The position numbers were made by a program, and so were the translations under genes. The notes beneath the pieces were generated by a model. That model saw nothing but the letters and a program-made list of their open reading frames with translations. It ran no database searches and had not been told where the DNA came from. This document shows positions 1 to 64,000 of a stretch of 64,000 bases of DNA, piece after piece. This DNA is from an uncultured virus (IMG/VR IMGVR_UViG_2061766007_000905) (lineage: Duplodnaviria > Heunggongvirae > Uroviricota > Caudoviricetes). Location of the stretch: IMG/VR virus record IMGVR_UViG_2061766007_000905; one strand, 5' to 3'. Every line of letters starts with the position of its first letter. Position 1 is the stretch's first letter.

Positions 1-56
1 ATCTTTCGATAACGGATTAACAGTCCGCCCCCTGCTACCAACTCGGGTACACTAGA
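1..56 (-). tRNA. tRNA-Asn(GTT), 3' part outside window; Tyr-like D arm and long variable arm
   Basis: TCTAGTG TA CCC GAGTTGGTAGCA GGG G GCGGA CT GTT AA TCCGT TATCGAAAGAT. Confidence 0.8.
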
Positions 57-58
57 AT

Positions 59-97
59 AAAAAGAAATCCTGTAAGTTTCAAAGGTCTTACAGGATT
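59..97 (-). terminator. Attenuator terminator immediately 5' of tRNA-Asn
   Basis: AATCCTGTAAG-10nt-CTTACAGGATT then TCTTTTT. Confidence 0.85.
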
Positions 98-130
98 CAG
101 TTTAAAAATTCATCTAGTTATGAAACAAAA

Positions 131-196
131 CTAATCCTGTAGCACCTCAGGGTTATTATTAGGGTTGGTATTATTTGTGTTCATAACGAAAGTCAT
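131..196 (-). CDS. Asn-rich leader peptide MTFVMNTNNTNPNNNPEVLQD
   Basis: 21 aa, 7 Asn; 3' end TACAGGATT complementary to terminator 5' arm. Confidence 0.8.
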   Translation of the reverse strand: MTFVMNTNNTNPNNNPEVLQD

Positions 197-254
197 TTTT
201 ATTTTCTCACTGTTTTATTTATGTTTTTGTTTTTGTCTTTTTTGTTAAACTTTA

Positions 255-341
255 GGCGAGAAGTAATACTAAGGATTTGAACCTTATCCCTTCTTATCCG
301 AAGATAATACTAGGATAACCAAAATAGGAACTTCATATGCC
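255..341 (-). ncRNA. GTTCCTAT-helix ncRNA copy with UUCG hairpin and T-arm cargo
   Basis: GGC ATA TGAAGT TCCTAT ... TAAGG TTCAAAT CCTTA ... TT ACTTCT C GCC. Confidence 0.7.
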
Positions 342-348
342 AATTTAA

Positions 349-463
349 GCGGAAAGGCTGGACTCGAACCAACAACCCAAAGTTCCCCATTAATAGGAAC
401 AACCTTTGCGTGTAGCGGGTAGTAAAAATATTACTTTTGCTCTACCATTGAGCTACTTTCCGC
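349..463 (-). ncRNA. tRNA body whose anticodon loop is replaced by a permuted GTTCCTAT helix
   Basis: GCGGAAA/TTTCCGC acceptor, D and T arms; insert TTACTACCCGC TACAC GCAAAGGTTGTTCCTAT. Confidence 0.7.
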
Positions 464-474
464 ATGTAAATTTT

Positions 475-591
475 ATAGCGGGTAGTAACTTCTGGTAAGC
501 GTAACTGGACTCGAACCAACAACCTCCGACCATAAGGCCGACGCTCCGCCAATTGAGCTACACGCTTGGTGATAGGAACTACCTATGCTAT
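475..591 (-). ncRNA. GTTCCTAT-helix ncRNA enclosing a tRNA mimic with a shortened anticodon loop
   Basis: TAGC ATA GGTAGT TCCTAT [AAGCGTG...TACGCTT ACCA] TT ACTACC C GCTA. Confidence 0.75.
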
Positions 592-595
592 TTTA

Positions 596-671
596 TCTCC
601 CCTCTTGGATTTGAACCAAGGTTATTTCTGTTTGTAAGACAGATGCCATAAACCAGCTAGGCGAAGGAGAG
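596..671 (-). tRNA. tRNA-Val(TAC)
   Basis: cloverleaf, TCTGT CT TAC AA ACAGA. Confidence 0.85.
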
Positions 672-759
672 TTATGACCACTTTGTACAGTCATAGGTCG
701 TGGTCAATCCCTATGTAACGGCCTACTTTTTACTTCCCGTAGGCTGGCTTTTAAAAGTT

Positions 760-820
760 CGGCGGGAAGTAAACTTTGATAACCCATTCATCTTTATAAA
801 AATAGGAACTTCCTATGCCG
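760..820 (-). ncRNA. Minimal GTTCCTAT-helix ncRNA copy
   Basis: CGGC ATA GGAAGT TCCTAT ... TT ACTTCC C GCCG. Confidence 0.7.
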
Positions 821-931
821 TAAATTCAAAGAGGTGCGACTCTAATGGCTCCAGTCCGGAATGAAACCTGTTTAGCTAACCCAGATTTCAAACGATGTTC
901 GCCGAACATCTTCTCACCGTATTTCTTAACC

Positions 932-1002
932 CGCTGACGGAGGAATCGAACCCCGACTGCTTCATTTGCAACTTCCACAGCTTTTAAAGAAGAAGCGCCA
1001 GC
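932..1002 (-). pseudogene. Degenerate tRNA-like element
   Basis: GCTGGCG/CGTCAGC acceptor and GGGG TTCGATT CCTC T arm; no proper D arm. Confidence 0.4.
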
Positions 1003-1064
1003 TTATCGAACATAATAGAGTTTGCAACCACTATCATATCCTATCTTCACATCCCGGAAACTAG

Positions 1065-1111
1065 TAGCGGGTCCTGGACTCGAACCAGGGACTTCAAGGT
1101 TATGAGCCTTG
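1065..1111 (-). tRNA. tRNA-Met(CAT), initiator-like, 5' half in N gap
   Basis: CAAGG CT CAT AA CCTTG AAGTC CCTGG TTCGAGT CCAGG ACCCGCT A. Confidence 0.8.
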
Positions 1112-1278
1112 NNNNNNNNNNNNNNNNNNNNNNNNNNNNNNNNNNNNNNNNNNNNNNNNNNNNNNNNNNNNNNNNNNNNNTTTCTTGGAAACAAGTCGTC
1201 ATGTTCAATCCTTTCTAGTACGGCATGATATAAAGATGCAGGGAAACAAAACATCTATAAAAAGTTTGCGGTAGGCCA

Positions 1279-1351
1279 CAGGGTGTAGGCTAGTTGGTCA
1301 GTCACATGATTTGGGGTCATGGTCACGCAGGTTCGAATCCTGTCACCCTGA
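1279..1351 (+). tRNA. tRNA-Pro(TGG)
   Basis: CAGGGTG/CACCCTG, CATGA TT TGG GG TCATG. Confidence 0.9.
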
Positions 1352-1388
1352 TAGCAACCGAGCACACTACCAAATTTATAAATATGTT

Positions 1389-2042
1389 ATGGAAGAATAT
1401 ATTTGTAAATTTTGTAGGAAACCTTGTAAAAATTTGAATTCTTTACGTAATCATGAAAGACTATGTAAAAAGAATCCAAATAGACAAGAATCGTCATTTG
1501 TTAAATATAATGCAGAGCGTGAAACTGTATGGAATAAAGGTCTTACAAAAGAAACGGATGCAAGAGTTAAACAAATGGCAGAAACAATGAGTCGTGAAAT
1601 ACAAGCTGGTATAATTCATAATTATGACCATCAAAAAGTATGGACCGATGAATTACGTAAACGTCAATCTGAACAGAAAAAGGAATATTATAAAACACAT
1701 CCAGATAAACATCCAAATGTATTAGTTGCTGGAACTCTTGGAAAAATGACATATCCAGAAAAACTAACAGCCGAATATTTATCAGAACATAATATTGAGG
1801 CAAAACATAATTGGTATTTTAAAACAGATAAATTTACTAGATATATAGATTTTTACATTGAAAAATATAAATTGTTTATTGAAGTTGATGGCGAATATTG
1901 GCATAAAGATAAAGAAAAAGATATTAATAAAGATAAAGATGCATTAGCTAATGGTTATATCACATTAAGATTAAATCCAAAAACGGTTATAATACAATTA
2001 GAAGAATATTTTAAAAATATAAGTGCACAGGAGACACACTAG
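1389..2042 (+). CDS. Free-standing homing endonuclease, Zn-finger + Vsr/DUF559-like nuclease
   Basis: CxxC..HxxxC, WNKGLTKET, IDFYI..IEVDGEYWH; start moved to ATG 1389 after TATAAATA. Confidence 0.8.
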   Translation: MEEYICKFCRKPCKNLNSLRNHERLCKKNPNRQESSFVKYNAERETVWNKGLTKETDARVKQMAETMSREIQAGIIHNYDHQKVWTDELRKRQSEQKKEYYKTHPDKHPNVLVAGTLGKMTYPEKLTAEYLSEHNIEAKHNWYFKTDKFTRYIDFYIEKYKLFIEVDGEYWHKDKEKDINKDKDALANGYITLRLNPKTVIIQLEEYFKNISAQETH

Positions 2043-2104
2043 CTTCGGGAGCTAGAGAAGTTATATCCAGACGGAGGTCGGATAGATGGTGGAATTGTGA
2101 TAAT

Positions 2105-2177
2105 CAGAATGTAGCTCAGCTGGCAGAGCGCACCGTTCGGGGCGGTGAGGTCGGAGGATCATAACCTCTCATTCTGA
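2105..2177 (+). tRNA. tRNA-Pro(CGG), non-canonical T loop ATCATAA
   Basis: CAGAATG/CATTCTG, CACCG TT CGG GG CGGTG. Confidence 0.85.
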
Positions 2178-2185
2178 CGAAAAAT

Positions 2186-2241
2186 CGGCATAGGTCGTTC
2201 CTATTTAGCTCAAGTTAGAGCGTTTGATTGCTAATCAAAAG
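2186..2241 (+). ncRNA. GTTCCTAT-helix ncRNA copy with D arm and GCT anticodon arm, truncated by gap
   Basis: CGGC ATA GGTCGT TCCTAT TTA GCTC AAGTTA GAGC G TTTGA TT GCT AA TCAAA. Confidence 0.6.
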
Positions 2242-2251
2242 NNNNNNNNNN

Positions 2252-2383
2252 CAAAAGCTACTGTTACTGGAGGTCTTTGATTATACCAGCTCTTACTGTA
2301 ACTGATCTTACGTGTTACACCCGGTTTAGCACTATAAAGAGTCTGCAGCTTCTAAATAACGCCTAACAGTATTAGTTTTTTTC
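2252..2383 (-). ncRNA. Putative rod-like ncRNA with its own promoter
   Basis: promoter TTGACA-N17-TATATT at ~2391-2419 (-); nested stems TACTGTTA/TAACAGTA, CTCTT/AAGAG, TGTAAC/GTTACA. Confidence 0.4.
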
Positions 2384-2421
2384 GTTGACAAATATAATAA
2401 TTTTTATTCTATTTGTCAACC

Positions 2422-3078
2422 CTAATTATAAATCTTTTCACACACTTTATCTAACCAGTCATCCCCATATTTTTCAGTCATATAATTTATTTCTTTTGAA
2501 ACATCTTTAATGACTACTAGGTTATTTACTGATTGATATTTTGCTTGACATTTCTCATCTTCATAACCTTTAATTTCTATATAGTTACTACCGTCGAAAA
2601 AATCTGGCAAATATCTATGTGTTTTATTTTGGTATTCATAAAGAAATTCTTTAGTATTACGCTCTAGCTTATTACCGTTTTCTTTATTATAAAACCAATA
2701 TGCTACTTCCCAAGAACTATCAAAAAAGATTCCGTCTGCTATACATTTTTTACCATGACCAGATTTATGAATTCTATGACCACCTACATTTTTACCTTCA
2801 GCTTTAGCTTTATGTATTCCTTCAATTAGCTTCTGCTTATGTTCTTCAGTCATTGGACCATGCAAAACTCCTAATTTTGTTTTTGCTTGTTTTTCTGCTT
2901 GATTTTTAACAATATTAGATGTCTCTTTTGTTAATCCTTTATTCCAAGCAGTATGTCCAATTGTATGTGATACATAGTTTCTATCCGGATTATGCGGACA
3001 TAATCTTTCATGATTTCTATGTGAATTCGCATTTTTACAAGTTTTCTGACACCATTTACAAATATAACATATTTCCAT
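2422..3078 (-). CDS. Free-standing homing endonuclease, Zn-finger + PD-(D/E)XK nuclease
   Basis: same N-terminus as 1389 ORF; FDSSWE..YLPDF..IEIKGY. Confidence 0.8.
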   Translation of the reverse strand: MEICYICKWCQKTCKNANSHRNHERLCPHNPDRNYVSHTIGHTAWNKGLTKETSNIVKNQAEKQAKTKLGVLHGPMTEEHKQKLIEGIHKAKAEGKNVGGHRIHKSGHGKKCIADGIFFDSSWEVAYWFYNKENGNKLERNTKEFLYEYQNKTHRYLPDFFDGSNYIEIKGYEDEKCQAKYQSVNNLVVIKDVSKEINYMTEKYGDDWLDKVCEKIYN

Positions 3079-3121
3079 ATCATATTTATAATTTGGTAGA
3101 GCAGTTAACTTGATTTTTTAG

Positions 3122-3202
3122 AGCCGGAGAGAGGATTCGAACCTCCGTAGCTTGCGCGCTTGATTACAAATCAAGTCCTATTAACCACTCAGGCACTCCG
3201 GC
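3122..3202 (-). tRNA. tRNA-Thr(TGT) with extended variable region
   Basis: GCCGGAG/CTCCGGC, CTTGA TT TGT AA TCAAG CGCGCAAGCT. Confidence 0.85.
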
Positions 3203-3505
3203 AAAATGTAATTATGTTTGTCAAACTTAATTCGTTAGTTCATGTAAGCGATAGATCTTATAAATCGCATAATACACTCGCTAACAAATAATTCGCTTCA
3301 ATTACAAAGCGTTACGTTATTTCCGTACTTTCATAACCAGGTAACGAACCTCCTGCGCCCAAGTTTCATAGATTTCTCTATACACCGCGTTGGAACTCAT
3401 GTTTCCTTTTGGACAACTGGCGGAATATTTCCAGAGTTTTACTTTCGGAACAAGTAAGTAAGCAACTTGGAGGGTCACATTGCTATCGGCCCACAGGGTG
3501 ATTTC

Positions 3506-3579
3506 TCGGAGTAGCGAGATTCGGACTCACGGCCTCCTGATCCCAAATCAGGCGCTCCACCAGGCTGAGCTATACTCCG
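3506..3579 (-). tRNA. tRNA-Pro(TGG)
   Basis: CGGAGTA/TACTCCG, CCTGA TT TGG GA TCAGG. Confidence 0.9.
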
Positions 3580-3784
3580 CAAGTTTTTTAGGTGGTTCCG
3601 CCACCACTGGACTACCAGCATAACGTTTATTAAACTCAGCAAAGCAGTTAACGTTGTTCGCTATGTCTTTCGAATTTTAGCTACATTAACCGGTTGGCGC
3701 CACAAGTTTGGTGATCAACTCCAATGAGGGCACGTTGACGTTGGTGTTAACGCTTTGCTTATCTTGCAAGATAGAAATTTTTAG

Positions 3785-3897
3785 TAGGCCGGCGTCGGAT
3801 CGAACGACCCCTAGTTTCTCCACCTAAACTCCATGTTTTCTCGCGACCTAGCATGAAGGTTTGTTAGTGTTCTGTTACCCATTTGAACTATGGCCCA
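3785..3897 (-). ncRNA. tRNA-like RNA with ~55-nt insert replacing anticodon arm
   Basis: GGGCCA TA GTTC..GAAC D arm, GTCG TTCGATC CGAC T arm, CTTCATG/CATGGAG insert stem. Confidence 0.5.
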
Positions 3898-3905
3898 TAT
3901 TTTAG

Positions 3906-3988
3906 TCGCAGAGGATGGATTCGAACCATCGCGTGCTTTCGCATCGGGATTATGAGCCCCGTGACATCGTCCACTAGTCGACCCTGCA
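3906..3988 (-). tRNA. tRNA-Met(CAT) with long variable arm
   Basis: CGGGG CT CAT AA TCCCG A TGC GAAA GCA CGC GATGG TTCGAAT CCATC. Confidence 0.8.
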
Positions 3989-4017
3989 TCAAAATTTAAG
4001 ACTAATATAGTCTTTAG

Positions 4018-4332
4018 CTGTCCTTCCTGGACTCGAACCAGGGACCAAGCGATTCATACTACTATAACTTTCGTTACCAAGCATCCTCATGGGTGTTAAG
4101 CCCCCCACCGCACAAATTGGACACTCGTTTTGTAGTCCGGGCTTTGTCTTTACCATATTCTTTCGAACTTAGGTACTTCGTGTAAAGTCTCTACACACGG
4201 ATTATTTCTAATCCTTGCTCGGCGTTGCCATTTTACAGGTTTCACCGACTTAGCGAAGTTTGCATCTATACGTTTCCATACAGAGAATCTATTTTAAACA
4301 GTCGCTCGCTCTACCAACTGAGCTAAAGGACA
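4018..4332 (-). tRNA. tRNA-Asn(GTT) interrupted by an intron
   Basis: exons 4332-4297 and 4054-4018 join to AGCGA CT GTT AA TCGCT; TGTCCTT/AAGGACA acceptor. Confidence 0.9.
4055..4296 (-). mobile_element. Group I self-splicing intron (242 nt) after anticodon position 36
   Basis: 5' exon ends in U, intron ends in G; core-like segments GTCGGTGAAACC, GGCAACGCCGAGCAAG, GTAGAGACT, AAGACAAAGCCCG. Confidence 0.8.
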
Positions 4333-4344
4333 AAAAGGAGAATT

Positions 4345-4378
4345 AAAAAATCCTGTTGAGCTTGTCTCATACAGGATT
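4345..4378 (-). terminator. Attenuator terminator upstream of Asn/Met/Pro/Thr tRNA cluster
   Basis: AATCCTGT(A)TGAG acaag CTCA ACAGGATT TTTT. Confidence 0.8.
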
Positions 4379-4404
4379 CAAATGAAATCATGTAATGAAA
4401 CAAA

Positions 4405-4467
4405 CTAATCGAAAGTTACCTTTGGATTATTGACTGGTGTCATGTTTGTTGTTATTACTAATTGCAT
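4405..4467 (-). CDS. Leader peptide MQLVITTNMTPVNNPKVTFD
   Basis: RBS GAGGA; same layout as 131-196 leader (GAT TAG ttt gtttcat). Confidence 0.75.
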   Translation of the reverse strand: MQLVITTNMTPVNNPKVTFD

Positions 4468-4757
4468 TTTTATCCTCGTTTTATATTATATATAACGATA
4501 ATTTTTTAATTTTCGTTTTTTCGTTGATTTAAATATAGTAATTTATTTTTATTTTGTAAACCCTATTTTTAAAGTGATCTTGAAGGAATACCGATTCGTC
4601 ACCTTCATATAGACCCAGACTCTGGAAGGAATATCCAGACTCAACCCGTTACCACCGTGTCTATTTCATTTTATTGATCGTCTAGCAGACACTTTCTTTC
4701 AATCAACGTTATATAATATAGAATTTTTATTGTGTTTTGTAAACCCTAAAAATTTTT

Positions 4758-4988
4758 TTACTGAACATTAGTCAATTGAAGCGTAGTATCAGCTACCTGA
4801 AGATTTTCCGGCAAACGGACGACCAAGTTCTTTGAATAATCAACCGGAATCGGATTTGCCATATAGACATTAATTCCTTCAATCGTATTTACCTTTTTAA
4901 GTTCCTTATACGAAACCGTAGAATAGGTAACGCCGGCGATTGCAATGACAGAAGCGACCGCAAACGTAATCTTAAGATATTGCTTCAT
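4758..4988 (-). CDS. Small membrane-anchored hypothetical protein
   Basis: own promoter and RBS; N-terminal hydrophobic helix. Confidence 0.6.
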   Translation of the reverse strand: MKQYLKITFAVASVIAIAGVTYSTVSYKELKKVNTIEGINVYMANPIPVDYSKNLVVRLPENLQVADTTLQLTNVQ

Positions 4989-5097
4989 TTTGACTTCCTT
5001 TGTTTTATTTGTTTTAACGATGTTAATATAATAAATTATTCTCGTCTTGTAAACCCCTTAACTAATATAAATAATATATAAAATTTAAGGAGAAACT

Positions 5098-5406
5098 ATG
5101 AATTTAAAAGAAGCAAAAGAACAATTAGAGAAAAATGGCTATAAAATTCAAAAATTGAATGAATGTGGCAGCAGTGGTTGCGGCGGCGGAAGTGATGATT
5201 ATTCTACAGTATCAACCACAGCGCGTAAATCTCGATATAGCACATTAGAAAAACATCCATATTCCTTGCTTACCGCATTATGCAACATATATGATAAATT
5301 TGATGCATTATCAAATGATAACAAACACAAAGTGCTTAGAAAATGCTTGAATTTCTTAGATAATGATGATTTATTAGATTTTGAAAAATGGCTTAATACT
5401 CTTTAA
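5098..5406 (+). CDS. Late protein with putative capsid-targeting leader and CGSSGCG motif
   Basis: TATAAATA at 5066, AAGGAG RBS, MNLKEAKEQLEKNGY..LNE-CGSSGCGGGSDDY. Confidence 0.7.
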   Translation: MNLKEAKEQLEKNGYKIQKLNECGSSGCGGGSDDYSTVSTTARKSRYSTLEKHPYSLLTALCNIYDKFDALSNDNKHKVLRKCLNFLDNDDLLDFEKWLNTL

Positions 5407-5455
5407 ATTAAAAACTGGACTAAAAATCCAGTTTTTAAATTCTTTTAATTTCACA

Positions 5456-5653
5456 TTAACCACAACTACTATAATGGCCGCAATAATCTCTTACAACTCT
5501 GCCACAGCCAATATAGACAGTTCTCGGTTCTGAGCCGCAACCAGTATACATTGTTCTTCCGCAACCAATATAAACATAATCATCAGAAGAACCGCAAAGA
5601 TTAAATTGCGGGATTTGACTATGTTTCATTTTAATATTTTTCAATAAAATCAT
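5456..5653 (-). CDS. Cys-rich YxGCG-repeat peptide, putative RiPP precursor
   Basis: six CG motifs (YIGCG, YTGCG, YIGCG, DYCG, YSSCG, LCG); starts 2 nt after radical SAM stop. Confidence 0.7.
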   Translation of the reverse strand: MILLKNIKMKHSQIPQFNLCGSSDDYVYIGCGRTMYTGCGSEPRTVYIGCGRVVRDYCGHYSSCG

Positions 5654-5655
5654 TT

Positions 5656-6537
5656 TTATCCTTCAATATGATCTTCTAATTTTTCACCGTTCTTTTCAAG
5701 CAGCCATTTAATAAATTCTACATCATTTGCATATTCAGAAACATCATCGTCTAATATATATTCACCGAATACCCATCTTTCAAATTCACTGTCTTGAACG
5801 AAATCCCAATCATCATAAATCATTCCGTCAATAGTAATAAGAACATCATTTACATATCGTCTATTACCATACTTGACAAGAGAATGTTCTATTCCTCTAT
5901 GATAGCTAATTTTAAAGTCATCGTTATAAAATTGGTCATCGTTACAGACCATACAACCGCCAGAAACAGTGTAATCATATTTCATGATTAACTTTTCAAA
6001 TACTTCATCACGGTTCTTAAGATTGTCCTTAGTAATATTTCTATAATCAGCTCTAATACAGATATCAAGATTTTTCATACCTTTTAACGGCTGAATAAAT
6101 GCGTCAAATACATCTACATCAAAAGTTTCAGATAATACGACGTTCAATTTAATGAATTTCGTAATCTTCTTGAAATCTTCCATTGGCAAAATCGGTTCAT
6201 AAAATTTCTGGTGCATATGACGAGAGATATTGACACGCGCAATCTTGCTATTGTTTACGAAATCAATTCTTTTCTGAACATCGCCTTCCAATGGGAATGT
6301 AGTATTAACGAAGCATGGTTTCTCCATAGCATCGAGTAATATCTGACACTTTTCAATATCAGCTAACGGTTCACCGCCAGTTAATACAAATTCAGTGATT
6401 AATGGATTCTGATTAATCTTTTTAATCTGTGCTAGAATAGCATCCATATCACATGTTCTTTCTTTATACATGTGTTTGGATGTACAAAATTTACAATGGT
6501 TATGACAATCCCATGGAACAAAAATTGTGCAGCTAAG
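5656..6537 (-). CDS. Radical SAM enzyme (5' end in gap)
   Basis: in-frame extension LSCTIFVPWDCHNHCKFCTSK gives CxxxCxxC; FVLTGGEPL; extra CMVC. Confidence 0.9.
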   Translation of the reverse strand, partial: LSCTIFVPWDCHNHCKFCTSKHMYKERTCDMDAILAQIKKINQNPLITEFVLTGGEPLADIEKCQILLDAMEKPCFVNTTFPLEGDVQKRIDFVNNSKIARVNISRHMHQKFYEPILPMEDFKKITKFIKLNVVLSETFDVDVFDAFIQPLKGMKNLDICIRADYRNITKDNLKNRDEVFEKLIMKYDYTVSGGCMVCNDDQFYNDDFKISYHRGIEHSLVKYGNRRYVNDVLITIDGMIYDDWDFVQDSEFERWVFGEYILDDDVSEYANDVEFIKWLLEKNGEKLEDHIEG

Positions 6538-6586
6538 NNNNNNNNNNAAGACTGGTTGGATTCCAGTTGGATCCTTAAGAAATCAT

Positions 6587-6659
6587 GGTTCTATCGTCTA
6601 GAGGCCCAGGACAGTCGGTTCTCAGCCGTCTTACTTCAGTTCGAATCTGAATAGAACTA
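6587..6659 (+). tRNA. tRNA-Glu(CTC)
   Basis: GGTTCTA/TAGAACT, GTCGG TT CTC AG CCGTC. Confidence 0.85.
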
Positions 6660-6683
6660 CTATTCCATTAAAGGAAGTATTAT

Positions 6684-7010
6684 ATGATAACAGTGACACA
6701 AATCAACGATTTAAGAAAAGAAACCCAGGTAAGTATGCTTCTCTGTAAGCAAGCTCTTGAAGCAACAGGCGGTGATTTTGATGCAGCAAAAAAGTGGCTT
6801 CGTGAACAAGGTAAAGAAGTTACTGGTGATTCATCAGTTTTTGGTTATACCGTAATTGAGAATGCAATAGTATCAAATCAAGGTTCAGATAATAAATTTA
6901 TCTATTCTGACGGACATACATGTATAGATATTCGTGGATTTGGCGGTTTTTCTCCATATACTGTTTGGGGAAATACAAATACTCAGCTGATTTTAAATCC
7001 GGTAAAATAA
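6684..7010 (+). CDS. EF-Ts N-terminal (UBA-like) domain protein
   Basis: INDLRKETQVSMLLCKQALEATGGDFDAAKKWLREQG resembles EF-Ts N-terminus. Confidence 0.8.
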   Translation: MITVTQINDLRKETQVSMLLCKQALEATGGDFDAAKKWLREQGKEVTGDSSVFGYTVIENAIVSNQGSDNKFIYSDGHTCIDIRGFGGFSPYTVWGNTNTQLILNPVK

Positions 7011-7061
7011 TAAAAAGGATTGACTGATGTCAATCCTTATTTAATATATGCTTTATAATTA

Positions 7062-7508
7062 TTATAGAGCTTCTACATCATTAGTAACCATTTCGCGAAT
7101 ACGACGCAAAGAACCTTCTTCGTCATCTTCGTCATAAAATTCAAGTCCAGTTTCGCCAGAATATTCTATCAATGGATTTTCAATAAGAGTAATCAATTCT
7201 TTAACATATGGTGTATCGGCAATATCTATCTTTCCGATTTCTTTAAAATGTTTAGCTGTACTATCGTCTACTTCTATTACACCGCAAAACCAAATATCAT
7301 CTGGGCCAGCTTCAAACCAATCGGTTATCGCATTAATAATATCTTGTTTATTTTGTGATACTGCATAAATATATGCTGTTTCCGGGTTATTATGCGCACG
7401 GTCGCCATAAATGCTATAACATACGAAATTACGGTTTCCGGCTGCATCTTCTTTAATTAGCTTATAGCCAGCTGATTTAAGAGTTTTTAAAGCTTCAGTT
7501 AGATTCAT
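7062..7508 (-). CDS. Late protein with putative capsid-targeting leader
   Basis: TATAAATA at 7533-7540; MNLTEALKTLKSAGYKLIKE. Confidence 0.65.
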   Translation of the reverse strand: MNLTEALKTLKSAGYKLIKEDAAGNRNFVCYSIYGDRAHNNPETAYIYAVSQNKQDIINAITDWFEAGPDDIWFCGVIEVDDSTAKHFKEIGKIDIADTPYVKELITLIENPLIEYSGETGLEFYDEDDEEGSLRRIREMVTNDVEAL

Positions 7509-7629
7509 TTAATATTCTCCTTATATTTTATATATTTATAAAAATCATTTATATCAAATAAAAAATTTATTTTAGGGGTTTACAAAAGGAAAAAACTTTA
7601 CTATATTTAACAACGTTAAAACACAAGAG

Positions 7630-7749
7630 AACAGCAAAAGCGGTTCCTATCATTAATAGAGTAGCTTAATAGGTAGAGCAACCACTAGTTAATGTGGGAG
7701 GTTATTGGTTCGACTCCAATTTCTATTGCCATTATTACTGCTCGCTGTT
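7630..7749 (+). ncRNA. GTTCCTAT-helix ncRNA enclosing tRNA mimic (8-nt anticodon loop, encoded CCA)
   Basis: AACAGC AAA AGCGGT TCCTAT [AATAGAG..TTCTATT GCCA] TT ACTGCT C GCTGTT. Confidence 0.75.
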
Positions 7750-7803
7750 TATTTTGCGAAAAACAGGAAAATTAAAACATATATAATATAAAGGTTAAGA
7801 AAA

Positions 7804-7851
7804 ATGACTAAGTTTGTAGTTGACACTCATGATTGCAAGACTCGCCGCGAC
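7804..7851 (+). CDS. Leader peptide MTKFVVDTHDCKTRRD (variant copy, truncated by gap)
   Basis: identical to 23866 leader. Confidence 0.65.
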
Positions 7852-7884
7852 NNNNNNNNNNGCTTCTACCTTTAATAAATCTCA

Positions 7885-8178
7885 TTAATTTGCTTCCTTA
7901 CCAAATTCTTTTAAAATCTCATTTAATGTGTTCTGAAAAGCCAATTCACGACCTGGTTCCGGTTTTTTACCGAATATAGCTTCATAATCATGGAATGCTC
8001 CACAATCAGGATCATAATTGGTATCTTCTTCAAGAGTAAACTTATAACCCTGGTTTCCAAGACGTTGTACTAGCTTAGCATAAGCTTTTGACATTTTAGA
8101 CAGATTAGTCCCACAATAAATTGTGCAATTTGCATCAAAATGATTTTTTACTGCAATATAATAATGACGTATATTCAT
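7885..8178 (-). CDS. Hypothetical protein, related to 36397 ORF
   Basis: shared EDxNYDPDCG motif. Confidence 0.6.
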   Translation of the reverse strand: MNIRHYYIAVKNHFDANCTIYCGTNLSKMSKAYAKLVQRLGNQGYKFTLEEDTNYDPDCGAFHDYEAIFGKKPEPGRELAFQNTLNEILKEFGKEAN

Positions 8179-8205
8179 AATTTTATTCTTTCCGTAAATT
8201 CGTTT

Positions 8206-8559
8206 TTACCAAGTTATTACAGGTATTCCGTCATCTTTGTTTCTTCCTTTTGGCGTTTTACCGCACATTATATCGATGTAATCAAGCAATACGTTGATGC
8301 GTAACTCGGGATTGGAACTGCGTATACTAATCTGGCTTGTATTGCTAAAACTCATTTGTAATTCTGGCCCGTACCCGATCACCGGAAAGCTTGGCTCATC
8401 GGTACCGTATGTATTTTTCATATATTGTACAAACTGATTGGCAAAATCAGGATATTCGAACGTGGCACATACCATCATATCCGCATTACTGAAATCTATG
8501 TTGTATTTTGTTTCAAAATCATTGAAATTCATACTAGGTCTCTTCCGCACTTTGGACAA
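8206..8559 (-). CDS. Hypothetical protein
   Basis: ORF in minus-strand operon; C-terminus DDGIPVITW resembles 9197 ORF. Confidence 0.55.
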   Translation of the reverse strand: MSKVRKRPSMNFNDFETKYNIDFSNADMMVCATFEYPDFANQFVQYMKNTYGTDEPSFPVIGYGPELQMSFSNTSQISIRSSNPELRINVLLDYIDIMCGKTPKGRNKDDGIPVITW

Positions 8560-8866
8560 TTGTTAACGGGAAATAACATTAAGCCAGGACCGGTTAAATA
8601 CCATATAGGCGTTTTTTGTAATGTTTCAGGCGTATATCTGCGTTCGAACAGATAGAATTCATCCCTGTGCTCAGGATCAAGTTCATCCTGGACATATTCA
8701 GAAGCATACCATCTACGAACCATAGAACCTCTAGGTTCTTCGAAATCCTGAACTCTTTCATGAACNNNNNNNNNNAACATATTCGGACGCATACCATCTG
8801 CGAACCATAGAACCTCTAGGTTCTTCGAAATCCTGAACTCTTTCATGAACTACATGGGTACAGAAT

Positions 8867-9193
8867 CTACACATTTTCTTTTATCACCTTTTGTAAAATC
8901 GATTTAAACTTTTTAAATGTATTTGCGTGTTTATATTTAAGCATTTTTTCGTCAGACCATACGCCTTCAGGTCCCCAATATACAAAAAACACGCCATTAT
9001 ACTCTCGATCTACTACACTATAAGGCATTGTCGGACAAAAATCAATATCCATCAATAACCCATTTTCCAATTTATAATTATCAATATACCAAGCGCCGCC
9101 TAAATCAATTTTTGGCGTCGTATGAATTACTTCCTGACAAATCTTTATAAATTTCTCAGGTTCAGGCATTACTATTCTATATTTTTGTCGCAT
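8867..9193 (-). CDS. Hypothetical protein
   Basis: ORF in operon. Confidence 0.6.
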   Translation of the reverse strand: MRQKYRIVMPEPEKFIKICQEVIHTTPKIDLGGAWYIDNYKLENGLLMDIDFCPTMPYSVVDREYNGVFFVYWGPEGVWSDEKMLKYKHANTFKKFKSILQKVIKENV

Positions 9194-9196
9194 TAG

Positions 9197-9586
9197 TTAC
9201 CATGTAATTGTAGGTATATCATCTTCGTTGTCATTTACTGTAGCATTCTTTTCGGCGTCCATTTCCTTTTTTAGGTAGCTAGTGAACGTAGTAAAAATTT
9301 TATCAAACTTCGTATATCCAATGCCGTATTTATTAATAATATCATTAAAATCGGATATAATTATAAGCATTTCATGAAAGCTACTTCCACAAATAGTAAT
9401 ACCATTGTTGGCGTCAAGTTCATACTTGATACAAGGCATTCCTCTATAATCGATATAAGCTTTAGTTCTCACTTTATCATAGTCATGAATGTACTTATCA
9501 AAATCATTTTTAGCCATGACATTTTCAAAAGATGCCTGAAGTTCAAATACATCACAAGAATATGTTAAAACATTAGGTTTCATCAT
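9197..9586 (-). CDS. Hypothetical protein
   Basis: ORF in operon. Confidence 0.6.
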   Translation of the reverse strand: MMKPNVLTYSCDVFELQASFENVMAKNDFDKYIHDYDKVRTKAYIDYRGMPCIKYELDANNGITICGSSFHEMLIIISDFNDIINKYGIGYTKFDKIFTTFTSYLKKEMDAEKNATVNDNEDDIPTITW

Positions 9587-9599
9587 TTACCTTATAATA

Positions 9600-10229
9600 T
9601 TATGCAATCCATCTTACCATCGGATCCCCAGTATATCCTTTTTGCCAAATATACCATGCATAACAAATAGCAGACGACTTATTTTCATCAGTTTCCCCGC
9701 CAGGAATACAGCCGATTCGATTTACGAATACATAGATAAATTTAGGCGGATATTGTTTAAAAAATTCATACCTGGCTTTTGTTTCCAGGAACTGAATCTT
9801 AAGAAGCATACACATATAGCGGTTATCGTCAATAAGTTCTATGCCTTTCTTAGCGAAATCAAGACAAATCTTATATGGCGGGTTCGTAACGATATTGCTA
9901 TCATGAATAGGCTCCGACCTTTTAAGAAAATCGTGCTCTCCGGGATAAACAATAGAACTATCCCATAAATCAGTTCTTGATATTAAATCTGTTCCATCAA
10001 CATTAAATTTCTGGTCCCTGAACGGTTTTAAAATATGGCCTTTACCCACACATGGATCAAATATCGTTGCATTATCGATTTTCAATACAGAGCCGAAAGA
10101 ATCGATAAGTTTTTGAACTGCCATCGTAGGAGTGGCATAAAAATCTTCATCTTCTCGAACGGTATCATGATTTGCACCGCCGAGAATTTGAATTACGTCT
10201 GAACACTTTTCGCTTTTCTTTCTAGCCAT
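9600..10229 (-). CDS. DNA amino-methyltransferase
   Basis: DFYATP, FDPCVGKG (SAM binding), VTNPPY. Confidence 0.85.
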   Translation of the reverse strand: MARKKSEKCSDVIQILGGANHDTVREDEDFYATPTMAVQKLIDSFGSVLKIDNATIFDPCVGKGHILKPFRDQKFNVDGTDLISRTDLWDSSIVYPGEHDFLKRSEPIHDSNIVTNPPYKICLDFAKKGIELIDDNRYMCMLLKIQFLETKARYEFFKQYPPKFIYVFVNRIGCIPGGETDENKSSAICYAWYIWQKGYTGDPMVRWIA

Positions 10230-10233
10230 ATTA

Positions 10234-10737
10234 CTATCTCTTAAATCTATCTAAAATCATGTTTGACACATTAGCCGGTATAAATAACGATTTTTCACCA
10301 AGTCGTTCAAATTTGCCGTACTTAATGCATTCTTTTACAAATGTCGAACTAATGGCTGGAAATCTGCTGAACAATACGACTTCCTCCATATCATACTTAA
10401 GATTTGTATAATATTGATTCAATACATATTCATCTTCCATGTCTTTGGAATTACGAACGCCTCTGACTAATGTCTGAATATTATACTTGTCCATTACATC
10501 TGTCGTCATTTGGTCAGTAACACTGATGATTGAGACATTGCCAATTCCTTGAAATCTTATTGCCTCTTGAACCATCTTATAACGTTCGGGTTCGGTAAAC
10601 AAATAATTCTTTGCAGAATTAGTAGAAATGCCTACATAAAGTATGTCGAATAACTTTGCTGCTCTCTTAATAATATCCATATGACCGACAGTAAGCGGGT
10701 CAAATGAGCCGACATATAATCCGTTTGTTCTTGACAT
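10234..10737 (-). CDS. coaD: Phosphopantetheine adenylyltransferase
   Basis: YVGSFDPLTVGHMDII, VRGVRN..D, ISSTFVKE; start after AAGGAG. Confidence 0.85.
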   Translation of the reverse strand: MSRTNGLYVGSFDPLTVGHMDIIKRAAKLFDILYVGISTNSAKNYLFTEPERYKMVQEAIRFQGIGNVSIISVTDQMTTDVMDKYNIQTLVRGVRNSKDMEDEYVLNQYYTNLKYDMEEVVLFSRFPAISSTFVKECIKYGKFERLGEKSLFIPANVSNMILDRFKR

Positions 10738-10963
10738 GTTATTCTCCTTGTTTTGGCTCAGCGGTACTTCCGCCCCTAATAGTAAATTCGCCATTCTTGT
10801 CGATTTTATAACGGTGAGGTCGTTTTTCAGCATCCCAAACTTCGATATAAACCGTAGAATCTTGTGGCACTGGTTCTTTTTCTTTCTTTCTTCCCATAAT
10901 TTAAATATAGTAAAAAATAACCGTCTTGTCAACGGTTATTTTTACATTTAATACAGCTAGTTA

Positions 10964-11155
10964 TTATCTATGCTTAAATATTGCGCCGAGCACAGTCAAG
11001 CCGATGCACACGAAATAGATAATAAATACCCAGATTTCAAGGCAAAGGCAGCTCCATGTAGTCGGACCAGCAATAACAGGCCATTCCGCGAATGCGCCAA
11101 CACCACAGAAATGCAAAACAACAGCCAAAATTGACCAAATTTCGATTACACCCAT
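10964..11155 (-). CDS. Small membrane protein
   Basis: MGVIEIWSIL.. two hydrophobic helices, GAGGA RBS. Confidence 0.55.
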   Translation of the reverse strand: MGVIEIWSILAVVLHFCGVGAFAEWPVIAGPTTWSCLCLEIWVFIIYFVCIGLTVLGAIFKHR

Positions 11156-11408
11156 TTTATTTTTCCTCACTTTATGTTTTTTAATTTTATACATGTTAAT
11201 CTTCTGGTAGTTCTGGCAATTCCATCCAGTAAGTAACAGCCATGGTCTTATGATAACCTTCGCTATCATTTACCCACCACTACTTATTTATCACTGATTC
11301 AAAATCACCAATACATACCTTTCCGCAAGATACGACAAGAACATTTCTATTCGTATCTGGCAATTTATCTTTTACAGAAATCCATTTGTTCTTTTTCATA
11401 AGACTATC

Positions 11409-11858
11409 TTAGTTTGCTTCGTATTTAGCTTTTAATTTTTCATAAAGCGCTCGTTCTTCAGCTTCTTTCTTTTCTGCAGCACGCTTACGTTTCTCTGCTT
11501 CCGCTGCACGCTGGCGCTTCTGTACTTCTTCATGTTTTTCAATTTCAGACTTGATATATGCAGTCAGAGCTTCATCATTATAAAGGAATTCCTTTTTAAA
11601 GGTGCAAAAACCAATATAGTCACCGTCGCGATCATGGTCAGGAGTACCGAAATCAATATTTTCTGGATAATCTGAAGGCTTTACTTGCAGATAATATCCG
11701 CTTTCAATACCCTGGAAAAGCTCAGGCTCCATATCATATTGATTTCTACCGTACTTAGTGTATAATTCGGTATAAAGTCGATTATACACATGCTGGGCAC
11801 GTACAACTAGCTTTTCATAGCTTTCCAGAGTCTGTTCAACTTCTTCCTTAGTTATCAT
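11409..11858 (-). CDS. Hypothetical protein, paralog of 46823
   Basis: DFGTPDHDRDGDYIG, charged C-terminal coil. Confidence 0.65.
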   Translation of the reverse strand: MITKEEVEQTLESYEKLVVRAQHVYNRLYTELYTKYGRNQYDMEPELFQGIESGYYLQVKPSDYPENIDFGTPDHDRDGDYIGFCTFKKEFLYNDEALTAYIKSEIEKHEEVQKRQRAAEAEKRKRAAEKKEAEERALYEKLKAKYEAN

Positions 11859-11875
11859 TTCATAACCTTCAATAA

Positions 11876-12070
11876 TTAAAAATTGGTTACTACGTACCAT
11901 ATTGTCTTATAAGCCAGGTAGAACCAGTTAAGACAGCCATGAACAATAGCCCAAAATACAGAATGATTAAAATACCAGCTAGTGCAAACTGCGCCTGTGA
12001 TACCTATCAATAACGGCAGGCTACAACAACTGATTCTAATCGACGGCTGACGATTTGGAATATTTGACAT
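11876..12070 (-). CDS. Small membrane protein
   Basis: SWYFNHSVFWAIVHG..WFYLAY. Confidence 0.6.
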   Translation of the reverse strand: MSNIPNRQPSIRISCCSLPLLIGITGAVCTSWYFNHSVFWAIVHGCLNWFYLAYKTIWYVVTNF

Positions 12071-12079
12071 ATTGATTCC

Positions 12080-12670
12080 TTATTCTATAGTAATTAATGT
12101 ATAATATTTGTCCGCTGCTGGAACGTTAAAGAAGAATTCATACATATCATCGTTATGTTTCACATAACCTAGTCCAGAATCAGCATTTTTAATCCCGGTA
12201 TATGTAACTATCGCTTCGGGTTTTTCTCCGTCCAGATGCGAATTAAAGCAGTTTATGACTCCGTTAAAAGAATCTCTTTCTGCATTATAAATCGGCGCAA
12301 GTTTTTCAAGATACGGCTTAAACTGGTTATTGTAGACGATAACATTGCCAGATGTCCTTCTTGTACTGGTCGTAATTCTATTCAATTCCCTAAAAATAAA
12401 CGGACTTAGCTCGCTATCGTCCCGATAATCCTTTTTTACGTAATTCACTTTATTAGCAATATTCTTTACATTGTCCCATATATACTGGTTAAGTGCATTA
12501 TCGTCACCCGCTTCACGCTTCCAGAGTTTAGACAGACCGCCCCAAACCCAACCAAGATAAAGCGTATTATCTACACCGGCTACCGATACATAGCGTAAAA
12601 ACTTAATTTCATCTTCGCCAGTAAAATCGCCTAATAATTTTAAACATTCCGTATTCATAATTGACCTCAT
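12080..12670 (-). CDS. Possible truncated paralog of T4 gp23-like major capsid protein
   Basis: RELNRITTSTRRTSGNVIV and IVTYTG..DSGLGY recall gp23 C-terminal motifs. Confidence 0.45.
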   Translation of the reverse strand: MRSIMNTECLKLLGDFTGEDEIKFLRYVSVAGVDNTLYLGWVWGGLSKLWKREAGDDNALNQYIWDNVKNIANKVNYVKKDYRDDSELSPFIFRELNRITTSTRRTSGNVIVYNNQFKPYLEKLAPIYNAERDSFNGVINCFNSHLDGEKPEAIVTYTGIKNADSGLGYVKHNDDMYEFFFNVPAADKYYTLITIE

Positions 12671-13578
12671 AGTTCTATAATAAAATCTTCATGTGTCTTG
12701 CGAGTTTCAAGCCGTTGCAATTTTTCTCCAGTATAATCAAGAATATCACAGTATGGCATATAATCATTTGGATATCCAAAAGGATTACACATGATATGAA
12801 TTAAATTCCCTTTAGCATTCACATATTCAGCCATCCTCTTGCCATGAGTATGACCACATATCCAATATGTTTCATCATCAAGCTCATCAAGGAATTTTTC
12901 AGCATTGAAATAAAACACGTAATTCCATGTGTCATTGCGATACTCATGAGGAATTCCTAACTGAATCGGCATAAAATGAGTTACCATTACTTTTGGCTTC
13001 TGTTGAACAATGTCCATCATCAACTTTTCATAATGGTTCCAAATTGCACTCGGTTCTTGACGGAAATAACGCCAATACTTACCATCATACCAATTTCTTT
13101 TCCAGTTAGTAAATGGATCTATGCCATAATGTGGAATTTCGCACTTGAAATCGCACATACCCATACAACCGCCAATTCCATTAACAATATTACCTTCAAG
13201 GAAATGAACGTTAGGAATAGCATCGCAAATTTCTTTCATTTTTGCAATTTTTTGTTCAGAACAAGTAAATTGCAAATTTGACTTGGAACTGGTAGCAAGT
13301 CCTCGACAAGTTAAATCATGATTTCCTAATACAAGATAAACTTCCTTATATTTTTTAGCAATCCATGGAATAAACCGAGAGAACCGCAAATAATCGTTTG
13401 AATAATCACCACCAAGAATAATACCTTCTGTTTCAGGAAGAAAATGATTATTCCAAATATATTCCAATGTGTCGATTGTTACATCTTCTGGAGGATCAGC
13501 TTTCTTCAAACGTGCTGGTTCTACAGCATATGCTTCATAAAAATCAAAATGTATATCTGATATTACAAAGTATTTCAT
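12667..13578 (-). CDS. Calcineurin-like metallophosphoesterase
   Basis: SDIH, GGD, GNHD, VTH, GHTH. Confidence 0.9.
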   Translation of the reverse strand: MKYFVISDIHFDFYEAYAVEPARLKKADPPEDVTIDTLEYIWNNHFLPETEGIILGGDYSNDYLRFSRFIPWIAKKYKEVYLVLGNHDLTCRGLATSSKSNLQFTCSEQKIAKMKEICDAIPNVHFLEGNIVNGIGGCMGMCDFKCEIPHYGIDPFTNWKRNWYDGKYWRYFRQEPSAIWNHYEKLMMDIVQQKPKVMVTHFMPIQLGIPHEYRNDTWNYVFYFNAEKFLDELDDETYWICGHTHGKRMAEYVNAKGNLIHIMCNPFGYPNDYMPYCDILDYTGEKLQRLETRKTHEDFIIEL

Positions 13579-13925
13579 TTTTCATCTTTATCTTTTAATA
13601 CATAATTTTCTGGTTGTAATAATGCCTTATCTGGCATTTCATCCTTAAAATCACGTTTCAATAATTCTTCCAATGCCATTTTATCACAGTCAAGTTCATA
13701 ACGGATGATGCTTTTCCAGGAAATCGCCGAATTTTCTGGTTCTTCATCATGGCATTTAAGAGTTCGTGTTGCGGCTTCGATAGAGCCCTTGTAATACCAT
13801 GCAAGTGCTTCCTTTGAAATTTCACCTCTGCTATAACGGCATGCCGGACATGTGCAGTTTTCCATAAATTTTTCCTTATAATATAAACTTGTAAAAACAG
13901 AACGATATACCGAGATATAATACAA
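13575..13925 (-). CDS. Hypothetical protein
   Basis: ORF in operon, CTCPAC. Confidence 0.55.
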   Translation of the reverse strand: MYYISVYRSVFTSLYYKEKFMENCTCPACRYSRGEISKEALAWYYKGSIEAATRTLKCHDEEPENSAISWKSIIRYELDCDKMALEELLKRDFKDEMPDKALLQPENYVLKDKDEK

Positions 13926-14272
13926 TAACAGGTATCAAATAAGTAGACTTGTCAAAGAAATCAATTTTTAACTTGCTAATATTATAAACGCCTATAACCG
14001 TAACTGTCGTAATTAATACCCAACAAAATAATATAAACCAAAATATCATAAATTATCTATATCTACCAGTTGCATACTCCATGTCGGATGTATGCCATAG
14101 AACATATACATTATTACGTCCCACATAATTACATTTGATTTACCAACTTGCGGTACATTGTTCAGATATCTAAATTTTTCCCATGCAGTTTTTTCTTTTT
14201 CCCATTTAAGCTCTAAAAAATAAGCTAAACCATCAATCATCACTTTCCTCTTATGTGTACAATTTATTTAGT

Positions 14273-14935
14273 TTACATGCTACTATAATAATATAACCTT
14301 GACAAATTATCCAGTTTATATAAGTTTTCCACATTTATATAGGTATCAGTCTTTTTATAGACGTCATTAAACTCACCTATATCAAATAATGTAGTTTTTC
14401 TATTGGCCTGATATGTATTATATGCAGTTGTCAGCTTTCCAAAAGGAATATGTGTATAAGAAGCATTTGAATCTTTACGATACCAATCGACAAATACGCT
14501 CAAATCTTTAAATTCCTGATACGGTATTGCACATTTCTGCATGTTGAATAACCGTAAAAAGTTACATTTAGGCACATCTTCATAAATAAACAGTAAATCA
14601 TCCTTATAAATGGCTTCTTGTTCTTTAGGTGTAAAGCTTTTTGTAATAAAAATAGGCTTTGATGTTGTAAGCTTATATGTGTCAGACGATGAATCATCAT
14701 CCGTGCTGACATATAATAATTCATAGCCGTCTGGATAAATCATGCCGTCCTTTATTTTAGTTATATGAACAAAAAAGCGCTGATTATCCGGATTTACGAT
14801 TTTCTTATTGCACCAGGAAGAAGTAAAGCATCCTTCTTTTTTAAAATCATTGAAGCTATTAAAATTAAGAAATCGTTTTTCCAGTTCCCTAATTTTATGG
14901 GTCTTCATTTCTTTCTTATTCGCCAAATTACGCAT
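14273..14935 (-). CDS. Hypothetical protein
   Basis: 220 aa ORF behind TTGACA promoter. Confidence 0.65.
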   Translation of the reverse strand: MRNLANKKEMKTHKIRELEKRFLNFNSFNDFKKEGCFTSSWCNKKIVNPDNQRFFVHITKIKDGMIYPDGYELLYVSTDDDSSSDTYKLTTSKPIFITKSFTPKEQEAIYKDDLLFIYEDVPKCNFLRLFNMQKCAIPYQEFKDLSVFVDWYRKDSNASYTHIPFGKLTTAYNTYQANRKTTLFDIGEFNDVYKKTDTYINVENLYKLDNLSRLYYYSSM

Positions 14936-15018
14936 TAAATATACCGTAATATAAATATAGAAAAAATAAACAGTATTGTCAACCGTCTATTTAATTTTAT
15001 GGTATTAATTTATAAATC

Positions 15019-15627
15019 TTATTCAATATGACGGTCGCTACTGGCGCCCAGAATATATTTAAGATTATAGCCAATATAAATAACGGTATCATTACAGTAC
15101 CTGGTCCAAACAAAAGGCATATCACGACAAATATATCAACCGGGAGTAAACATACAACTATAGGTAATACAATAAGNNNNNNNNNNAGTCGCTACTGGCG
15201 CCCAGAATATATTTAAAATTATAGCCAATATAAATAACGGTATCATTACAATGCCTGGTCCAAACAAAAGGCATATCACAACAAATATATCAACCGGGAG
15301 TAAACATACAACTATAGGTAATACAATAAGAAGTATCATAAAATACGGTAAAAGTATAAATAGCTTCAAAACCGCCAATATATAATCCCATGGCGAAGAA
15401 TAGAAATTCCTAAAATAAAACCAAGCCGGCAATGGCGCCCAAATGGCATTAGTTAGTATTGCATATCCAAAATCTGCATTTGTAACGGCTTCCGGATCGC
15501 CTATCATTGAATCAATCATGAATAGTATAAACGGAAAAAGACATATAATCCAGTTCAATACGATTTTCGTATACCTAAGTATTTGCTTCAAATAATCGAT
15601 ATATTCTTCTTTAAACGTCTTATTCAT
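15019..15627 (-). CDS. Membrane protein (3' end duplicated across gap)
   Basis: multiple hydrophobic helices. Confidence 0.55.
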
Positions 15628-15886
15628 TTCTAGTCAACCACCGTTGCAAGTCCTTAACCAATTCTTTAACTTGATTATAGCTAAGATGCATTCTCGTATA
15701 TGGTCCAGAATCTGAAAATTCTTTTTTGAATTCTTCAGACTGTTTCTGATTTACACCCAGCCATATAGACGGATCTACAAGGGAACTTTCTTGTAGCGAA
15801 CATTTCGCGCCATATCTGTCAGTAAATTCCTTATAACAAAACCCGCGAATGTTCGGTTTACCGTTTTTAAAAATATTTCTTGACAT
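15620..15886 (-). CDS. Hypothetical phage protein
   Basis: FTDRYGAKCSLQESSL..IWLG..RMHL. Confidence 0.65.
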   Translation of the reverse strand: MSRNIFKNGKPNIRGFCYKEFTDRYGAKCSLQESSLVDPSIWLGVNQKQSEEFKKEFSDSGPYTRMHLSYNQVKELVKDLQRWLTRNE

Positions 15887-15888
15887 CG

Positions 15889-16125
15889 TTACTCCAATTT
15901 TGACATACTGCAAATTATAATTTTGTTAAATTTCTGTCCATTCGGCAAATCATCATGAACCATCTTTCTAGCATAGTTAACTAGTTTCTTGCCGGTCTCA
16001 GAAGTCAATATAGTAATATAGCCTTCGCAACTACGCCCAGTAGTTGTACCGTTTTCTTCCTTGAACGCCTTATAATATACATGCCAATGCTGACCGAACA
16101 AGAATCTTTTAATTAGTTCAAACAT
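15889..16125 (-). CDS. Hypothetical protein
   Basis: ORF with GGGG RBS. Confidence 0.55.
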   Translation of the reverse strand: MFELIKRFLFGQHWHVYYKAFKEENGTTTGRSCEGYITILTSETGKKLVNYARKMVHDDLPNGQKFNKIIICSMSKLE

Positions 16126-16137
16126 TATTTCCCCTAA

Positions 16138-16965
16138 TTACCATGAAAATTCAATCACTTTAGTATAATCAGCGGACTGGACTTTACACGTTACTTTAAT
16201 GCCTTCCTTTTCATAATATTCTTGTAATTTTGGAATCATATTTTCTGATACCCGTAAAACACAAGGATCGCCAGGTAAATAATAGTCGTTTCGTTGGTAT
16301 AATAAAAATTCGCCGTTTCTGATATAATATCTAAACTGTTTCGAATCTGATTCTTTTGCCGCTTCTCTTAAGTCTCGGTTAATATAACCGATACATTGGT
16401 CAAAATATTCAGGATCGACTTTATATCTAGTCGCTTGAATTTGCCTCAATTCATCCGCAAACATAATTTCCCCTAAAAATAATTCATAAGCTGAACGCTT
16501 TAACATATTAGAAACAAATACGTTCGGATAAAGGCACGGATTATTCGGGTTTAATGCCCATTGCCTATCCGGGTATTGCTCCTGGATATACTTTACAAAT
16601 GCCTGGCTTCGAGATTTACCGGCATTGCAATGAATGAAAAAATCAGAATTTTTATGCGCATCGATAAATTTTACAGCCTTATCAGCTTGTTCTTTTGTAA
16701 TACCGATGGCATCATAACCGCCTTCGCAATGACGAATTTCTTCAGTAATATCGTCAAAATCAAGGTTAAGTACATTTTCCTTGTCGGCAAAACGGTGAAA
16801 ATCTGTCTTGCCGTCATAATGCGCATGTACAAAATTTTCTTTTACCGGCTCAGTGCAGCAGATAGAAATGATAGCTACATCATTGGGCAATGTTTCATCT
16901 GTCCAATTCTGTATATCCATATACTTATTAAAATTTTGCCGGCTAAAACAATACAATATTGCCAT
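16138..16965 (-). CDS. Protein-tyrosine/dual-specificity phosphatase-like protein
   Basis: LDFDD and HCNAGKSRS (CX5R). Confidence 0.8.
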   Translation of the reverse strand: MAILYCFSRQNFNKYMDIQNWTDETLPNDVAIISICCTEPVKENFVHAHYDGKTDFHRFADKENVLNLDFDDITEEIRHCEGGYDAIGITKEQADKAVKFIDAHKNSDFFIHCNAGKSRSQAFVKYIQEQYPDRQWALNPNNPCLYPNVFVSNMLKRSAYELFLGEIMFADELRQIQATRYKVDPEYFDQCIGYINRDLREAAKESDSKQFRYYIRNGEFLLYQRNDYYLPGDPCVLRVSENMIPKLQEYYEKEGIKVTCKVQSADYTKVIEFSW

Positions 16966-16966
16966 A

Positions 16967-17494
16967 TTACTGCATCAACTCCTCAAAGTCAATATTGAGA
17001 AAACCCTTATAGTTTGTGACATAAACCAAAAACTTACGGCCCTTAAGAACATTAGCCGGAATCACATTTGAAGCTTCAGTTACTTCGATAAATCCATGCT
17101 TACGGAGTACCAAACGTAAAGCATTATCTGCATAGCCGCCTTCGAACGTAAGATATCCGGAATCCATCGATGCATGTTCCGGTGCCCAATGAATCTTGTT
17201 ATATTTGCCGTTGATAAAATCATCACCGGAAATTTCAAACTTAACCGTATCAATCGAATCCGCCTTTAACATAAGCGTATTTTTATTTTCTTCTTTGGAA
17301 AGAATATCACTGATTGAATTAAAAGAAAGTTCGCCAGTGTAAATCTGATGATCGCCGTCAAATTCAAGATTTGAATTCTTGTTTTGACTGTTTATCCAAA
17401 TTGCGCCAGAACAATCGATCGTTTCGATGATATAGTCATACTTCTTAAGAAGCATCGCTAAATCAACAAGAAAATCATTATAGCGTGTAGTCAT
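16967..17494 (-). CDS. Hypothetical protein
   Basis: ORF in operon. Confidence 0.6.
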   Translation of the reverse strand: MTTRYNDFLVDLAMLLKKYDYIIETIDCSGAIWINSQNKNSNLEFDGDHQIYTGELSFNSISDILSKEENKNTLMLKADSIDTVKFEISGDDFINGKYNKIHWAPEHASMDSGYLTFEGGYADNALRLVLRKHGFIEVTEASNVIPANVLKGRKFLVYVTNYKGFLNIDFEELMQ

Positions 17495-17827
17495 TTAATT
17501 TACCTCTTCCTCAAATTCTTTACGGTCAACTTTTTCGGCGGATTTACGCTTATTATTTTGAATCATTTTACGAATACCAAGAGTTCTACGTTCACGGTCA
17601 TGCTTGATATTAGCGCGTCCATGATTATTAACGCCAATATGGCGAAGATAACGGCAGAATTCAACATAATCGAGTTTTTCATCGACATGATGGTTTTCGT
17701 AAATCTCGTCAATTAAATCAGACTTTACATCATAAGACTTAATATTAGGGTCATTATTAATATGACGTGCAAAACGGCGGACTTTACCGTAATCATGTTC
17801 TCTTTTATCTTTCTTTGATTCTCTCAT
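17495..17827 (-). CDS. Hypothetical basic protein
   Basis: MRESKK.. behind promoter. Confidence 0.55.
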   Translation of the reverse strand: MRESKKDKREHDYGKVRRFARHINNDPNIKSYDVKSDLIDEIYENHHVDEKLDYVEFCRYLRHIGVNNHGRANIKHDRERRTLGIRKMIQNNKRKSAEKVDRKEFEEEVN

Positions 17828-17867
17828 GAAATTAAATATAATAAAAAAACCGTTTTTTGTAAACGGT

Positions 17868-18314
17868 TTAAACATTAATACCTAAGCAGTTCCATATAAT
17901 TCGGTTATGCCCGGCAATAAGGTTTTTCGCATGGTCTACATCCTTAAATGCAACTTCAATCTTTATGCTATAAAAATTTCCAACCTGCTCAGACATCAAT
18001 GAATCAACGAAAATATTATTCAATTTATCGGATGTAAACCAACAACGCATACCGTTCTTCATAACTGCTACTTTTTCCAGCATTCTTAGAACGGTATTTT
18101 TCGTGATAGAAATGCCACAATTTACACTTTTCGCATATCTAACAAAATCTTCAAAATCGTCAATAAAGAAAAAAATTTTATCCGCATTCGGTTCATCGAC
18201 TAATAAATCCACAATGCCGCGTTCGACATATTTCTCAAATATTACCTTTAACTGGTCTGCTTGATTGTTGCTCTTTTTACAAGCTTCAGCTTCAAGTTCT
18301 ACGAATGTTCTCAT
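17868..18314 (-). CDS. Hypothetical protein
   Basis: ORF in operon. Confidence 0.6.
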   Translation of the reverse strand: MRTFVELEAEACKKSNNQADQLKVIFEKYVERGIVDLLVDEPNADKIFFFIDDFEDFVRYAKSVNCGISITKNTVLRMLEKVAVMKNGMRCWFTSDKLNNIFVDSLMSEQVGNFYSIKIEVAFKDVDHAKNLIAGHNRIIWNCLGINV

Positions 18315-18682
18315 TTCTTAATAAACTTCCACTTTAAAATGTGATTTGTAAAATCGATTTCAGATTCATATTCGTCATTTTCATGCTTATCAAATGCAAA
18401 CCAATACTCTGAACGCCCGTTATTTGAAATACAGTCTTGTTTTACTGTTAAGCGCATATCGAATTCTTTGCCGTTGTCCATACAGACATGAATAAGCTGA
18501 TCCGGATTAGACATCCAATATTTTTTATCCACATGCGGAGAATTAATTATCTCATTAATGGCATCGAATGGCGTATATTTCTTATAATTCTTATATGTAT
18601 TGTTTAAGCCTGAACTGTGAACTATATGATCTTCATGGTGAACCGGATATTTATCTTTTTTATGCCATAAAAAATTAAACAT
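18311..18682 (-). CDS. Hypothetical protein
   Basis: ORF in operon. Confidence 0.6.
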   Translation of the reverse strand: MFNFLWHKKDKYPVHHEDHIVHSSGLNNTYKNYKKYTPFDAINEIINSPHVDKKYWMSNPDQLIHVCMDNGKEFDMRLTVKQDCISNNGRSEYWFAFDKHENDEYESEIDFTNHILKWKFIKK

Positions 18683-19061
18683 CTCTCAGTTCTCCGACCA
18701 TCTTGTATAATATACTACGCTTATATTTCTTATTATACATTATATAATAAATAAGCCTGAACAACGGTTCAACAATGATAATGGTAGGGGAAAATATCAC
18801 CGCAATTATAAGTTTAACTGTTTTACCAAATTCGTAATCATCATCATGGACAGTACCTACGACCAAGGGTATACACCAGCCTGGAAAAAGCGTTCCCACA
18901 AACCCGTATGCAAAAAAATCGCCGACTGTTCTAATTACGCCGCTATCAAATATCATTAATATAAGCGGCAATATAACAACAGCAAGTACCATCGAATTAA
19001 CTACTCTTACATTAGTCAACACGTCTTCAAATTTTTTCGTATTAAATACAGAAATACTCAT
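18675..19061 (-). CDS. Membrane protein
   Basis: three hydrophobic segments. Confidence 0.55.
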   Translation of the reverse strand: MSISVFNTKKFEDVLTNVRVVNSMVLAVVILPLILMIFDSGVIRTVGDFFAYGFVGTLFPGWCIPLVVGTVHDDDYEFGKTVKLIIAVIFSPTIIIVEPLFRLIYYIMYNKKYKRSILYKMVGELRDV

Positions 19062-19080
19062 AATATAATAATATAAAAAA

Positions 19081-19470
19081 TTAAAGTGTTTTTGTAAACC
19101 CCTGCTTCGATTCAAGATTTTTAATCTTTTCTTCAAGCCGGGCAATCTTTTCTTGATTCCATTTATCTAGCCATGGGCCATTTACTGCCCAGAATCGTTC
19201 ATTGATACTGCAATTAACTAGCGGTCCATATTTCTTACTAAGAGAAATTTGCTTACGAACCCTTAGTTGTTCTTCTGTTATTGGCTGAGCGTCTTCAGCA
19301 TTAATTTCTAAAATTGATACGCCTTCTACTTTATGGCCGTCATGGTTATATAATGGGGTAATTCCGCTAATGCCTAAAGTATATTTACCCCATGCCTTAT
19401 TTAATCCAATACCGATAACTGGATTTCCTTCAATTTTCTGTAATTCAGCAATAAGTTCTTCTTTATTCAT
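19081..19470 (-). CDS. Hypothetical protein
   Basis: GAGGTG RBS, own promoter. Confidence 0.6.
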   Translation of the reverse strand: MNKEELIAELQKIEGNPVIGIGLNKAWGKYTLGISGITPLYNHDGHKVEGVSILEINAEDAQPITEEQLRVRKQISLSKKYGPLVNCSINERFWAVNGPWLDKWNQEKIARLEEKIKNLESKQGFTKTL

Positions 19471-19720
19471 TAATCACCTCGATTTTATCAATATAAAAAA
19501 ATATAGGGTTTTTGTAAACCCTATATTAAATTTAGTTATCTAAATGAACTGTCATAGTCAATAAAAAAGAAATCTTTATTTGATGGCATATGATATCGTG
19601 ATTCTGGTATACCATCACTATTATAGCTAAACGGCTGAGATGCGACAACAAAAGTTGTTCCGTTATCTACCATCTTTTTTGCTATTGATTTAATATGATT
19701 ATACAATTTTTCATATTCAC

Positions 19721-20098
19721 TCATACTATTGCCTTTTGACAGAATACATTATCATCCCAATATTGACACGAATTATGAAACCACATTATATCATCCATAG
19801 AAAGTGGCATATAATTATGATAATCAGTTCCAAGGTCGATTCCGTTCATCTTTGCAAAATCCCTACCATGAATATGGCCAAACAATACAAATTCGTTAGG
19901 ATATGTCGGTTCATGGCCAGATTTTATCGTATCGAATGTTTTTGGCTCGTGGACAACATAGAACGTAATTTTTTTACCTTTTTCTTTATCTGTATGGGTA
20001 AACTGATAATCATCTTTAAGCTCGATGTCTCGCTTAGTTTCCTTGATGATCTGCCTGATAAATAATGCTTCAGTTCTGTCATAGTTACCCATGACCCA
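19721..20098 (-). CDS. Metallophosphoesterase, C-terminal part (5' end in gap)
   Basis: GNYD, VHEP, LFGHIH. Confidence 0.7.
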   Translation of the reverse strand, partial: WVMGNYDRTEALFIRQIIKETKRDIELKDDYQFTHTDKEKGKKITFYVVHEPKTFDTIKSGHEPTYPNEFVLFGHIHGRDFAKMNGIDLGTDYHNYMPLSMDDIMWFHNSCQYWDDNVFCQKAIV

Positions 20099-20115
20099 NN
20101 NNNNNNNNTATAAAT

Positions 20116-20188
20116 GCTCGCATCGGCCAATGGTTTAAGCCAACCGACTTTCTATCGGTTAATTCCAGTTCGACTCTGGATGCGAGTA
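20116..20188 (+). tRNA. tRNA-Glu(TTC)
   Basis: ACCGA CT TTC TA TCGGT. Confidence 0.85.
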
Positions 20189-20199
20189 CTAAAAATTTT

Positions 20200-20271
20200 G
20201 GGCCATTAGTATAGTGGAAGTATCTTTGGTTTGCACCCAGAGGGCATCGGTTCGAATCCGATATGTGTCCA
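20200..20271 (+). tRNA. tRNA-Ala(TGC), bulged acceptor stem
   Basis: GGGCCAT/ATGTGTCC, G3.U70, TT TGC AC. Confidence 0.8.
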
Positions 20272-20281
20272 TAAAAATTTC

Positions 20282-20355
20282 GGCGCTGTCGAATAACTGG
20301 TTCAGTTCACCGGCCTTTCAAGTCGGAAATTCGGGTTCAAGTCCCGACAGCGCTA
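20282..20355 (+). tRNA. tRNA-Glu(TTC)
   Basis: CCGGC CT TTC AA GTCGG. Confidence 0.9.
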
Positions 20356-20367
20356 CTAAAAATTTTC

Positions 20368-20440
20368 GGGCTCGCATGTACCCTGGAGGCGAGCTGGCCT
20401 TGCAAGCCGGCTGAGATGGGTTCGACACCCACCGGGTCCA
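20368..20440 (+). tRNA. tRNA-Ala(TGC), atypical D arm
   Basis: GGGCTCG/CGGGTCC, CT TGC AA. Confidence 0.75.
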
Positions 20441-20442
20441 CT

Positions 20443-20568
20443 AAAACTGATAACGCATTTTGTTCGGTGGTAGAACAGGCGGTGTGAAGGCCGCTGGTCA
20501 CAGGTTCGAATCCTGTATGCGCTTACTGAAAGTCAATAGTACGCGTTGAGATGAGTAAGGTCAGTTTT
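20443..20568 (+). ncRNA. Composite RNA: tRNA-like domain plus 3' hairpin in a closing helix
   Basis: AAAACTGA..TCAGTTTT encloses cloverleaf with non-7-nt loop (TGTGAAGG) and CTTACT/AGTAAG stem. Confidence 0.55.
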
Positions 20569-20574
20569 ATTTTT

Positions 20575-20646
20575 GGGCCATTAGTATAATGGTAGTATCT
20601 TTGGTTTGCACCCAAAGGGTATCGGTTCGAATCCGATATGTGTCCA
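20575..20646 (+). tRNA. tRNA-Ala(TGC), bulged acceptor stem, second copy
   Basis: near-identical to 20200 copy. Confidence 0.8.
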
Positions 20647-20706
20647 CGAAATGAATTTGCAATTAATATGTTACAAATTCGAAGAACGAAAAATTATATA
20701 TAATAT

Positions 20707-21501
20707 ATGGATTACAAAGCTATATATTATAAAATAATTGAAAATGCTAAAAAGGAGAATGAAAATGGGAACCGATATGTAGGTTATTTTGAAAAGCATC
20801 ATATATTACCGAAATCATTAGGCGGTAATAATGCTAAAAATAATTTAGTTAAACTTACTGCGCGTGAGCATTTTATTTGTCATTGGTTACTTGTTAAAAT
20901 GTATAATAAAGGAACTATTGAAAGATATAAAATGTTATGTGCGCTTTGGAGAATGCAAAGTAATCCTACAAATATAAATTCACGTTATACTAATGCAAGA
21001 ACATATGAAAAATTAAGACTTGAATATATACAATCACTTAAAGATTGGCATAAACAAACTAATTTTCAGCAAGGCAAAAATAATTCGCAATATGGAACTC
21101 ATTGGTATACAAATAGAAATACAGGAGAATCTAAAAAGTTTAAGGAAATACCAGTTGAAGATTATTGGATTTTAGGTAAAAATCTTTTTAATGGTAAAGA
21201 ACTTTGGTCAATAGATACTAAAACTAAAATAAGTTACCATAAAAAAAGAATAACTACAGAACAATATTTGATATATAAAGAACAGGGTTTAATTGCAAAA
21301 AACGGTAGAATAAACGAAGTTGGTATATCAAATGATGAATGGAATAGACGTAAAAATTTAATTCTAAATTCTGGTGTTGATTTAACTAAATTTGGTTGGG
21401 TTAAAAAAGTATCAAAAATAACAGGTTTAAATAGAACAACAATAAATAATGTAGTATTGCATTTTGATGATTTAAAAGAAAAAGTATACTATAGAAAATA
21501 A
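20707..21501 (+). CDS. HNH homing endonuclease
   Basis: EKHHILPKSLGG.N..NLVKLTAREHFICHWLL. Confidence 0.9.
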   Translation: MDYKAIYYKIIENAKKENENGNRYVGYFEKHHILPKSLGGNNAKNNLVKLTAREHFICHWLLVKMYNKGTIERYKMLCALWRMQSNPTNINSRYTNARTYEKLRLEYIQSLKDWHKQTNFQQGKNNSQYGTHWYTNRNTGESKKFKEIPVEDYWILGKNLFNGKELWSIDTKTKISYHKKRITTEQYLIYKEQGLIAKNGRINEVGISNDEWNRRKNLILNSGVDLTKFGWVKKVSKITGLNRTTINNVVLHFDDLKEKVYYRK

Positions 21502-21504
21502 TAT

Positions 21505-21578
21505 GGGCTTGTGGTGTAATTGGCAACATGTCAGATTTGCATTCTGAAGATTTACGAGTTCGAATCTCGTCAGGTCCA
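21505..21578 (+). tRNA. tRNA-Ala(TGC)
   Basis: GGGCTTG/CAGGTCC, TCAGA TT TGC AT TCTGA. Confidence 0.9.
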
Positions 21579-21582
21579 CTAT

Positions 21583-21655
21583 GGGGGCAAAGGTTACTTT
21601 CCGCAATCTTTGCATAGACGGTTCCTAGATATTAGTTCGATTCTAATAGCCTCCA
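21583..21655 (+). ncRNA. Degenerate Ala-like tRNA mimic
   Basis: GGGGGC/GCCTCC A acceptor with G3.U, T arm intact, no D stem. Confidence 0.5.
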
Positions 21656-21660
21656 CTAAA

Positions 21661-21756
21661 AATGTTTTCAGGGGTCTAAAGTGAGACTGTTGGACACGTA
21701 GCGCCGTGAAAGCGCTAAAAGGTCGGTTTAATTCCGGTTGGATTCCTGAAAATATT
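21661..21756 (+). ncRNA. tRNA-like RNA with extended acceptor helix (variants at 21794-21887 and 6548-6583)
   Basis: AATGTTTTCAGGGGTCTA/TGGATTCCTGAAAATATT; TAGCGC CGTGAAA GCGCTA; T loop TTTAATT. Confidence 0.6.
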
Positions 21757-21887
21757 AAAGGGTTGACGAAAGTCAACCTTTTTNNNNNNNNNNTGTTTTC
21801 AGGGGTCTAAAGTGAGACTGTTGGACACGTAGTGTCGAGAAAGCGCTAAAAGGTCGGTTTAATTCCGGTTGGATCCTTGAAAATATT

Positions 21888-21921
21888 AAAGGGTTGACGG
21901 AAGTCAACCTTTTTCTATATT
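21888..21921 (+). promoter_or_regulatory. Representative terminator/early-promoter cassette (recurs >12 times)
   Basis: AAAGGGTTGAC-N4-GTCAACCTTTTT then TATATT. Confidence 0.75.
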
Positions 21922-21928
21922 CATCGAT

Positions 21929-22333
21929 ATGGTAAATTTATTGACAGATGTCAATGCGGCTGAGCAATTCCTAAAAGAAATCGGAATGGTTGTTGTAAAT
22001 AATAGTACTCCGATGTATTCAACTATGCCTTGTAAAGTCGCTGGTGCAATTACACATCCTGAATTGGATGACTTTCTTACATCGACAGCGATATTTGTCT
22101 ATTTCTTACCAAATATAGGTTATCAGATTTTTAAACTTGCCGGTTTAAAACCTAACGGTACCGTTACGATTGACCGTATACCGGCGCATTCTACTTATAT
22201 AGTTCCTGGAAAACCGGGATGGAAAGAAAAAATGATCAAGCAAATTGAACAGATTAGATATGACCTTACAAGATATTATAAAATACGTAAAAATAGAGAA
22301 CTTGACGAAACCTTGAAAATATTAAAGGGTTGA
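21929..22333 (+). CDS. Hypothetical protein
   Basis: ORF between promoter cassettes. Confidence 0.6.
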   Translation: MVNLLTDVNAAEQFLKEIGMVVVNNSTPMYSTMPCKVAGAITHPELDDFLTSTAIFVYFLPNIGYQIFKLAGLKPNGTVTIDRIPAHSTYIVPGKPGWKEKMIKQIEQIRYDLTRYYKIRKNRELDETLKILKG

Positions 22334-22387
22334 CAAATGTCAATCCTTTTTTATATTTAAGAAAAAAATGAAACAAGAGAAATAATA

Positions 22388-22981
22388 ATGAAAAAAGAAT
22401 GGAATAAGCACATCGACCGACTGATTGAGATCGCTGACTCAATCGAACTTGGAAAGCTCACTATTCTCACTGGATCTAACGGCTCTGGAAAGTCTGTGAT
22501 CCGCAAGCTTCTTCCCACTCGAATTCAGGAAAAGCTAGGAAAGGACAGTCCTGAACGTCTGGTCAGCTCTCTGTCCTTCATGTCTCGCTGTGCTCTCAAT
22601 AGCATGTGCGGGATCAACTTCCTTCGCGACTCTGAATGGACTTCTACCGGCGACAACACTGTCCACTTGCTCAAGTCAGTCGTCAACCACGAAGAGCGCT
22701 TCATCGTCCTTGACGAAGTAGAGCTCGGCATGGGAGAAGAGCTCCAGCTCTCTATCGCCAACTACATCAACTCTATCAAGGATGAAGTGCTAAAGAAGTC
22801 TTACGGTCTGCTTGTTATCACACACTCTCGAATCGTCGCCAAGACGCTCAAGGAAGACGCTTTCTTCAACATTGACGGCATCAAGACAAAGGAAGAATGG
22901 ATCGACAGAGAGATCGTTCCGACAGATCTGGATCAGTTTGAAGAAGACTGCGATGAGCTCTTCATCGCACTCCGCGATTGA
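22388..22981 (+). CDS. ABC/AAA-type ATPase
   Basis: GSNGSGKS, STGD signature-like, IVLDE, ITHS. Confidence 0.8.
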   Translation: MKKEWNKHIDRLIEIADSIELGKLTILTGSNGSGKSVIRKLLPTRIQEKLGKDSPERLVSSLSFMSRCALNSMCGINFLRDSEWTSTGDNTVHLLKSVVNHEERFIVLDEVELGMGEELQLSIANYINSIKDEVLKKSYGLLVITHSRIVAKTLKEDAFFNIDGIKTKEEWIDREIVPTDLDQFEEDCDELFIALRD

Positions 22982-23023
22982 TCTGAGAAAAAATAAAATT
23001 AACCTTTTTCTATTTTTAACTAT

Positions 23024-23338
23024 ATGACACGTTTTCAGGAAAAAATCGATAAATTGCTGGCCAAGGAAAACTTCTCTAAGAGCTATAGCAATGATTACTA
23101 TGTATATCGTAAGTATAACGATATTACTATCGGTATTCATGATACCTATATCGATTTTTACCAGACTATTGAAAATAGTAAGATGGTTTCCGGAAAAAGT
23201 ATCATGATCAAGTATACTGAAGGAAAGAAGCTTATTCTCCGTTTAATTCCGGAAATTCATAAGTGCAAGACTTATGACCGACTCGCTGCTAAATACGAAA
23301 ATCTATATAATGAAATTCTATTGGATAAGCTGCTATGA
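23024..23338 (+). CDS. Hypothetical protein
   Basis: ORF. Confidence 0.55.
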   Translation: MTRFQEKIDKLLAKENFSKSYSNDYYVYRKYNDITIGIHDTYIDFYQTIENSKMVSGKSIMIKYTEGKKLILRLIPEIHKCKTYDRLAAKYENLYNEILLDKLL

Positions 23339-23628
23339 CAAAAGGAAATTTTAAAAGAGCCTATTCAAGATTTTCAAAACTTCTAGAAATCGTCAACGGA
23401 GAAGGTTCTAATCTGAGATTATTTACCTGTGAAGACGGTTCTTATTTGAAGCTTATTGCACTTACTAATCAGATTGGTGGAAAATATCCGACTCTCTGGT
23501 GTATAAGGTTCGACCGGTTCAAGGACAGACATTATGTCGACGACATTTTAAGTTTGAAGGATCCAGAGAAAATCCGTAAACGAATAATGTCATTCGGAAC
23601 GGAATACATATTAGACAAGAACCTATAA
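23335..23628 (+). CDS. Hypothetical protein
   Basis: ATGA overlap with previous ORF. Confidence 0.55.
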   Translation: MTKGNFKRAYSRFSKLLEIVNGEGSNLRLFTCEDGSYLKLIALTNQIGGKYPTLWCIRFDRFKDRHYVDDILSLKDPEKIRKRIMSFGTEYILDKNL

Positions 23629-23701
23629 AAAATTTTTCCATTTAGGGGTTTACAAAAGGAAAAAGTTTTACTATATTTAACAACGTTAAAATACAAGAGA
23701 A

Positions 23702-23812
23702 TAGCAATAGCAGTTCCTATGAATCAGTGGAATAGCTTAACTGGATAAAGCGTTTACCGTAAGGTAAAAGATTATCGGTTCGAGTCCGGTTCCCATTTCT
23801 TACTGCCCGCTA
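23702..23812 (+). ncRNA. GTTCCTAT-helix ncRNA enclosing tRNA mimic with GNRA-capped anticodon arm
   Basis: TAGC AAT AGCAGT TCCTAT..TTTACC GTAA GGTAAA..ATCGG TTCGAGT CCGGT..TT ACTGCC C GCTA. Confidence 0.75.
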
Positions 23813-23865
23813 CTTTTGCGAAAACAGGAAAAAAATTTTTATATATAATAGAAAGGAAAAACGAA

Positions 23866-23939
23866 ATGACTAAGTTTGTAGTTGACACTCATGATTGCAA
23901 GACTCGCCGCGACNNNNNNNNNNATCATCTAGTTTTTAA
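23866..23939 (+). CDS. Leader peptide MTKFVVDTHDCKTRRD.. (gap inside; end uncertain)
   Basis: AAAGGA RBS; followed by terminator and tRNA-Asp. Confidence 0.7.
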
Positions 23940-23957
23940 CTGTAAAGTTTTAAAAAT

Positions 23958-23988
23958 GATTCCTGTGCAACTCACAGGAATCTTTTTT
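23958..23988 (+). terminator. Attenuator terminator 5 nt before tRNA-Asp
   Basis: GATTCCTGTG caact CACAGGAATC TTTTTT. Confidence 0.85.
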
Positions 23989-23993
23989 AATTT

Positions 23994-24064
23994 GGTCTCA
24001 TCGTTTAATGGATGGACACTAGCCTGTCACGCTAGAGGTACGGGATCGTGACCCGTTGAGACCG
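23994..24064 (+). tRNA. tRNA-Asp(GTC), T loop ATCGTGA
   Basis: CTAGC CT GTC AC GCTAG. Confidence 0.9.
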
Positions 24065-24122
24065 TTAAATCTGTCTAATTATATTTAACAGGTTCGGAAA
24101 ACAAAAAATTATATATAATATA

Positions 24123-24746
24123 TGGATTACAAAGCTATATANNNNNNNNNNNNNNNNNNNNNNNNNNNNNNNTAAAATGTTTGATAAAGGAACTATTGAA
24201 AGAAATAAAATGTTGTGTGCTTTATGGAGAATGAATCATAATGGTTCTAAATCGCAAAAATGCCATTATATAAATTCAAGAGCATATGAAGCATTACGTG
24301 TTGAATTTGCAAAAACCATAAGTGAAATAACAAGTAAGAATCAACAAGGTAATAAAAATTCACAGTTTGGAACTAAATGGTATACAAATCGTAATACTGG
24401 AGAATCTAAAAAATTTAAAGAAAAACCTATAGAAAATTTTTGGATTGAAGGCCGAAATCTTTTTCATGGTGAATCAAATAAAATTGTTTATGGTGTAAAA
24501 AAGGATAAAAAACATAAAACAACATTTACAATTACAAGATATAATGAATCTTTGAAATTATCTAGGGAATTATGGGACAAATATCATTCAGGAAATTATT
24601 ATAAACTTGAAGATTTTGCAAATGAATTACATGTTCTAAAAAATGCAATTTATATGCGATTTAAAAAATATATACCAATTTTTAAATCTAATACAAAAAG
24701 AAGACATTTTAGTTCTAATAAAGATTTAATTGGTAAATATGAATAA
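24123..24746 (+). CDS. HNH homing endonuclease (gapped), paralog of 20707
   Basis: same start MDYKAI, KMLCALWRM, KNSQFGTKWYTN. Confidence 0.75.
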   Translation, partial: WITKLYXXXXXXXXXXXKMFDKGTIERNKMLCALWRMNHNGSKSQKCHYINSRAYEALRVEFAKTISEITSKNQQGNKNSQFGTKWYTNRNTGESKKFKEKPIENFWIEGRNLFHGESNKIVYGVKKDKKHKTTFTITRYNESLKLSRELWDKYHSGNYYKLEDFANELHVLKNAIYMRFKKYIPIFKSNTKRRHFSSNKDLIGKYE

Positions 24747-24749
24747 TTC

Positions 24750-24824
24750 GGGGTCGTAGTTCAATTTGGTTAGAGCGTCAGATTGTCGATCTGAAAGTTG
24801 AGGGTTCAAGTCCCTTCGATCCCG
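24750..24824 (+). tRNA. tRNA-Asp(GTC)
   Basis: TCAGA TT GTC GA TCTGA. Confidence 0.9.
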
Positions 24825-24832
24825 CTAAATAT

Positions 24833-24912
24833 GCACCTGTAGCCGAGCCAGACTACGAATCTGGTACACGTAACTGGAGCTGCAAATGGGAGTTCGATTC
24901 TCTTCAGGTGTA
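24833..24912 (+). tRNA. Rearranged tRNA-Arg(ACG)-like RNA
   Basis: GCACCTG TAGCCGAG CCAGA CT ACG AA TCTGG TACACG TAACTGGA GCTG CAAAT T-arm CAGGTGT A. Confidence 0.65.
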
Positions 24913-24979
24913 CTAAAAATATGCGGTGGGAGTTTTACTAATTTCTCGTGTCCGACACCGGGAAGATAANNNNNNNNNN

Positions 24980-25063
24980 TCGACATAGACACAGGGTCAT
25001 TTAGTATTAACTATATAAAGAGTTTATAAAAATGATTCCTGTGTAAAAACAGGAATCTTTTTT
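24980..25063 (+). promoter_or_regulatory. Variant Asp attenuator (leader 3' end, antiterminator, terminator)
   Basis: GAC ATA GAC ACA GGG TCA; ACACAGGGTCAT can pair ATGATTCCTGTGT; GATTCCTGT/ACAGGAATC T6. Confidence 0.75.
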
Positions 25064-25068
25064 ATTTT

Positions 25069-25139
25069 GGTCTCATCGTTTAATGGATGGACACTAGCCT
25101 GTCACGCTAGAGGTACGGGATCGTGACCCGTTGAGACCG
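25069..25139 (+). tRNA. tRNA-Asp(GTC)
   Basis: identical to 23994 copy. Confidence 0.9.
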
Positions 25140-25142
25140 CTA

Positions 25143-25201
25143 AATAGCATATGAAGTTCCTATTTTTGGACTGCAAATCTAGTATTTTACTTCTCGCTAT
25201 T
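25143..25201 (+). ncRNA. GTTCCTAT-helix ncRNA presenting an isolated Cys(GCA) anticodon stem-loop
   Basis: AATAGC ATA TGAAGT TCCTAT..TTGGA CT GCA AA TCTAG..TT ACTTCT C GCTATT. Confidence 0.7.
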
Positions 25202-25206
25202 AATTT

Positions 25207-25281
25207 GGTCGCGTCGGATAGTGGTCCATTCCACCTGACTGTCTCTCAGGCTTTTCGTGGGTTCGAATCCCACCGTGATCG
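25207..25281 (+). tRNA. tRNA-Asp(GTC)
   Basis: CCTGA CT GTC TC TCAGG. Confidence 0.85.
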
Positions 25282-25288
25282 CTAATAT

Positions 25289-25368
25289 ACACCAGTAGCC
25301 GAGCAAGACTACGAATCTTGTAATCGTAATTGGAGCTGAAAATGCAGGTTCGATCCCTGTCTGGTGTA
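25289..25368 (+). tRNA. Rearranged tRNA-Arg(ACG)-like RNA, second copy
   Basis: ACACCAG TAGCCGAG CAAGA CT ACG AA TCTTG TAATCG TAATTGGA GCTG AAAAT T-arm CTGGTGT A. Confidence 0.65.
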
Positions 25369-25389
25369 CTAAAGAAAATTTACATTTAT

Positions 25390-25462
25390 GCCTCAGTGGC
25401 GCAATTGGTAGCGCAGCTGACTCTTAATCAGTGGGTTGAAGGTTCGAGTCCTTCCTGGGGTA
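25390..25462 (+). tRNA. tRNA-Lys(CTT)
   Basis: GCTGA CT CTT AA TCAGT. Confidence 0.9.
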
Positions 25463-25470
25463 CGAAAATT

Positions 25471-25542
25471 GGGAGTATATGTCAATGGCTAGACGAGCAG
25501 ACTCTTAATCTGTGGATCCGGGTTCGAATCCCGGTACTCCCA
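25471..25542 (+). tRNA. tRNA-Lys(CTT)
   Basis: GCAGA CT CTT AA TCTGT. Confidence 0.9.
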
Positions 25543-25625
25543 TAATAACTAGCCTTCTGTTTTTGACAAGCGCAGATGGGTTTACGAAGGCCGGTAGATG
25601 TAACCGTTGGCGCAACATCATTTAT

Positions 25626-25698
25626 GCGGTAGTAGCACAACTGGTAGTGCGATTCCTTGCCATGGAATAGGTTGTGGGTTCAAGTCCCATCTACCGCT
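25626..25698 (+). tRNA. tRNA-Gly(GCC)
   Basis: ATTCC TT GCC AT GGAAT. Confidence 0.9.
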
Positions 25699-25707
25699 CT
25701 AAAATAT

Positions 25708-25778
25708 GCGTCTATGTTGTAGTGGTAGCAAACGACCTTGCCATGGTTGAAGCTCCGGTTCGAACCCGGATAGACGCT
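25708..25778 (+). tRNA. tRNA-Gly(GCC)
   Basis: CGACC TT GCC AT GGTTG. Confidence 0.9.
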
Positions 25779-25786
25779 CTAAATTA

Positions 25787-25860
25787 TCCCAGATGTAGTG
25801 TAACGGTTGCACGACAGCGTGTGAGGCTGTTAGATTGTGTTCGACTCACAACTTGTGGAC
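25787..25860 (+). tRNA. tRNA-His(GTG)-like, irregular acceptor stem
   Basis: ACAGC GT GTG AG GCTGT; TCCCAGATG/CTTGTGGA. Confidence 0.7.
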
Positions 25861-25868
25861 TAAATTAT

Positions 25869-25943
25869 GCGGCTATAACATAGTCAGGTTTAATGTGCTA
25901 GACTTCCACTCTGGAAACGTGAGTTCGAATCTCACTAGCCGCT
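25869..25943 (+). tRNA. tRNA-Gly(TCC)
   Basis: CTAGA CT TCC AC TCTGG. Confidence 0.9.
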
Positions 25944-25952
25944 TAAAATTTT

Positions 25953-26024
25953 GGGCTTATATTTCAAATGGCAGAAAACTGGACTCTTAATCCTGGAATT
26001 CCGGATCGTGGCCGGATGAGCCCA
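25953..26024 (+). tRNA. tRNA-Lys(CTT), T loop ATCGTGG
   Basis: GGGCTTA/TGAGCCC, CT CTT AA. Confidence 0.8.
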
Positions 26025-26070
26025 TATTTATATAGTGCAATAAACTCTAGAGTAAAAATATAAATATATT

Positions 26071-27027
26071 ATGGAATTAAAATATATTTGTAGTTTTTGT
26101 AATAAAGAATATGACTCTGCCCATGCGCAAAAAACGCATCAGCGTTTTTGTAAAATGAATCCTAATCATGAAGATAGTGCTTTTATAAAATATAATAAAA
26201 ATAAAGATACTCCATGGAATAAAGGTTTATCAAAAGAAACAGATGAACGTTTAAAATTACGCGGCGAAAAATTGCATAAACGCTATGAAAACGGTGAGTT
26301 AAAACCCTCACAAACAGGTAAATCTGTTTCTGAAGAAACAAAAAAGAAAATCTCAGAAAGTATGAAGAAAGCTCAAAAAGAAGGGCGAGCTTATAATATT
26401 GGACAATCAAGATGGAATAATGAACATAGTATTCCTGAAAAATGGTTAATAAAAGTTTTAAAAAATGATTTTAATCAAATAGAAAATATAGATTATAAAA
26501 CTGAAATGTCTTTTTATAGATATGCCCTTGATTTTGCATGGCCAGAAAAGAAGCTATGTATTGAAATAGATGGTAAACAACATTTGTATGATGAAAAACA
26601 AATAGCGCGTGATAAAGAAAAAGATAGGCTTTTAAAAGAAGATGGGTGGAAAGAGCTACGTTTAAAATGGGGTTATATAGTTAAAAATACACAAGAAGCA
26701 TTAAAAATTATTATTAATTTCTTAAATGAATGTGGTGATACTACAATACCAATATATAAGTCACAATCAGAAATTTGGGAAGAAAAACGAAAAGAAAATG
26801 AGTTAAATGGCGTTTTAAAAGATAAGTCGGGTAAATTTAATAAAAAGAAATTATCAGAAAGCCAATGGTTAAAACGTAAAGAAATAATTTTGAATTCTGA
26901 TATTGATTTAACAAAGTTTGGTTGGAAATCTGAAGTTGAAAGAAAAACAAAATTAACTAGAAAAGAAATTGTTAGAACTATTGAGCATTTCCCAGACTTG
27001 CAGGAACAGACATATAAAAGGGGTTGA
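26071..27027 (+). CDS. Homing endonuclease: Zn-finger, NUMOD3-like, Vsr/DUF559-like nuclease
   Basis: SEETKKKISES, LDFAWP..IEIDGKQH..RD..KD. Confidence 0.85.
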   Translation: MELKYICSFCNKEYDSAHAQKTHQRFCKMNPNHEDSAFIKYNKNKDTPWNKGLSKETDERLKLRGEKLHKRYENGELKPSQTGKSVSEETKKKISESMKKAQKEGRAYNIGQSRWNNEHSIPEKWLIKVLKNDFNQIENIDYKTEMSFYRYALDFAWPEKKLCIEIDGKQHLYDEKQIARDKEKDRLLKEDGWKELRLKWGYIVKNTQEALKIIINFLNECGDTTIPIYKSQSEIWEEKRKENELNGVLKDKSGKFNKKKLSESQWLKRKEIILNSDIDLTKFGWKSEVERKTKLTRKEIVRTIEHFPDLQEQTYKRG

Positions 27028-27058
27028 CATTTGTCGACCTTTTTCTATATTATAAAAT

Positions 27059-27355
27059 ATGAGCCTATATAAAGAAAAAATTTTAAAGANNNNNNNNNNN
27101 NNNNNNNNNNNNNNNNNNNNNNNNNNNNNNNNNNNNNNNNNNNNNNNNNNNNNNNNNNNNNNNNNNNNNNNNNNNNNNNNNNNNNNNNNNNNNNNNNNNN
27201 NGAATAAAAATATCGAATTCAGTAAATGTAGCATGGATTGTTATTGGACTACAAGTTCTGATTTAAGGCTTAAAGACTTAAAAGTTACATGTTATAGAAT
27301 TACTCCAGAACATAAGACTCTTGATGATGTCGTAGATGTTCCTTGGAAAAGGTAG
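27059..27355 (+). CDS. Hypothetical protein (gapped), variant of 53448
   Basis: near-identical to 53448 ORF. Confidence 0.55.
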   Translation: MSLYKEKILKXXXXXXXXXXXXXXXXXXXXXXXXXXXXXXXXXXXXXXNKNIEFSKCSMDCYWTTSSDLRLKDLKVTCYRITPEHKTLDDVVDVPWKR

Positions 27356-27409
27356 ACTAAAATAAAAAGGGTTGACATTTGTCAACTCTTTTATTATATT
27401 AATGGTTAA

Positions 27410-27520
27410 GGCGAGCTTAGTAAGGGAGCTGAAAACGGTTCGATTCCGTGTTCTCTTGGTGTGTGGCCGTTCAAGTCGGCGTAGATATGGTGTCTGGCGG
27501 TTCGATTCCGCAGTATTGCC
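27410..27520 (+). ncRNA. Triple T-arm structured RNA, variant 1
   Basis: ACGG TTCGATT CCGT; GCCG TTCAAGT CGGC; GCGG TTCGATT CCGC inside GGCGA/TTGCC. Confidence 0.7.
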
Positions 27521-27736
27521 CTAGAAACAAACAAAAGGAAGAATAATTATGGCAAAACTCGATTATTNNNNNNNNNNGAAGACGGTGATTCAACATTGAA
27601 TGATTGGCGTTTTCAAAATGCAGGGCATGATATTCGTGAATATATTCGAGAAATGGACTGGGATGAAGACTTAATTTATGAAGTCGATTTATCNNNNNNN
27701 NNNGAATGTCAACTCTTTTATTATATTAATGATTAA

Positions 27737-27851
27737 GGCGAGCTTAGTAAGGGAGCTGAAATTCGGTTCAAGTCCGATTAATCCATGGTTGGTAGCCGTT
27801 CGACTCGGCATTGACGTTGGTTGTCTGGCGGTTCGATTCCGCAGTATCGCC
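27737..27851 (+). ncRNA. Triple T-arm structured RNA, variant 2, 5' of HD hydrolase
   Basis: TCGG TTCAAGT CCGA; GCCG TTCGACT CGGC; GCGG TTCGATT CCGC inside GGCGA/TCGCC. Confidence 0.7.
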
Positions 27852-27879
27852 CTAGAAACAAACAAAAGGAAGAATAATT

Positions 27880-28419
27880 ATGGCAAAACTCGATTATTCA
27901 ATCATTTATGAACGTATTAAACCGAAAGACTTCCCGGTGGAATGTCTCGGAATGTACTGTCTCTGCAAGGTTGCTCATGCTCACCAGGTTCGTAAGGGAA
28001 GTGGACTTCCATATTATATTCATCCTCGTGGTGTGGCTATGATTGTCAAACTTTGTGGTGGGACAAATGACCAGATCAGTGCCGCGCTTGGCCATGATCT
28101 TCTGGAAGATACTGAATATTCTTTTGCTGATATTGCCACTGTTGCGAATTCTATTCATGTCGCTGAACTGTGTTCTGAACTCCGTAATAACAGGCATGTT
28201 ATCCAGGAAGTAGGAAAGACAGAATATATGACTGAAAAGTTGCTCAAGATGAGCGAAGAGGCTCTGCTTATCAAGCTCGCCGATATGCTCTATAATTCTT
28301 GGGACCAACCGGCTGAAAAGGCAATGAACAGAATGTATAAAAACGTGTGCGAGCTCTTGCTCAAGCGAAAGATTAACGATAAGTGTCGTGAACTTGCACA
28401 GCTTATAATTTTGGCGTAA
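27880..28419 (+). CDS. HD hydrolase, Mesh1/small alarmone hydrolase-like
   Basis: AH..QVRK..PYYIHP..VA, HDLLEDT, IKLAD..N. Confidence 0.85.
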   Translation: MAKLDYSIIYERIKPKDFPVECLGMYCLCKVAHAHQVRKGSGLPYYIHPRGVAMIVKLCGGTNDQISAALGHDLLEDTEYSFADIATVANSIHVAELCSELRNNRHVIQEVGKTEYMTEKLLKMSEEALLIKLADMLYNSWDQPAEKAMNRMYKNVCELLLKRKINDKCRELAQLIILA

Positions 28420-28420
28420 T

Positions 28421-29140
28421 ATGAAATTTGGATTAATCGGAAGTAATATCGGATATAGCAAGTCGAAAGAAATTTTCGAATCTAAAGGTATCGAATATCA
28501 TGTTTATGATGTTCCGTATGTCGAACAAGGACTTGAACAGGCTATAGCTGATAAGCTGGACGGTTTCAACGTAACGAAGCCGTTTAAGAAAGATATTGTC
28601 AGATACATGGATTCATTGATGCCTGAAGCACAACGTATCGGGACAGTGAACTGTGTTAAAATCCTGAACGATTGTTTTATCGGCGAAAACTTCGATGGCG
28701 AAGCATTCCGGATTTCTTTGGATCATTATGTAGACAATCATGACGATTGGGAATTCGATTATCCGCATCGTATGGCTATTCTTGGAAATGGCGGGGTAGT
28801 TCCGGCTATTCTTACTGCTCTTCATGACGCCACCGATTTGGCTATTTCCAGTCATGAAATGACAGTATTCGCCCGTAATCCAAAGGGAGATGAAAAAAGT
28901 ATTTCGGAATTCGATGCCAAGAAATTCGATCTTATCGNNNNNNNNNNTACTATTCCGTTCGAAGCCAGAATTGACATAAATTTCAATAATAAGAGCAAGT
29001 TCATCTATTATGACCTGAACTATGCGGACAGGACGCTTGTCGAAAAGGCTGAAAAGAATAAACACTGTTCCTGGTCGCTTGACGGGATGGATATGCTCGA
29101 ACGTCAGGCAGAAATGGCCCTAAACTGGTGGAAAGAATAA
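28421..29140 (+). CDS. aroE: Shikimate dehydrogenase-like protein
   Basis: YSKS, GFNVTKPFK, GTVNC, ENFDG, ILGNGG, YDLNY, GMDML..QA. Confidence 0.8.
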   Translation: MKFGLIGSNIGYSKSKEIFESKGIEYHVYDVPYVEQGLEQAIADKLDGFNVTKPFKKDIVRYMDSLMPEAQRIGTVNCVKILNDCFIGENFDGEAFRISLDHYVDNHDDWEFDYPHRMAILGNGGVVPAILTALHDATDLAISSHEMTVFARNPKGDEKSISEFDAKKFDLIXXXXTIPFEARIDINFNNKSKFIYYDLNYADRTLVEKAEKNKHCSWSLDGMDMLERQAEMALNWWKE

Positions 29141-29179
29141 AAGTCTTCGTTATAAATAATAAAAACGGAGATTTTTATT

Positions 29180-29905
29180 ATGGATTTAAACGAAGCTAAA
29201 GAATTATTGAATCAGTATGGTTATTCTCTTGTAGAAGCCTATGGTGATGCTTCTCCTGCCCAGATGGCCGGAATGAAGCAGCGTCTCGCAAATTATATCA
29301 AGACAGGTGGTGAATTCAAGATTAAGAGCAAGGCAAACCCGCTCGGCTTGGTCGTTACCATTGAAAAGGGCGAGGACGGTATCTTGACTCTTCTTAATGC
29401 AAATACTTACGATGAGCTCGCATGGGCACATGACGAAGACGAAATGATTAAGAAGATTTACGACATCCAGGCTAATCTCGACAATATCCAGAAGGCTGAA
29501 TCCTTCAAGATGGACATGGTTGGTGATGTCAACGAACTTCTCAATGACGGTCAGATTGTTGTTATTCCTGACGCTTTATATTCTAGCGAAGTTTTTGGTA
29601 AGTTCAAGTCTGCTGGCGACATGGTTTACCTACATGGTGAAGCGGAAGATGATGCCGGTTTTGATATTTGTCGTATCTTAACAAAATCTGGAAAGCCGTT
29701 TACCGAAGAAAAGCGTTACGATTGCGTTGTCGCTTGTCCGAAGAAAGGCTATGTTCCGAGCTATTTCTACTTCTGGTATGATGCGACGTTTGCCAATAAG
29801 GATTTCCCGTACGGCTTGCCTCGTGGTCTCGTCTGCTATAAGACTGATACCACATACTGTGCAGATGCTCAAAAGAAACTTGACAGCAAGAGCAGCAAGC
29901 TTTAA
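29180..29905 (+). CDS. Late protein with putative capsid-targeting leader
   Basis: TATAAATA at 29151; MDLNEAKELLNQYGYSLVE. Confidence 0.7.
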   Translation: MDLNEAKELLNQYGYSLVEAYGDASPAQMAGMKQRLANYIKTGGEFKIKSKANPLGLVVTIEKGEDGILTLLNANTYDELAWAHDEDEMIKKIYDIQANLDNIQKAESFKMDMVGDVNELLNDGQIVVIPDALYSSEVFGKFKSAGDMVYLHGEAEDDAGFDICRILTKSGKPFTEEKRYDCVVACPKKGYVPSYFYFWYDATFANKDFPYGLPRGLVCYKTDTTYCADAQKKLDSKSSKL

Positions 29906-29968
29906 TATAAACAAATATTTACAATAAAAAGGCTGACGCAGGTCAGTCTTTTTTCTATCTTTAGATTT

Positions 29969-30625
29969 ATGTACGATTTAGTTGAAAAGTGGCGAGAATC
30001 TGGAAAAGATCCGGCTGACATGCCGGCTATTGTTGTTAGGGTACATTTTGGTCATGATTTGACCTGTATTACTCAACAGTCAAATCGTGAACGATATGGT
30101 ATTGACTGGAAGCTTTCATTAGATGATCCGGAGGATTTACATATTAAAGCAAATTATTTTCCGGTATATGCAGTGAGCGACGTTAGAAGCAGTCCAAAAG
30201 AATTTCAATATTCAGATATATCCCATAAGTTCAAGAGCTGGGTATATAATACTCCGCACTTCAGTGAATATGGTAAAAAATCAAAACAATATGGTAAAAA
30301 ATCAAAACATGAACTTTATGTACCTGGATTCTGTCTTCAATACAGAAATAACTGGTGTTGGACTACAAAGAAACCTTTTGGCCCGCAGAGAGAATTATCT
30401 TGTGGATATGAATCGAGTGCAATCTTTGTCTATCCGAAACCAACATTAGACCCGACGCATAAAGATGATGATTTTTTCTTCGGCGAAAACTGGATTGAAT
30501 GGTATGGAAAACGACATTACCTAAGAACACCTGAAGAAGTCATGAAGGCACAATATGAGCTTGATCTTGACTTGCACATGTTATATATCGATGGTGACGA
30601 TGAAAATAAGGTTGACAAACCTTAA
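29969..30625 (+). CDS. Hypothetical protein
   Basis: ORF behind promoter cassette; internal YGKKSK duplication. Confidence 0.6.
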   Translation: MYDLVEKWRESGKDPADMPAIVVRVHFGHDLTCITQQSNRERYGIDWKLSLDDPEDLHIKANYFPVYAVSDVRSSPKEFQYSDISHKFKSWVYNTPHFSEYGKKSKQYGKKSKHELYVPGFCLQYRNNWCWTTKKPFGPQRELSCGYESSAIFVYPKPTLDPTHKDDDFFFGENWIEWYGKRHYLRTPEEVMKAQYELDLDLHMLYIDGDDENKVDKP

Positions 30626-30665
30626 TTGTTTTACTATATTGTAGGTAAACAATAAGGACAAACCA

Positions 30666-31217
30666 ATGGAAGAATTTAACAAAATCATCGAAACTATCGA
30701 AGCTGCGCATCTTGAACTTAGACAGGCAGCAAAGATTGTATTTAAAAATATGGCCACTGTTAGAAATGCGCGTGGTTTACCAGAAGACCATTATAAGGGT
30801 GAATATTGTTTTCCGTTTTACGAAGGTGGCTCTTATTATTACGAAGGTCCTGACACGCACTGGCCAAATGAACATTATTGTTTTTTGCCGAAGAAAATCG
30901 ATGATGACATGCGTCGATTTATTAATGCGCTCCGTGACCTTGATACTAAGATTCGTCCCATGTTCGCGTGGAAGATTGAAAAGTCTAAACATAATGATGA
31001 TAAGGGAAATCTTGTTTTTGGAGACGTTCGTGGTTGGTGCTATCAAGGACACGGCGTAAGCACACGAAGATTCCATGGTCATGCAGCTCTGGTTGGCTCT
31101 ATTGTTCGTGGAGTATATAAGGATGCATTTCTTTTTGAACTTATTGAACTTGCCAAGAAAAAAGGTGCTCCGCTCAATAAAAATGATTTCGCTTCTGTTC
31201 AGGCATTTTCTCACTAG
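30666..31217 (+). CDS. Hypothetical protein
   Basis: AAGGA RBS, own promoter. Confidence 0.65.
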   Translation: MEEFNKIIETIEAAHLELRQAAKIVFKNMATVRNARGLPEDHYKGEYCFPFYEGGSYYYEGPDTHWPNEHYCFLPKKIDDDMRRFINALRDLDTKIRPMFAWKIEKSKHNDDKGNLVFGDVRGWCYQGHGVSTRRFHGHAALVGSIVRGVYKDAFLFELIELAKKKGAPLNKNDFASVQAFSH

Positions 31218-31225
31218 GTAAGAAT

Positions 31226-32419
31226 ATGGTAGATAATAAAAGTTGTTTAAAATACAAATATCTCACATTGAAGGTTACTGTTGAACGTAATCCGGCCGGT
31301 GCATTATATGCGTGGACATATACCGTAACCGGTATTGATACTTTTGAAGGTATCAATGTTCTCGGTTTTTACGATAAGAAGAACATATGGCCTGTTACGT
31401 TGATGAGCAACAAGACTATCTATGAATATGACTGGACTACGATCGCTTCCCGTATTCGTACTGGTACCTTCAAGAACTATATGGACTTGTTTAAGGATGA
31501 AAAGCACATCATCATTGTCAGTGATGCGATTAATTTCGAAACTGGTTCTGTAGGAACTGAAGTAGATAAATGTGGATTTAAGATTTCCAATGCTTTCGAA
31601 GGATATACTATTCAGTATATCAATTCTGACGTATATTCTATTGTCGAATCTGAAAACTTGCTTGCACCGACGATTTCTGAAGATGAACGTCGTCGAAAGA
31701 TGGAAGAAAAACTCGATAAGGAATGGCTAAAGCGTTATGGTAAACTTCCGAAAGAATCCCGTCCAACCATTGCTTTCGTAGATGAAATCAAGGAAGCTGA
31801 AAAGGAAATTAAGCCTCCGTTCTTTAAGCGACATGCGGGACTTCTCCAGTTTGCTGCTTTTTTCATTTTGTTTATTAGTATCGTGATTGCTTGTATTATC
31901 AGTACCAATTTCATCGGAAGATTTGAAGAATGGAACTATAAACGAAATTCTCCGGTTAAGAGCGCAGCCGTAACAACTACCGTAACCAAGAATCCGTATT
32001 CCCGTGCACAGGCTATGGCATTCGCAATCGATAGCATGTCAGTCTTTGAAGACAATATAAAGGATAGTATCGATGTCAAGGCATTGGCTGACTCTATCTA
32101 TGCTGAAGATTTGGAACGTAGGGCTGATTCCGTGACCCGTGAAGTCATTAAACACGACAGTCTGGTTTCCACATTGCCGAAAAATAAAAGAGTCCAGATT
32201 GAGCTTGTCGCGGTTATTGAAGACGGTGTAACTACACGTAAGGTTCAGACAGATGTCGTACTTGATACTATCCGAGAATCTGACATGAAGCACCTGACCA
32301 AGACTATTACGGCAATGGCTACGAACATGGCTAAGGACAGACAGACAGAAATCGATACGTCTCGTACATATTACCGTGTTTCTAAGGTGAAGACGGATAA
32401 CTTTATTACTATGGAGTAA
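31226..32419 (+). CDS. Membrane protein, DDG(I/V)T-RQxEID paralog family
   Basis: one TM helix; VIEDGVTTRKV..RQTEID. Confidence 0.7.
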   Translation: MVDNKSCLKYKYLTLKVTVERNPAGALYAWTYTVTGIDTFEGINVLGFYDKKNIWPVTLMSNKTIYEYDWTTIASRIRTGTFKNYMDLFKDEKHIIIVSDAINFETGSVGTEVDKCGFKISNAFEGYTIQYINSDVYSIVESENLLAPTISEDERRRKMEEKLDKEWLKRYGKLPKESRPTIAFVDEIKEAEKEIKPPFFKRHAGLLQFAAFFILFISIVIACIISTNFIGRFEEWNYKRNSPVKSAAVTTTVTKNPYSRAQAMAFAIDSMSVFEDNIKDSIDVKALADSIYAEDLERRADSVTREVIKHDSLVSTLPKNKRVQIELVAVIEDGVTTRKVQTDVVLDTIRESDMKHLTKTITAMATNMAKDRQTEIDTSRTYYRVSKVKTDNFITME

Positions 32420-32422
32420 ACA

Positions 32423-32974
32423 ATGAACCCGTTTGAAATCTTTAAGAGAGCAGTTTTCAAGACCGCAAAGAGTGGTGGTGACCCTATGTTGTTAATCGAC
32501 GGTCTAATCTTTGCCGGTGCGATTTGTAATATTCTTCTGTTTATTATCAGTCTTATTTGCTGTATAAGTACTCCGGCATCTAACGAAGCCAGAATTATAA
32601 CAGACGGTATTGCTCCGATTACATTGAAGACAAGTATCGCATTCATTATCGTCGGAGTATTATATATCGCATATTCTGGCGAAATATATGATGCCGAAGT
32701 AAAAACATATGACGAGTTGAGCGGTAAAGACTATGAAAATTTGGTACTTACATCAGTTTATACTTTTTTGGCAATAATCTTGTCCCCAACATCGTATATC
32801 TATTTTACTCTTAAATACACATTCATACTTATAGCTATAACCGGTAATTTAATCATTATTCGACTTCCCCGCATGATTATCCATTTATTATGTGGAAATC
32901 ACCGGCCAGCGAAGAAACTAAAGAAAGAAGACACCAACTTATTGTACGATTATAATAAGCTGTTAAGCAAGTAG
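32423..32974 (+). CDS. Multi-pass membrane protein
   Basis: 4 TM; related to 33057 and 36722 ORFs. Confidence 0.65.
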   Translation: MNPFEIFKRAVFKTAKSGGDPMLLIDGLIFAGAICNILLFIISLICCISTPASNEARIITDGIAPITLKTSIAFIIVGVLYIAYSGEIYDAEVKTYDELSGKDYENLVLTSVYTFLAIILSPTSYIYFTLKYTFILIAITGNLIIIRLPRMIIHLLCGNHRPAKKLKKEDTNLLYDYNKLLSK

Positions 32975-33056
32975 TATCAAGGACATGTAAATAAAAATAC
33001 CCATTGACAATATGGGTATTTTTTATTATATTATAGCCATAAACAAGAGGACTAAG

Positions 33057-33560
33057 ATGATTTTCAAAGATATTCAAATGTCTCAACTACATGCATACAG
33101 AAAAGAAGAAATGAACTCATGGTGTGCTATTTGGGGTATTAATTTTCTTGTATGGGTTGGAAGCGTAATTTTTAATGTCTGGTTCTATTTTCAACCTGAC
33201 TGCGTTGGTTTGTATCTTTTGTTGAACCGAATTTTTAGTGGTATGCTTTTTATTGCACTTGGTGGTTTCGTTTGTACTTGTGTAGTCGAACGCGAGTTTA
33301 TGAGTTATATTAAATTTGACAATTATGAAGACCTTCCTGCAGAAGGAAAAAAGACAGTATTTCTTTATGTGCTATATTATGCTATCTGGGTATTCTGTAC
33401 GCCGATGATTGTAATCTTGTTGCCTATTTTGCTTATGAAAGTCTTTTTCTATGATATTCCTAATAAGGTTCTTGACAGTTTCTTTGCAGAAAAACCGAAT
33501 AAGACGGATATTCTAAACGATTATGATACACTTCTTAAAAAGAAAAACGGTAAGAGATAA
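33057..33560 (+). CDS. Multi-pass membrane protein
   Basis: NVWFY..C.G motif shared with 36722. Confidence 0.65.
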   Translation: MIFKDIQMSQLHAYRKEEMNSWCAIWGINFLVWVGSVIFNVWFYFQPDCVGLYLLLNRIFSGMLFIALGGFVCTCVVEREFMSYIKFDNYEDLPAEGKKTVFLYVLYYAIWVFCTPMIVILLPILLMKVFFYDIPNKVLDSFFAEKPNKTDILNDYDTLLKKKNGKR

Positions 33561-33562
33561 TC

Positions 33563-33946
33563 ATGGAACGAATACTTAAAAACTATCTAGTTATCATTTT
33601 GTTCTTAAGTGCGTGTGGTTCATTCTATTTCATTGGTGAGCTCTGGCACCGCCCGGCATTCCAGAAGGAAATCGTAGAGGACAAGAAATTCTCCATGCCC
33701 GTGACTATCGAAATGTATACGGTAATCAATGACGGTGTTACTCGCCGAGTAGTTGCTTCCAAGGTCGTTACTGATTCTATTACCCACAAGGACACAGAAA
33801 TCGTCAACCGAGCAATCAAGGAAGCTACTCACCACATGATTGCAGTCCGTCAGCAGGAAATCGATAAAAACGACCACTACTGGCGAAATGCTAAGTTCAT
33901 TGACCTAAATAAAGAACAGACTCCTATTGACTTTATTAAGGAATAA
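33563..33946 (+). CDS. Membrane-anchored protein, DDG(I/V)T-RQxEID family
   Basis: VINDGVTRRV..RQQEID. Confidence 0.7.
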   Translation: MERILKNYLVIILFLSACGSFYFIGELWHRPAFQKEIVEDKKFSMPVTIEMYTVINDGVTRRVVASKVVTDSITHKDTEIVNRAIKEATHHMIAVRQQEIDKNDHYWRNAKFIDLNKEQTPIDFIKE

Positions 33947-33948
33947 AA

Positions 33949-34599
33949 ATGGATAATAAAGAACATCATCCGCATGTAACTTATTCTAGCGAATTCGGTC
34001 AAAAAGAACGTTATAAGCAGGATTACTATAATTCCAAAGCACCTAATCCTGATGATTATTCCGAAATTTTAGGGATTGGCGGTCTTTGTCTTTGTATAAT
34101 GCTTGTGGTCATAGTCGCTTCCGTAATTTTCTTCGGGAAATATGTATTCAAAAACATTACACCCGAAAGTCGTAACATCGGCAACTTCTGTCTTGCTACT
34201 GACAAACCATGTAACGACGCCAAGGAAGAAGAACGTCGACAGGCACTTGAAAAACGAAAGCAGGACAGTATCAAATATGTCCAGGACAGTATCGAAAGAT
34301 ATAACCGGTTATATGACAGTACGTTGACCGCTATTCGAATTCAGGACAGTATCGATGCCGAATTGGTGAAGACTCAGAAGGTTAAGACTGAATATATCGC
34401 GTTTATTGATGACGGTATTACTTCCAGAGAAGTAAAGATAAATGCGGTCACAGATTCCCTTACTGAAGAAGGATTGATTGCAATGGGAATGTCCTTTAAC
34501 GAAATGGCTTGGAACACCACACAGGACCGTCAGAGCGAAATTGACAATAACAAAAACTACTACACAAAATTTGAAAGGATAAAAACAGATGACGAATAA
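33949..34599 (+). CDS. Membrane-anchored protein, DDG(I/V)T-RQxEID family
   Basis: QDSI repeats; FIDDGITSREV..RQSEID. Confidence 0.7.
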   Translation: MDNKEHHPHVTYSSEFGQKERYKQDYYNSKAPNPDDYSEILGIGGLCLCIMLVVIVASVIFFGKYVFKNITPESRNIGNFCLATDKPCNDAKEEERRQALEKRKQDSIKYVQDSIERYNRLYDSTLTAIRIQDSIDAELVKTQKVKTEYIAFIDDGITSREVKINAVTDSLTEEGLIAMGMSFNEMAWNTTQDRQSEIDNNKNYYTKFERIKTDDE

Positions 34600-35302
34600 T
34601 CATTATAACGAAACGACTGACTCACCCTGGGTTCAGCCGGATCCAGTTGATTACGGTACTCCGAATATCGGTTATAAAACCATTAACAAACACTCTGAAA
34701 AAATCAGCGCAATCTTTTTCATTTTTATTCTGGTTTGTACGGTTATTACCTGTAAGTTCTTTTATGAATATGGTCAGAAAAACGAATCGATTTCCACAAA
34801 GGTTAACGTTAACGCAAGTTCGAGCGTCATATATCACAGTTCTGATAACGGTTTCGACTTCTTTAACAAGCGTTTTGAAGTTGATCCGAAAATCAAGGCT
34901 CTTATCGATTCCATGGAACAGGCAAAACGTGAAAAGCGTCTGGCAATGGAAGCTGAACAGCGTGAAAAACGAAAGCAGTTCATACGTGACAGCATTCAGG
35001 CTTATGTCCACATGCGAGACAGTATTAGACATGAAATTCTCAGGCAGGATAGTATCAGTGCAGAACTGGAACGTCAGAGAAAAGCCCAGATTGAATATAT
35101 TGCGGTCATCGACGACGGAATTACTAAACGTACCGTTAACGTGAATACGGTGTACGATACGTTGCCCGAAACCGTGACCAAGCATCTAGGCGAGGCGTTT
35201 GAAACAATGGCCCTGGAGGCTGTCCGTGAGCGACAGAACGAGATTGACAGGACGAAGGACTATTACAAGCGTCTTCGTCTACCAACAGAACGTATTTTAT
35301 AG
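34589..35302 (+). CDS. Membrane-anchored protein, DDG(I/V)T-RQxEID family
   Basis: RDSI repeats; VIDDGITKRTV..RQNEID. Confidence 0.7.
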   Translation: MTNNHYNETTDSPWVQPDPVDYGTPNIGYKTINKHSEKISAIFFIFILVCTVITCKFFYEYGQKNESISTKVNVNASSSVIYHSSDNGFDFFNKRFEVDPKIKALIDSMEQAKREKRLAMEAEQREKRKQFIRDSIQAYVHMRDSIRHEILRQDSISAELERQRKAQIEYIAVIDDGITKRTVNVNTVYDTLPETVTKHLGEAFETMALEAVRERQNEIDRTKDYYKRLRLPTERIL

Positions 35303-35311
35303 GAAAATATT

Positions 35312-35500
35312 ATGAAAGCTTCTGAACTTTTAGAACAGGTTCAAGATATTATCGCAAAATACGGTGACATTGAAGTTGTGAAACCGTATCGCGAAGAGGG
35401 ATGGTTATATCCTGAATATGAATCTGTTACTGACGCGTCAGTTACGCGTAAAGTTGTTTGTCATGAAGAAACAGGTCCTTATCTGCTTTCCATTGATTAA
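35312..35500 (+). CDS. Hypothetical protein, variant of 52973
   Basis: near-identical pair. Confidence 0.6.
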   Translation: MKASELLEQVQDIIAKYGDIEVVKPYREEGWLYPEYESVTDASVTRKVVCHEETGPYLLSID

Positions 35501-35525
35501 ATAAGCGGGCAATTAGCCCGCATTT

Positions 35526-36317
35526 TTATTCTTCTATGAATTCACCATTAAATTCGTGCTTGAAGAAATCTTCTCCATAGTCACGAATCATCTTTTTCTT
35601 CCATTTGGTATCACGTCCCTTCGTGCAGTTCCAAGGAATTTCGATAGCATTAAACGAATTCAGGTTCATCTTTGCCTTGGCGTAAAGCATACAGAACGGA
35701 TGATTAGTTGTAGTCGGCGTAGAACCGATAATCATCTGAGCTCGCATACGTGAAGCCTGAGTAGGAAATACTGACATCATAAAATCATCGGTTTCTCGAC
35801 CGCCCATGTGTGCGAAATCGTCAATCAGCAAAAGGTCTACTGTTTTACCCCTTACGCTTGACGACGAAGCAGCACATGCGAAAATCTGAGTATTGTTTTC
35901 GAATCTAATACAGCTATTGTTATTGGTTTTAGTTTTTGGACGTAAGAATTCAGGAAGATGCTCGTACATATCTCGAACTCGAAATAGGATTTCAGTCGCC
36001 TGCCCATTTTTCGGTGCCATGATACCGACACATTTTTCTGGATGGAATATTGCGAACCAGAGAGCATATACGGTCAGACCTGTAGTAAAACCAGATTGTC
36101 TTGTGTTTTTGACAATATAGTTTCGTTTGATACCAAAATCATCACTTTCGTAAGAATTTACGAAACCGTTGAGCATATCTTTCTGGAATTTACGTGGTTT
36201 GAATGATTCGTAGCCATTTTCAGATATAATCTGTGTATACTGATAAAACTTGTTTATGTCTTTTGCACATTCGGCGACGATTCTGGCTTCTTCGATAGTT
36301 AACTGTTTTTTAATCAT
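35526..36317 (-). CDS. Terminase large subunit ATPase-domain-only paralog, degenerate active site
   Basis: RQSGFTT (Walker A K lost), LIDDFAH, GSTP; ends at FKHEF; late promoter 36350-36357. Confidence 0.75.
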   Translation of the reverse strand: MIKKQLTIEEARIVAECAKDINKFYQYTQIISENGYESFKPRKFQKDMLNGFVNSYESDDFGIKRNYIVKNTRQSGFTTGLTVYALWFAIFHPEKCVGIMAPKNGQATEILFRVRDMYEHLPEFLRPKTKTNNNSCIRFENNTQIFACAASSSSVRGKTVDLLLIDDFAHMGGRETDDFMMSVFPTQASRMRAQMIIGSTPTTTNHPFCMLYAKAKMNLNSFNAIEIPWNCTKGRDTKWKKKMIRDYGEDFFKHEFNGEFIEE

Positions 36318-36396
36318 AGAGTTTTTCCTTTTATAATGATAGTTTTATTTATTTATAAGGGTTGACGATTAAAGGAAAAACTATTATATTTTTTAT

Positions 36397-36729
36397 ATGC
36401 ATTATAATATTTTATTGGTCGACAAAAGAAAACATCCGAATGAATCTCAGTGGTGGACACGCTATAATATGTTCATAGAGGAAGACTTGGAAAAGATGTC
36501 CAAGTTTTACGCACATCTTTATACTCAATTCAAGAATTATATTGTAGACTGTGATGATTACCAAATGTTCGATTTGATTTTGGTGGAAGATCCGAATTAT
36601 GACCCGGATTGCGGTTCGTTCAAGTTTACGGAGGTTAACCTGTTCCAGCCGTTAATCAATAAGGAACTTGATTTCCTTATCGAACACTATGATGAATTCT
36701 GCAAAACCTGGAGTAAGCAAAATGTTTAA
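36397..36729 (+). CDS. Hypothetical protein
   Basis: EDPNYDPDCG motif shared with 7885. Confidence 0.6.
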   Translation: MHYNILLVDKRKHPNESQWWTRYNMFIEEDLEKMSKFYAHLYTQFKNYIVDCDDYQMFDLILVEDPNYDPDCGSFKFTEVNLFQPLINKELDFLIEHYDEFCKTWSKQNV

Positions 36730-37252
36730 AGAATTTCAACAACGTCTTTTACTGTCTTATATTCGTAATGAACAATCAACGGGTTTTGCTATATGGATTG
36801 CGACATTAGTATTTAGTCTTTGTTCTATAGCAATCAATATATGGTTTTATACCAGTGAATCATGTACCGGGATTTTTGAGATTATGAATATTGGTTGGTC
36901 TTGTATATTGACTATAGTCATTTTTACGTTTGCCGCTTTCTGTTCAGATGAAACTAAAATTATAAGCATGTCATCTCGTTACAGTGGTCATGTAAAATAT
37001 AACGATATTTCTATTGAAGACAGAAAAATTCTGGCTTTGAATGCATTTTATATGTTATTCTCTTGGACATTTAGCGGAGCTATTTTCATATATATCCCAT
37101 TTATTATTTTAAAGGCCATTGGAAAATTTTTAGTAGTTGTCATCCCTAGTCTCGTTATCGACCATTTTATCGGTGATATAAAACCGAAGAAAACAAAAAC
37201 TACCCTCCAAGAAGAATTTAACGATTTAATCGAGAAAAATAATGCGTTGTAA
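36722..37252 (+). CDS. Multi-pass membrane protein
   Basis: paralog of 33057. Confidence 0.6.
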   Translation: MFKEFQQRLLLSYIRNEQSTGFAIWIATLVFSLCSIAINIWFYTSESCTGIFEIMNIGWSCILTIVIFTFAAFCSDETKIISMSSRYSGHVKYNDISIEDRKILALNAFYMLFSWTFSGAIFIYIPFIILKAIGKFLVVVIPSLVIDHFIGDIKPKKTKTTLQEEFNDLIEKNNAL

Positions 37253-37529
37253 GAATTGTCCATACGAAAGTTATGACTATCAAGAAGGCTATTCGATTTG
37301 TAGCATATTTGGCGACAACGAAGATTATACCTATGAAAACGCGAAAGGCGAGCTCGGTTGTAAGTATAACCGTAAAGGGTTACAAAAATTCATCAGACTC
37401 AAGCAGCTTGAAGAAGAGGAAATCGTAAGGCAGATGGGTGACATGGCAAAATTCTGGAAAGAACAGGAAGAACTGGAAGCATCTTCTAATCAAAAGGAAA
37501 AGAAAGATCCATGCGAAACGACGACGTAA
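37242..37529 (+). CDS. Cys-containing hypothetical protein
   Basis: CKNCPY..C..GC. Confidence 0.6.
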   Translation: MRCKNCPYESYDYQEGYSICSIFGDNEDYTYENAKGELGCKYNRKGLQKFIRLKQLEEEEIVRQMGDMAKFWKEQEELEASSNQKEKKDPCETTT

Positions 37530-37966
37530 AATGCGTTGGTGACGCTAATATTTGGTATGCCGTAAACCAGGACAAATATGCAGAAACACTGGATTGGGAA
37601 TACAAATATGTCATCAAGTATAGACTTCCTGATAAATACGACCATAAGAAATTTTATCAAGAAATTAAGAATGTCCAGAAATATTATGGATATGCACAAC
37701 CATGCATACAGATGGTTCAGTTCAATGTTCATGACTGGATGTATTTTACCGATTATGAAATCGAAATACATTTCCGCGAATGGGGTTCTAACCGAAAATA
37801 CCGTAACTGGCCGACAACAATCCAAAATATTGAAGAAAGTATTCAGAGCTATATAAAGGCAATGGATGCTGAAATTACCGGACGTACGCTTTATGAAACG
37901 CCGTTAATGTATAATGATGTTTCTTACACTCTGGATTTGCCGCTCCAGAAAAAAATTCCTCAATAG
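37511..37966 (+). CDS. Hypothetical protein
   Basis: ORF in operon. Confidence 0.6.
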   Translation: MRNDDVKCVGDANIWYAVNQDKYAETLDWEYKYVIKYRLPDKYDHKKFYQEIKNVQKYYGYAQPCIQMVQFNVHDWMYFTDYEIEIHFREWGSNRKYRNWPTTIQNIEESIQSYIKAMDAEITGRTLYETPLMYNDVSYTLDLPLQKKIPQ

Positions 37967-38056
37967 GGGTTTACAAAAGAAAAATTATTTGCTATATTTA
38001 CAACGTAAAAACAAAAACACCAAAAAATTTTTTATATATAATAGAAAGGTTAAAAA

Positions 38057-38143
38057 ATGAAATTGCTTAGTTTGACACTCCTTCTACTCAGTAGCCTGCT
38101 CCTTAGCTGGTTATTGCGTCGTAGTCTAGTGGGAACTAAGTAG
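38057..38143 (+). CDS. Leu/Ser/Trp leader peptide MKLLSLTLLLLSSLLLSWLLRRSLVGTK
   Basis: AAAGGT RBS; 13 Leu using all six codons; Ser only AGT/AGC; GTGGGAACT antiterminator. Confidence 0.85.
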   Translation: MKLLSLTLLLLSSLLLSWLLRRSLVGTK

Positions 38144-38171
38144 TTCGATTGTTTAATCGTACGAGAGTTTA

Positions 38172-38205
38172 TAAGGTTCCCACAAGTTGGGAGCCTTAAT
38201 TTTTT
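38172..38205 (+). terminator. Attenuator terminator 4 nt before tRNA-Trp
   Basis: TAAGGTTCCCA caagt TGGGAGCCTTA A TTTTTT. Confidence 0.85.
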
Positions 38206-38209
38206 ATAT

Positions 38210-38283
38210 ATCTCGGTGGTGTAACGGTTTAAGCATGGCTGGCTCCAACCCAGCAGATTAGGGTTCGAATCCTTACCGGGGTG
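38210..38283 (+). tRNA. tRNA-Trp(CCA)
   Basis: GCTGG CT CCA AC CCAGC. Confidence 0.9.
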
Positions 38284-38289
38284 CTAAAA

Positions 38290-38373
38290 CGGCTTGTGGT
38301 GGAATGCAGACACAACTGACTTAAGATCAGTCGTTGGGGAGCCAGCGTGAGGGTTCAAGTCCCTCCAGGCCGA
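38290..38373 (+). tRNA. tRNA-Leu(TAA)
   Basis: ACTGA CT TAA GA TCAGT, long V arm. Confidence 0.9.
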
Positions 38374-38378
38374 TATAA

Positions 38379-38460
38379 CGGTATGTGATGGAATGTATAC
38401 ATGCGGGCTTGAGAGGTCCGTGCCCGAAAGGGATTGGGAGTGCGAGTCTCCCCGTACCGA
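38379..38460 (+). tRNA. tRNA-Leu(GAG)
   Basis: CGGGC TT GAG AG GTCCG. Confidence 0.9.
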
Positions 38461-38468
38461 TAAAATAA

Positions 38469-38525
38469 CGTCAGGTGGAGTAATTTTGGTAGCCTCGCGA
38501 GAATGAGAGTCTCGTGGTAGAAATA
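38469..38525 (+). tRNA. tRNA-Leu(GAG)-like, truncated by gap
   Basis: CGAGA AT GAG AG TCTCG. Confidence 0.6.
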
Positions 38526-38535
38526 NNNNNNNNNN

Positions 38536-38618
38536 CCTTAGGTGGTGGAATGGTATACACGGAAGTTTCAAAAACTTCTGCCCGAAAGGGCATGTGGGTT
38601 CGAGTCCCACCCTAAGGA
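38536..38618 (+). tRNA. tRNA-Leu(CAA)
   Basis: GAAGT TT CAA AA ACTTC. Confidence 0.9.
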
Positions 38619-38622
38619 TTAA

Positions 38623-38705
38623 CCCTGTGTGGCGGAATCGCAGACGCGTCGGACTTAGGATCCGATGATAGAAATATCGTCCGAGTTCAAGTCTCGGCAT
38701 AGGGA
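38623..38705 (+). tRNA. tRNA-Leu(TAG)
   Basis: TCGGA CT TAG GA TCCGA. Confidence 0.9.
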
Positions 38706-38718
38706 TAATAATTTTTAT

Positions 38719-38807
38719 CCGCTGGTGGTGGAATAGTTTATGGTAGACACAGAAGATTCAGACGCTTCCGCCTTAATGGCTTGTGGGTTCGACTCCCACC
38801 CAGCAGA
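38719..38807 (+). tRNA. tRNA-Leu(CAG), mismatched 31-39 pair
   Basis: GAAGA TT CAG AC GCTTC. Confidence 0.75.
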
Positions 38808-38825
38808 CTAAATATAGAGTATTAA

Positions 38826-38914
38826 CGAAGGTTGGCAGAATGGTAATTGCAGAAGTTTGCTAAACTTCCGAGGCTGTCAAAGGTCTCACACAGGTTCGAA
38901 CCCTGTACCTTCGG
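38826..38914 (+). tRNA. tRNA-Ser(GCT)
   Basis: GAAGT TT GCT AA ACTTC, long V arm, G73. Confidence 0.9.
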
Positions 38915-38956
38915 TTATTTTACGGAACTGGCAGACTCATCCATTATATATAATGT

Positions 38957-39540
38957 ATGGGTTCGAATATAAAACTAAATAAATGGAAATGCAGACATTG
39001 TAATAATGTGTTTGATACAAAGATGTCATTATATGAACATATGCATATAATGCATCCTGAAAATTGTTTTAAAACAAAACATAAAGAATGGATTTGCCAA
39101 TATTGCAATCAAATATTTTATTCACGACGAAAATTATATAAGCATTATTTTGGAGATATTCAGAAAAAGAAAATTTATTATATAAAATTGATAAAGAAAA
39201 AACTATTGAAGATATTAAACAATTTGAAATTAATTATCCAAATATAATAATTAAAATACAAGAAAAATTACAAAAAATAAAAATTAAAAACGAAAAGAAA
39301 CCAAAAATTAAAAAAGAATCAATATATCCAAAAGATAAATCTGGTAAAGGTAATCCAAGTATATTATCTGAAGAAATTTGGATAGAACGTAAAAATCTTA
39401 TTTTAAATTGCGGTATTGATTTAATGAAATTTGGATGGGTTGGCAAAGTTAAAAAACTAACTGGATTAACCCAACGTGAACTTGAAAATACATTGGAACA
39501 TTTTGAGTCTGAATTTAACGGAAAGTATTTTCGTAGAAAA
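38957..39540 (+). pseudogene. Internally deleted/frameshifted homing endonuclease remnant
   Basis: two C2H2-like fingers, then out-of-frame RKNLILNCGIDLMKFGW domain shared with 20707 and 26071. Confidence 0.65.
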
Positions 39541-39541
39541 A

Positions 39542-39904
39542 TTACAGATACGCCTTGATATTGTTCGCAATAGAAACGTATGCAGCAAGATAATCGGTAA
39601 TCATACCGAATAGTGGCTTTCGGATAATATCTTCTTTGGTCCAGCCATTTGTACCAATACGTGCAATCTGACAGCCATAATCTGAATCTTTGAGTTCAAG
39701 GCCGCAAGTGAACATAAATCGATTGTTAACCAATACTTTTGCGTAAAATCTTCCACTCTTATATCGACCTACGGTAATATTACTTTTACTGGAAATAGTA
39801 GTCAACTTATTGACCGTACGCGTCAAAGAATTAAGATTCGCTACAGCGATCTTGTTTGAATACGGAATTTTAAGACCGTCGATAGAAATATTTTTAGTAA
39901 ACAT
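39542..39904 (-). CDS. Hypothetical protein
   Basis: ORF with own promoter. Confidence 0.55.
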   Translation of the reverse strand: MFTKNISIDGLKIPYSNKIAVANLNSLTRTVNKLTTISSKSNITVGRYKSGRFYAKVLVNNRFMFTCGLELKDSDYGCQIARIGTNGWTKEDIIRKPLFGMITDYLAAYVSIANNIKAYL

Positions 39905-40000
39905 AGTAAATATAATTATAGAAAAAGATTCATTATTTGTAAATGGTTTTTGAAAAATTTTTACAGGCTGACAATATGTCAGCTCTTTTCTATATTAAAT

Positions 40001-40309
40001 ATGATGTTTAAGAAAGAAAATAAGGTTCATTATAATTTCATGGGTCAAGGCGCATGGAATGACCTTATCCTGTATGATATATTACAGTTGAAACCGATTC
40101 CGGAACAGATTAACGGTAATATGTTCTGGTTAAAATTCTTGATGAGACTTAAGAACGAGACTAAGATTACTGACGGTTGTCTTGCAATCGGATGCAAGGG
40201 AAGCTATATCGACTGGAATAACAAGCGTTACGAAACAGAAGAAGAATTAAAAACCCTGTGGCGAGAAATAGAAAACCGAAATATTGAAAGGATCCTGGAT
40301 ATTTTATGA
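40001..40309 (+). CDS. Hypothetical protein
   Basis: ORF behind promoter cassette. Confidence 0.55.
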   Translation: MMFKKENKVHYNFMGQGAWNDLILYDILQLKPIPEQINGNMFWLKFLMRLKNETKITDGCLAIGCKGSYIDWNNKRYETEEELKTLWREIENRNIERILDIL

Positions 40310-40608
40310 AACAAACAGACATGCCTAATTGTATATACTTTTCATTGAGTGACAATGAAATTGTATATAATTTAAAATATTTCGATAGAATCACAAGTCT
40401 TGACTATATTAAAGATTCGGATAAGCCGTTTTGGGCTGTTTATTATTATGATCCTGAAATTGAACGTGCACGTTTGGGTACCGTTGGTGCATCTTTTGAT
40501 TCTTATATCGTTTATAAAGGTGTAAAATATGAAAACACGGAAGATGTTTTTAAGCTTCAGGCCGTATTGGAAAAAGAAAAAATAGAATGTGCAATAAATG
40601 CACTATAA
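40306..40608 (+). CDS. Hypothetical protein
   Basis: ATGA overlap. Confidence 0.55.
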   Translation: MKQTDMPNCIYFSLSDNEIVYNLKYFDRITSLDYIKDSDKPFWAVYYYDPEIERARLGTVGASFDSYIVYKGVKYENTEDVFKLQAVLEKEKIECAINAL

Positions 40609-40650
40609 AAACGGTTGACAAAAGCAAACCATTATTCTATATTGTATATC

Positions 40651-41091
40651 ATGACAAAGTACGAATTCAGAATTATTAAAACAACTTCGAAACCCGTTTA
40701 TTTTAGTAATATGCTCAACTATCATAAAAATCTTAGTTCGAAGCAAAAGGAATTTTATATTGTACAATATCGGCATCCGGTATTCTTTGGGTTGTTTAAT
40801 CTTTCTTGGAAAGATGTCAAATATAACGAAGAGGAATATGCTAATTGTTATAATGTAAATATTGCTCTTAGGCCATATAAATATCCGGCATTGTATGAAA
40901 ATCTCGGAACTATTCTTCCGTCGTTTGATCAGGCACAGACGCTTCTTACGATATTCAAAAACAAGTTGAATCAAAGTACCATTTCGGAATCTGATAACGT
41001 TGTATACTATGAAGGTAAAAATCCGCCGAATAAACCTATTATTAACATCAGGTCTGAATATGACGCATTGATAGGAAATGAACAGAAGTAA
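40651..41091 (+). CDS. Hypothetical protein
   Basis: ORF behind TTGACA promoter. Confidence 0.55.
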   Translation: MTKYEFRIIKTTSKPVYFSNMLNYHKNLSSKQKEFYIVQYRHPVFFGLFNLSWKDVKYNEEEYANCYNVNIALRPYKYPALYENLGTILPSFDQAQTLLTIFKNKLNQSTISESDNVVYYEGKNPPNKPIINIRSEYDALIGNEQK

Positions 41092-41327
41092 TATGACTAC
41101 AGAATATATAGATAAGTTGCTTGAAGATTTCGAGAACTTCAAGAAAGAACATCCTGGATGTGGTCCAGCTGACAAGGCTGTATTCTGGGAAGAAAAAGCC
41201 AAAGAGCTCGCTGAACATTGCGACTGGCTGAGCGAAAGAACACCGTTAACCTAATTATCAGATTTTTTAGTTAATAAAAATTATCTTCATAGGTAATTTT
41301 TTTATATTTTACGCATAAGGAAAAATT

Positions 41328-41873
41328 ATGTGTAAATTTTGCGACAATACTTCAGATTTTAATATTGGAGATGAAAGAGACCTTCTTTACGGGCATGGAC
41401 TTACAACAAAGATGTTCATAGTCAAGGACGGTTTCAATGACGATTATTATCTTCAGATTGTAAACGACTTGACCGGAGAAAAGATTAATTCAGTAAAGAT
41501 TGTTTCTTGTCCGGTCTGCCACCGTGGACTTGGAACTAATTATATAGCTAAAGATAAAGAAAATAAATCTGAAGCCGATAATTTCTTCTCGAGCCTGTAT
41601 AATCATGGACATGATTATTCTGGCAGCAATACAAAGGAACTTGTAGAAGAAGCATGGCGAGCCATTCCGAAATATGAGGGATATTGTGGTTCTACTTATA
41701 CCAGTGACGACTGGAGAGCACTTCCTCCGACAGGAATATATGCCAACACGGCATATAAAGCACCGGAAGTTAATCATGAATATGGTTCATACAACAATGA
41801 CGCTTTGATGGAACTTATCAACTCGGCATATAAGTACATGGGTAGTGAAATCGACCGCGAGACATTAGAATAA
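41328..41873 (+). CDS. Zn-binding hypothetical protein
   Basis: MCKFC..CPVC. Confidence 0.6.
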   Translation: MCKFCDNTSDFNIGDERDLLYGHGLTTKMFIVKDGFNDDYYLQIVNDLTGEKINSVKIVSCPVCHRGLGTNYIAKDKENKSEADNFFSSLYNHGHDYSGSNTKELVEEAWRAIPKYEGYCGSTYTSDDWRALPPTGIYANTAYKAPEVNHEYGSYNNDALMELINSAYKYMGSEIDRETLE

Positions 41874-41911
41874 GCATTTACAAAATAGACTCTTTTTGTT
41901 ATATTCGTAAT

Positions 41912-42451
41912 ATGAATAAGAAGAACGAAAAAATCGCTGTTTATCCAGGTTCATTTAATCCAGTACATCCAGGGCATCTTCATGTAATCCGTCAGGCCGC
42001 ACAGATTTTTGACAAGGTTATCGTGCTTATCGCCGACAATCCGGCAAAGCAATACGATATTCCGTCGATTGCACGCGGAATCTGGATTGATGAAATGACA
42101 ACTGGCTATGACTGGTCAAACAAGGTAGTCATTGCTACTACGCATGAATCTCTTGTAGATTATTGCAAGCATAATAACGTCAGCTTTATCGTTCGCGGAA
42201 TTCGTAACGGCACAGACCTTGATTTTGAACGTAGTCAGTGCGAATATAATAAGGTTCTCAGTGACGAACCGATAAATATTAATTACGTATATTTTACCCC
42301 GCCTAGACATGCCGAACATTTGTCTTCTACTTCTGTGAAACAGTTTATCAAGTATGCCACGTTCGAAAAACTCAGCAACCTTTATTTCCTTGGTGGCTGG
42401 GGTTCGTTTCCTGATACCGTTAAGAAAATCTTTGATTCTTATAAGGAGTAG
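41912..42451 (+). CDS. coaD: Phosphopantetheine adenylyltransferase
   Basis: AVYPGSFNPVHPGH, IVRGIRN..D, LSSTSVK. Confidence 0.85.
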   Translation: MNKKNEKIAVYPGSFNPVHPGHLHVIRQAAQIFDKVIVLIADNPAKQYDIPSIARGIWIDEMTTGYDWSNKVVIATTHESLVDYCKHNNVSFIVRGIRNGTDLDFERSQCEYNKVLSDEPININYVYFTPPRHAEHLSSTSVKQFIKYATFEKLSNLYFLGGWGSFPDTVKKIFDSYKE

Positions 42452-42454
42452 TCT

Positions 42455-43363
42455 ATGGCCAGATTTATTCTTATTACAGGAATGATGGGTTCGGGCAAGT
42501 CTGCTGTTTCTGAACTTTTGCGTAAGAAACATTATATCGTTATCGACAGCGATAGCGAGGTTAAGAAACTTTACGAAGATCCTGAAATCTATCAGTTCAT
42601 TGTTTCTCGTCTCGGCAAGGATTATCTTGACGAATACAATAAGATTGACCTGAAGAAAATGCGTATGGTCTTTGCTAGTCCTACGTTGTTTTCCGAAGAA
42701 CTTATGAATCGTTTGCTTGTCAAGTTTACAAAAAATGTCGACGACAAGTATTTGAACAGCAAGGAAGTTATCTTCATCGAAGCTGCACTTACAACGGATG
42801 TTCAGAAGGTAAGGGCAAGACTCAATATCTTCGATATGGTTATCGTTCATGCTTCTGCTGATATTCGTCATAACCGTCTTATCAAGAGAACGGGCTATGC
42901 GGATATGTACATGCAGAATCTTGAAGCCCGTCAGTCGTTTGAAAATTTGAATTCTACCACTTCAGGAATCAATGTTCCGACGCACAGAGTTTATCATTTG
43001 GAAAATAACGGAACTTTGGAAGAGCTGAATACTTCAGTTATTACCGCTCTCCAGAATCTCGATATTACCCACAATGAAAAGCTTGCAACGTATATTCGTT
43101 ATCTGAAGGAATCACCGACCTATTGTCATGACAATGCTTGGTGTTATAGTTTCTTTAACTGCGGCGGTTGTAATAATTGTCCGTTCCCGTGTAAGAATAT
43201 CGACAGGGATTACAAGAAATTAAACGAAAAGTTCATTGCCGAACAGAAGAAGGCTAATTCTCCTGAAAAGAAATGGTATGAATATATTGACGCTTGGGCT
43301 GATGAATATAATCAGGCCCAAAAAGAAACCAAAGAATTTTACATTACGAGAAGTGACCGATGA
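42455..43363 (+). CDS. coaE: Dephospho-CoA kinase-like protein with Cys-rich C-terminus
   Basis: ITGMMGSGKSAV, IDSD..V..LY, IDLKKMR..VF, EAAL, R..RL..R. Confidence 0.75.
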   Translation: MARFILITGMMGSGKSAVSELLRKKHYIVIDSDSEVKKLYEDPEIYQFIVSRLGKDYLDEYNKIDLKKMRMVFASPTLFSEELMNRLLVKFTKNVDDKYLNSKEVIFIEAALTTDVQKVRARLNIFDMVIVHASADIRHNRLIKRTGYADMYMQNLEARQSFENLNSTTSGINVPTHRVYHLENNGTLEELNTSVITALQNLDITHNEKLATYIRYLKESPTYCHDNAWCYSFFNCGGCNNCPFPCKNIDRDYKKLNEKFIAEQKKANSPEKKWYEYIDAWADEYNQAQKETKEFYITRSDR

Positions 43364-44034
43364 ATAAAAAAGATGAATTCGCAATCAACTGGCTTACACT
43401 CGAAAACGATATTGTAAAAGAACCGTCTGAACTTGAAAAGGAAGCTGCTGGTGTAGTAAACGAAATTATCGAAGAACAGAAAAATAAGAAAAAGTTAAAT
43501 CCGTGGCGAACAGTTTTCCTTTATAATATGGAACAAAATGTTGCGGAATATAAAAAGACTCATGCTTGGTCTGATTTAAGTTTTGATAAATTCAAAAACT
43601 TAGGACAGAAACGTGCAGATGAAAAAACCAGAAAACCTCATACTTATGAAGAAGAAGGGGATCGACGTAAAGCTAAAGCTATAGCGGAAGAACTCGTTTC
43701 GGCAAACTTGGTTGTCAATAGTAAAGAATTGACCGATTGGATTCAAGCATGTGTCGGCAATAGGGATTTTGATGTCGTATTTGTACAGGTCGGAAGAGAG
43801 GATTGCCATAATACAATCAGGCGTGAAGGTGGCGATATAAAAATCTATCTGTATTCTGGCGGATGGAAGGCTAAAGAAGGGGTCTGGGATATTCGACATA
43901 CGGCAGAATTAGCTAAGGAAGCTCTTACCGAATCTGGTTTTAAAACTGGCGAAATTAAAAACTATGATAGAAACTATGAACGTGGCGGTTATTGTTTCGA
44001 AATTGATTTAACCTCTATGTTTAAGGAAAAGTAA
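43360..44034 (+). CDS. Hypothetical protein
   Basis: ORF in operon. Confidence 0.6.
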   Translation: MNKKDEFAINWLTLENDIVKEPSELEKEAAGVVNEIIEEQKNKKKLNPWRTVFLYNMEQNVAEYKKTHAWSDLSFDKFKNLGQKRADEKTRKPHTYEEEGDRRKAKAIAEELVSANLVVNSKELTDWIQACVGNRDFDVVFVQVGREDCHNTIRREGGDIKIYLYSGGWKAKEGVWDIRHTAELAKEALTESGFKTGEIKNYDRNYERGGYCFEIDLTSMFKEK

Positions 44035-44035
44035 T

Positions 44036-44404
44036 ATGGCTACAATATCTGACGTTATCGAATGTATGAAAGAAATGCATTGGACAAATAAAACGCCCAA
44101 GCATATGGCAGAAAAGTTTTACAAGGAAACAAAAGAACGACTTGTAAATCTTGTATTGGAAGGCGTCAAGATACGGTTGCCGGAATATGCGGTATATTTT
44201 AATCCGAACGGTCAACAAAATAAACGTGCTTGTAAAGTTCGGGCCATGTATAACCTTGATACTTGTAATAGACAGCGGATTAAACGTTGTATGGCTACAC
44301 AAAGACTTGCCGGTGAAGGTTTGACTAAGGATGTAACTGTAAAGTATATGAAGGCTTTAATGTCAAAATATCATTTAGAACATAAAGATGAATGTAAAGA
44401 ACTT
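44036..44404 (+). CDS. Hypothetical protein (3' end in gap)
   Basis: ORF in operon. Confidence 0.5.
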
Positions 44405-45055
44405 NNNNNNNNNNATTTTCTGAAGAACTTATGAATCGTCTGCTTGTCAAGTTTACAAAAAGTGTCGACGACAAATATTTGAACAGTAAGGAAGTTATCT
44501 TCATCGAAGCCGCGCTCACAACGGATGTTCAGAAGGTAAGGGCAAGACTCAATATCTTCGATATGATTATTGTTCATGCTTCTGCCGATATTCGTCATAA
44601 CCGTCTTATCAAGAGAACGGGCTATGCAGATATGTACATGCAGAATCTTGAAGCCCGTCAGTCGTTTGAAAATTTGAANNNNNNNNNNGCTGAAAAAGTC
44701 AGAACATTGAAGACAATGGTCGAAGATACCCACCGTGAAGAAGAAATTCTGAAGAAAATTGAATATTCTAACGAATATCAGAATAAGAACGCACTGATGG
44801 CAATCTATCAGGTGATTTTTGATGAAATGAAGAAGATTCAGTCTAAGGAAATCACTCGTTCCGAATACTATGTGAAGTATAGCGGAAAAAATAAAAATAA
44901 TGGTGCTCCGTTCTATGCCGTTAAGTATTTCGATGATGAAGCTTCGGCCATAGCCGGAATGCATAAGCTTATCGATAGCGACACAAGTATCGACCAGGCG
45001 GCAGTAGTCGACTGTCACGATAGAATTATTCAATCTTATACAAGAGGATATTAAT

Positions 45056-45376
45056 ATGAGTACAAAGAAAGGTATTGACGATTTGGTAGTGGATCCACGT
45101 TACCAGGCGGTCGAAAAACGCGTTCAGGAAACAAAGCTTCAGCAGATGATGTGCTTTGATAACGACACGCTTTTTAAGGAGTACTGGAAAGGCTGTCCGA
45201 AGAGACTTAAAGACTATATCATATACTATGATACGGAACATGACTATTACGAATCCGCTACGTCATTCTGTGAAGGATTTCTGATGGAAAACGGTGACGT
45301 TACCGAGAAGTTCTACGAAGCTATGTTGACTTGGCTGTCAAATCTGAAAATCGTGTGCTACTGGCCGGAAAGGTAA
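45056..45376 (+). CDS. Hypothetical protein
   Basis: GAGGA RBS. Confidence 0.6.
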   Translation: MSTKKGIDDLVVDPRYQAVEKRVQETKLQQMMCFDNDTLFKEYWKGCPKRLKDYIIYYDTEHDYYESATSFCEGFLMENGDVTEKFYEAMLTWLSNLKIVCYWPER

Positions 45377-45436
45377 AATCAGTAAATTAAATGAAGGGGT
45401 TGACAAAACCCCTATTTTTTATTATATTGTACCTAT

Positions 45437-45685
45437 ATGAAATATTCCGACGAGATAATCCTTAGCAATATCTGTGACCTCATGGACAGAGCTAAGATTC
45501 CGCATAACTGTAACGGAGATAACATTATCGAAATCAATAAGGAATACAGGATAGAAATCGATAAATCTACTACTCCGTGGCGTTGCACGTTGATGAAAAA
45601 CGGTGAAAAGGTTTATTCCGCTAATCCGACAGGAATCGTTTTGGCTACTAAGGCAGTTCTCGCAAAGAAGAAAGAAAATGTTTGA
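45437..45685 (+). CDS. Hypothetical protein
   Basis: ORF behind promoter. Confidence 0.55.
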   Translation: MKYSDEIILSNICDLMDRAKIPHNCNGDNIIEINKEYRIEIDKSTTPWRCTLMKNGEKVYSANPTGIVLATKAVLAKKKENV

Positions 45686-45850
45686 TAGACTTGAAGAAAA
45701 TGAATACGGCCAGTTTGTTGAATGGCTCCGCATAAAGTGTAAACGTCCGAAGGGCGATTGGGAGAATACAATCGCTATGATTTGGAATAAGGATGGCGGA
45801 AAGCGTATCAACAAGTGTATCGATATATTTTTAAAGGAAAAGAAGTTTAA

Positions 45851-46225
45851 ATGATTGTACGAATGAATCACTTGACCGATCAGGAATATGACGTAGAAAT
45901 TGAGAATCTTCGTCTTGTTCCCCGTATCGAAGGACCCTGGTTTGAAAATATATTTATGTGTGATATGTTCAGAATTAAATACGAAGATACTTCTGTAAAG
46001 CTTCGTAGCGATTGGTCGGACGTTATCAATCACATAAAGCCGGATAACTGGATTACGTTGTTTAACATGCAGATGAAAAATGAAAAGGGAAATCCCATTT
46101 CAATTACGTTTGCTGTAACACCGATTAAGGTCAAGAAAGATTACATGTACTTTAATGTTAAACGTTGGGCAATTTTTGACCCGGTAAAGTCCAGGCAGGA
46201 AATTCTGGAAGAGGATGATGAGTAA
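45851..46225 (+). CDS. Hypothetical protein
   Basis: ORF in operon. Confidence 0.6.
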   Translation: MIVRMNHLTDQEYDVEIENLRLVPRIEGPWFENIFMCDMFRIKYEDTSVKLRSDWSDVINHIKPDNWITLFNMQMKNEKGNPISITFAVTPIKVKKDYMYFNVKRWAIFDPVKSRQEILEEDDE

Positions 46226-46227
46226 TT

Positions 46228-46839
46228 ATGTCAATGGTTATTCCTAATGCATATCTTTTTAAGAAGAATGCTGATTTTAACGACCTTAACAAGTGTATTG
46301 CAGAACTTGTAGACCTTAAGAAGAAATACCATGAATGGTTGCTTAAGGAATTTGCTGAACATGATTACATGAATAAGGATATTTGTCCTATGGGCGATTC
46401 TACGACCGACTGGAAACGTATTCGTTCATTCGGCAAGATGTTAAAGGAACGTTCTGAAACGGCAGAACGTGCAGTTGGTTTCGATTTAAGTTTTAATGCT
46501 ATAATTTATTGCCGACAGGTAAACGGCGTAAACTTTATTGTCGTTCAGTTCTTTCCCGGTATGCATGCCAACCAGTTTTTAAGGACTAAGCCGATTAACT
46601 GGCCGGAATATTGGTACACCAACCAGTGTACTGACGGATGCGAGGATATTCCAGATTATCCTGAACGCGAAGAATTTTGGGAAGGACTTTTTGAAAAGTC
46701 TGGTATTCCGTCTGAAAATGGGTTTAATTTTGAATTGATTCCGATGGCTGATTGGGATTTCATGGAATTAGCCCATGACATTTATGATGTAATTAAAGAA
46801 AAACAGGAAAAGGAGTCCAAAAATGCTAACCAAAAATGA
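46228..46839 (+). CDS. Hypothetical protein, distant paralog of 57354
   Basis: YH..ER..D.S..Y.Y..R.EFW..G..FE pattern. Confidence 0.6.
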   Translation: MSMVIPNAYLFKKNADFNDLNKCIAELVDLKKKYHEWLLKEFAEHDYMNKDICPMGDSTTDWKRIRSFGKMLKERSETAERAVGFDLSFNAIIYCRQVNGVNFIVVQFFPGMHANQFLRTKPINWPEYWYTNQCTDGCEDIPDYPEREEFWEGLFEKSGIPSENGFNFELIPMADWDFMELAHDIYDVIKEKQEKESKNANQK

Positions 46840-47278
46840 TGTTGATAAGACACTTGAAGACTACGATAAGCTCGTAGACCGTGCACAACACGTGTTTAAT
46901 CGTCTTTATACTGAACTTTATAAAAAGCATAATGTTCCGGGATTTTGCGATTGGTCTTGCGGTCAGCTTTTCAGAGGTCGTGATAACTATGATATGCATG
47001 TTCGCCAAACCGACAATAAATGAGATTACGTAGATTTTGGTACTTCCGATACCGATAGGGATGGTGACTTTATTGGTTATACCGAATTTAAAAAGGAATT
47101 CCTTTATGATGACGACGCTTTGACCAAGTATATCAAGGAAGAAGACGAAAAATATACAGAACAAGCGCGTCGTCAGCGTGAACGTGAGGCGAAAGAACGT
47201 CAACGCGCGAAAGAAAAGAAAGAAGCGGAAGAACGCGCCGAATACGAAAGATTAAAAGCAAAATACGGAGACAAGTAA
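46823..47278 (+). pseudogene. Paralog of 11409 ORF with one in-frame TGA (47021)
   Basis: frame continues DYVDFGTSDTDRDGDFIG..KAKYGDK after TGA. Confidence 0.7.
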
Positions 47279-48039
47279 TGAAAAATCTTCTTACCGGAAA
47301 AGAAAAGTTTTTGTGGTTTATTTGGGATCATAAGTCTGCAATGAATCATTCGATTGAACGATTCGAACAGGAATTCAAGGCTATTGACCCAGTAATCTAT
47401 GCACAGCTGAAAGAAAAGTATAATCTTCATTTTGAACATGCTAATATCTGGCCGGATAATTATAAACAGTTTGGATTCGTAGTTAAAATCAATTACAATA
47501 AGCAGAAGTTTAAGTTTATTTCACAAGTTGACGAATTCAAGATTCAGCGATTTTCTACATATTGCGACTTTGAAGATTATTTCTTGGATAAGGAATTTCC
47601 GAGCACAATGTATAATTCCATTCAGGAACTTTTCGATGCAGTTGTAAAGACCAAACAGGATTTTGATGAACGAATTTCGATGTATGAAGCAAATGCTGAA
47701 AAGTATATTAAGTATATGGATGCCGGCTTCATGTTTAACGATGTTCTTGACCCGAAGCGTGACGGTAATGCTGAGGTTTACTTGTATATAAATGAAGTCG
47801 ACAAGTATCTTGACATGCTTCCGGCAGATGCGGAAAAAGACGATTACAAGAAGTTCATTATTGAAACTTTCAAGGAAAACTTTACGGATGAAGGCGTTAC
47901 TGTTAATCACGATACTGGCTGCTGGGTAATTACGTACGAACAATGGCTTGTTATCCGTGATGAACGTGCAAAAGAAAAGAAAGAAATGGAAGAGAAGAAC
48001 AAGCAGTATAAAAAGCTTCTCGACGCTATAAATAAATAA
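47278..48039 (+). CDS. Hypothetical protein
   Basis: 253 aa ORF in operon. Confidence 0.65.
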   Translation: MKNLLTGKEKFLWFIWDHKSAMNHSIERFEQEFKAIDPVIYAQLKEKYNLHFEHANIWPDNYKQFGFVVKINYNKQKFKFISQVDEFKIQRFSTYCDFEDYFLDKEFPSTMYNSIQELFDAVVKTKQDFDERISMYEANAEKYIKYMDAGFMFNDVLDPKRDGNAEVYLYINEVDKYLDMLPADAEKDDYKKFIIETFKENFTDEGVTVNHDTGCWVITYEQWLVIRDERAKEKKEMEEKNKQYKKLLDAINK

Positions 48040-48442
48040 CATGAAATTTGATACTGACTGGCATACATTTAAAGATTCTAGCCCATGGGATAATCAAGAC
48101 CAATGGGATAAGTCTTGGTGTATTCTGGTCAATATTAAATTATATCCTTGGAATAAAGATGATCCTTACGAGATAGTCAACGCGAAGATTGTCTTTGATA
48201 AGGAACATAATTGTTGGGATTGGGCGAAGCCAGTAAAAGATAACGATTTTGATGTAGATTGTGACCATCATGTATATGATGCAGGTTGGTGGAGGTTTGT
48301 AGANNNNNNNNNNAAAGATTGTATTTGATAAGGAACATAATTGTTGGGATTGGGCGAAGCCAGTAAAAGACAACGATTTCGACGTAGATTGTGACCATCA
48401 TGTATATGATGCAGGTTGGTGGAGGTTTGTAGAGGAAGAACT

Positions 48443-48814
48443 GTGAAGAATAGGCAAAAAGACAGATATGAGAAGAAGCTCCTCCGTTTTATGAAAGAGC
48501 ATGATAATCTTTGGGAAAAGTCTAAAGATTCTAATGGTATTATCAATGTGGAAAAATGGCGACAACTTTCGGATGATTTAGAAAAACAGTACGGTATGAC
48601 CGAGGCTGACCGCCAGCGTGCTTATTCTTTGCACAGACATCACTCTGACAGGCATTATTGGCATGATACGCAGTTCTATAAGGGCGAGCAAAAACAAAAG
48701 GCCTACGACCGCGCAGAACGCAACGGTTCGCGTGCCCAATATTCAGATGAAACTTTAGAAGCCTTTGATAAGGCTGAACAGGATTGGATTTTAGATGTCT
48801 TCGACTGGCAATAA
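48443..48814 (+). CDS. Hypothetical protein
   Basis: GTG start after GAGGA. Confidence 0.55.
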   Translation: MKNRQKDRYEKKLLRFMKEHDNLWEKSKDSNGIINVEKWRQLSDDLEKQYGMTEADRQRAYSLHRHHSDRHYWHDTQFYKGEQKQKAYDRAERNGSRAQYSDETLEAFDKAEQDWILDVFDWQ

Positions 48815-49082
48815 AGAACCTACATGGTCAGAATGGTTGGATTGGAACCAGGATGACATTTATGATACAATCTATCATGAAGTTCCAGGTAGTAACTGGG
48901 GCGACGTTGAAATAGAATTTGAACATGAAGACGGTCATACAAGTAAGGCTTATATGGTTCCATGGGAAGAATACACCGACGACGATTGGTGGAAATCTTA
49001 TGATTTACAGGATGAGAATTACAAATGGCCGTGTGATACAAAAGATGTCAAAAAATGGCGTTATTTAAATGATTGGGAATAA
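48795..49082 (+). CDS. Trp/Asp-rich hypothetical protein
   Basis: ORF in operon. Confidence 0.55.
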   Translation: MSSTGNKEPTWSEWLDWNQDDIYDTIYHEVPGSNWGDVEIEFEHEDGHTSKAYMVPWEEYTDDDWWKSYDLQDENYKWPCDTKDVKKWRYLNDWE

Positions 49083-49085
49083 ATT

Positions 49086-49427
49086 ATGATTGATTTCAGT
49101 AAAAACGATTTCGCAGTAAATAATTTTTGTAAAAACCTCGTAACTTGGAAACGCATCGCGGAAGAAGCCAAGGGTAACGAAGACAAGATGGCATTATTCA
49201 TACTTCCAGAACCGATAATCCATGAATATAAAAAACCTGGTTCTGATGGCAGTGAAGTTATTAAAATGAAATTTCCGGCTATGACCATGCTCAAGCTTCC
49301 TAGCGGCCAGCAGATTTCTATCCTGGTTCGTTTTGACGAAAACGGTAAGCCTTTGTTTGGCGTTTCCGAAGACATCATGAAATTGTTTGTTGAAGAACAT
49401 AAACCAGAAGAATCTAATGGAAATTAA
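49086..49427 (+). CDS. Hypothetical protein
   Basis: ORF in operon. Confidence 0.55.
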   Translation: MIDFSKNDFAVNNFCKNLVTWKRIAEEAKGNEDKMALFILPEPIIHEYKKPGSDGSEVIKMKFPAMTMLKLPSGQQISILVRFDENGKPLFGVSEDIMKLFVEEHKPEESNGN

Positions 49428-49760
49428 ACACGAAATTGTCAAACAGTTGCACCAAGATACAGGTCATGGAATGATGGTCTGTAAACAGGCATTTATCAAT
49501 AATGGTTGCGATTACAATAAGGCCAAAGATTATCTGTTGAGACATAGGTATTCTCGGCCTTTATCTGGTTGTGTCTATACAGGACCAGACGAACACGATT
49601 ATGACTTTGAAGCATTTGACTATGACTTCTGGCATACACGTGTTTCTCGAAAAATCGATGTGTATCTGACAAAAGACGGAACTATCGATTATAAAAAGTC
49701 TCGTTGGCCAGAACGTATTTCTGACATTCGTGAACGCGAAGCCCGCGAACTGAGACGTAT
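49417..49760 (+). CDS. Second EF-Ts N-terminal domain protein (3' end in gap)
   Basis: VKQLHQDTGHGMMVCKQAF..GCDYNKAKDYL. Confidence 0.7.
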
Positions 49761-49831
49761 NNNNNNNNNNTAAATGAGTTCCTGGAGTTTGTAGGTAGCT
49801 TCTGCACAAAATCAAAAACCTTCATTTATAT

Positions 49832-49908
49832 GCTGTATTAGTTCAGTTGGTTTTTAGAACGACTCCTTGCCATGGAGTAGGTCACCAGTTCGAGCCTGGT
49901 ATACAGCT
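49832..49908 (+). tRNA. tRNA-Gly(GCC)
   Basis: ACTCC TT GCC AT GGAGT. Confidence 0.9.
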
Positions 49909-49917
49909 CTAAATAAT

Positions 49918-49990
49918 GTGTCCATGGTGTAGTGGTTTAACATCAGTGACCGCCAGTCATTGGTCGCCGGTTCGAATCCGGCTGGACGTT
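49918..49990 (+). tRNA. tRNA-Gly(GCC) with C33
   Basis: AGTGA CC GCC AG TCATT. Confidence 0.8.
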
Positions 49991-50000
49991 CTAAAAATTT

Positions 50001-50073
50001 GCCTCAGTGGCGCAATTGGTAGCGCAGCTGACTCTTAATCAGTGGGTTGAAGGTTCGAGTCCTTCCTGGGGTA
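50001..50073 (+). tRNA. tRNA-Lys(CTT)
   Basis: identical to 25390 copy. Confidence 0.9.
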
Positions 50074-50083
50074 CGAAAATTAT

Positions 50084-50174
50084 GGGCACGTAGGCTAAAG
50101 AGTGAATAACCGGATTACCAGGAGGCTGTACGCAAGGAAGCCACCGCATACGGGTTCGAATCCCGTCGAGTCCA
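50084..50174 (+). ncRNA. tRNA-like RNA with Ala-type acceptor and no canonical D/anticodon arms
   Basis: GGGCACG/CGAGTCC A (G3.U70), ACGGG TTCGAAT CCCGT. Confidence 0.55.
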
Positions 50175-50186
50175 CTAAAAATTTTT

Positions 50187-50259
50187 GCCTCTATATGATA
50201 ATGGCCTAGTCGAGCTGACTCTTAATCAGCGGGTCCTGGTTCGAGTCCAGGTAGTGGCA
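50187..50259 (+). tRNA. tRNA-Lys(CTT)
   Basis: GCTGA CT CTT AA TCAGC. Confidence 0.85.
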
Positions 50260-50267
50260 CTAAATAT

Positions 50268-50341
50268 GCGTCATTGGTGTAATGGCTTAACATGGCTGGC
50301 TTCCAACCAGCGGACTGTCGGTTCGAGTCCGACATGACGCT
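50268..50341 (+). tRNA. tRNA-Gly(TCC)
   Basis: GCTGG CT TCC AA CCAGC. Confidence 0.9.
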
Positions 50342-50350
50342 CTAAAATCA

Positions 50351-50423
50351 TCCCATACGTAGTGTAACGGCAGCACAACAAACTGTGACTTTGTTAGATT
50401 GTGTTCGACTCACAACTTGTGGA
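50351..50423 (+). tRNA. tRNA-His(GTG)-like, irregular acceptor stem
   Basis: ACAAA CT GTG AC TTTGT; TCCCATACG/CTTGTGGA. Confidence 0.7.
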
Positions 50424-50543
50424 TTATAAATAGAAAAACGGGACAGATGGTTGCTGCCATTTGTAAGGTATTTTATAGAAAATAAAATAAGGGTTGACGA
50501 AAGTCAATCCATTTTTTATATTATAAACAAAAAGGAGCTTATA

Positions 50544-51365
50544 ATGGGCGCATTGATTACAGAAGATTATGCAAAGGAATGTCTTAATGAACTTAACGAA
50601 GCGGTAAAGATTAACCCTTCCATGTTCCGCGAAGACAAAGTAAAGTCGTTCTATCAGGACCTTTACGGTACCGGTGACCAGAAAATTTATGATGTTTTCG
50701 GTGCATACAATAAGGTCTATGCGACCGAAATTCGTTTTACGGAAGACGAATTCAATGCGGTCAAAAATGTCGTTAAGGAATACGGTTTCGAAATTATTGA
50801 AGAAAGCAAGAAGGAATCTCGTGAAGAAGCGATGAAGCGACTCGGCAACGACTATAACCCGGTTCGTGACGACTATGCGATTATTCTCCAGAAAGGCGAA
50901 GACCAGTTTTATTTGCATGCGTATAAGTCCTGTCCGAATCCTGGGCATTTCGTGAAGCATGCGAAGGCGAACAAGCTTGAAGTTACTTATGGCTTTAACC
51001 GTTTCTGTGCCAACAAGGAAGATACACGGCATTTCTATACTACTCCGCAGACGCAGTTTATCATGGAGCAGTTTGACCCGAAGAATTTTAATGCGTTTAT
51101 CGATATTCTTCGTGCAGGCTTGGAATTAAGACAGTATACTCAGGATAATTCAGATGATTATCATGACGTATTGCGTGACCTGTATCATGAAGACGATAAG
51201 CGTAAGCGTTCTACCCTTAAGGGCCGTTTGCAGATTATTAAAAAGTATGAAGCGAAGCTCGTCGAGAAGGCCAAGAAGGCAGCTGAACGTGAAGCTAAGT
51301 TGGCTGCAAAGCAGGCCGAACGCGAAGCTAAGAAGGCAGCTAAGAAGGCAGCTAAGAAGAAGTAA
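50544..51365 (+). CDS. Hypothetical protein with Lys/Ala-rich tail, paralog of 55784
   Basis: AAGGAG RBS; EIRFTEDE..NPVRDDY; AAKKAAKKK. Confidence 0.7.
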   Translation: MGALITEDYAKECLNELNEAVKINPSMFREDKVKSFYQDLYGTGDQKIYDVFGAYNKVYATEIRFTEDEFNAVKNVVKEYGFEIIEESKKESREEAMKRLGNDYNPVRDDYAIILQKGEDQFYLHAYKSCPNPGHFVKHAKANKLEVTYGFNRFCANKEDTRHFYTTPQTQFIMEQFDPKNFNAFIDILRAGLELRQYTQDNSDDYHDVLRDLYHEDDKRKRSTLKGRLQIIKKYEAKLVEKAKKAAEREAKLAAKQAEREAKKAAKKAAKKK

Positions 51366-51551
51366 TATGAAACAAAAGTATAAGAGTATATGGTTGGATT
51401 GCCAGTTAATTAAAAAGAGTTGATATTTNNNNNNNNNNAAGGCAGCAAAGAAGAAGTAATATGAAACAAAATTATAAGAGTATATGGTTGGATTGCCAGT
51501 TAATTAAAAAGAGTTGATATTTGTCAACTCTTTTTTACATATAAATATTAT

Positions 51552-52436
51552 ATGGAATTGAATGAAGCTATTTTAATATTAAAAGAAAATAATTATATAG
51601 TAACAGAATCATTGGTATCTAATGGACCAAAACTTTTGGCTATGATAAATGATTATCTGAAGAAATCTGGTAACTATGAAGAGCCATTTAGAGTAGCAGA
51701 ATATATTTTGCACAAATCGACAATTAAAGGCAGTGAATCTTTTAGAGTATATAGGTCTGGCGAAAAACTTGCTTATAATGATGATTTTCTTAAAGCATTA
51801 AAACATGCATGCGATGTTTGCGGGTTCTATTGTAATTTTGACGCTCCGAGAGTAATTAACATTACGCCGAAACAAATGACGAAGCAAAAGAAAAGAGACC
51901 CGGGTAAATGTTTTTATCATGTTTCCAAGGCAGCGAACCTCGATAAGACTGGCATAAGAATTAAGAGTAGGCTAAAAGATGACATGTTTGACATATATGA
52001 AGGCCGAATCTATATGGCGATGATTAAGCCTTCTGGTGTAAAATCACTAATTACGATGATTACGAAAGAACATCGTATGAGAATGTCAGAGCTCAATATA
52101 TATAAAGTTGATGTTCCGGCGAATTATGAAATATATCAAGATCCTACTTTGGGCTCGGCGGTTTATGTTACCAATAATATTCCGGCGAAATATGTAACCA
52201 AGCTAGACGTGCTTGATTTTATGACGCCGCGATATTATAAAATGCATGATAAGCCGCTCGATTTCAAAAAAGATAAAGGATTCCATTTCGAACTTTCAAG
52301 AATATTTAGCGATTACGGTATAAGTTATGATTTTTATCAGGACCTTATTGAAAAAGAAGCTGACAAGATTCAAAAAATGTATATGAATGACGATACGCCT
52401 CACACGATAGTAAAAAAGCTTTTAGGACTTAAATAA
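51552..52436 (+). CDS. Late protein with capsid-targeting-like leader and possible ADP-ribosyltransferase (Tpt1-like) fold
   Basis: TATAAATA at 51540; MELNEA..YIVTE; FYHVS..GI..RIYM..IYKVD..DP..VYV..IP. Confidence 0.6.
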   Translation: MELNEAILILKENNYIVTESLVSNGPKLLAMINDYLKKSGNYEEPFRVAEYILHKSTIKGSESFRVYRSGEKLAYNDDFLKALKHACDVCGFYCNFDAPRVINITPKQMTKQKKRDPGKCFYHVSKAANLDKTGIRIKSRLKDDMFDIYEGRIYMAMIKPSGVKSLITMITKEHRMRMSELNIYKVDVPANYEIYQDPTLGSAVYVTNNIPAKYVTKLDVLDFMTPRYYKMHDKPLDFKKDKGFHFELSRIFSDYGISYDFYQDLIEKEADKIQKMYMNDDTPHTIVKKLLGLK

Positions 52437-52972
52437 TTTAAAAAGGGTTGACATTGGTCAACTCTTTTATTATATTAATATAATATAGGAAAACATTAGT
52501 ATGAAAAAGATTGTAAGGAAATTTTTTTATATTGGCGAAGTGTGTATCGGTTTACCGTTCATCACGTGTTTGTGGTTGATTTTTGACCTCATTCCAGCAA
52601 TCCAGGCATGGGCGTTCGATAATGACGACATCAAGTTTATTGATTTCATGAAAGCGCGGTTCCATAAGATGGTAATCGAGGATTTTGACTTTAATCTATT
52701 GATTAAATAAAGGGTTAACATTGGTCAACTCTTTTATTATATTAACGTATATGGATGGTTGTAGTGTATTAAAGCTTGAAGAATTTATTAAATATTGTAA
52801 AACTACATTTTTTATAGATTATGATGGCTATGGTTATTATAGTAATATCAAAGAAATAGGCGAAGACTGTAATGAACCTGAAGATTTAAAGGTATGGCCT
52901 TCAGAAATTTGTGACGGAAAAATTAACTATAATTACAAATACGTGCATTGGTATAATCGATAGGAGAATATT

Positions 52973-53161
52973 ATGAAAGCTTCTGAACTTTTGGAACAGG
53001 TCCAAAATATTATTATAAAATATGGCGATATCGATGTGGTGAAACCATATCGTGAAGAAGGCTGGTTATATTCCGAATATGAACCTATTTCTGATGCATC
53101 AGTTACACGTAAAGTTATTTGTTATGAAGAAACAGGTCCTTATCTGCTTTCTATTGATTAA
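52973..53161 (+). CDS. Hypothetical protein, variant of 35312
   Basis: near-identical pair. Confidence 0.6.
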   Translation: MKASELLEQVQNIIIKYGDIDVVKPYREEGWLYSEYEPISDASVTRKVICYEETGPYLLSID

Positions 53162-53220
53162 ATAAGGGGTTGACATTCGTCAACCTTTTTATTATATTAA
53201 AAAATTAGAGAAGTAAAATT

Positions 53221-53451
53221 ATGAAAATTAGTGAAATAATTAACGAGCTAACTGAATTAAAAGAATACATCGGCGACAAAGAACTTGAAGCATGCATTGC
53301 AAATGCTGTAACAGCAGGTGTCAATGTTATGTATCAGAACGATGATGGTGGCATTACTAGTACGTCGCTGGAAGGCGAAAAGATGGTCAAGCTAATTAAG
53401 GAAACTACGAGTGACCAAGAGGCGCTTGACGAGAAGGCGAATAATAAATGA
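53221..53451 (+). CDS. Hypothetical protein
   Basis: ORF behind promoter cassette. Confidence 0.55.
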   Translation: MKISEIINELTELKEYIGDKELEACIANAVTAGVNVMYQNDDGGITSTSLEGEKMVKLIKETTSDQEALDEKANNK

Positions 53452-53783
53452 GTCTGTATAAAGAAAAAATTTTAAAGAAAGTTTATATTGTTTCAGGACT
53501 TGACGAAAAAGATGGTGATTCGACACTAGATAACTGGCGTTTTCAAAATGTAGGCCATGATATTCGTGAATACATTCGAGAAATGGACTGGGACGAAGAC
53601 TTAATTTATGAAGTCGATTTAACTGGTAAAAATATCGAATTTAGTAAATGTAGCATGGATTGTTATTGGACCACAAGTTCTGAATTAAAGCTTAAAGACT
53701 TAAAAGTTACATGTTATAGAATTACTTCAGAACATAAGACTCTTGATGATGTTGTAGATGTTCCCTGGAAAAACGATAAGTAA
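53448..53783 (+). CDS. Hypothetical protein
   Basis: complete version of 27059 ORF. Confidence 0.6.
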   Translation: MSLYKEKILKKVYIVSGLDEKDGDSTLDNWRFQNVGHDIREYIREMDWDEDLIYEVDLTGKNIEFSKCSMDCYWTTSSELKLKDLKVTCYRITSEHKTLDDVVDVPWKNDK

Positions 53784-53816
53784 AAAATTAAAATAATATC
53801 TATAAGGAAATAAAAA

Positions 53817-54401
53817 ATGGCAAGAAAAAAGAAAAATACCACATCTGATGACGATCCAGTAGTATGCTATACAACTGATGGACCACGTACCAAGAGTCAA
53901 GAAAAAGCACGTCTTAAGAACCTTCGTGACGGTATAATTGAGGCGATGAAGAAGGCTGTAAAGGACGAGCCAGATGTGTATGATGCAAATCGACTTGAAG
54001 ATGCCATTAACGCTTTGAATAAGGTATCAGATGAAAATCTCGATGCATATTTAATTCTTGGTGAGCATTTTTCAATTTTGATGAAACAGATTGAATTCAG
54101 TAAAGCTGAAGTTGATAAACTGTATAAGATGTTAAAGAAAAATTTTGAAATAGTCAAGGACCAACAATGTGAAAAAGACGATAGAACACGTGATGACTTC
54201 CAATTTTTGATTAAGACCAAGAATTGTGATGGCGTTATTGTATGGGTAAATAAAATGAAACCTTTATTCAGCGATTACAAAAACGGATATTATAATATTT
54301 TAATGTGTGGCGATATGTTTTCCATGGTCGAAAAAAATTTTGACAAATTTGAAGACATGCTTGATGACCTCAAGGGTCGTATTGAAAAATGCAAGTTTTA
54401 A
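53817..54401 (+). CDS. Hypothetical protein
   Basis: AAGGA RBS. Confidence 0.6.
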   Translation: MARKKKNTTSDDDPVVCYTTDGPRTKSQEKARLKNLRDGIIEAMKKAVKDEPDVYDANRLEDAINALNKVSDENLDAYLILGEHFSILMKQIEFSKAEVDKLYKMLKKNFEIVKDQQCEKDDRTRDDFQFLIKTKNCDGVIVWVNKMKPLFSDYKNGYYNILMCGDMFSMVEKNFDKFEDMLDDLKGRIEKCKF

Positions 54402-54484
54402 AGCGGACTGAAATAAAATATTTTAGGAAAAAGGGTTGACATTTGTCAATTCTTTTTTTATTTTAATAAAAAAGGAGTAACAAT

Positions 54485-55091
54485 ATGTACGAAGCGCTTT
54501 TTAAACGAATCAAATCAACTGACTTTCCATTAAAGTGTAGAGGTATGTATTACTTCTCTAAAGGTCGTCATGCCCATCAGGAACGTAAAGGTTCTGGTTT
54601 TCCATATTTCGTACACCCTCGCGGTGTTGCTTATATTGTAATNNNNNNNNNNTCATCAAGAAAGAAAAGGCTCTGGTTTTCCATATTTCGTACACCCTCG
54701 CGGTGTTGCTTATATTGTAATGGAACACGGAGGTTCTGTAGACCAAATCAACGCAGCTTTTGCACATGACTTGTTGGAAGATACCGAAACTTCTTATCTT
54801 GAAATCATGGCTGTCGGTAATTCTGAGCATTGTGCTGATTTGTGCACTGAACTCAGGAATAACGAAATCCTTAAAGAAGAAATGGGCAAGGAAGCTTATA
54901 TTAGCGAAAAACTGCTCAAGATGAGTGAAGAAGCTTTGCTTGTTAAACTCGCAGATATGGTTTACAATTCTTTTGATCAACCTGGTGAAAAGGCTTTGAA
55001 CAGAATGTATAAAAATGTTTGCGAGCTTCTTCTGAAGCGCGAGCTTAATGATAAATGTAGAGAACTTGCAAACTTGGTTATTTTGGCTTAA
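54485..55091 (+). CDS. Second Mesh1-like HD hydrolase (split by assembly gap duplication)
   Basis: HQERKGSGFPYFVHP, HDLLEDT, VKLAD. Confidence 0.8.
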
Positions 55092-55247
55092 TTATAAAAG
55101 CTATATTTATTAAGGAGTACAAATGAAATCACAATCGTCACTTCAACAACTTTTGCGCTATAACAAATGGTATGAAAAGTGGTTGAAAAAGAACAAGAAG
55201 ATTAATAAGGGTTGACATGTATCAACCTTTTTTCTATATTATATAAT

Positions 55248-55666
55248 ATGGGAAAATTAGTCAAAATCGAAAAACTCTTTCCATTTACTAAAGAAGAAAT
55301 CGCTCAGATTAAAACAGGATTTAGTCCTTCACTAGATGAATTGTGGTTTCCATATTCTGATATTGATCCGAAGGATTTAGATTGCTTCTATGAGAAAGAT
55401 AAGCCTGAAGAAAATAAGAAGGTATACGTAAGCTATATCGGTAATCCTGCATATTGGGATTGGATGATTAAAGACCGTATTAAGCTCGATAGCTATGATT
55501 ATGGTTTCTGTGATAATGCCACTCAGGCTAGACTGTATGCAGAAGAACAGATGAAGAATGATGATAGAGAATATTGCATTGTTCTTGAAGCCTTTGATGC
55601 ACAAGCCGATTATGGTGAAAAGTTCTATTATAGAAATGGTCCTTATATCGGTAAGATTCCGCATCA
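55248..55666 (+). CDS. Hypothetical protein (3' end in gap)
   Basis: YGFCDNATQ..GPYIGK. Confidence 0.55.
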
Positions 55667-55753
55667 NNNNNNNNNNNNNNNNNNNNNNNNNNNNNNNNNN
55701 NNNNNNNNNNNNNNNNNNNNNNNNNNNNNNNNNNNNNNNNNNNNNNNNNNNNA

Positions 55754-56359
55754 CTTGAAGAAGCAATCAAAATTAATCCTGATATGTTCAATCTCGATAA
55801 GGTTGCAGAATATAGCAAAGAATTACAGAAATTTGAGGGCAACTTCTTTGAAACTTTAAAGAAGCTTGACCAAATTTATAAAGAAGAAGTTCGTTTTACC
55901 GAAGAAGAACGTAATTCAATTAAACAGGTCATTATTGATGTTGGTCATACAATTAAGGAAGAAGTCATAAAAGGAACTAAAGAAGAAATCGGCGAAGAAT
56001 TGTTTAATCCTTTACGTGACGATTATTACATTGTACTTGATAATAATACATTAATTCATTTTCTAAAAATTCATAAAAGACGCGGTGGTTTTGTTGTTGA
56101 TGCTAAAGAAGGTATTAAAGTAGAATATAATATTCTTGAATTTTTTACTCCAGAAACATGTCAACGTTTCTTTAATACTGCTGAACTTGAACACGTGCTT
56201 TATAAGCTATTTGATGCAGAAGATTATTCTTTAGAATCTAATCTTGATAATCTTCGTAAGGCGTTTACACTTAATTCTGAACCTGAATCTGACGATGATT
56301 ATTGGAAGCATCGTGATGAGTATGAAGAAGAACGTAGAAAAGAAAGAAAAACGTTATAA
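55754..56359 (+). CDS. Hypothetical protein, paralog of 50544 (5' end in gap)
   Basis: EVRFTEEE..NPLRDDY. Confidence 0.6.
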   Translation, partial: LEEAIKINPDMFNLDKVAEYSKELQKFEGNFFETLKKLDQIYKEEVRFTEEERNSIKQVIIDVGHTIKEEVIKGTKEEIGEELFNPLRDDYYIVLDNNTLIHFLKIHKRRGGFVVDAKEGIKVEYNILEFFTPETCQRFFNTAELEHVLYKLFDAEDYSLESNLDNLRKAFTLNSEPESDDDYWKHRDEYEEERRKERKTL

Positions 56360-56397
56360 AGATTATAAAGAATACTTATTGTCAACATTAAGAAGGC

Positions 56398-56934
56398 ATG
56401 ATGGAAACTGATCATATTTTTAAAAAAGAAATTAACGGTAAAATAAAATGGATTTACCAAAATAATAGCTATAACGGTTTTTATGACCGAGTATTTTCGC
56501 ATGAAACCGAGTTCGATACTTTTTATGATGCGGAGCATTATGCAAGAGTTCATAGCGATAATAAAAAATATAAAGGAACATTTACACGTCTCTATGACAA
56601 AAACGGCAATGTGACATATAAAAAAGAAGATGCCGTATTTGAGATTATTCCGCCGGATTCTAATCGATATTTTTACGTTAGAACGTTTAATGCTGACTTG
56701 GCTAAGGCAATTAAACGTTATGAAAATTCATTTTGGCGAAAACTATTTAAGTTTTTCTTCAAAATCACTGATGAACCTTTGGATTATCCAAAAACCAAAG
56801 TTAAAATGGTTCATAATGGTAACGAAATAACTATTTTCGAAGGCGAGGATTGGGGCAAGGCAGAAAACTATATTAAACAGTTTGTAAAGACCAATCCAAT
56901 TTATGACCTGTCGAATAGTGATATAATTATGTAA
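56398..56934 (+). CDS. Hypothetical protein
   Basis: ORF in operon. Confidence 0.55.
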   Translation: MMETDHIFKKEINGKIKWIYQNNSYNGFYDRVFSHETEFDTFYDAEHYARVHSDNKKYKGTFTRLYDKNGNVTYKKEDAVFEIIPPDSNRYFYVRTFNADLAKAIKRYENSFWRKLFKFFFKITDEPLDYPKTKVKMVHNGNEITIFEGEDWGKAENYIKQFVKTNPIYDLSNSDIIM

Positions 56935-56950
56935 AATAACGGAGTTATAA

Positions 56951-57346
56951 ATGGAATTTCTTAAATGCATGGGCATGTTGGCTGCAGGGTTAATGGTTTT
57001 TACCGTAGCTGGTGGCAGTGCAGATTTACAGCATCATCGTGCTATGGAAACACGAGTCGACAAAAAGATTGAGCGTTCGGAACTTAAACAAACTGGCAAA
57101 GTTCTTGTAGAAATGTATACCGTTATTGACGACGGCATTACAAAACGAACTTTAAAATCACAAATAGTAGTTGATTCTATTTATGATAGGGACGTCGAAA
57201 ATCTTAATATGGCGTTAAAAGACATGACATATAAGACCGTAGTTGAAAGACAGCGTGAAATCGATAATACACAATATATTCCTTTAGACCAGGCTGCAGA
57301 AAAAACAATAGATGACCTGCAGACAATTTTTAGCATAAAACAATAA
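56951..57346 (+). CDS. Secreted/membrane protein, DDG(I/V)T-RQxEID family
   Basis: VIDDGITKRTL..RQREID. Confidence 0.7.
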   Translation: MEFLKCMGMLAAGLMVFTVAGGSADLQHHRAMETRVDKKIERSELKQTGKVLVEMYTVIDDGITKRTLKSQIVVDSIYDRDVENLNMALKDMTYKTVVERQREIDNTQYIPLDQAAEKTIDDLQTIFSIKQ

Positions 57347-57353
57347 GTAAATT

Positions 57354-57947
57354 ATGTCATATAGATATTTAAACGCATTAATTTATGATAAACCAGAAGA
57401 AGATCTTATTCTTGAGCTTAATTCTGTCCGCGACGACTATCATAAGTATATTACAAAGCAAATTAAGCAGCATGCAAAAATTTACATAGATTTTGGCGAT
57501 AAGAAATATAAGCCTGAAGAAGATGAAAGCGGCGCTAAACTTTTGTCAAGAGCGCTTAGGACTATCGAAAAGGGTGCATATGCTGTCGAACGTGGAAATC
57601 CGGTAGATTTTAGCGGGAGTTGCGTCGTATTAAAAAGCTTAGGTAAGATTGTCCTTTGGTTTTTTTCTGGATATCATTTTGACGACTTTAAAAGAGGAAA
57701 TCCTATTCTTAGGCGTCTAAAAGATTATTCGTATATGGACAGCGCCGATATTGAATTTAATAACGAGGCGGAAGAAAAAGATTGGAATGAAAGAGGAGAA
57801 TTCTGGAATTCTCTTTATGAAAAGTATCAGACGGGTATTGCGTCAAGAATGGGTTTAGTATATGAATTCTTTACCCATGACGATATTTGGGATTTCGGCT
57901 GTAAATTAAGCGAAGAATACGAAAAGCAGACTAAAAAGGGAAAATAA
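57354..57947 (+). CDS. Hypothetical protein
   Basis: distant paralog of 46228. Confidence 0.6.
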   Translation: MSYRYLNALIYDKPEEDLILELNSVRDDYHKYITKQIKQHAKIYIDFGDKKYKPEEDESGAKLLSRALRTIEKGAYAVERGNPVDFSGSCVVLKSLGKIVLWFFSGYHFDDFKRGNPILRRLKDYSYMDSADIEFNNEAEEKDWNERGEFWNSLYEKYQTGIASRMGLVYEFFTHDDIWDFGCKLSEEYEKQTKKGK

Positions 57948-57948
57948 T

Positions 57949-58401
57949 ATGAGACGATTGTTTATTATTAGAAAAGATTTGAATCTTCATGCCGGTAAAC
58001 TTGCCGCTATGGTTGGACATTGTGCTGAAGGATATTGGATGAATATTATTCGTAACGATGCAAACACAGAACAGTTCTTCAAGGACGGTATTGTAACTGG
58101 CTACAAGATTTATATCGATAATGATATAGTTACGGATTATATCAACGGTATATTTACAAAAACTATTTGTGAAGCTAAGAATTTGAACCACCTTATGAAA
58201 GTGGTCGATATTGCTAAGGAACTTGGGCTTCATGAAGGTACTGATTATGGCTTTATCGATGACGTCTGTAAGACTGATTTGACGCCAGAATTTACCGATG
58301 AAAATGGTGTCGGCCGTTGCCGTGTCGGTATATGGTTTAAACCATTATCTGATGAAATTAGTCATAAACTTAGTAAAAAATATCAACTATATAAAGGTTA
58401 A
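57949..58401 (+). CDS. Peptidyl-tRNA hydrolase, Pth2 type
   Basis: IIRKDLNLHAGKLAAMVGH..K..IDD..T..G..P. Confidence 0.8.
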   Translation: MRRLFIIRKDLNLHAGKLAAMVGHCAEGYWMNIIRNDANTEQFFKDGIVTGYKIYIDNDIVTDYINGIFTKTICEAKNLNHLMKVVDIAKELGLHEGTDYGFIDDVCKTDLTPEFTDENGVGRCRVGIWFKPLSDEISHKLSKKYQLYKG

Positions 58402-58403
58402 TT

Positions 58404-58943
58404 ATGAGAGAACGTAAAAATATATCAGTTGAAGAATATAAAAACGTATGTAAAAAACTTGGATTAACACTGGAAGAATCCACAGATCCAAAAATTCCAG
58501 GTTTTTTAGGAATATATGCATATGTCTATAGTCCAATTTTTAAATTTGGAAAAGATAGTATTGCAGATTTATTAATTCAGGATGCGCATCAGGATCATCC
58601 ATGGGTTACATATTGCAATAGCGTTGAAAAAGACGATAATTATGGAAATTACATTGCAATCGATAAAGAATTGTCTGGCTGTTGGAATGCGCCATGGGAT
58701 GTAGATGATTTTGAATTGCAATTACGTAGAACGCTTGACAAGATAAAAGAAGTTGAAGAAAAAACTAAATGGCCAAAAAGACAACATATTCAAATTGATG
58801 TCTATTATGACCAAGAACGTGATAATCGATTCTTGCGTCAAGACTTAGATGAAGTCGTGTGGAAATTTTTTGATGATTTAAATGATAAAGTTTCGGTAGC
58901 AGTTCTTAATGCCGCAGGTAAAACATATTATACCAAGGATTAA
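58404..58943 (+). CDS. Hypothetical protein
   Basis: ORF in operon. Confidence 0.6.
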   Translation: MRERKNISVEEYKNVCKKLGLTLEESTDPKIPGFLGIYAYVYSPIFKFGKDSIADLLIQDAHQDHPWVTYCNSVEKDDNYGNYIAIDKELSGCWNAPWDVDDFELQLRRTLDKIKEVEEKTKWPKRQHIQIDVYYDQERDNRFLRQDLDEVVWKFFDDLNDKVSVAVLNAAGKTYYTKD

Positions 58944-58946
58944 TAA

Positions 58947-59198
58947 ATGACTGGCTACGATCCGAAAGACAGTAAAGAAAGACGCGTATTTAAGGCGTTT
59001 TGCTTTTGCAAATCAATGCAAAAGAAAGGACAGGATAAAAACGTAGCGCTACAAGTCGCCAGTAAGTATTATCATGTTCCTGAAGAATCAGTCCGCGAAT
59101 ATGTAGAAGGTGAAGATAACGACGATATTTATTTTATGCTAAATGGCGCCATACCGATTGCAGCAAGTGATATATTTGATCCGGGAGATTTTTGTTAG
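58947..59198 (+). CDS. Hypothetical protein
   Basis: ORF in operon. Confidence 0.55.
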   Translation: MTGYDPKDSKERRVFKAFCFCKSMQKKGQDKNVALQVASKYYHVPEESVREYVEGEDNDDIYFMLNGAIPIAASDIFDPGDFC

Positions 59199-59199
59199 C

Positions 59200-59919
59200 A
59201 TGAAAGTTGGATTAATTGGAAGTAATATCTGGTATAGCAAGTCCAAAGAAATATTTGAATCACAAGGAATAGAATATAAGATTTATGATGTATCTTGTGT
59301 AGAACAAGGACTTGAACTGGCTATAGCCAATAAGTTGGACGGTTTCAACGTAACGAAACCGTTTAAAAAAGATATTGTCAAGTATATGGATTCATTGATG
59401 CCTGAAGCACAACGTATTGGGACTGTGAACTGTGTTAAAATCATAAATGATTGTTTTATCGGCGAAAATTTCGATGGCGAAGCATTCCGAATTTCTTTGG
59501 ATCATTATGTCAGCAATCATGATGATTGGGAATTCGATTATCCGCATCGTATGGCTATTCTTGGGAATGGAGGAGTAGTTCCGGCTATTCTTACCGCACT
59601 TCATGACGCCACCGATTTAACTACTTCTAGTCATGAAATGACAGTATTTGCCCGTAATCCGAAGTGTATAGATGAAAAAAGTATTTCGGAATTCGATGCC
59701 AAGAAATTCGATCTTATCGTCAACACCATTCCTTTCGAAACCGGAATAGATATCAATTTCAATAATAAGAGTAAGTTCATCTATTATGATTTGAATTATG
59801 CTGAACCAAATTTACTTGTTAAAAAGGCTGAAAGGAATAAACACTGTTCCTGGTCAATCAACGGGTTGGATATGCTTGAACGCCAGGCAGAAATGTCGCT
59901 TAAGTGGTGGAAGGAATAA
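59200..59919 (+). CDS. aroE: Shikimate dehydrogenase-like protein, second copy
   Basis: near-identical to 28421 ORF. Confidence 0.8.
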   Translation: MKVGLIGSNIWYSKSKEIFESQGIEYKIYDVSCVEQGLELAIANKLDGFNVTKPFKKDIVKYMDSLMPEAQRIGTVNCVKIINDCFIGENFDGEAFRISLDHYVSNHDDWEFDYPHRMAILGNGGVVPAILTALHDATDLTTSSHEMTVFARNPKCIDEKSISEFDAKKFDLIVNTIPFETGIDINFNNKSKFIYYDLNYAEPNLLVKKAERNKHCSWSINGLDMLERQAEMSLKWWKE

Positions 59920-60176
59920 TGGCTAATACAAAAGAAAAATATTTTAATATCGATACTGATGAAGTTGTATGTCCATATTGTGGTGCTGAAGTAATGGATT
60001 CATGGGAATTGCCTGATTGTGATGATATTGAATGCTGGGAATGTGGAAAGAAGTTTCATTATGAAAGAGAAGTAACTGTAACTTATTGGTCACATAGAAT
60101 TAAAGAAGATGGTAAAGTCGATTATTATGACGATTTAATTAAGGAAGAACAAGAGAAAAATAAAGCGGGTATTTAG
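59919..60176 (+). CDS. Zn-ribbon protein
   Basis: CPYCG..CWECG. Confidence 0.65.
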   Translation: MANTKEKYFNIDTDEVVCPYCGAEVMDSWELPDCDDIECWECGKKFHYEREVTVTYWSHRIKEDGKVDYYDDLIKEEQEKNKAGI

Positions 60177-60187
60177 CCCGCTTTTTA

Positions 60188-61117
60188 TTATTCGAATTTT
60201 ATATCGTAAGTCGCATCTTCTACTTCTTCAATAGTTAGCTTTTTATTGAATAACTGTTTTAATTTTTCCATTAAACCTTTAGCTTCTTCCCTAGATAATG
60301 GGCTTGTATTTATGTTTAATGTAATCGTATTAGCTTCTTCTATTGGAGTAGAAAGAATAAATGCTGCATCATATTCTTGTGTAAAGAACTTTATACCATA
60401 ATCTCTAATAGTCTTATTTTTCCATGCTTCATCACGGCCAGGCATACAGTCATACCCGATATGCGTCGCGATAAATGATGATTTGCCAGCCTTGGCATTA
60501 GAATAGATTGTATAGAATTCATTATCTCCGTGCGGCGTGGACAGTAATATTACTTGCGAATTAACGCTGGCACTGACTGTTGGGAATACGGACTTCATAA
60601 ATTGGTCGAGCGATTTTTCTTTACAGTATGCAAATTCGTCAAAAACAATTAAGTCTATATGCTTGCCTAGAACTGCACTGCTTGAAAACGGCGCATTAAA
60701 GATATATGAACCGTTTTCGAATTCGATGCGTCCGTGTTTGCTTTTGGTAATTTTGACTTTAAGAAAATCCGGAAGATGTTCATATAATTCCATTACTTTT
60801 TCAAGTATAGATCTAGACTGGAGTTCTGTATTTGCAAGAATCGCGATAGTTCTTTGCTCGTTGAATAACGCGAACCACAAAAGATATATTATGGCAATAG
60901 TCGTTTTTCCACATTGCCTAGGAGCTACCACAACATGGTTATGCTTCATTTCTTTTCTATTAATCCAGCTCTTGGCAAACTTACGTAAAAGCTTTGCTTG
61001 AAACTGGTAAGGCCGAAATTCAGTAAAACCATCAGCGGTAAGTATTTCGATATATTGTATAAATTTGTTGATGTTTTTAGCACACGCTTTACGTATGCTT
61101 GATTGTTTGATATTCAT
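60188..61117 (-). CDS. Terminase large subunit ATPase-domain-only paralog
   Basis: YQFQ, PRQCGKTT, FDEFAY, LSTPHG, FTQEY; no nuclease domain. Confidence 0.8.
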   Translation of the reverse strand: MNIKQSSIRKACAKNINKFIQYIEILTADGFTEFRPYQFQAKLLRKFAKSWINRKEMKHNHVVVAPRQCGKTTIAIIYLLWFALFNEQRTIAILANTELQSRSILEKVMELYEHLPDFLKVKITKSKHGRIEFENGSYIFNAPFSSSAVLGKHIDLIVFDEFAYCKEKSLDQFMKSVFPTVSASVNSQVILLSTPHGDNEFYTIYSNAKAGKSSFIATHIGYDCMPGRDEAWKNKTIRDYGIKFFTQEYDAAFILSTPIEEANTITLNINTSPLSREEAKGLMEKLKQLFNKKLTIEEVEDATYDIKFE

Positions 61118-61341
61118 TTTTCACCTTAATTTTTTAATATTAACCTTCGGATAATCCATACCAAGTTAGATATATCAGTTTCCTCCGCTATGGGTTTTTA
61201 ATGGCTAACCCTTCCGCCTATATGGCGTACGGCATATTCAGTTTGAACTATGCTTTTGAAAACCTTTAATATATATGGTTTAAGTATTGACGAATATGGA
61301 AATTTTTACTATATTGTATTTACCAACTAAAGGAGTATCAA

Positions 61342-61947
61342 ATGGCAGAAATTTCTATCGTAGCATTTGTAATCAGCATTGTTATTACATTGCTTTATTA
61401 TTTCGGTATTAAGTTTCTTTATACATATCGCCTAAAGTCAACATTTATCATCGGCTTTCTTGTTTTCATTTCTATTGTCGGATATAATTTTTATAAGAAT
61501 TATCAAGAAGAAAAAAATGTAGAATCCGTATTGAATGAAGTAACTACGGAAATTAGCCATATTAACAAGAGTATGATGGCCGATGACGATTTCCATCATT
61601 TCGTCGAAACATTTATTCCTAAAAAGGACGGCGTAAAATTCAATGTCGTTCCAAGAATTGATACAGCAATCCTTAAGGTCAATAAGGTTTATCAAAGCGT
61701 ATTGAATGACCCTGACTATAAGATATTGATTACCAGTGCGAACGATTCAAAGTCACATTCTAAGAACTCGGCACATTATCGTGGTGAAGCAGTCGATGTT
61801 AGAATTAACAATATTAATCCAAAGTTAAAAAATGAAATTGTGCAAATGGTAAATGACGTATTGGGTTCGGACTTTTTTGTCCTACATGAAGATAAGGACA
61901 AGCCGAATGAGCATTTGCATGTACAGTTGAGGAATAAGAAAAGCTAA
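61342..61947 (+). CDS. Membrane-anchored M15-like (LAS) Zn peptidase
   Basis: two N-terminal TM; ITS..SAHYRGEAVD..HLHV. Confidence 0.75.
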   Translation: MAEISIVAFVISIVITLLYYFGIKFLYTYRLKSTFIIGFLVFISIVGYNFYKNYQEEKNVESVLNEVTTEISHINKSMMADDDFHHFVETFIPKKDGVKFNVVPRIDTAILKVNKVYQSVLNDPDYKILITSANDSKSHSKNSAHYRGEAVDVRINNINPKLKNEIVQMVNDVLGSDFFVLHEDKDKPNEHLHVQLRNKKS

Positions 61948-62181
61948 TGACGTTTGAAGAGTTATATAATAAATTGACATATATCAGATGGCTTGGCGAA
62001 GTTAAGCCAGATGCTGAAGTGTATTTAACCACTCATGAACATTTTGAACCGCATCATGTTCAATTACGCACAGTGACAACGATATCAAAAAATAAAATCG
62101 ACTTGATGGGTGTCGGCGAAATGTAAAAGGGATTGACAAAAGTCAATCCTTTTCCTATATTATTGATATCAAAGGTCGGAT

Positions 62182-62676
62182 ATGAAAAAAATTTTTTATT
62201 CTGGAACATATCGAGTTCAGCATCGTCTTATTACGGAAGAAAACGTCAAAGCCATGTTAAAAGATGATCTTCGTTCTATGCTCGTTGACAATATTGATGA
62301 TGTCATTTATGCAAGTGAAGGCATAATAACGAAAAATCCCAATGTAACATATGTTGGTGGTTTTTATTATGAAAAAGGCGAAGGCGCAACTGTGACGGAA
62401 AAAGTTGTCAATGCGGAACTTAGCCAGATTGAACGTGCTGATTTTGTAATTGTTAACCTTCTTGGCCATGCAGCTATTGGAAGCCTTGCTGAAATTATGT
62501 ATGCGGCATCCATTAATAAGCCGATGGTTATTTTTGTCAAAAACGACAATAAGTTGTTTGACGTAACCGGGGAATATTGGTTTCCGTTATTAACGCTTAA
62601 CAAAATGAATGTCGAATATATTTTGAAGAAAGTGGACAGCGAGCAAGAAATTATCGATTATATTATGAATCTCTAA
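62182..62676 (+). CDS. Nucleoside 2-deoxyribosyltransferase-like protein
   Basis: IFYSG..IERADFVI..GSLAEIMYA..KP. Confidence 0.7.
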   Translation: MKKIFYSGTYRVQHRLITEENVKAMLKDDLRSMLVDNIDDVIYASEGIITKNPNVTYVGGFYYEKGEGATVTEKVVNAELSQIERADFVIVNLLGHAAIGSLAEIMYAASINKPMVIFVKNDNKLFDVTGEYWFPLLTLNKMNVEYILKKVDSEQEIIDYIMNL

Positions 62677-62690
62677 TAAAAGGAATAACG

Positions 62691-63119
62691 ATGAATATCA
62701 TTATCGAAGGCACAGACGGATGCGGTAAGACAACTACAATCGAAGCGTTGAAGACAATGTTTCCAAAGGCGAACTTCTCCGACCGTAACCACGACACTAT
62801 CTGCAAATATATGTTGAAAGACGTCGACATGAAGACCCGTATTGACGCATATCAGGCTTTTTTAAAGGCAAATGATGTCAAGGTAGTATTCTTAATTAAC
62901 AATGACGGCGAAGAGCTCCTAAGGCGTATTAAAACACGAAATAAGCCTATTTCGGATTTCGATTTGGAAGCGCCGCTTTATAATACGTTATACCGTGATA
63001 CGTATGTTATCATGAAGGTCAATAATATGACGGAAGGAAAGCTGTTTATGGTTGACGTGACGGGTCTTTCTTTGTCTGAGCAGATTGACAAGGTAAAGAA
63101 AACGATTGAAACTTTTTAA
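62691..63119 (+). CDS. dNMP/thymidylate kinase-like P-loop protein
   Basis: IIEGTDGCGKTT, SDR, LLRRI..R. Confidence 0.7.
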   Translation: MNIIIEGTDGCGKTTTIEALKTMFPKANFSDRNHDTICKYMLKDVDMKTRIDAYQAFLKANDVKVVFLINNDGEELLRRIKTRNKPISDFDLEAPLYNTLYRDTYVIMKVNNMTEGKLFMVDVTGLSLSEQIDKVKKTIETF

Positions 63120-63204
63120 TGATATAGAATTTCTTTTACATTGTTCAGGGTTTACAGCTCTGAACCTTTTTTCTATATTAAAGATGTAAACGAGAGGTTT
63201 AAGA

Positions 63205-63756
63205 ATGGAATTAGTGACCGGTAATATTGTTAATACTGAACGTAAGTTCATCATCCGTCCGAATTCTAATAACTATTGGCTATATCGTGATTGGATTCAT
63301 CATCTTGGCGACGCTAAAGAAGACTATTGGATTGAACAGTTCTATATCGGTGACATCAAATACCGTTGTATTACGGTAGAAGAATCAAGTGGCTCTTTCT
63401 TTGATGACGGTGAAACCGAAACAAAGGTTGTTGGTTACACCAAGAATGTCAAGAACGGTAATATAACCAATGTAATGGAAATCAGCGAACAGGAATATAA
63501 TGAAGCTTATAAGTATGCAGACTGTATCGTTTCTTATAAGAATCGTATGAGCTATGTGACAACCATGAACGGGAATGAATTCCATATAGATGATGATTAT
63601 TATACTACGACTGGTGAAACAATTATTGAAGTATCTGGCGAACATCTGGAAGAATTCAATCCGCCGGAAATTTTCGAAGAAGTGACAGGCAATCCATATT
63701 ATTCTGCTAAAGCAATTTATGACCGTCTTGTTGAATTCGTAAAACGAAACCGCTAA
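63205..63756 (+). CDS. CYTH-like domain protein
   Basis: TERKF, IEQFY, KNR, IIEV, EEVTGNPYYS. Confidence 0.65.
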   Translation: MELVTGNIVNTERKFIIRPNSNNYWLYRDWIHHLGDAKEDYWIEQFYIGDIKYRCITVEESSGSFFDDGETETKVVGYTKNVKNGNITNVMEISEQEYNEAYKYADCIVSYKNRMSYVTTMNGNEFHIDDDYYTTTGETIIEVSGEHLEEFNPPEIFEEVTGNPYYSAKAIYDRLVEFVKRNR

Positions 63757-63789
63757 ATTAACTATACAACCATTAACAAAGGATAATAA

Positions 63790-63965
63790 ATGATTGAAAT
63801 CACCGCAACAATCTTCGGTCTGCTTCAAGGCATGCTTGTCATGCTTAATAAGCGTTGTAACTGGATTTTTTATGTAATCCAGATGGTATTGATGATAGTC
63901 TTTTCTGCACAAAATCATCTTTATGGCGACGTAGTGAACAGCTCTGTTTATATCGTCATCGGCAT
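63790..63965 (+). CDS. pnuC: PnuC-like nicotinamide riboside transporter, partial
   Basis: MIEITATIFGLLQGMLVMLNKRCNWIF..LYGD. Confidence 0.65.
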
Positions 63966-64000
63966 NNNNNNNNNNCAACTGGATTTTTTATGTAATCCAG

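Follow-up and report, generated by a model that had tools for sequence, protein, structure and literature searches.

The closest described relatives of the element reported here are the multivalent enterobacterial attenuators, namely the ilvGMEDA leader with its Leu/Val/Ile codons and the thr leader with its Thr/Ile codons, together with the attenuator of the pheST operon and its Phe-rich leader pheM. All described leader-peptide attenuators control, to our knowledge, amino-acid biosynthesis or synthetase genes. The reason why phages carry tRNA genes of their own is a long-standing question. Current proposals are that these genes compensate for codon usage, replace host tRNAs that have been degraded, or let the phage escape defences that cleave tRNAs (PMC10264068, PMC11555353, PMC11464382).

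The DNA analysed, hereafter the window, is a stretch of 64,000 nucleotides from an uncultured virus of the Caudoviricetes (IMG/VR IMGVR_UViG_2061766007_000905). One of its tRNA operons is likely to be gated by a ribosome-mediated leader-peptide transcription attenuator, and this giant phage probably makes the corresponding tRNAs only when ribosomes lack them. The parts of the element are as follows.

37970-38914, plus strand: whole element, from the promoter to Ser-GCT
37970-37998, plus strand: promoter (TTTACA, 17 nt, TATATT), with GGGG just upstream
38033-38049, plus strand: conserved box TATATATAATAGAAAGG, the 3' end of which (GAAAGG) is the Shine-Dalgarno site
38057-38143, plus strand: leader ORF, 28 codons and a stop, reading MKLLSLTLLLLSSLLLSWLLRRSLVGTK
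38129-38137, plus strand: region 2, the antiterminator strand GTGGGAACT, leader codons 25-27
38172-38205, plus strand: intrinsic terminator, made of the hairpin 38172-38198 and the T-run 38200-38205
38210-38284, plus strand: Trp-CCA (ARAGORN)
38290-38373, plus strand: Leu-TAA (ARAGORN)
38379-38460, plus strand: Leu-GAG (ARAGORN)
from 38469, plus strand: partial Leu-GAG-like copy, interrupted by a masked stretch at 38527-38536 and in our reading too short for a complete gene
38535-38619, plus strand: Leu-CAA (ARAGORN)
38623-38705, plus strand: Leu-TAG (ARAGORN)
38726-38806, plus strand: weak Leu-CAG, seen at a lowered ARAGORN threshold only, with acceptor-stem mismatches
38826-38914, plus strand: Ser-GCT (ARAGORN)

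The promoter agrees with 10 of 12 positions in a consensus scan and is one member of a clade-wide motif, GGTTTACAA-N15-19-TATATT, which occurs in 8-27 copies per related phage record (0 in the reversed control) and has 5 matches inside the window. The Shine-Dalgarno site is located 7 nt ahead of the ATG at 38057. A search with the box TATATATAATAGAAAGG returned 7 matches against 0.75 expected, and the box is found ahead of leaders in relatives as well. The exact pattern including the Shine-Dalgarno box of the window had 0 matches among the viral contigs searched. The short box ATATATAATATAAAGG was also tried as a probe and proved unspecific, retrieving at least 122 stretches mainly from unrelated AT-rich phages, and was informative solely once the results were filtered. 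The terminator hairpin comprises 11 pairs (-15.8 kcal/mol), lies 28 nt past the leader stop and 11 nt ahead of the first tRNA, and carries GGTTCCCAC (38175-38183) in its 5' arm.

The original prediction described a leader whose codons list those read by the downstream tRNAs, and its account of the composition was borne out. The residues include 13 Leu (TTG x3, CTT x3, CTC x3, CTA x2, CTG x1, TTA x1), 5 Ser, all AGY (AGT x3, AGC x2), and a single Trp (TGG), and these regulatory codons occupy positions 3-20 and 23-24. The predicted tRNA list held for Trp-CCA, the Leu isoacceptors TAA, GAG, CAA and TAG, and Ser-GCT; Leu-CAG, which it also contained, is a weak candidate for which Rfam made no call. 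The six tRNAs called by ARAGORN decode 19 of the 27 leader sense codons, against a decodable share of 10.0% among the 6,611 codons of 26 long window ORFs (binomial 9e-14). With the codon usage of these ORFs, both the Leu content (at least 13 in 27 codons, P=6e-9) and the AGY-only Ser (five of five, P=0.004) are improbable; the presence of all six Leu codons (P=0.15) is unremarkable when taken alone. The eight codons without a matching array tRNA are AAA, ACA, CGT x2, GTG, GGA, ACT and AAG. The CGT pair, for which the absence of a cognate tRNA had been correctly anticipated, is kept in 8 type-A variants though the array has no Arg tRNA. The original prediction would have been weakened by homologues preserving hydrophobicity at the expense of codon diversity or of the antiterminator pairing. 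In the 12 distinct variants, belonging to type A and to a diverged subtype A', the frame is intact and 5-6 kinds of Leu codons, AGY-only Ser and one Trp are all preserved.

The proposed antiterminator was found at its predicted position. Region 2 (38129-38137) is complementary to GGTTCCCAC in the terminator 5' arm, and none of 1000 leader-end shuffles gave a duplex as stable as this one (-16.4 kcal/mol). The pairing is conserved in homologues, A' carrying a compensated change in which the leader GTG becomes GTA, the 5' arm CAC becomes TAC and the 3' arm TGG becomes TAG. A formal covariation count (MAFFT, 12 A/A' sequences) was dropped because region 2 of A and that of A' are not column-aligned, and the pairings were compared by eye and by duplex energies. 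When the ribosome is absent, region 2 folds back onto leader codons 2-6; the long hairpin within the leader has z=-4.7. Folding with a ribosome footprint, as had been suggested, favored the attenuator: in a nascent-transcript model, pairing of the 5' arm reaches 0.81 with a ribosome stalled at codons 2-13, and is 0.27 with a ribosome on the stop codon and 0.34 without ribosome. In the full-length RNA at equilibrium, ribosome-masked folding gives the terminator 0.92-0.96 at most ribosome positions and 0.06-0.45 for stalls at codons 4-8 only, a procedure that can neither show nor exclude a switch. Since the terminator wins at most positions at equilibrium, any switching would need to be under kinetic control.

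The same architecture precedes other tRNA arrays, both in the window and in related phage records of ~410-424 kb, and each sibling module has a distinct leader matched to its own array. The types encountered are Thr/Asn/Pro/Met/Val, Asp/Lys(AAG)/Gly/His, Gln/Lys(AAA)/Arg(AGR), Glu/Ala/Phe, Tyr/Cys/Ile/Ser(TCN)/Gln and Ile(ATA)/Arg(AGA)/Lys/Gln. The siblings located in the window are listed below.

4349-4564, minus strand: paralogous module, with promoter 4546-4564 and terminator 4349-4378
4405-4467, minus strand: leader of this module, MQLVITTNMTPVNNPKVTFD
23645-23988, plus strand: Asp-type module, with promoter from 23645, a tRNA-like element at 23726-23799 and, ahead of the leader, an identical copy of the box TATATATAATAGAAAGG at 23840-23856
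from 23866, plus strand: Asp-type leader, MTKFVVDTHDCKTRRD..., partly masked (23914-23923, with a further masked stretch at 24970-24979) and apparently shortened in the window
23958-23982 and a T-run, plus strand: Asp-type terminator, followed by Asp-GTC at 23993
about 24990-25060: 3' leader fragment and second terminator, in the region of the Asp-type module

The array of the minus-strand module consists of an intron-bearing tRNA, which we take to be Asn-GTT, then Met-CAT, Pro-TGG and Thr-TGT. The full-length Asp-type leader occurs in relatives, and tRNA-like elements sit ahead of some leaders. When introns were allowed in ARAGORN or its thresholds were set very low, the calls were unreliable and were rejected. 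Two tRNA-like genes seen by Rfam only (24833-24912 and 25289-25368) have no confident anticodon and were not counted; they would be Arg-ACG if the loop is CTACGAA, and such a tRNA would read the codons CGC and CGA that occur in the Asp-type leader.

All 13 modules examined, from the window and from two related records (G002 and G003), have a terminator hairpin that lies 25-35 nt past the leader stop, with energies between -12.6 and -18.6 kcal/mol. The complete G003 genome has 49 of its 50 tRNA genes behind seven modules. A short ORF and terminator follow 8 of its 32 promoter matches, all 8 heading tRNA arrays, and are absent after the other 24. This genome also has tandem modules, B1 then B2, within one operon. 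A leader is lacking ahead of two window arrays, which begin at 20116 and 49832, and of a lone G003 tRNA. In one relative, the promoter-to-terminator stretch is near-identical to that of the window, the flanking protein is just 83% identical and the tRNA-Trp differs. A related module was not found in the GenBank phage collection, where the similarity is at the tRNA level only (Listeria, Stenotrophomonas and Streptomyces phages).

In 10 of the 13 modules only 0-4 of 1000 shuffles yield as good a duplex between leader end and 5' arm, each type having its own complementary pair. The antiterminator is weak or absent in the remaining 3 and in the F type: 868 and 887 of 1000 shuffles equal the duplex in the window minus-strand module and its G003 homologue, and 35 of 1000 do so in G2_D. 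The Ile/Arg/Lys/Gln type discriminates poorly (0.70 vs 0.56). In A', region 2 lies 6 codons upstream of the stop and so remains largely free (0.64) even with a ribosome on the stop codon. In several types the antiterminator is present even without ribosome (0.74-0.91, nascent-transcript model), and the default state therefore varies among modules. The matched codons fill 181 of 256 middle leader positions versus 8 of 65 in the last five codons, which constitute the pairing strand.

The matching between leaders and arrays is specific. Modules and homologues share ancestry and the matching tests are therefore not independent, with which proviso the decodable fraction is 0.32-0.72 for the own array versus 0.00-0.21 for other arrays, and the actual pairing ranks best of 120 permutations in G002 and best of 5040 in G003. 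The exceptions are two related Asn/Pro/Thr arrays, which cross-match at 0.47-0.50. With the same common descent to be borne in mind, the amino-acid-level table (11 representative modules x 20 amino acids; rows 143, 9 and 31, 37) has an odds ratio of 19, and at the synonymous level 49 of 55 testable codons match array anticodons versus 27.3 expected (z=6.2). Ser codons are AGY in 5 of 5 cases ahead of Ser-GCT and TCN in 7 of 7 ahead of Ser-GGA/TGA/CGA; Lys codons are AAG (5/5) ahead of Lys-CTT and AAA (3/3) ahead of Lys-TTT. Likewise, ATA x3, AGA x3, AAA x2 and CAA x2 precede Ile-TAT, Arg-TCT, Lys-TTT and Gln-TTG. Cys codons are restricted to the 4 A' variants and Cys-GCA is present in 3 of 3 A' arrays seen in full, the 8 A variants having neither. 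The G003 B2 leader contains a Tyr codon and its array includes Tyr-GTA.

The proposed mechanism can be briefly summarized as follows. Transcription would begin at the promoter 37970-37998 and the leader would be translated while RNA polymerase advances. When the Leu, Ser(AGY) and Trp codons are read fast, a ribosome at the last codons or at the stop would cover GUGGGAACU (38129-38137), the hairpin 38172-38198 would form and transcription would stop at the T-run ahead of the tRNAs. If a cognate tRNA is scarce, uncharged or damaged, the ribosome would stall in codons 3-20 and leave GUGGGAACU free to pair with the terminator 5' arm; the terminator being blocked, the polymerase would continue into Trp-CCA, the Leu isoacceptors and Ser-GCT. 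The loop would be self-limiting, since the tRNAs made decode the leader's own codons. In the absence of a ribosome, the 5' half of the leader would sequester region 2, with termination as the default. The sibling leaders would let the phage sense decoding capacity array by array and in part codon by codon. Among contigs from four metatranscriptome runs, those of relatives span 37940-38207 and portions of the array, one of 755 nt (X3) spanning leader, terminator and a tRNA; these contigs reveal no ends or strand, nor prove RNA origin, and were given no weight. The evidence is computational: the sequence shows the layout of the parts, the codon match and a conserved complementarity, and we infer from it that the leader is translated, that transcription ends at the hairpin and that stalling leads to readthrough.

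The same parts could work by a different or opposite logic, in which efficient translation of the leader drives readthrough, for example when a ribosome at the stop disturbs the terminator, and the phage would make tRNAs only once translation works. The antiterminators that form without ribosome, the free region 2 of A' and the fact that the direction of the switch is deduced leave some room for such a scheme. It is nevertheless very unlikely: the 25-35 nt separating stop and hairpin in 13/13 modules are more than the usual footprint of a ribosome would reach, neither the complementarity of leader end and 5' arm nor the upstream clustering of matched codons would have a role, and a positive feedback on tRNA supply explains codon-level matching no better. 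It is also very unlikely that there is no switch at all, with the hairpin processing or stabilising the tRNA precursor at its head, and the ORF encoding a small peptide that mirrors the local tRNA supply. The hairpin is the dominant equilibrium fold at most ribosome positions and the tRNA-like elements ahead of some leaders could act as processing signals, both of which would suit that reading. A GC-rich hairpin with an immediate T-run has, however, the form of an intrinsic terminator and would block the array unless overridden; the codon adaptation of a peptide of 18-37 codons would be useless unless decoding is sensed, and the last five codons are constrained by pairing and not by codon match.

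The leader might finally encode a hydrophobic membrane or signal-like peptide, its match to the tRNAs being a coincidence of Leu richness. The peptide MKLLSLTLLLLSSLLLSWLLRR does resemble a transmembrane or signal segment and may have a second role, and the six kinds of Leu codons are not improbable by themselves. The paralogous leaders are hydrophilic, for example MTKFVVDTHDCKTRRDGRGFGKHDKDRHKHRVI and MMSIRKQIRIRKQGSPWF, each matching its own array, and share promoter, Shine-Dalgarno box, terminator and spacing with the Leu-rich one, which undercuts this explanation. Together with the AGY-only Ser of 12/12 A/A' variants and the top rank of the actual pairing among 5040 permutations, they make a chance match extremely improbable.

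Beyond the attenuator itself, we suggest more tentatively, as a somewhat doubtful extension, that this clade of ~400 kb phages runs a distributed, isoacceptor-resolved sensor of host decoding capacity serving as an inducible counter-defence. If this were true, stalls at exactly the codons served would switch on each array, and the phage could sense and repair the loss of tRNAs, whether this results from the host shut-off that it imposes itself or from tRNA-cleaving defences, while expressing only the needed replacement set. Tandem modules such as B1 and B2 would permit stepwise release. A leader reporting slow codons would amount to the phage itself declaring at what moment it needs a given set of tRNAs, and the question of phage tRNAs would become testable: limiting one isoacceptor should turn one array on. 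The modules would also supply compact parts reporting cellular decoding capacity.

Among known systems, T-box riboswitches also let the state of a tRNA decide, via an antiterminator, whether an intrinsic terminator is read through. They differ in that they recognise uncharged tRNA by direct binding, using a specifier codon and the T-box sequence and without translation, whereas the phage element has an ORF and a Shine-Dalgarno site; no T-box matched at Rfam thresholds (whole window; tRNAs only) nor at E<=10 in 37950-38215. Among the Rfam amino-acid leaders (Leu, His, Thr, Trp, Phe), none reached the gathering threshold, the best match being Phe_leader, which scores 16.7 bits where 55 are required (E=2.1). 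The pheST attenuator is comparable in that leader-peptide attenuation acts on a gene of the translation apparatus and senses the cognate charged tRNA; it controls a synthetase in a cellular operon and responds to one amino acid, unlike the present phage case. The element displays several defining parts of a leader-peptide attenuator, namely a short ORF with a ribosome-binding site near the promoter, an enrichment in cognate codons and a terminator before the genes, except that these genes encode tRNAs and not biosynthetic enzymes or synthetases. Its novelty is the use of tRNA genes as targets, a difference that is not in itself a mechanistic mismatch, and a full-text literature search, with subscription journals mostly outside its scope, found no leader attenuation of tRNA genes.

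The resemblance to ilvGMEDA and thr is the most extensive, comprising a promoter-proximal short ORF with several kinds of regulatory codons, a terminator before the first gene and, as predicted here, a mutually exclusive antiterminator that uses the 3' part of the leader, for which the ribosome position would be decisive. The phage element differs from both in controlling tRNA genes instead of biosynthetic enzymes, so that the product directly relieves the stall. Its matching goes down to the level of single synonymous codons and of isoacceptors, as with AGY vs TCN, AAG vs AAA, ATA and AGA, which would make it a natural case of sensing at that level, and seven differently addressed copies are present within one phage genome. 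Leader-peptide attenuation would thereby be widened from amino-acid supply to tRNA supply.

The main element (37970-38914, +) consists of a promoter, a short leader reading frame, an intrinsic terminator and a tRNA array, with the parts preceding the array located as follows.

37970-37998 (+), promoter TTTACA-17-TATATT, 10 of 12 consensus positions
38033-38049 (+), conserved box TATATATAATAGAAAGG, whose 3' end is the Shine-Dalgarno site
38057-38143 (+), leader ORF, MKLLSLTLLLLSSLLLSWLLRRSLVGTK
38172-38198 (+), terminator hairpin, 11 pairs, -15.8 kcal/mol
38200-38205 (+), T-run, followed 11 nt later by the first tRNA

The leader stop and the hairpin are separated by a 28-nt spacer. The array, as called by ARAGORN and Rfam, comprises Trp-CCA, Leu-TAA, Leu-GAG, Leu-CAA, Leu-TAG and Ser-GCT. 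Doubt attaches to two more: a Leu-CAG (38726-38806) called at a lowered threshold only, and a Leu-GAG-like copy from 38469 that enters masked sequence and falls short of full length. In related phages, five records each contain 8-27 copies of the promoter motif GGTTTACAA-N15-19-TATATT (37966-37998 in the window), and the reversed control contains none. Ordinary protein genes are driven by it as well, so it is the general promoter of the clade.

According to the original prediction, the leader lists the codons read by the downstream tRNAs; its codon counts and coordinates all proved correct on recount. Chance was estimated from 26 window ORFs of at least 200 codons (6,611 codons). Of the 27 sense codons in the leader, 19 are decoded by the six called tRNAs, which read 10.0% of the background codons (binomial 9e-14). 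Against the same background, P is 6e-9 for 13 Leu in 27 codons and 0.004 for AGY in all five Ser; the presence of all six Leu codons is unremarkable alone (P=0.15), and the rare Leu codons CTC and CTA are over-used. Eight leader codons, including a conserved CGT pair, lack a matching tRNA in the array. The observation is confirmed, and the attenuator reading is supported computationally: the main element is probably a ribosome-sensing attenuator of a tRNA operon.

The nearest relatives of the window are viral contigs, including the phage records G002 (411 kb, 98% complete) and G003 (424 kb, terminal repeats). The complete set of module types was taken from related records; besides the window's own Leu/Ser(AGY)/Trp type A and its diverged subtype A', it contains the following.

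Type B, leader MTFTMNTNTVNPNNPEVLQD; array Asn, Pro, Thr, Met, Val
Type C, leader MTKFVVDTHDCKTRRDGRGFGKHDKDRHKHRVI; array Asp, Lys-CTT, Gly, His
Type D, leader MLRFVKQVKQIRKQQVAVCFAMGSE; array Gln-CTG, Lys-TTT, Arg-TCT, Gln-TTG
Type F, leader MMSIRKQIRIRKQGSPWF; array Arg-TCT, Gln-TTG, Lys-TTT, Met-CAT, Ile-TAT
Type G, leader MTMNVFEHEFFAAERAAAEFAAAAFEAF...; array Glu, Ala, Phe
Type H, leader MNLQSYTSSCISICGQQSSIYCMYSIKTGG; array Tyr, Cys, Met, Ile-GAT, Ser-GGA/TGA/CGA, Gln-CTG

A further G003 module, B2 (10991-11056 of stretch L071), has no promoter of its own and lies within an operon, behind the first Asn/Pro/Thr array; it would be a tandem, internal attenuator.

An array can decode a fraction of 0.32-0.72 of the codons in its own leader, versus backgrounds of 0.07-0.20; with other arrays the fraction falls to 0.00-0.21, apart from 0.47-0.50 between the two Asn/Pro/Thr arrays, which are related. 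Because the modules are paralogues and the records relatives, the following tests are not independent samples and their P values are descriptive: the true leader-array pairing ranks first of 120 permutations for five G002 modules and first of 5040 for seven G003 modules; amino acids with at least two leader codons coincide with those served by the array in 11 representative modules (143, 9; 31, 37; odds ratio 19); and, where the array covers a synonymous family only in part, 49 of 55 testable codons are the covered ones (27.3 expected, z=6.2). Leaders of arrays with Ser-GCT use AGY for Ser, and those of arrays with Ser-GGA/TGA/CGA use TCN; Lys is written AAG where the array has Lys-CTT and AAA where it has Lys-TTT, and ATA and AGA precede Ile-TAT and Arg-TCT. 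The four A' leader variants (MKKVCLTSLLLLSLLSWCFVVH...) carry two Cys codons, and each of the three A' arrays recovered complete includes Cys-GCA; both features are missing from the eight A variants. Similarly, B2 combines a Tyr codon with Tyr-GTA, and its G002 counterpart has neither. Over 13 modules, matched codons occupy 181/256 middle positions, 7/26 of the first two and 8/65 of the last five, and the last leader codons are those pairing with the terminator.

The same promoter and box recur elsewhere in the window, including in a minus-strand module.

4546-4564 (-), promoter
4405-4467 (-), leader, MQLVITTNMTPVNNPKVTFD
4349-4378 (-), terminator
4017-4332 (-), split tRNA, first behind the leader, intron about 4124-4309

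The intron-bearing tRNA is followed by Met-CAT, Pro-TGG and Thr-TGT. Its anticodon loop holds an insert of ~240 nt whose match to a group I intron stays below threshold (26.8 bits versus 50, E=2e-4; Rfam, 1.5-kb search); joined by eye, the tRNA reads as Asn-GTT. An Asp-type module displays a promoter at 23645 (+), a tRNA-like element, the box, a leader starting MTKFVVDTHDCKTRRD and a terminator (23958-23982), ahead of Asp-GTC x4, Lys-CTT, Gly and His. Its leader (23866-23932, +) is a partly masked, apparently shortened 5' copy whose frame as read misses the TAG (10 bases masked); a separate 3' fragment with a second terminator lies at about 24960-25060 (+) before another tRNA-Asp, and an ORF (24177-24746) lies between the Asp copies. 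This leader thus looks rearranged in the window's phage. A truncated duplicate (7575-7860, +) retains the promoter, tRNA-like element, box and first 16 leader codons, after which, across masked bases, comes the end of a gene on the minus strand.

The tRNA-like genes with abnormal anticodon loops (window 23726-23799 and 7655-7731, +; 14880-14953 of L069, a stretch of a related record) lie directly behind the promoter, upstream of the Asp-type leader, and the element is conserved in G002. ARAGORN lists them as '???' and gives them 'anticodons' of two or four bases (gtta, for instance); they score 42-46 bits as Rfam tRNA, and could be processing signals or unusual decoders. The window arrays from 20116 and 49832 have no leader. 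The latter (Gly/Lys/His, 49832-50423, +) directly follows a protein gene, lacks a terminator as well, and largely repeats part of the Asp-type array (25390-26025, +).

In all 13 modules a hairpin and T-run start 25-35 nt past the leader stop. The pairing claimed between leader end and terminator 5' arm holds in the window: GUGGGAACU (38129-38137) pairs with GGUUCCCAC (38175-38183) at -16.4 kcal/mol, matched by 0 of 1000 shuffles. In 10 of the 13 modules the corresponding duplex is equalled by no more than 4 of 1000 shuffles, and each type has its own complementary pair (for example GUGCAUAGGA:UCCUGUGCAC in G and GGUGACAC:GUGUCACU in H). A change at one position from A to A' runs through all three strands (leader GTG to GTA, 5' arm CAC to TAC, 3' arm TGG to TAG) and leaves both pairings intact. 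The leader-end duplex is absent from the minus-strand module and its G003 homologue; in both, the arm pairs with a spacer segment just past the stop. Type D has a weak duplex, type F shows poor discrimination (0.70 versus 0.56), and in A' the antiterminator strand lies six codons upstream of the stop.

Without a ribosome, 38000-38212 folds into a long leader hairpin, tying codons 2-6 to the antiterminator strand, plus the terminator (-58.7 kcal/mol, z=-4.7). A nascent transcript was modelled with the RNA ending before the terminator 3' arm and a 30-nt ribosome mask. With the ribosome stalled at codons 2-13 the pairing of the 5' arm is 0.81, against 0.27 when it sits at the stop and 0.34 when there is none; several module types form the antiterminator without a ribosome. 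The pattern in the window is classical three-state logic: termination would follow when the leader is translated to its end or not at all, and readthrough when the ribosome stalls. This direction is probable, though somewhat less so than attenuation itself. In the full RNA at equilibrium the terminator dominates except for stalls at codons 4-8, and the decision would therefore have to be kinetic, as it is in classical attenuators.

The complete G003 record contains 32 promoter matches. An ORF of 15-45 codons within 330 nt of the promoter, with a terminator 15-45 nt past its stop, is found at eight, all preceding tRNA arrays, and at none of the other 24. These eight sites lead to six different modules, since two of the modules each have two promoters. 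Arrays headed by seven modules, including the promoter-less B2, hold 49 of the 50 G003 tRNA genes, assuming that the Asp array runs on across the ends of the terminally repeated record; the remaining gene, a solitary Leu-TAA, has a promoter and no leader.

The window is phage DNA with 40 tRNA genes (ARAGORN). Two separate ORFs look like the N-terminal part of a T4-type large terminase, which suggests a duplicated or split gene; two others, between or adjoining tRNA genes, are probably homing endonucleases shuffling the arrays.

35526-36317 (-), terminase N-terminal domain match, E=1e-8
60188-61117 (-), terminase N-terminal domain match, E=1e-19
1311-2042 and 26071-27027 (+), DUF559 endonuclease-like ORFs

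Dephospho-CoA kinase-like and shikimate dehydrogenase N-terminal domain ORFs (42455-43363 and 59143-59919, +) are possible auxiliary metabolic genes.

Searches of largely open-access full texts, on leader peptides or attenuation in connection with phage tRNAs, their arrays and operons and on phage tRNAs and tRNA-targeting defences, found no description of such an element; the available portions of PMC10264068 and PMC13015707, on phage tRNAs, contain none of 'leader', 'attenuat', 'terminator' or 'promoter'. The element matches no Rfam leader family, and a T-box was ruled out by the lack of an Rfam match. What would be new, and relevant to specialists on phage tRNAs and on attenuation, is a known kind of control, leader-peptide attenuation, acting on tRNA genes. 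Like the attenuators of amino-acid operons that have multivalent leader peptides, the element combines a short ORF close behind a promoter, codons cognate to what the operon supplies and an intrinsic terminator ahead of the first gene; the alternative pairing is clear in the main element and seen in 10 of 13 modules overall. It would work as those attenuators and the pheST leader do, and would differ from them in that the genes controlled are those of tRNAs.
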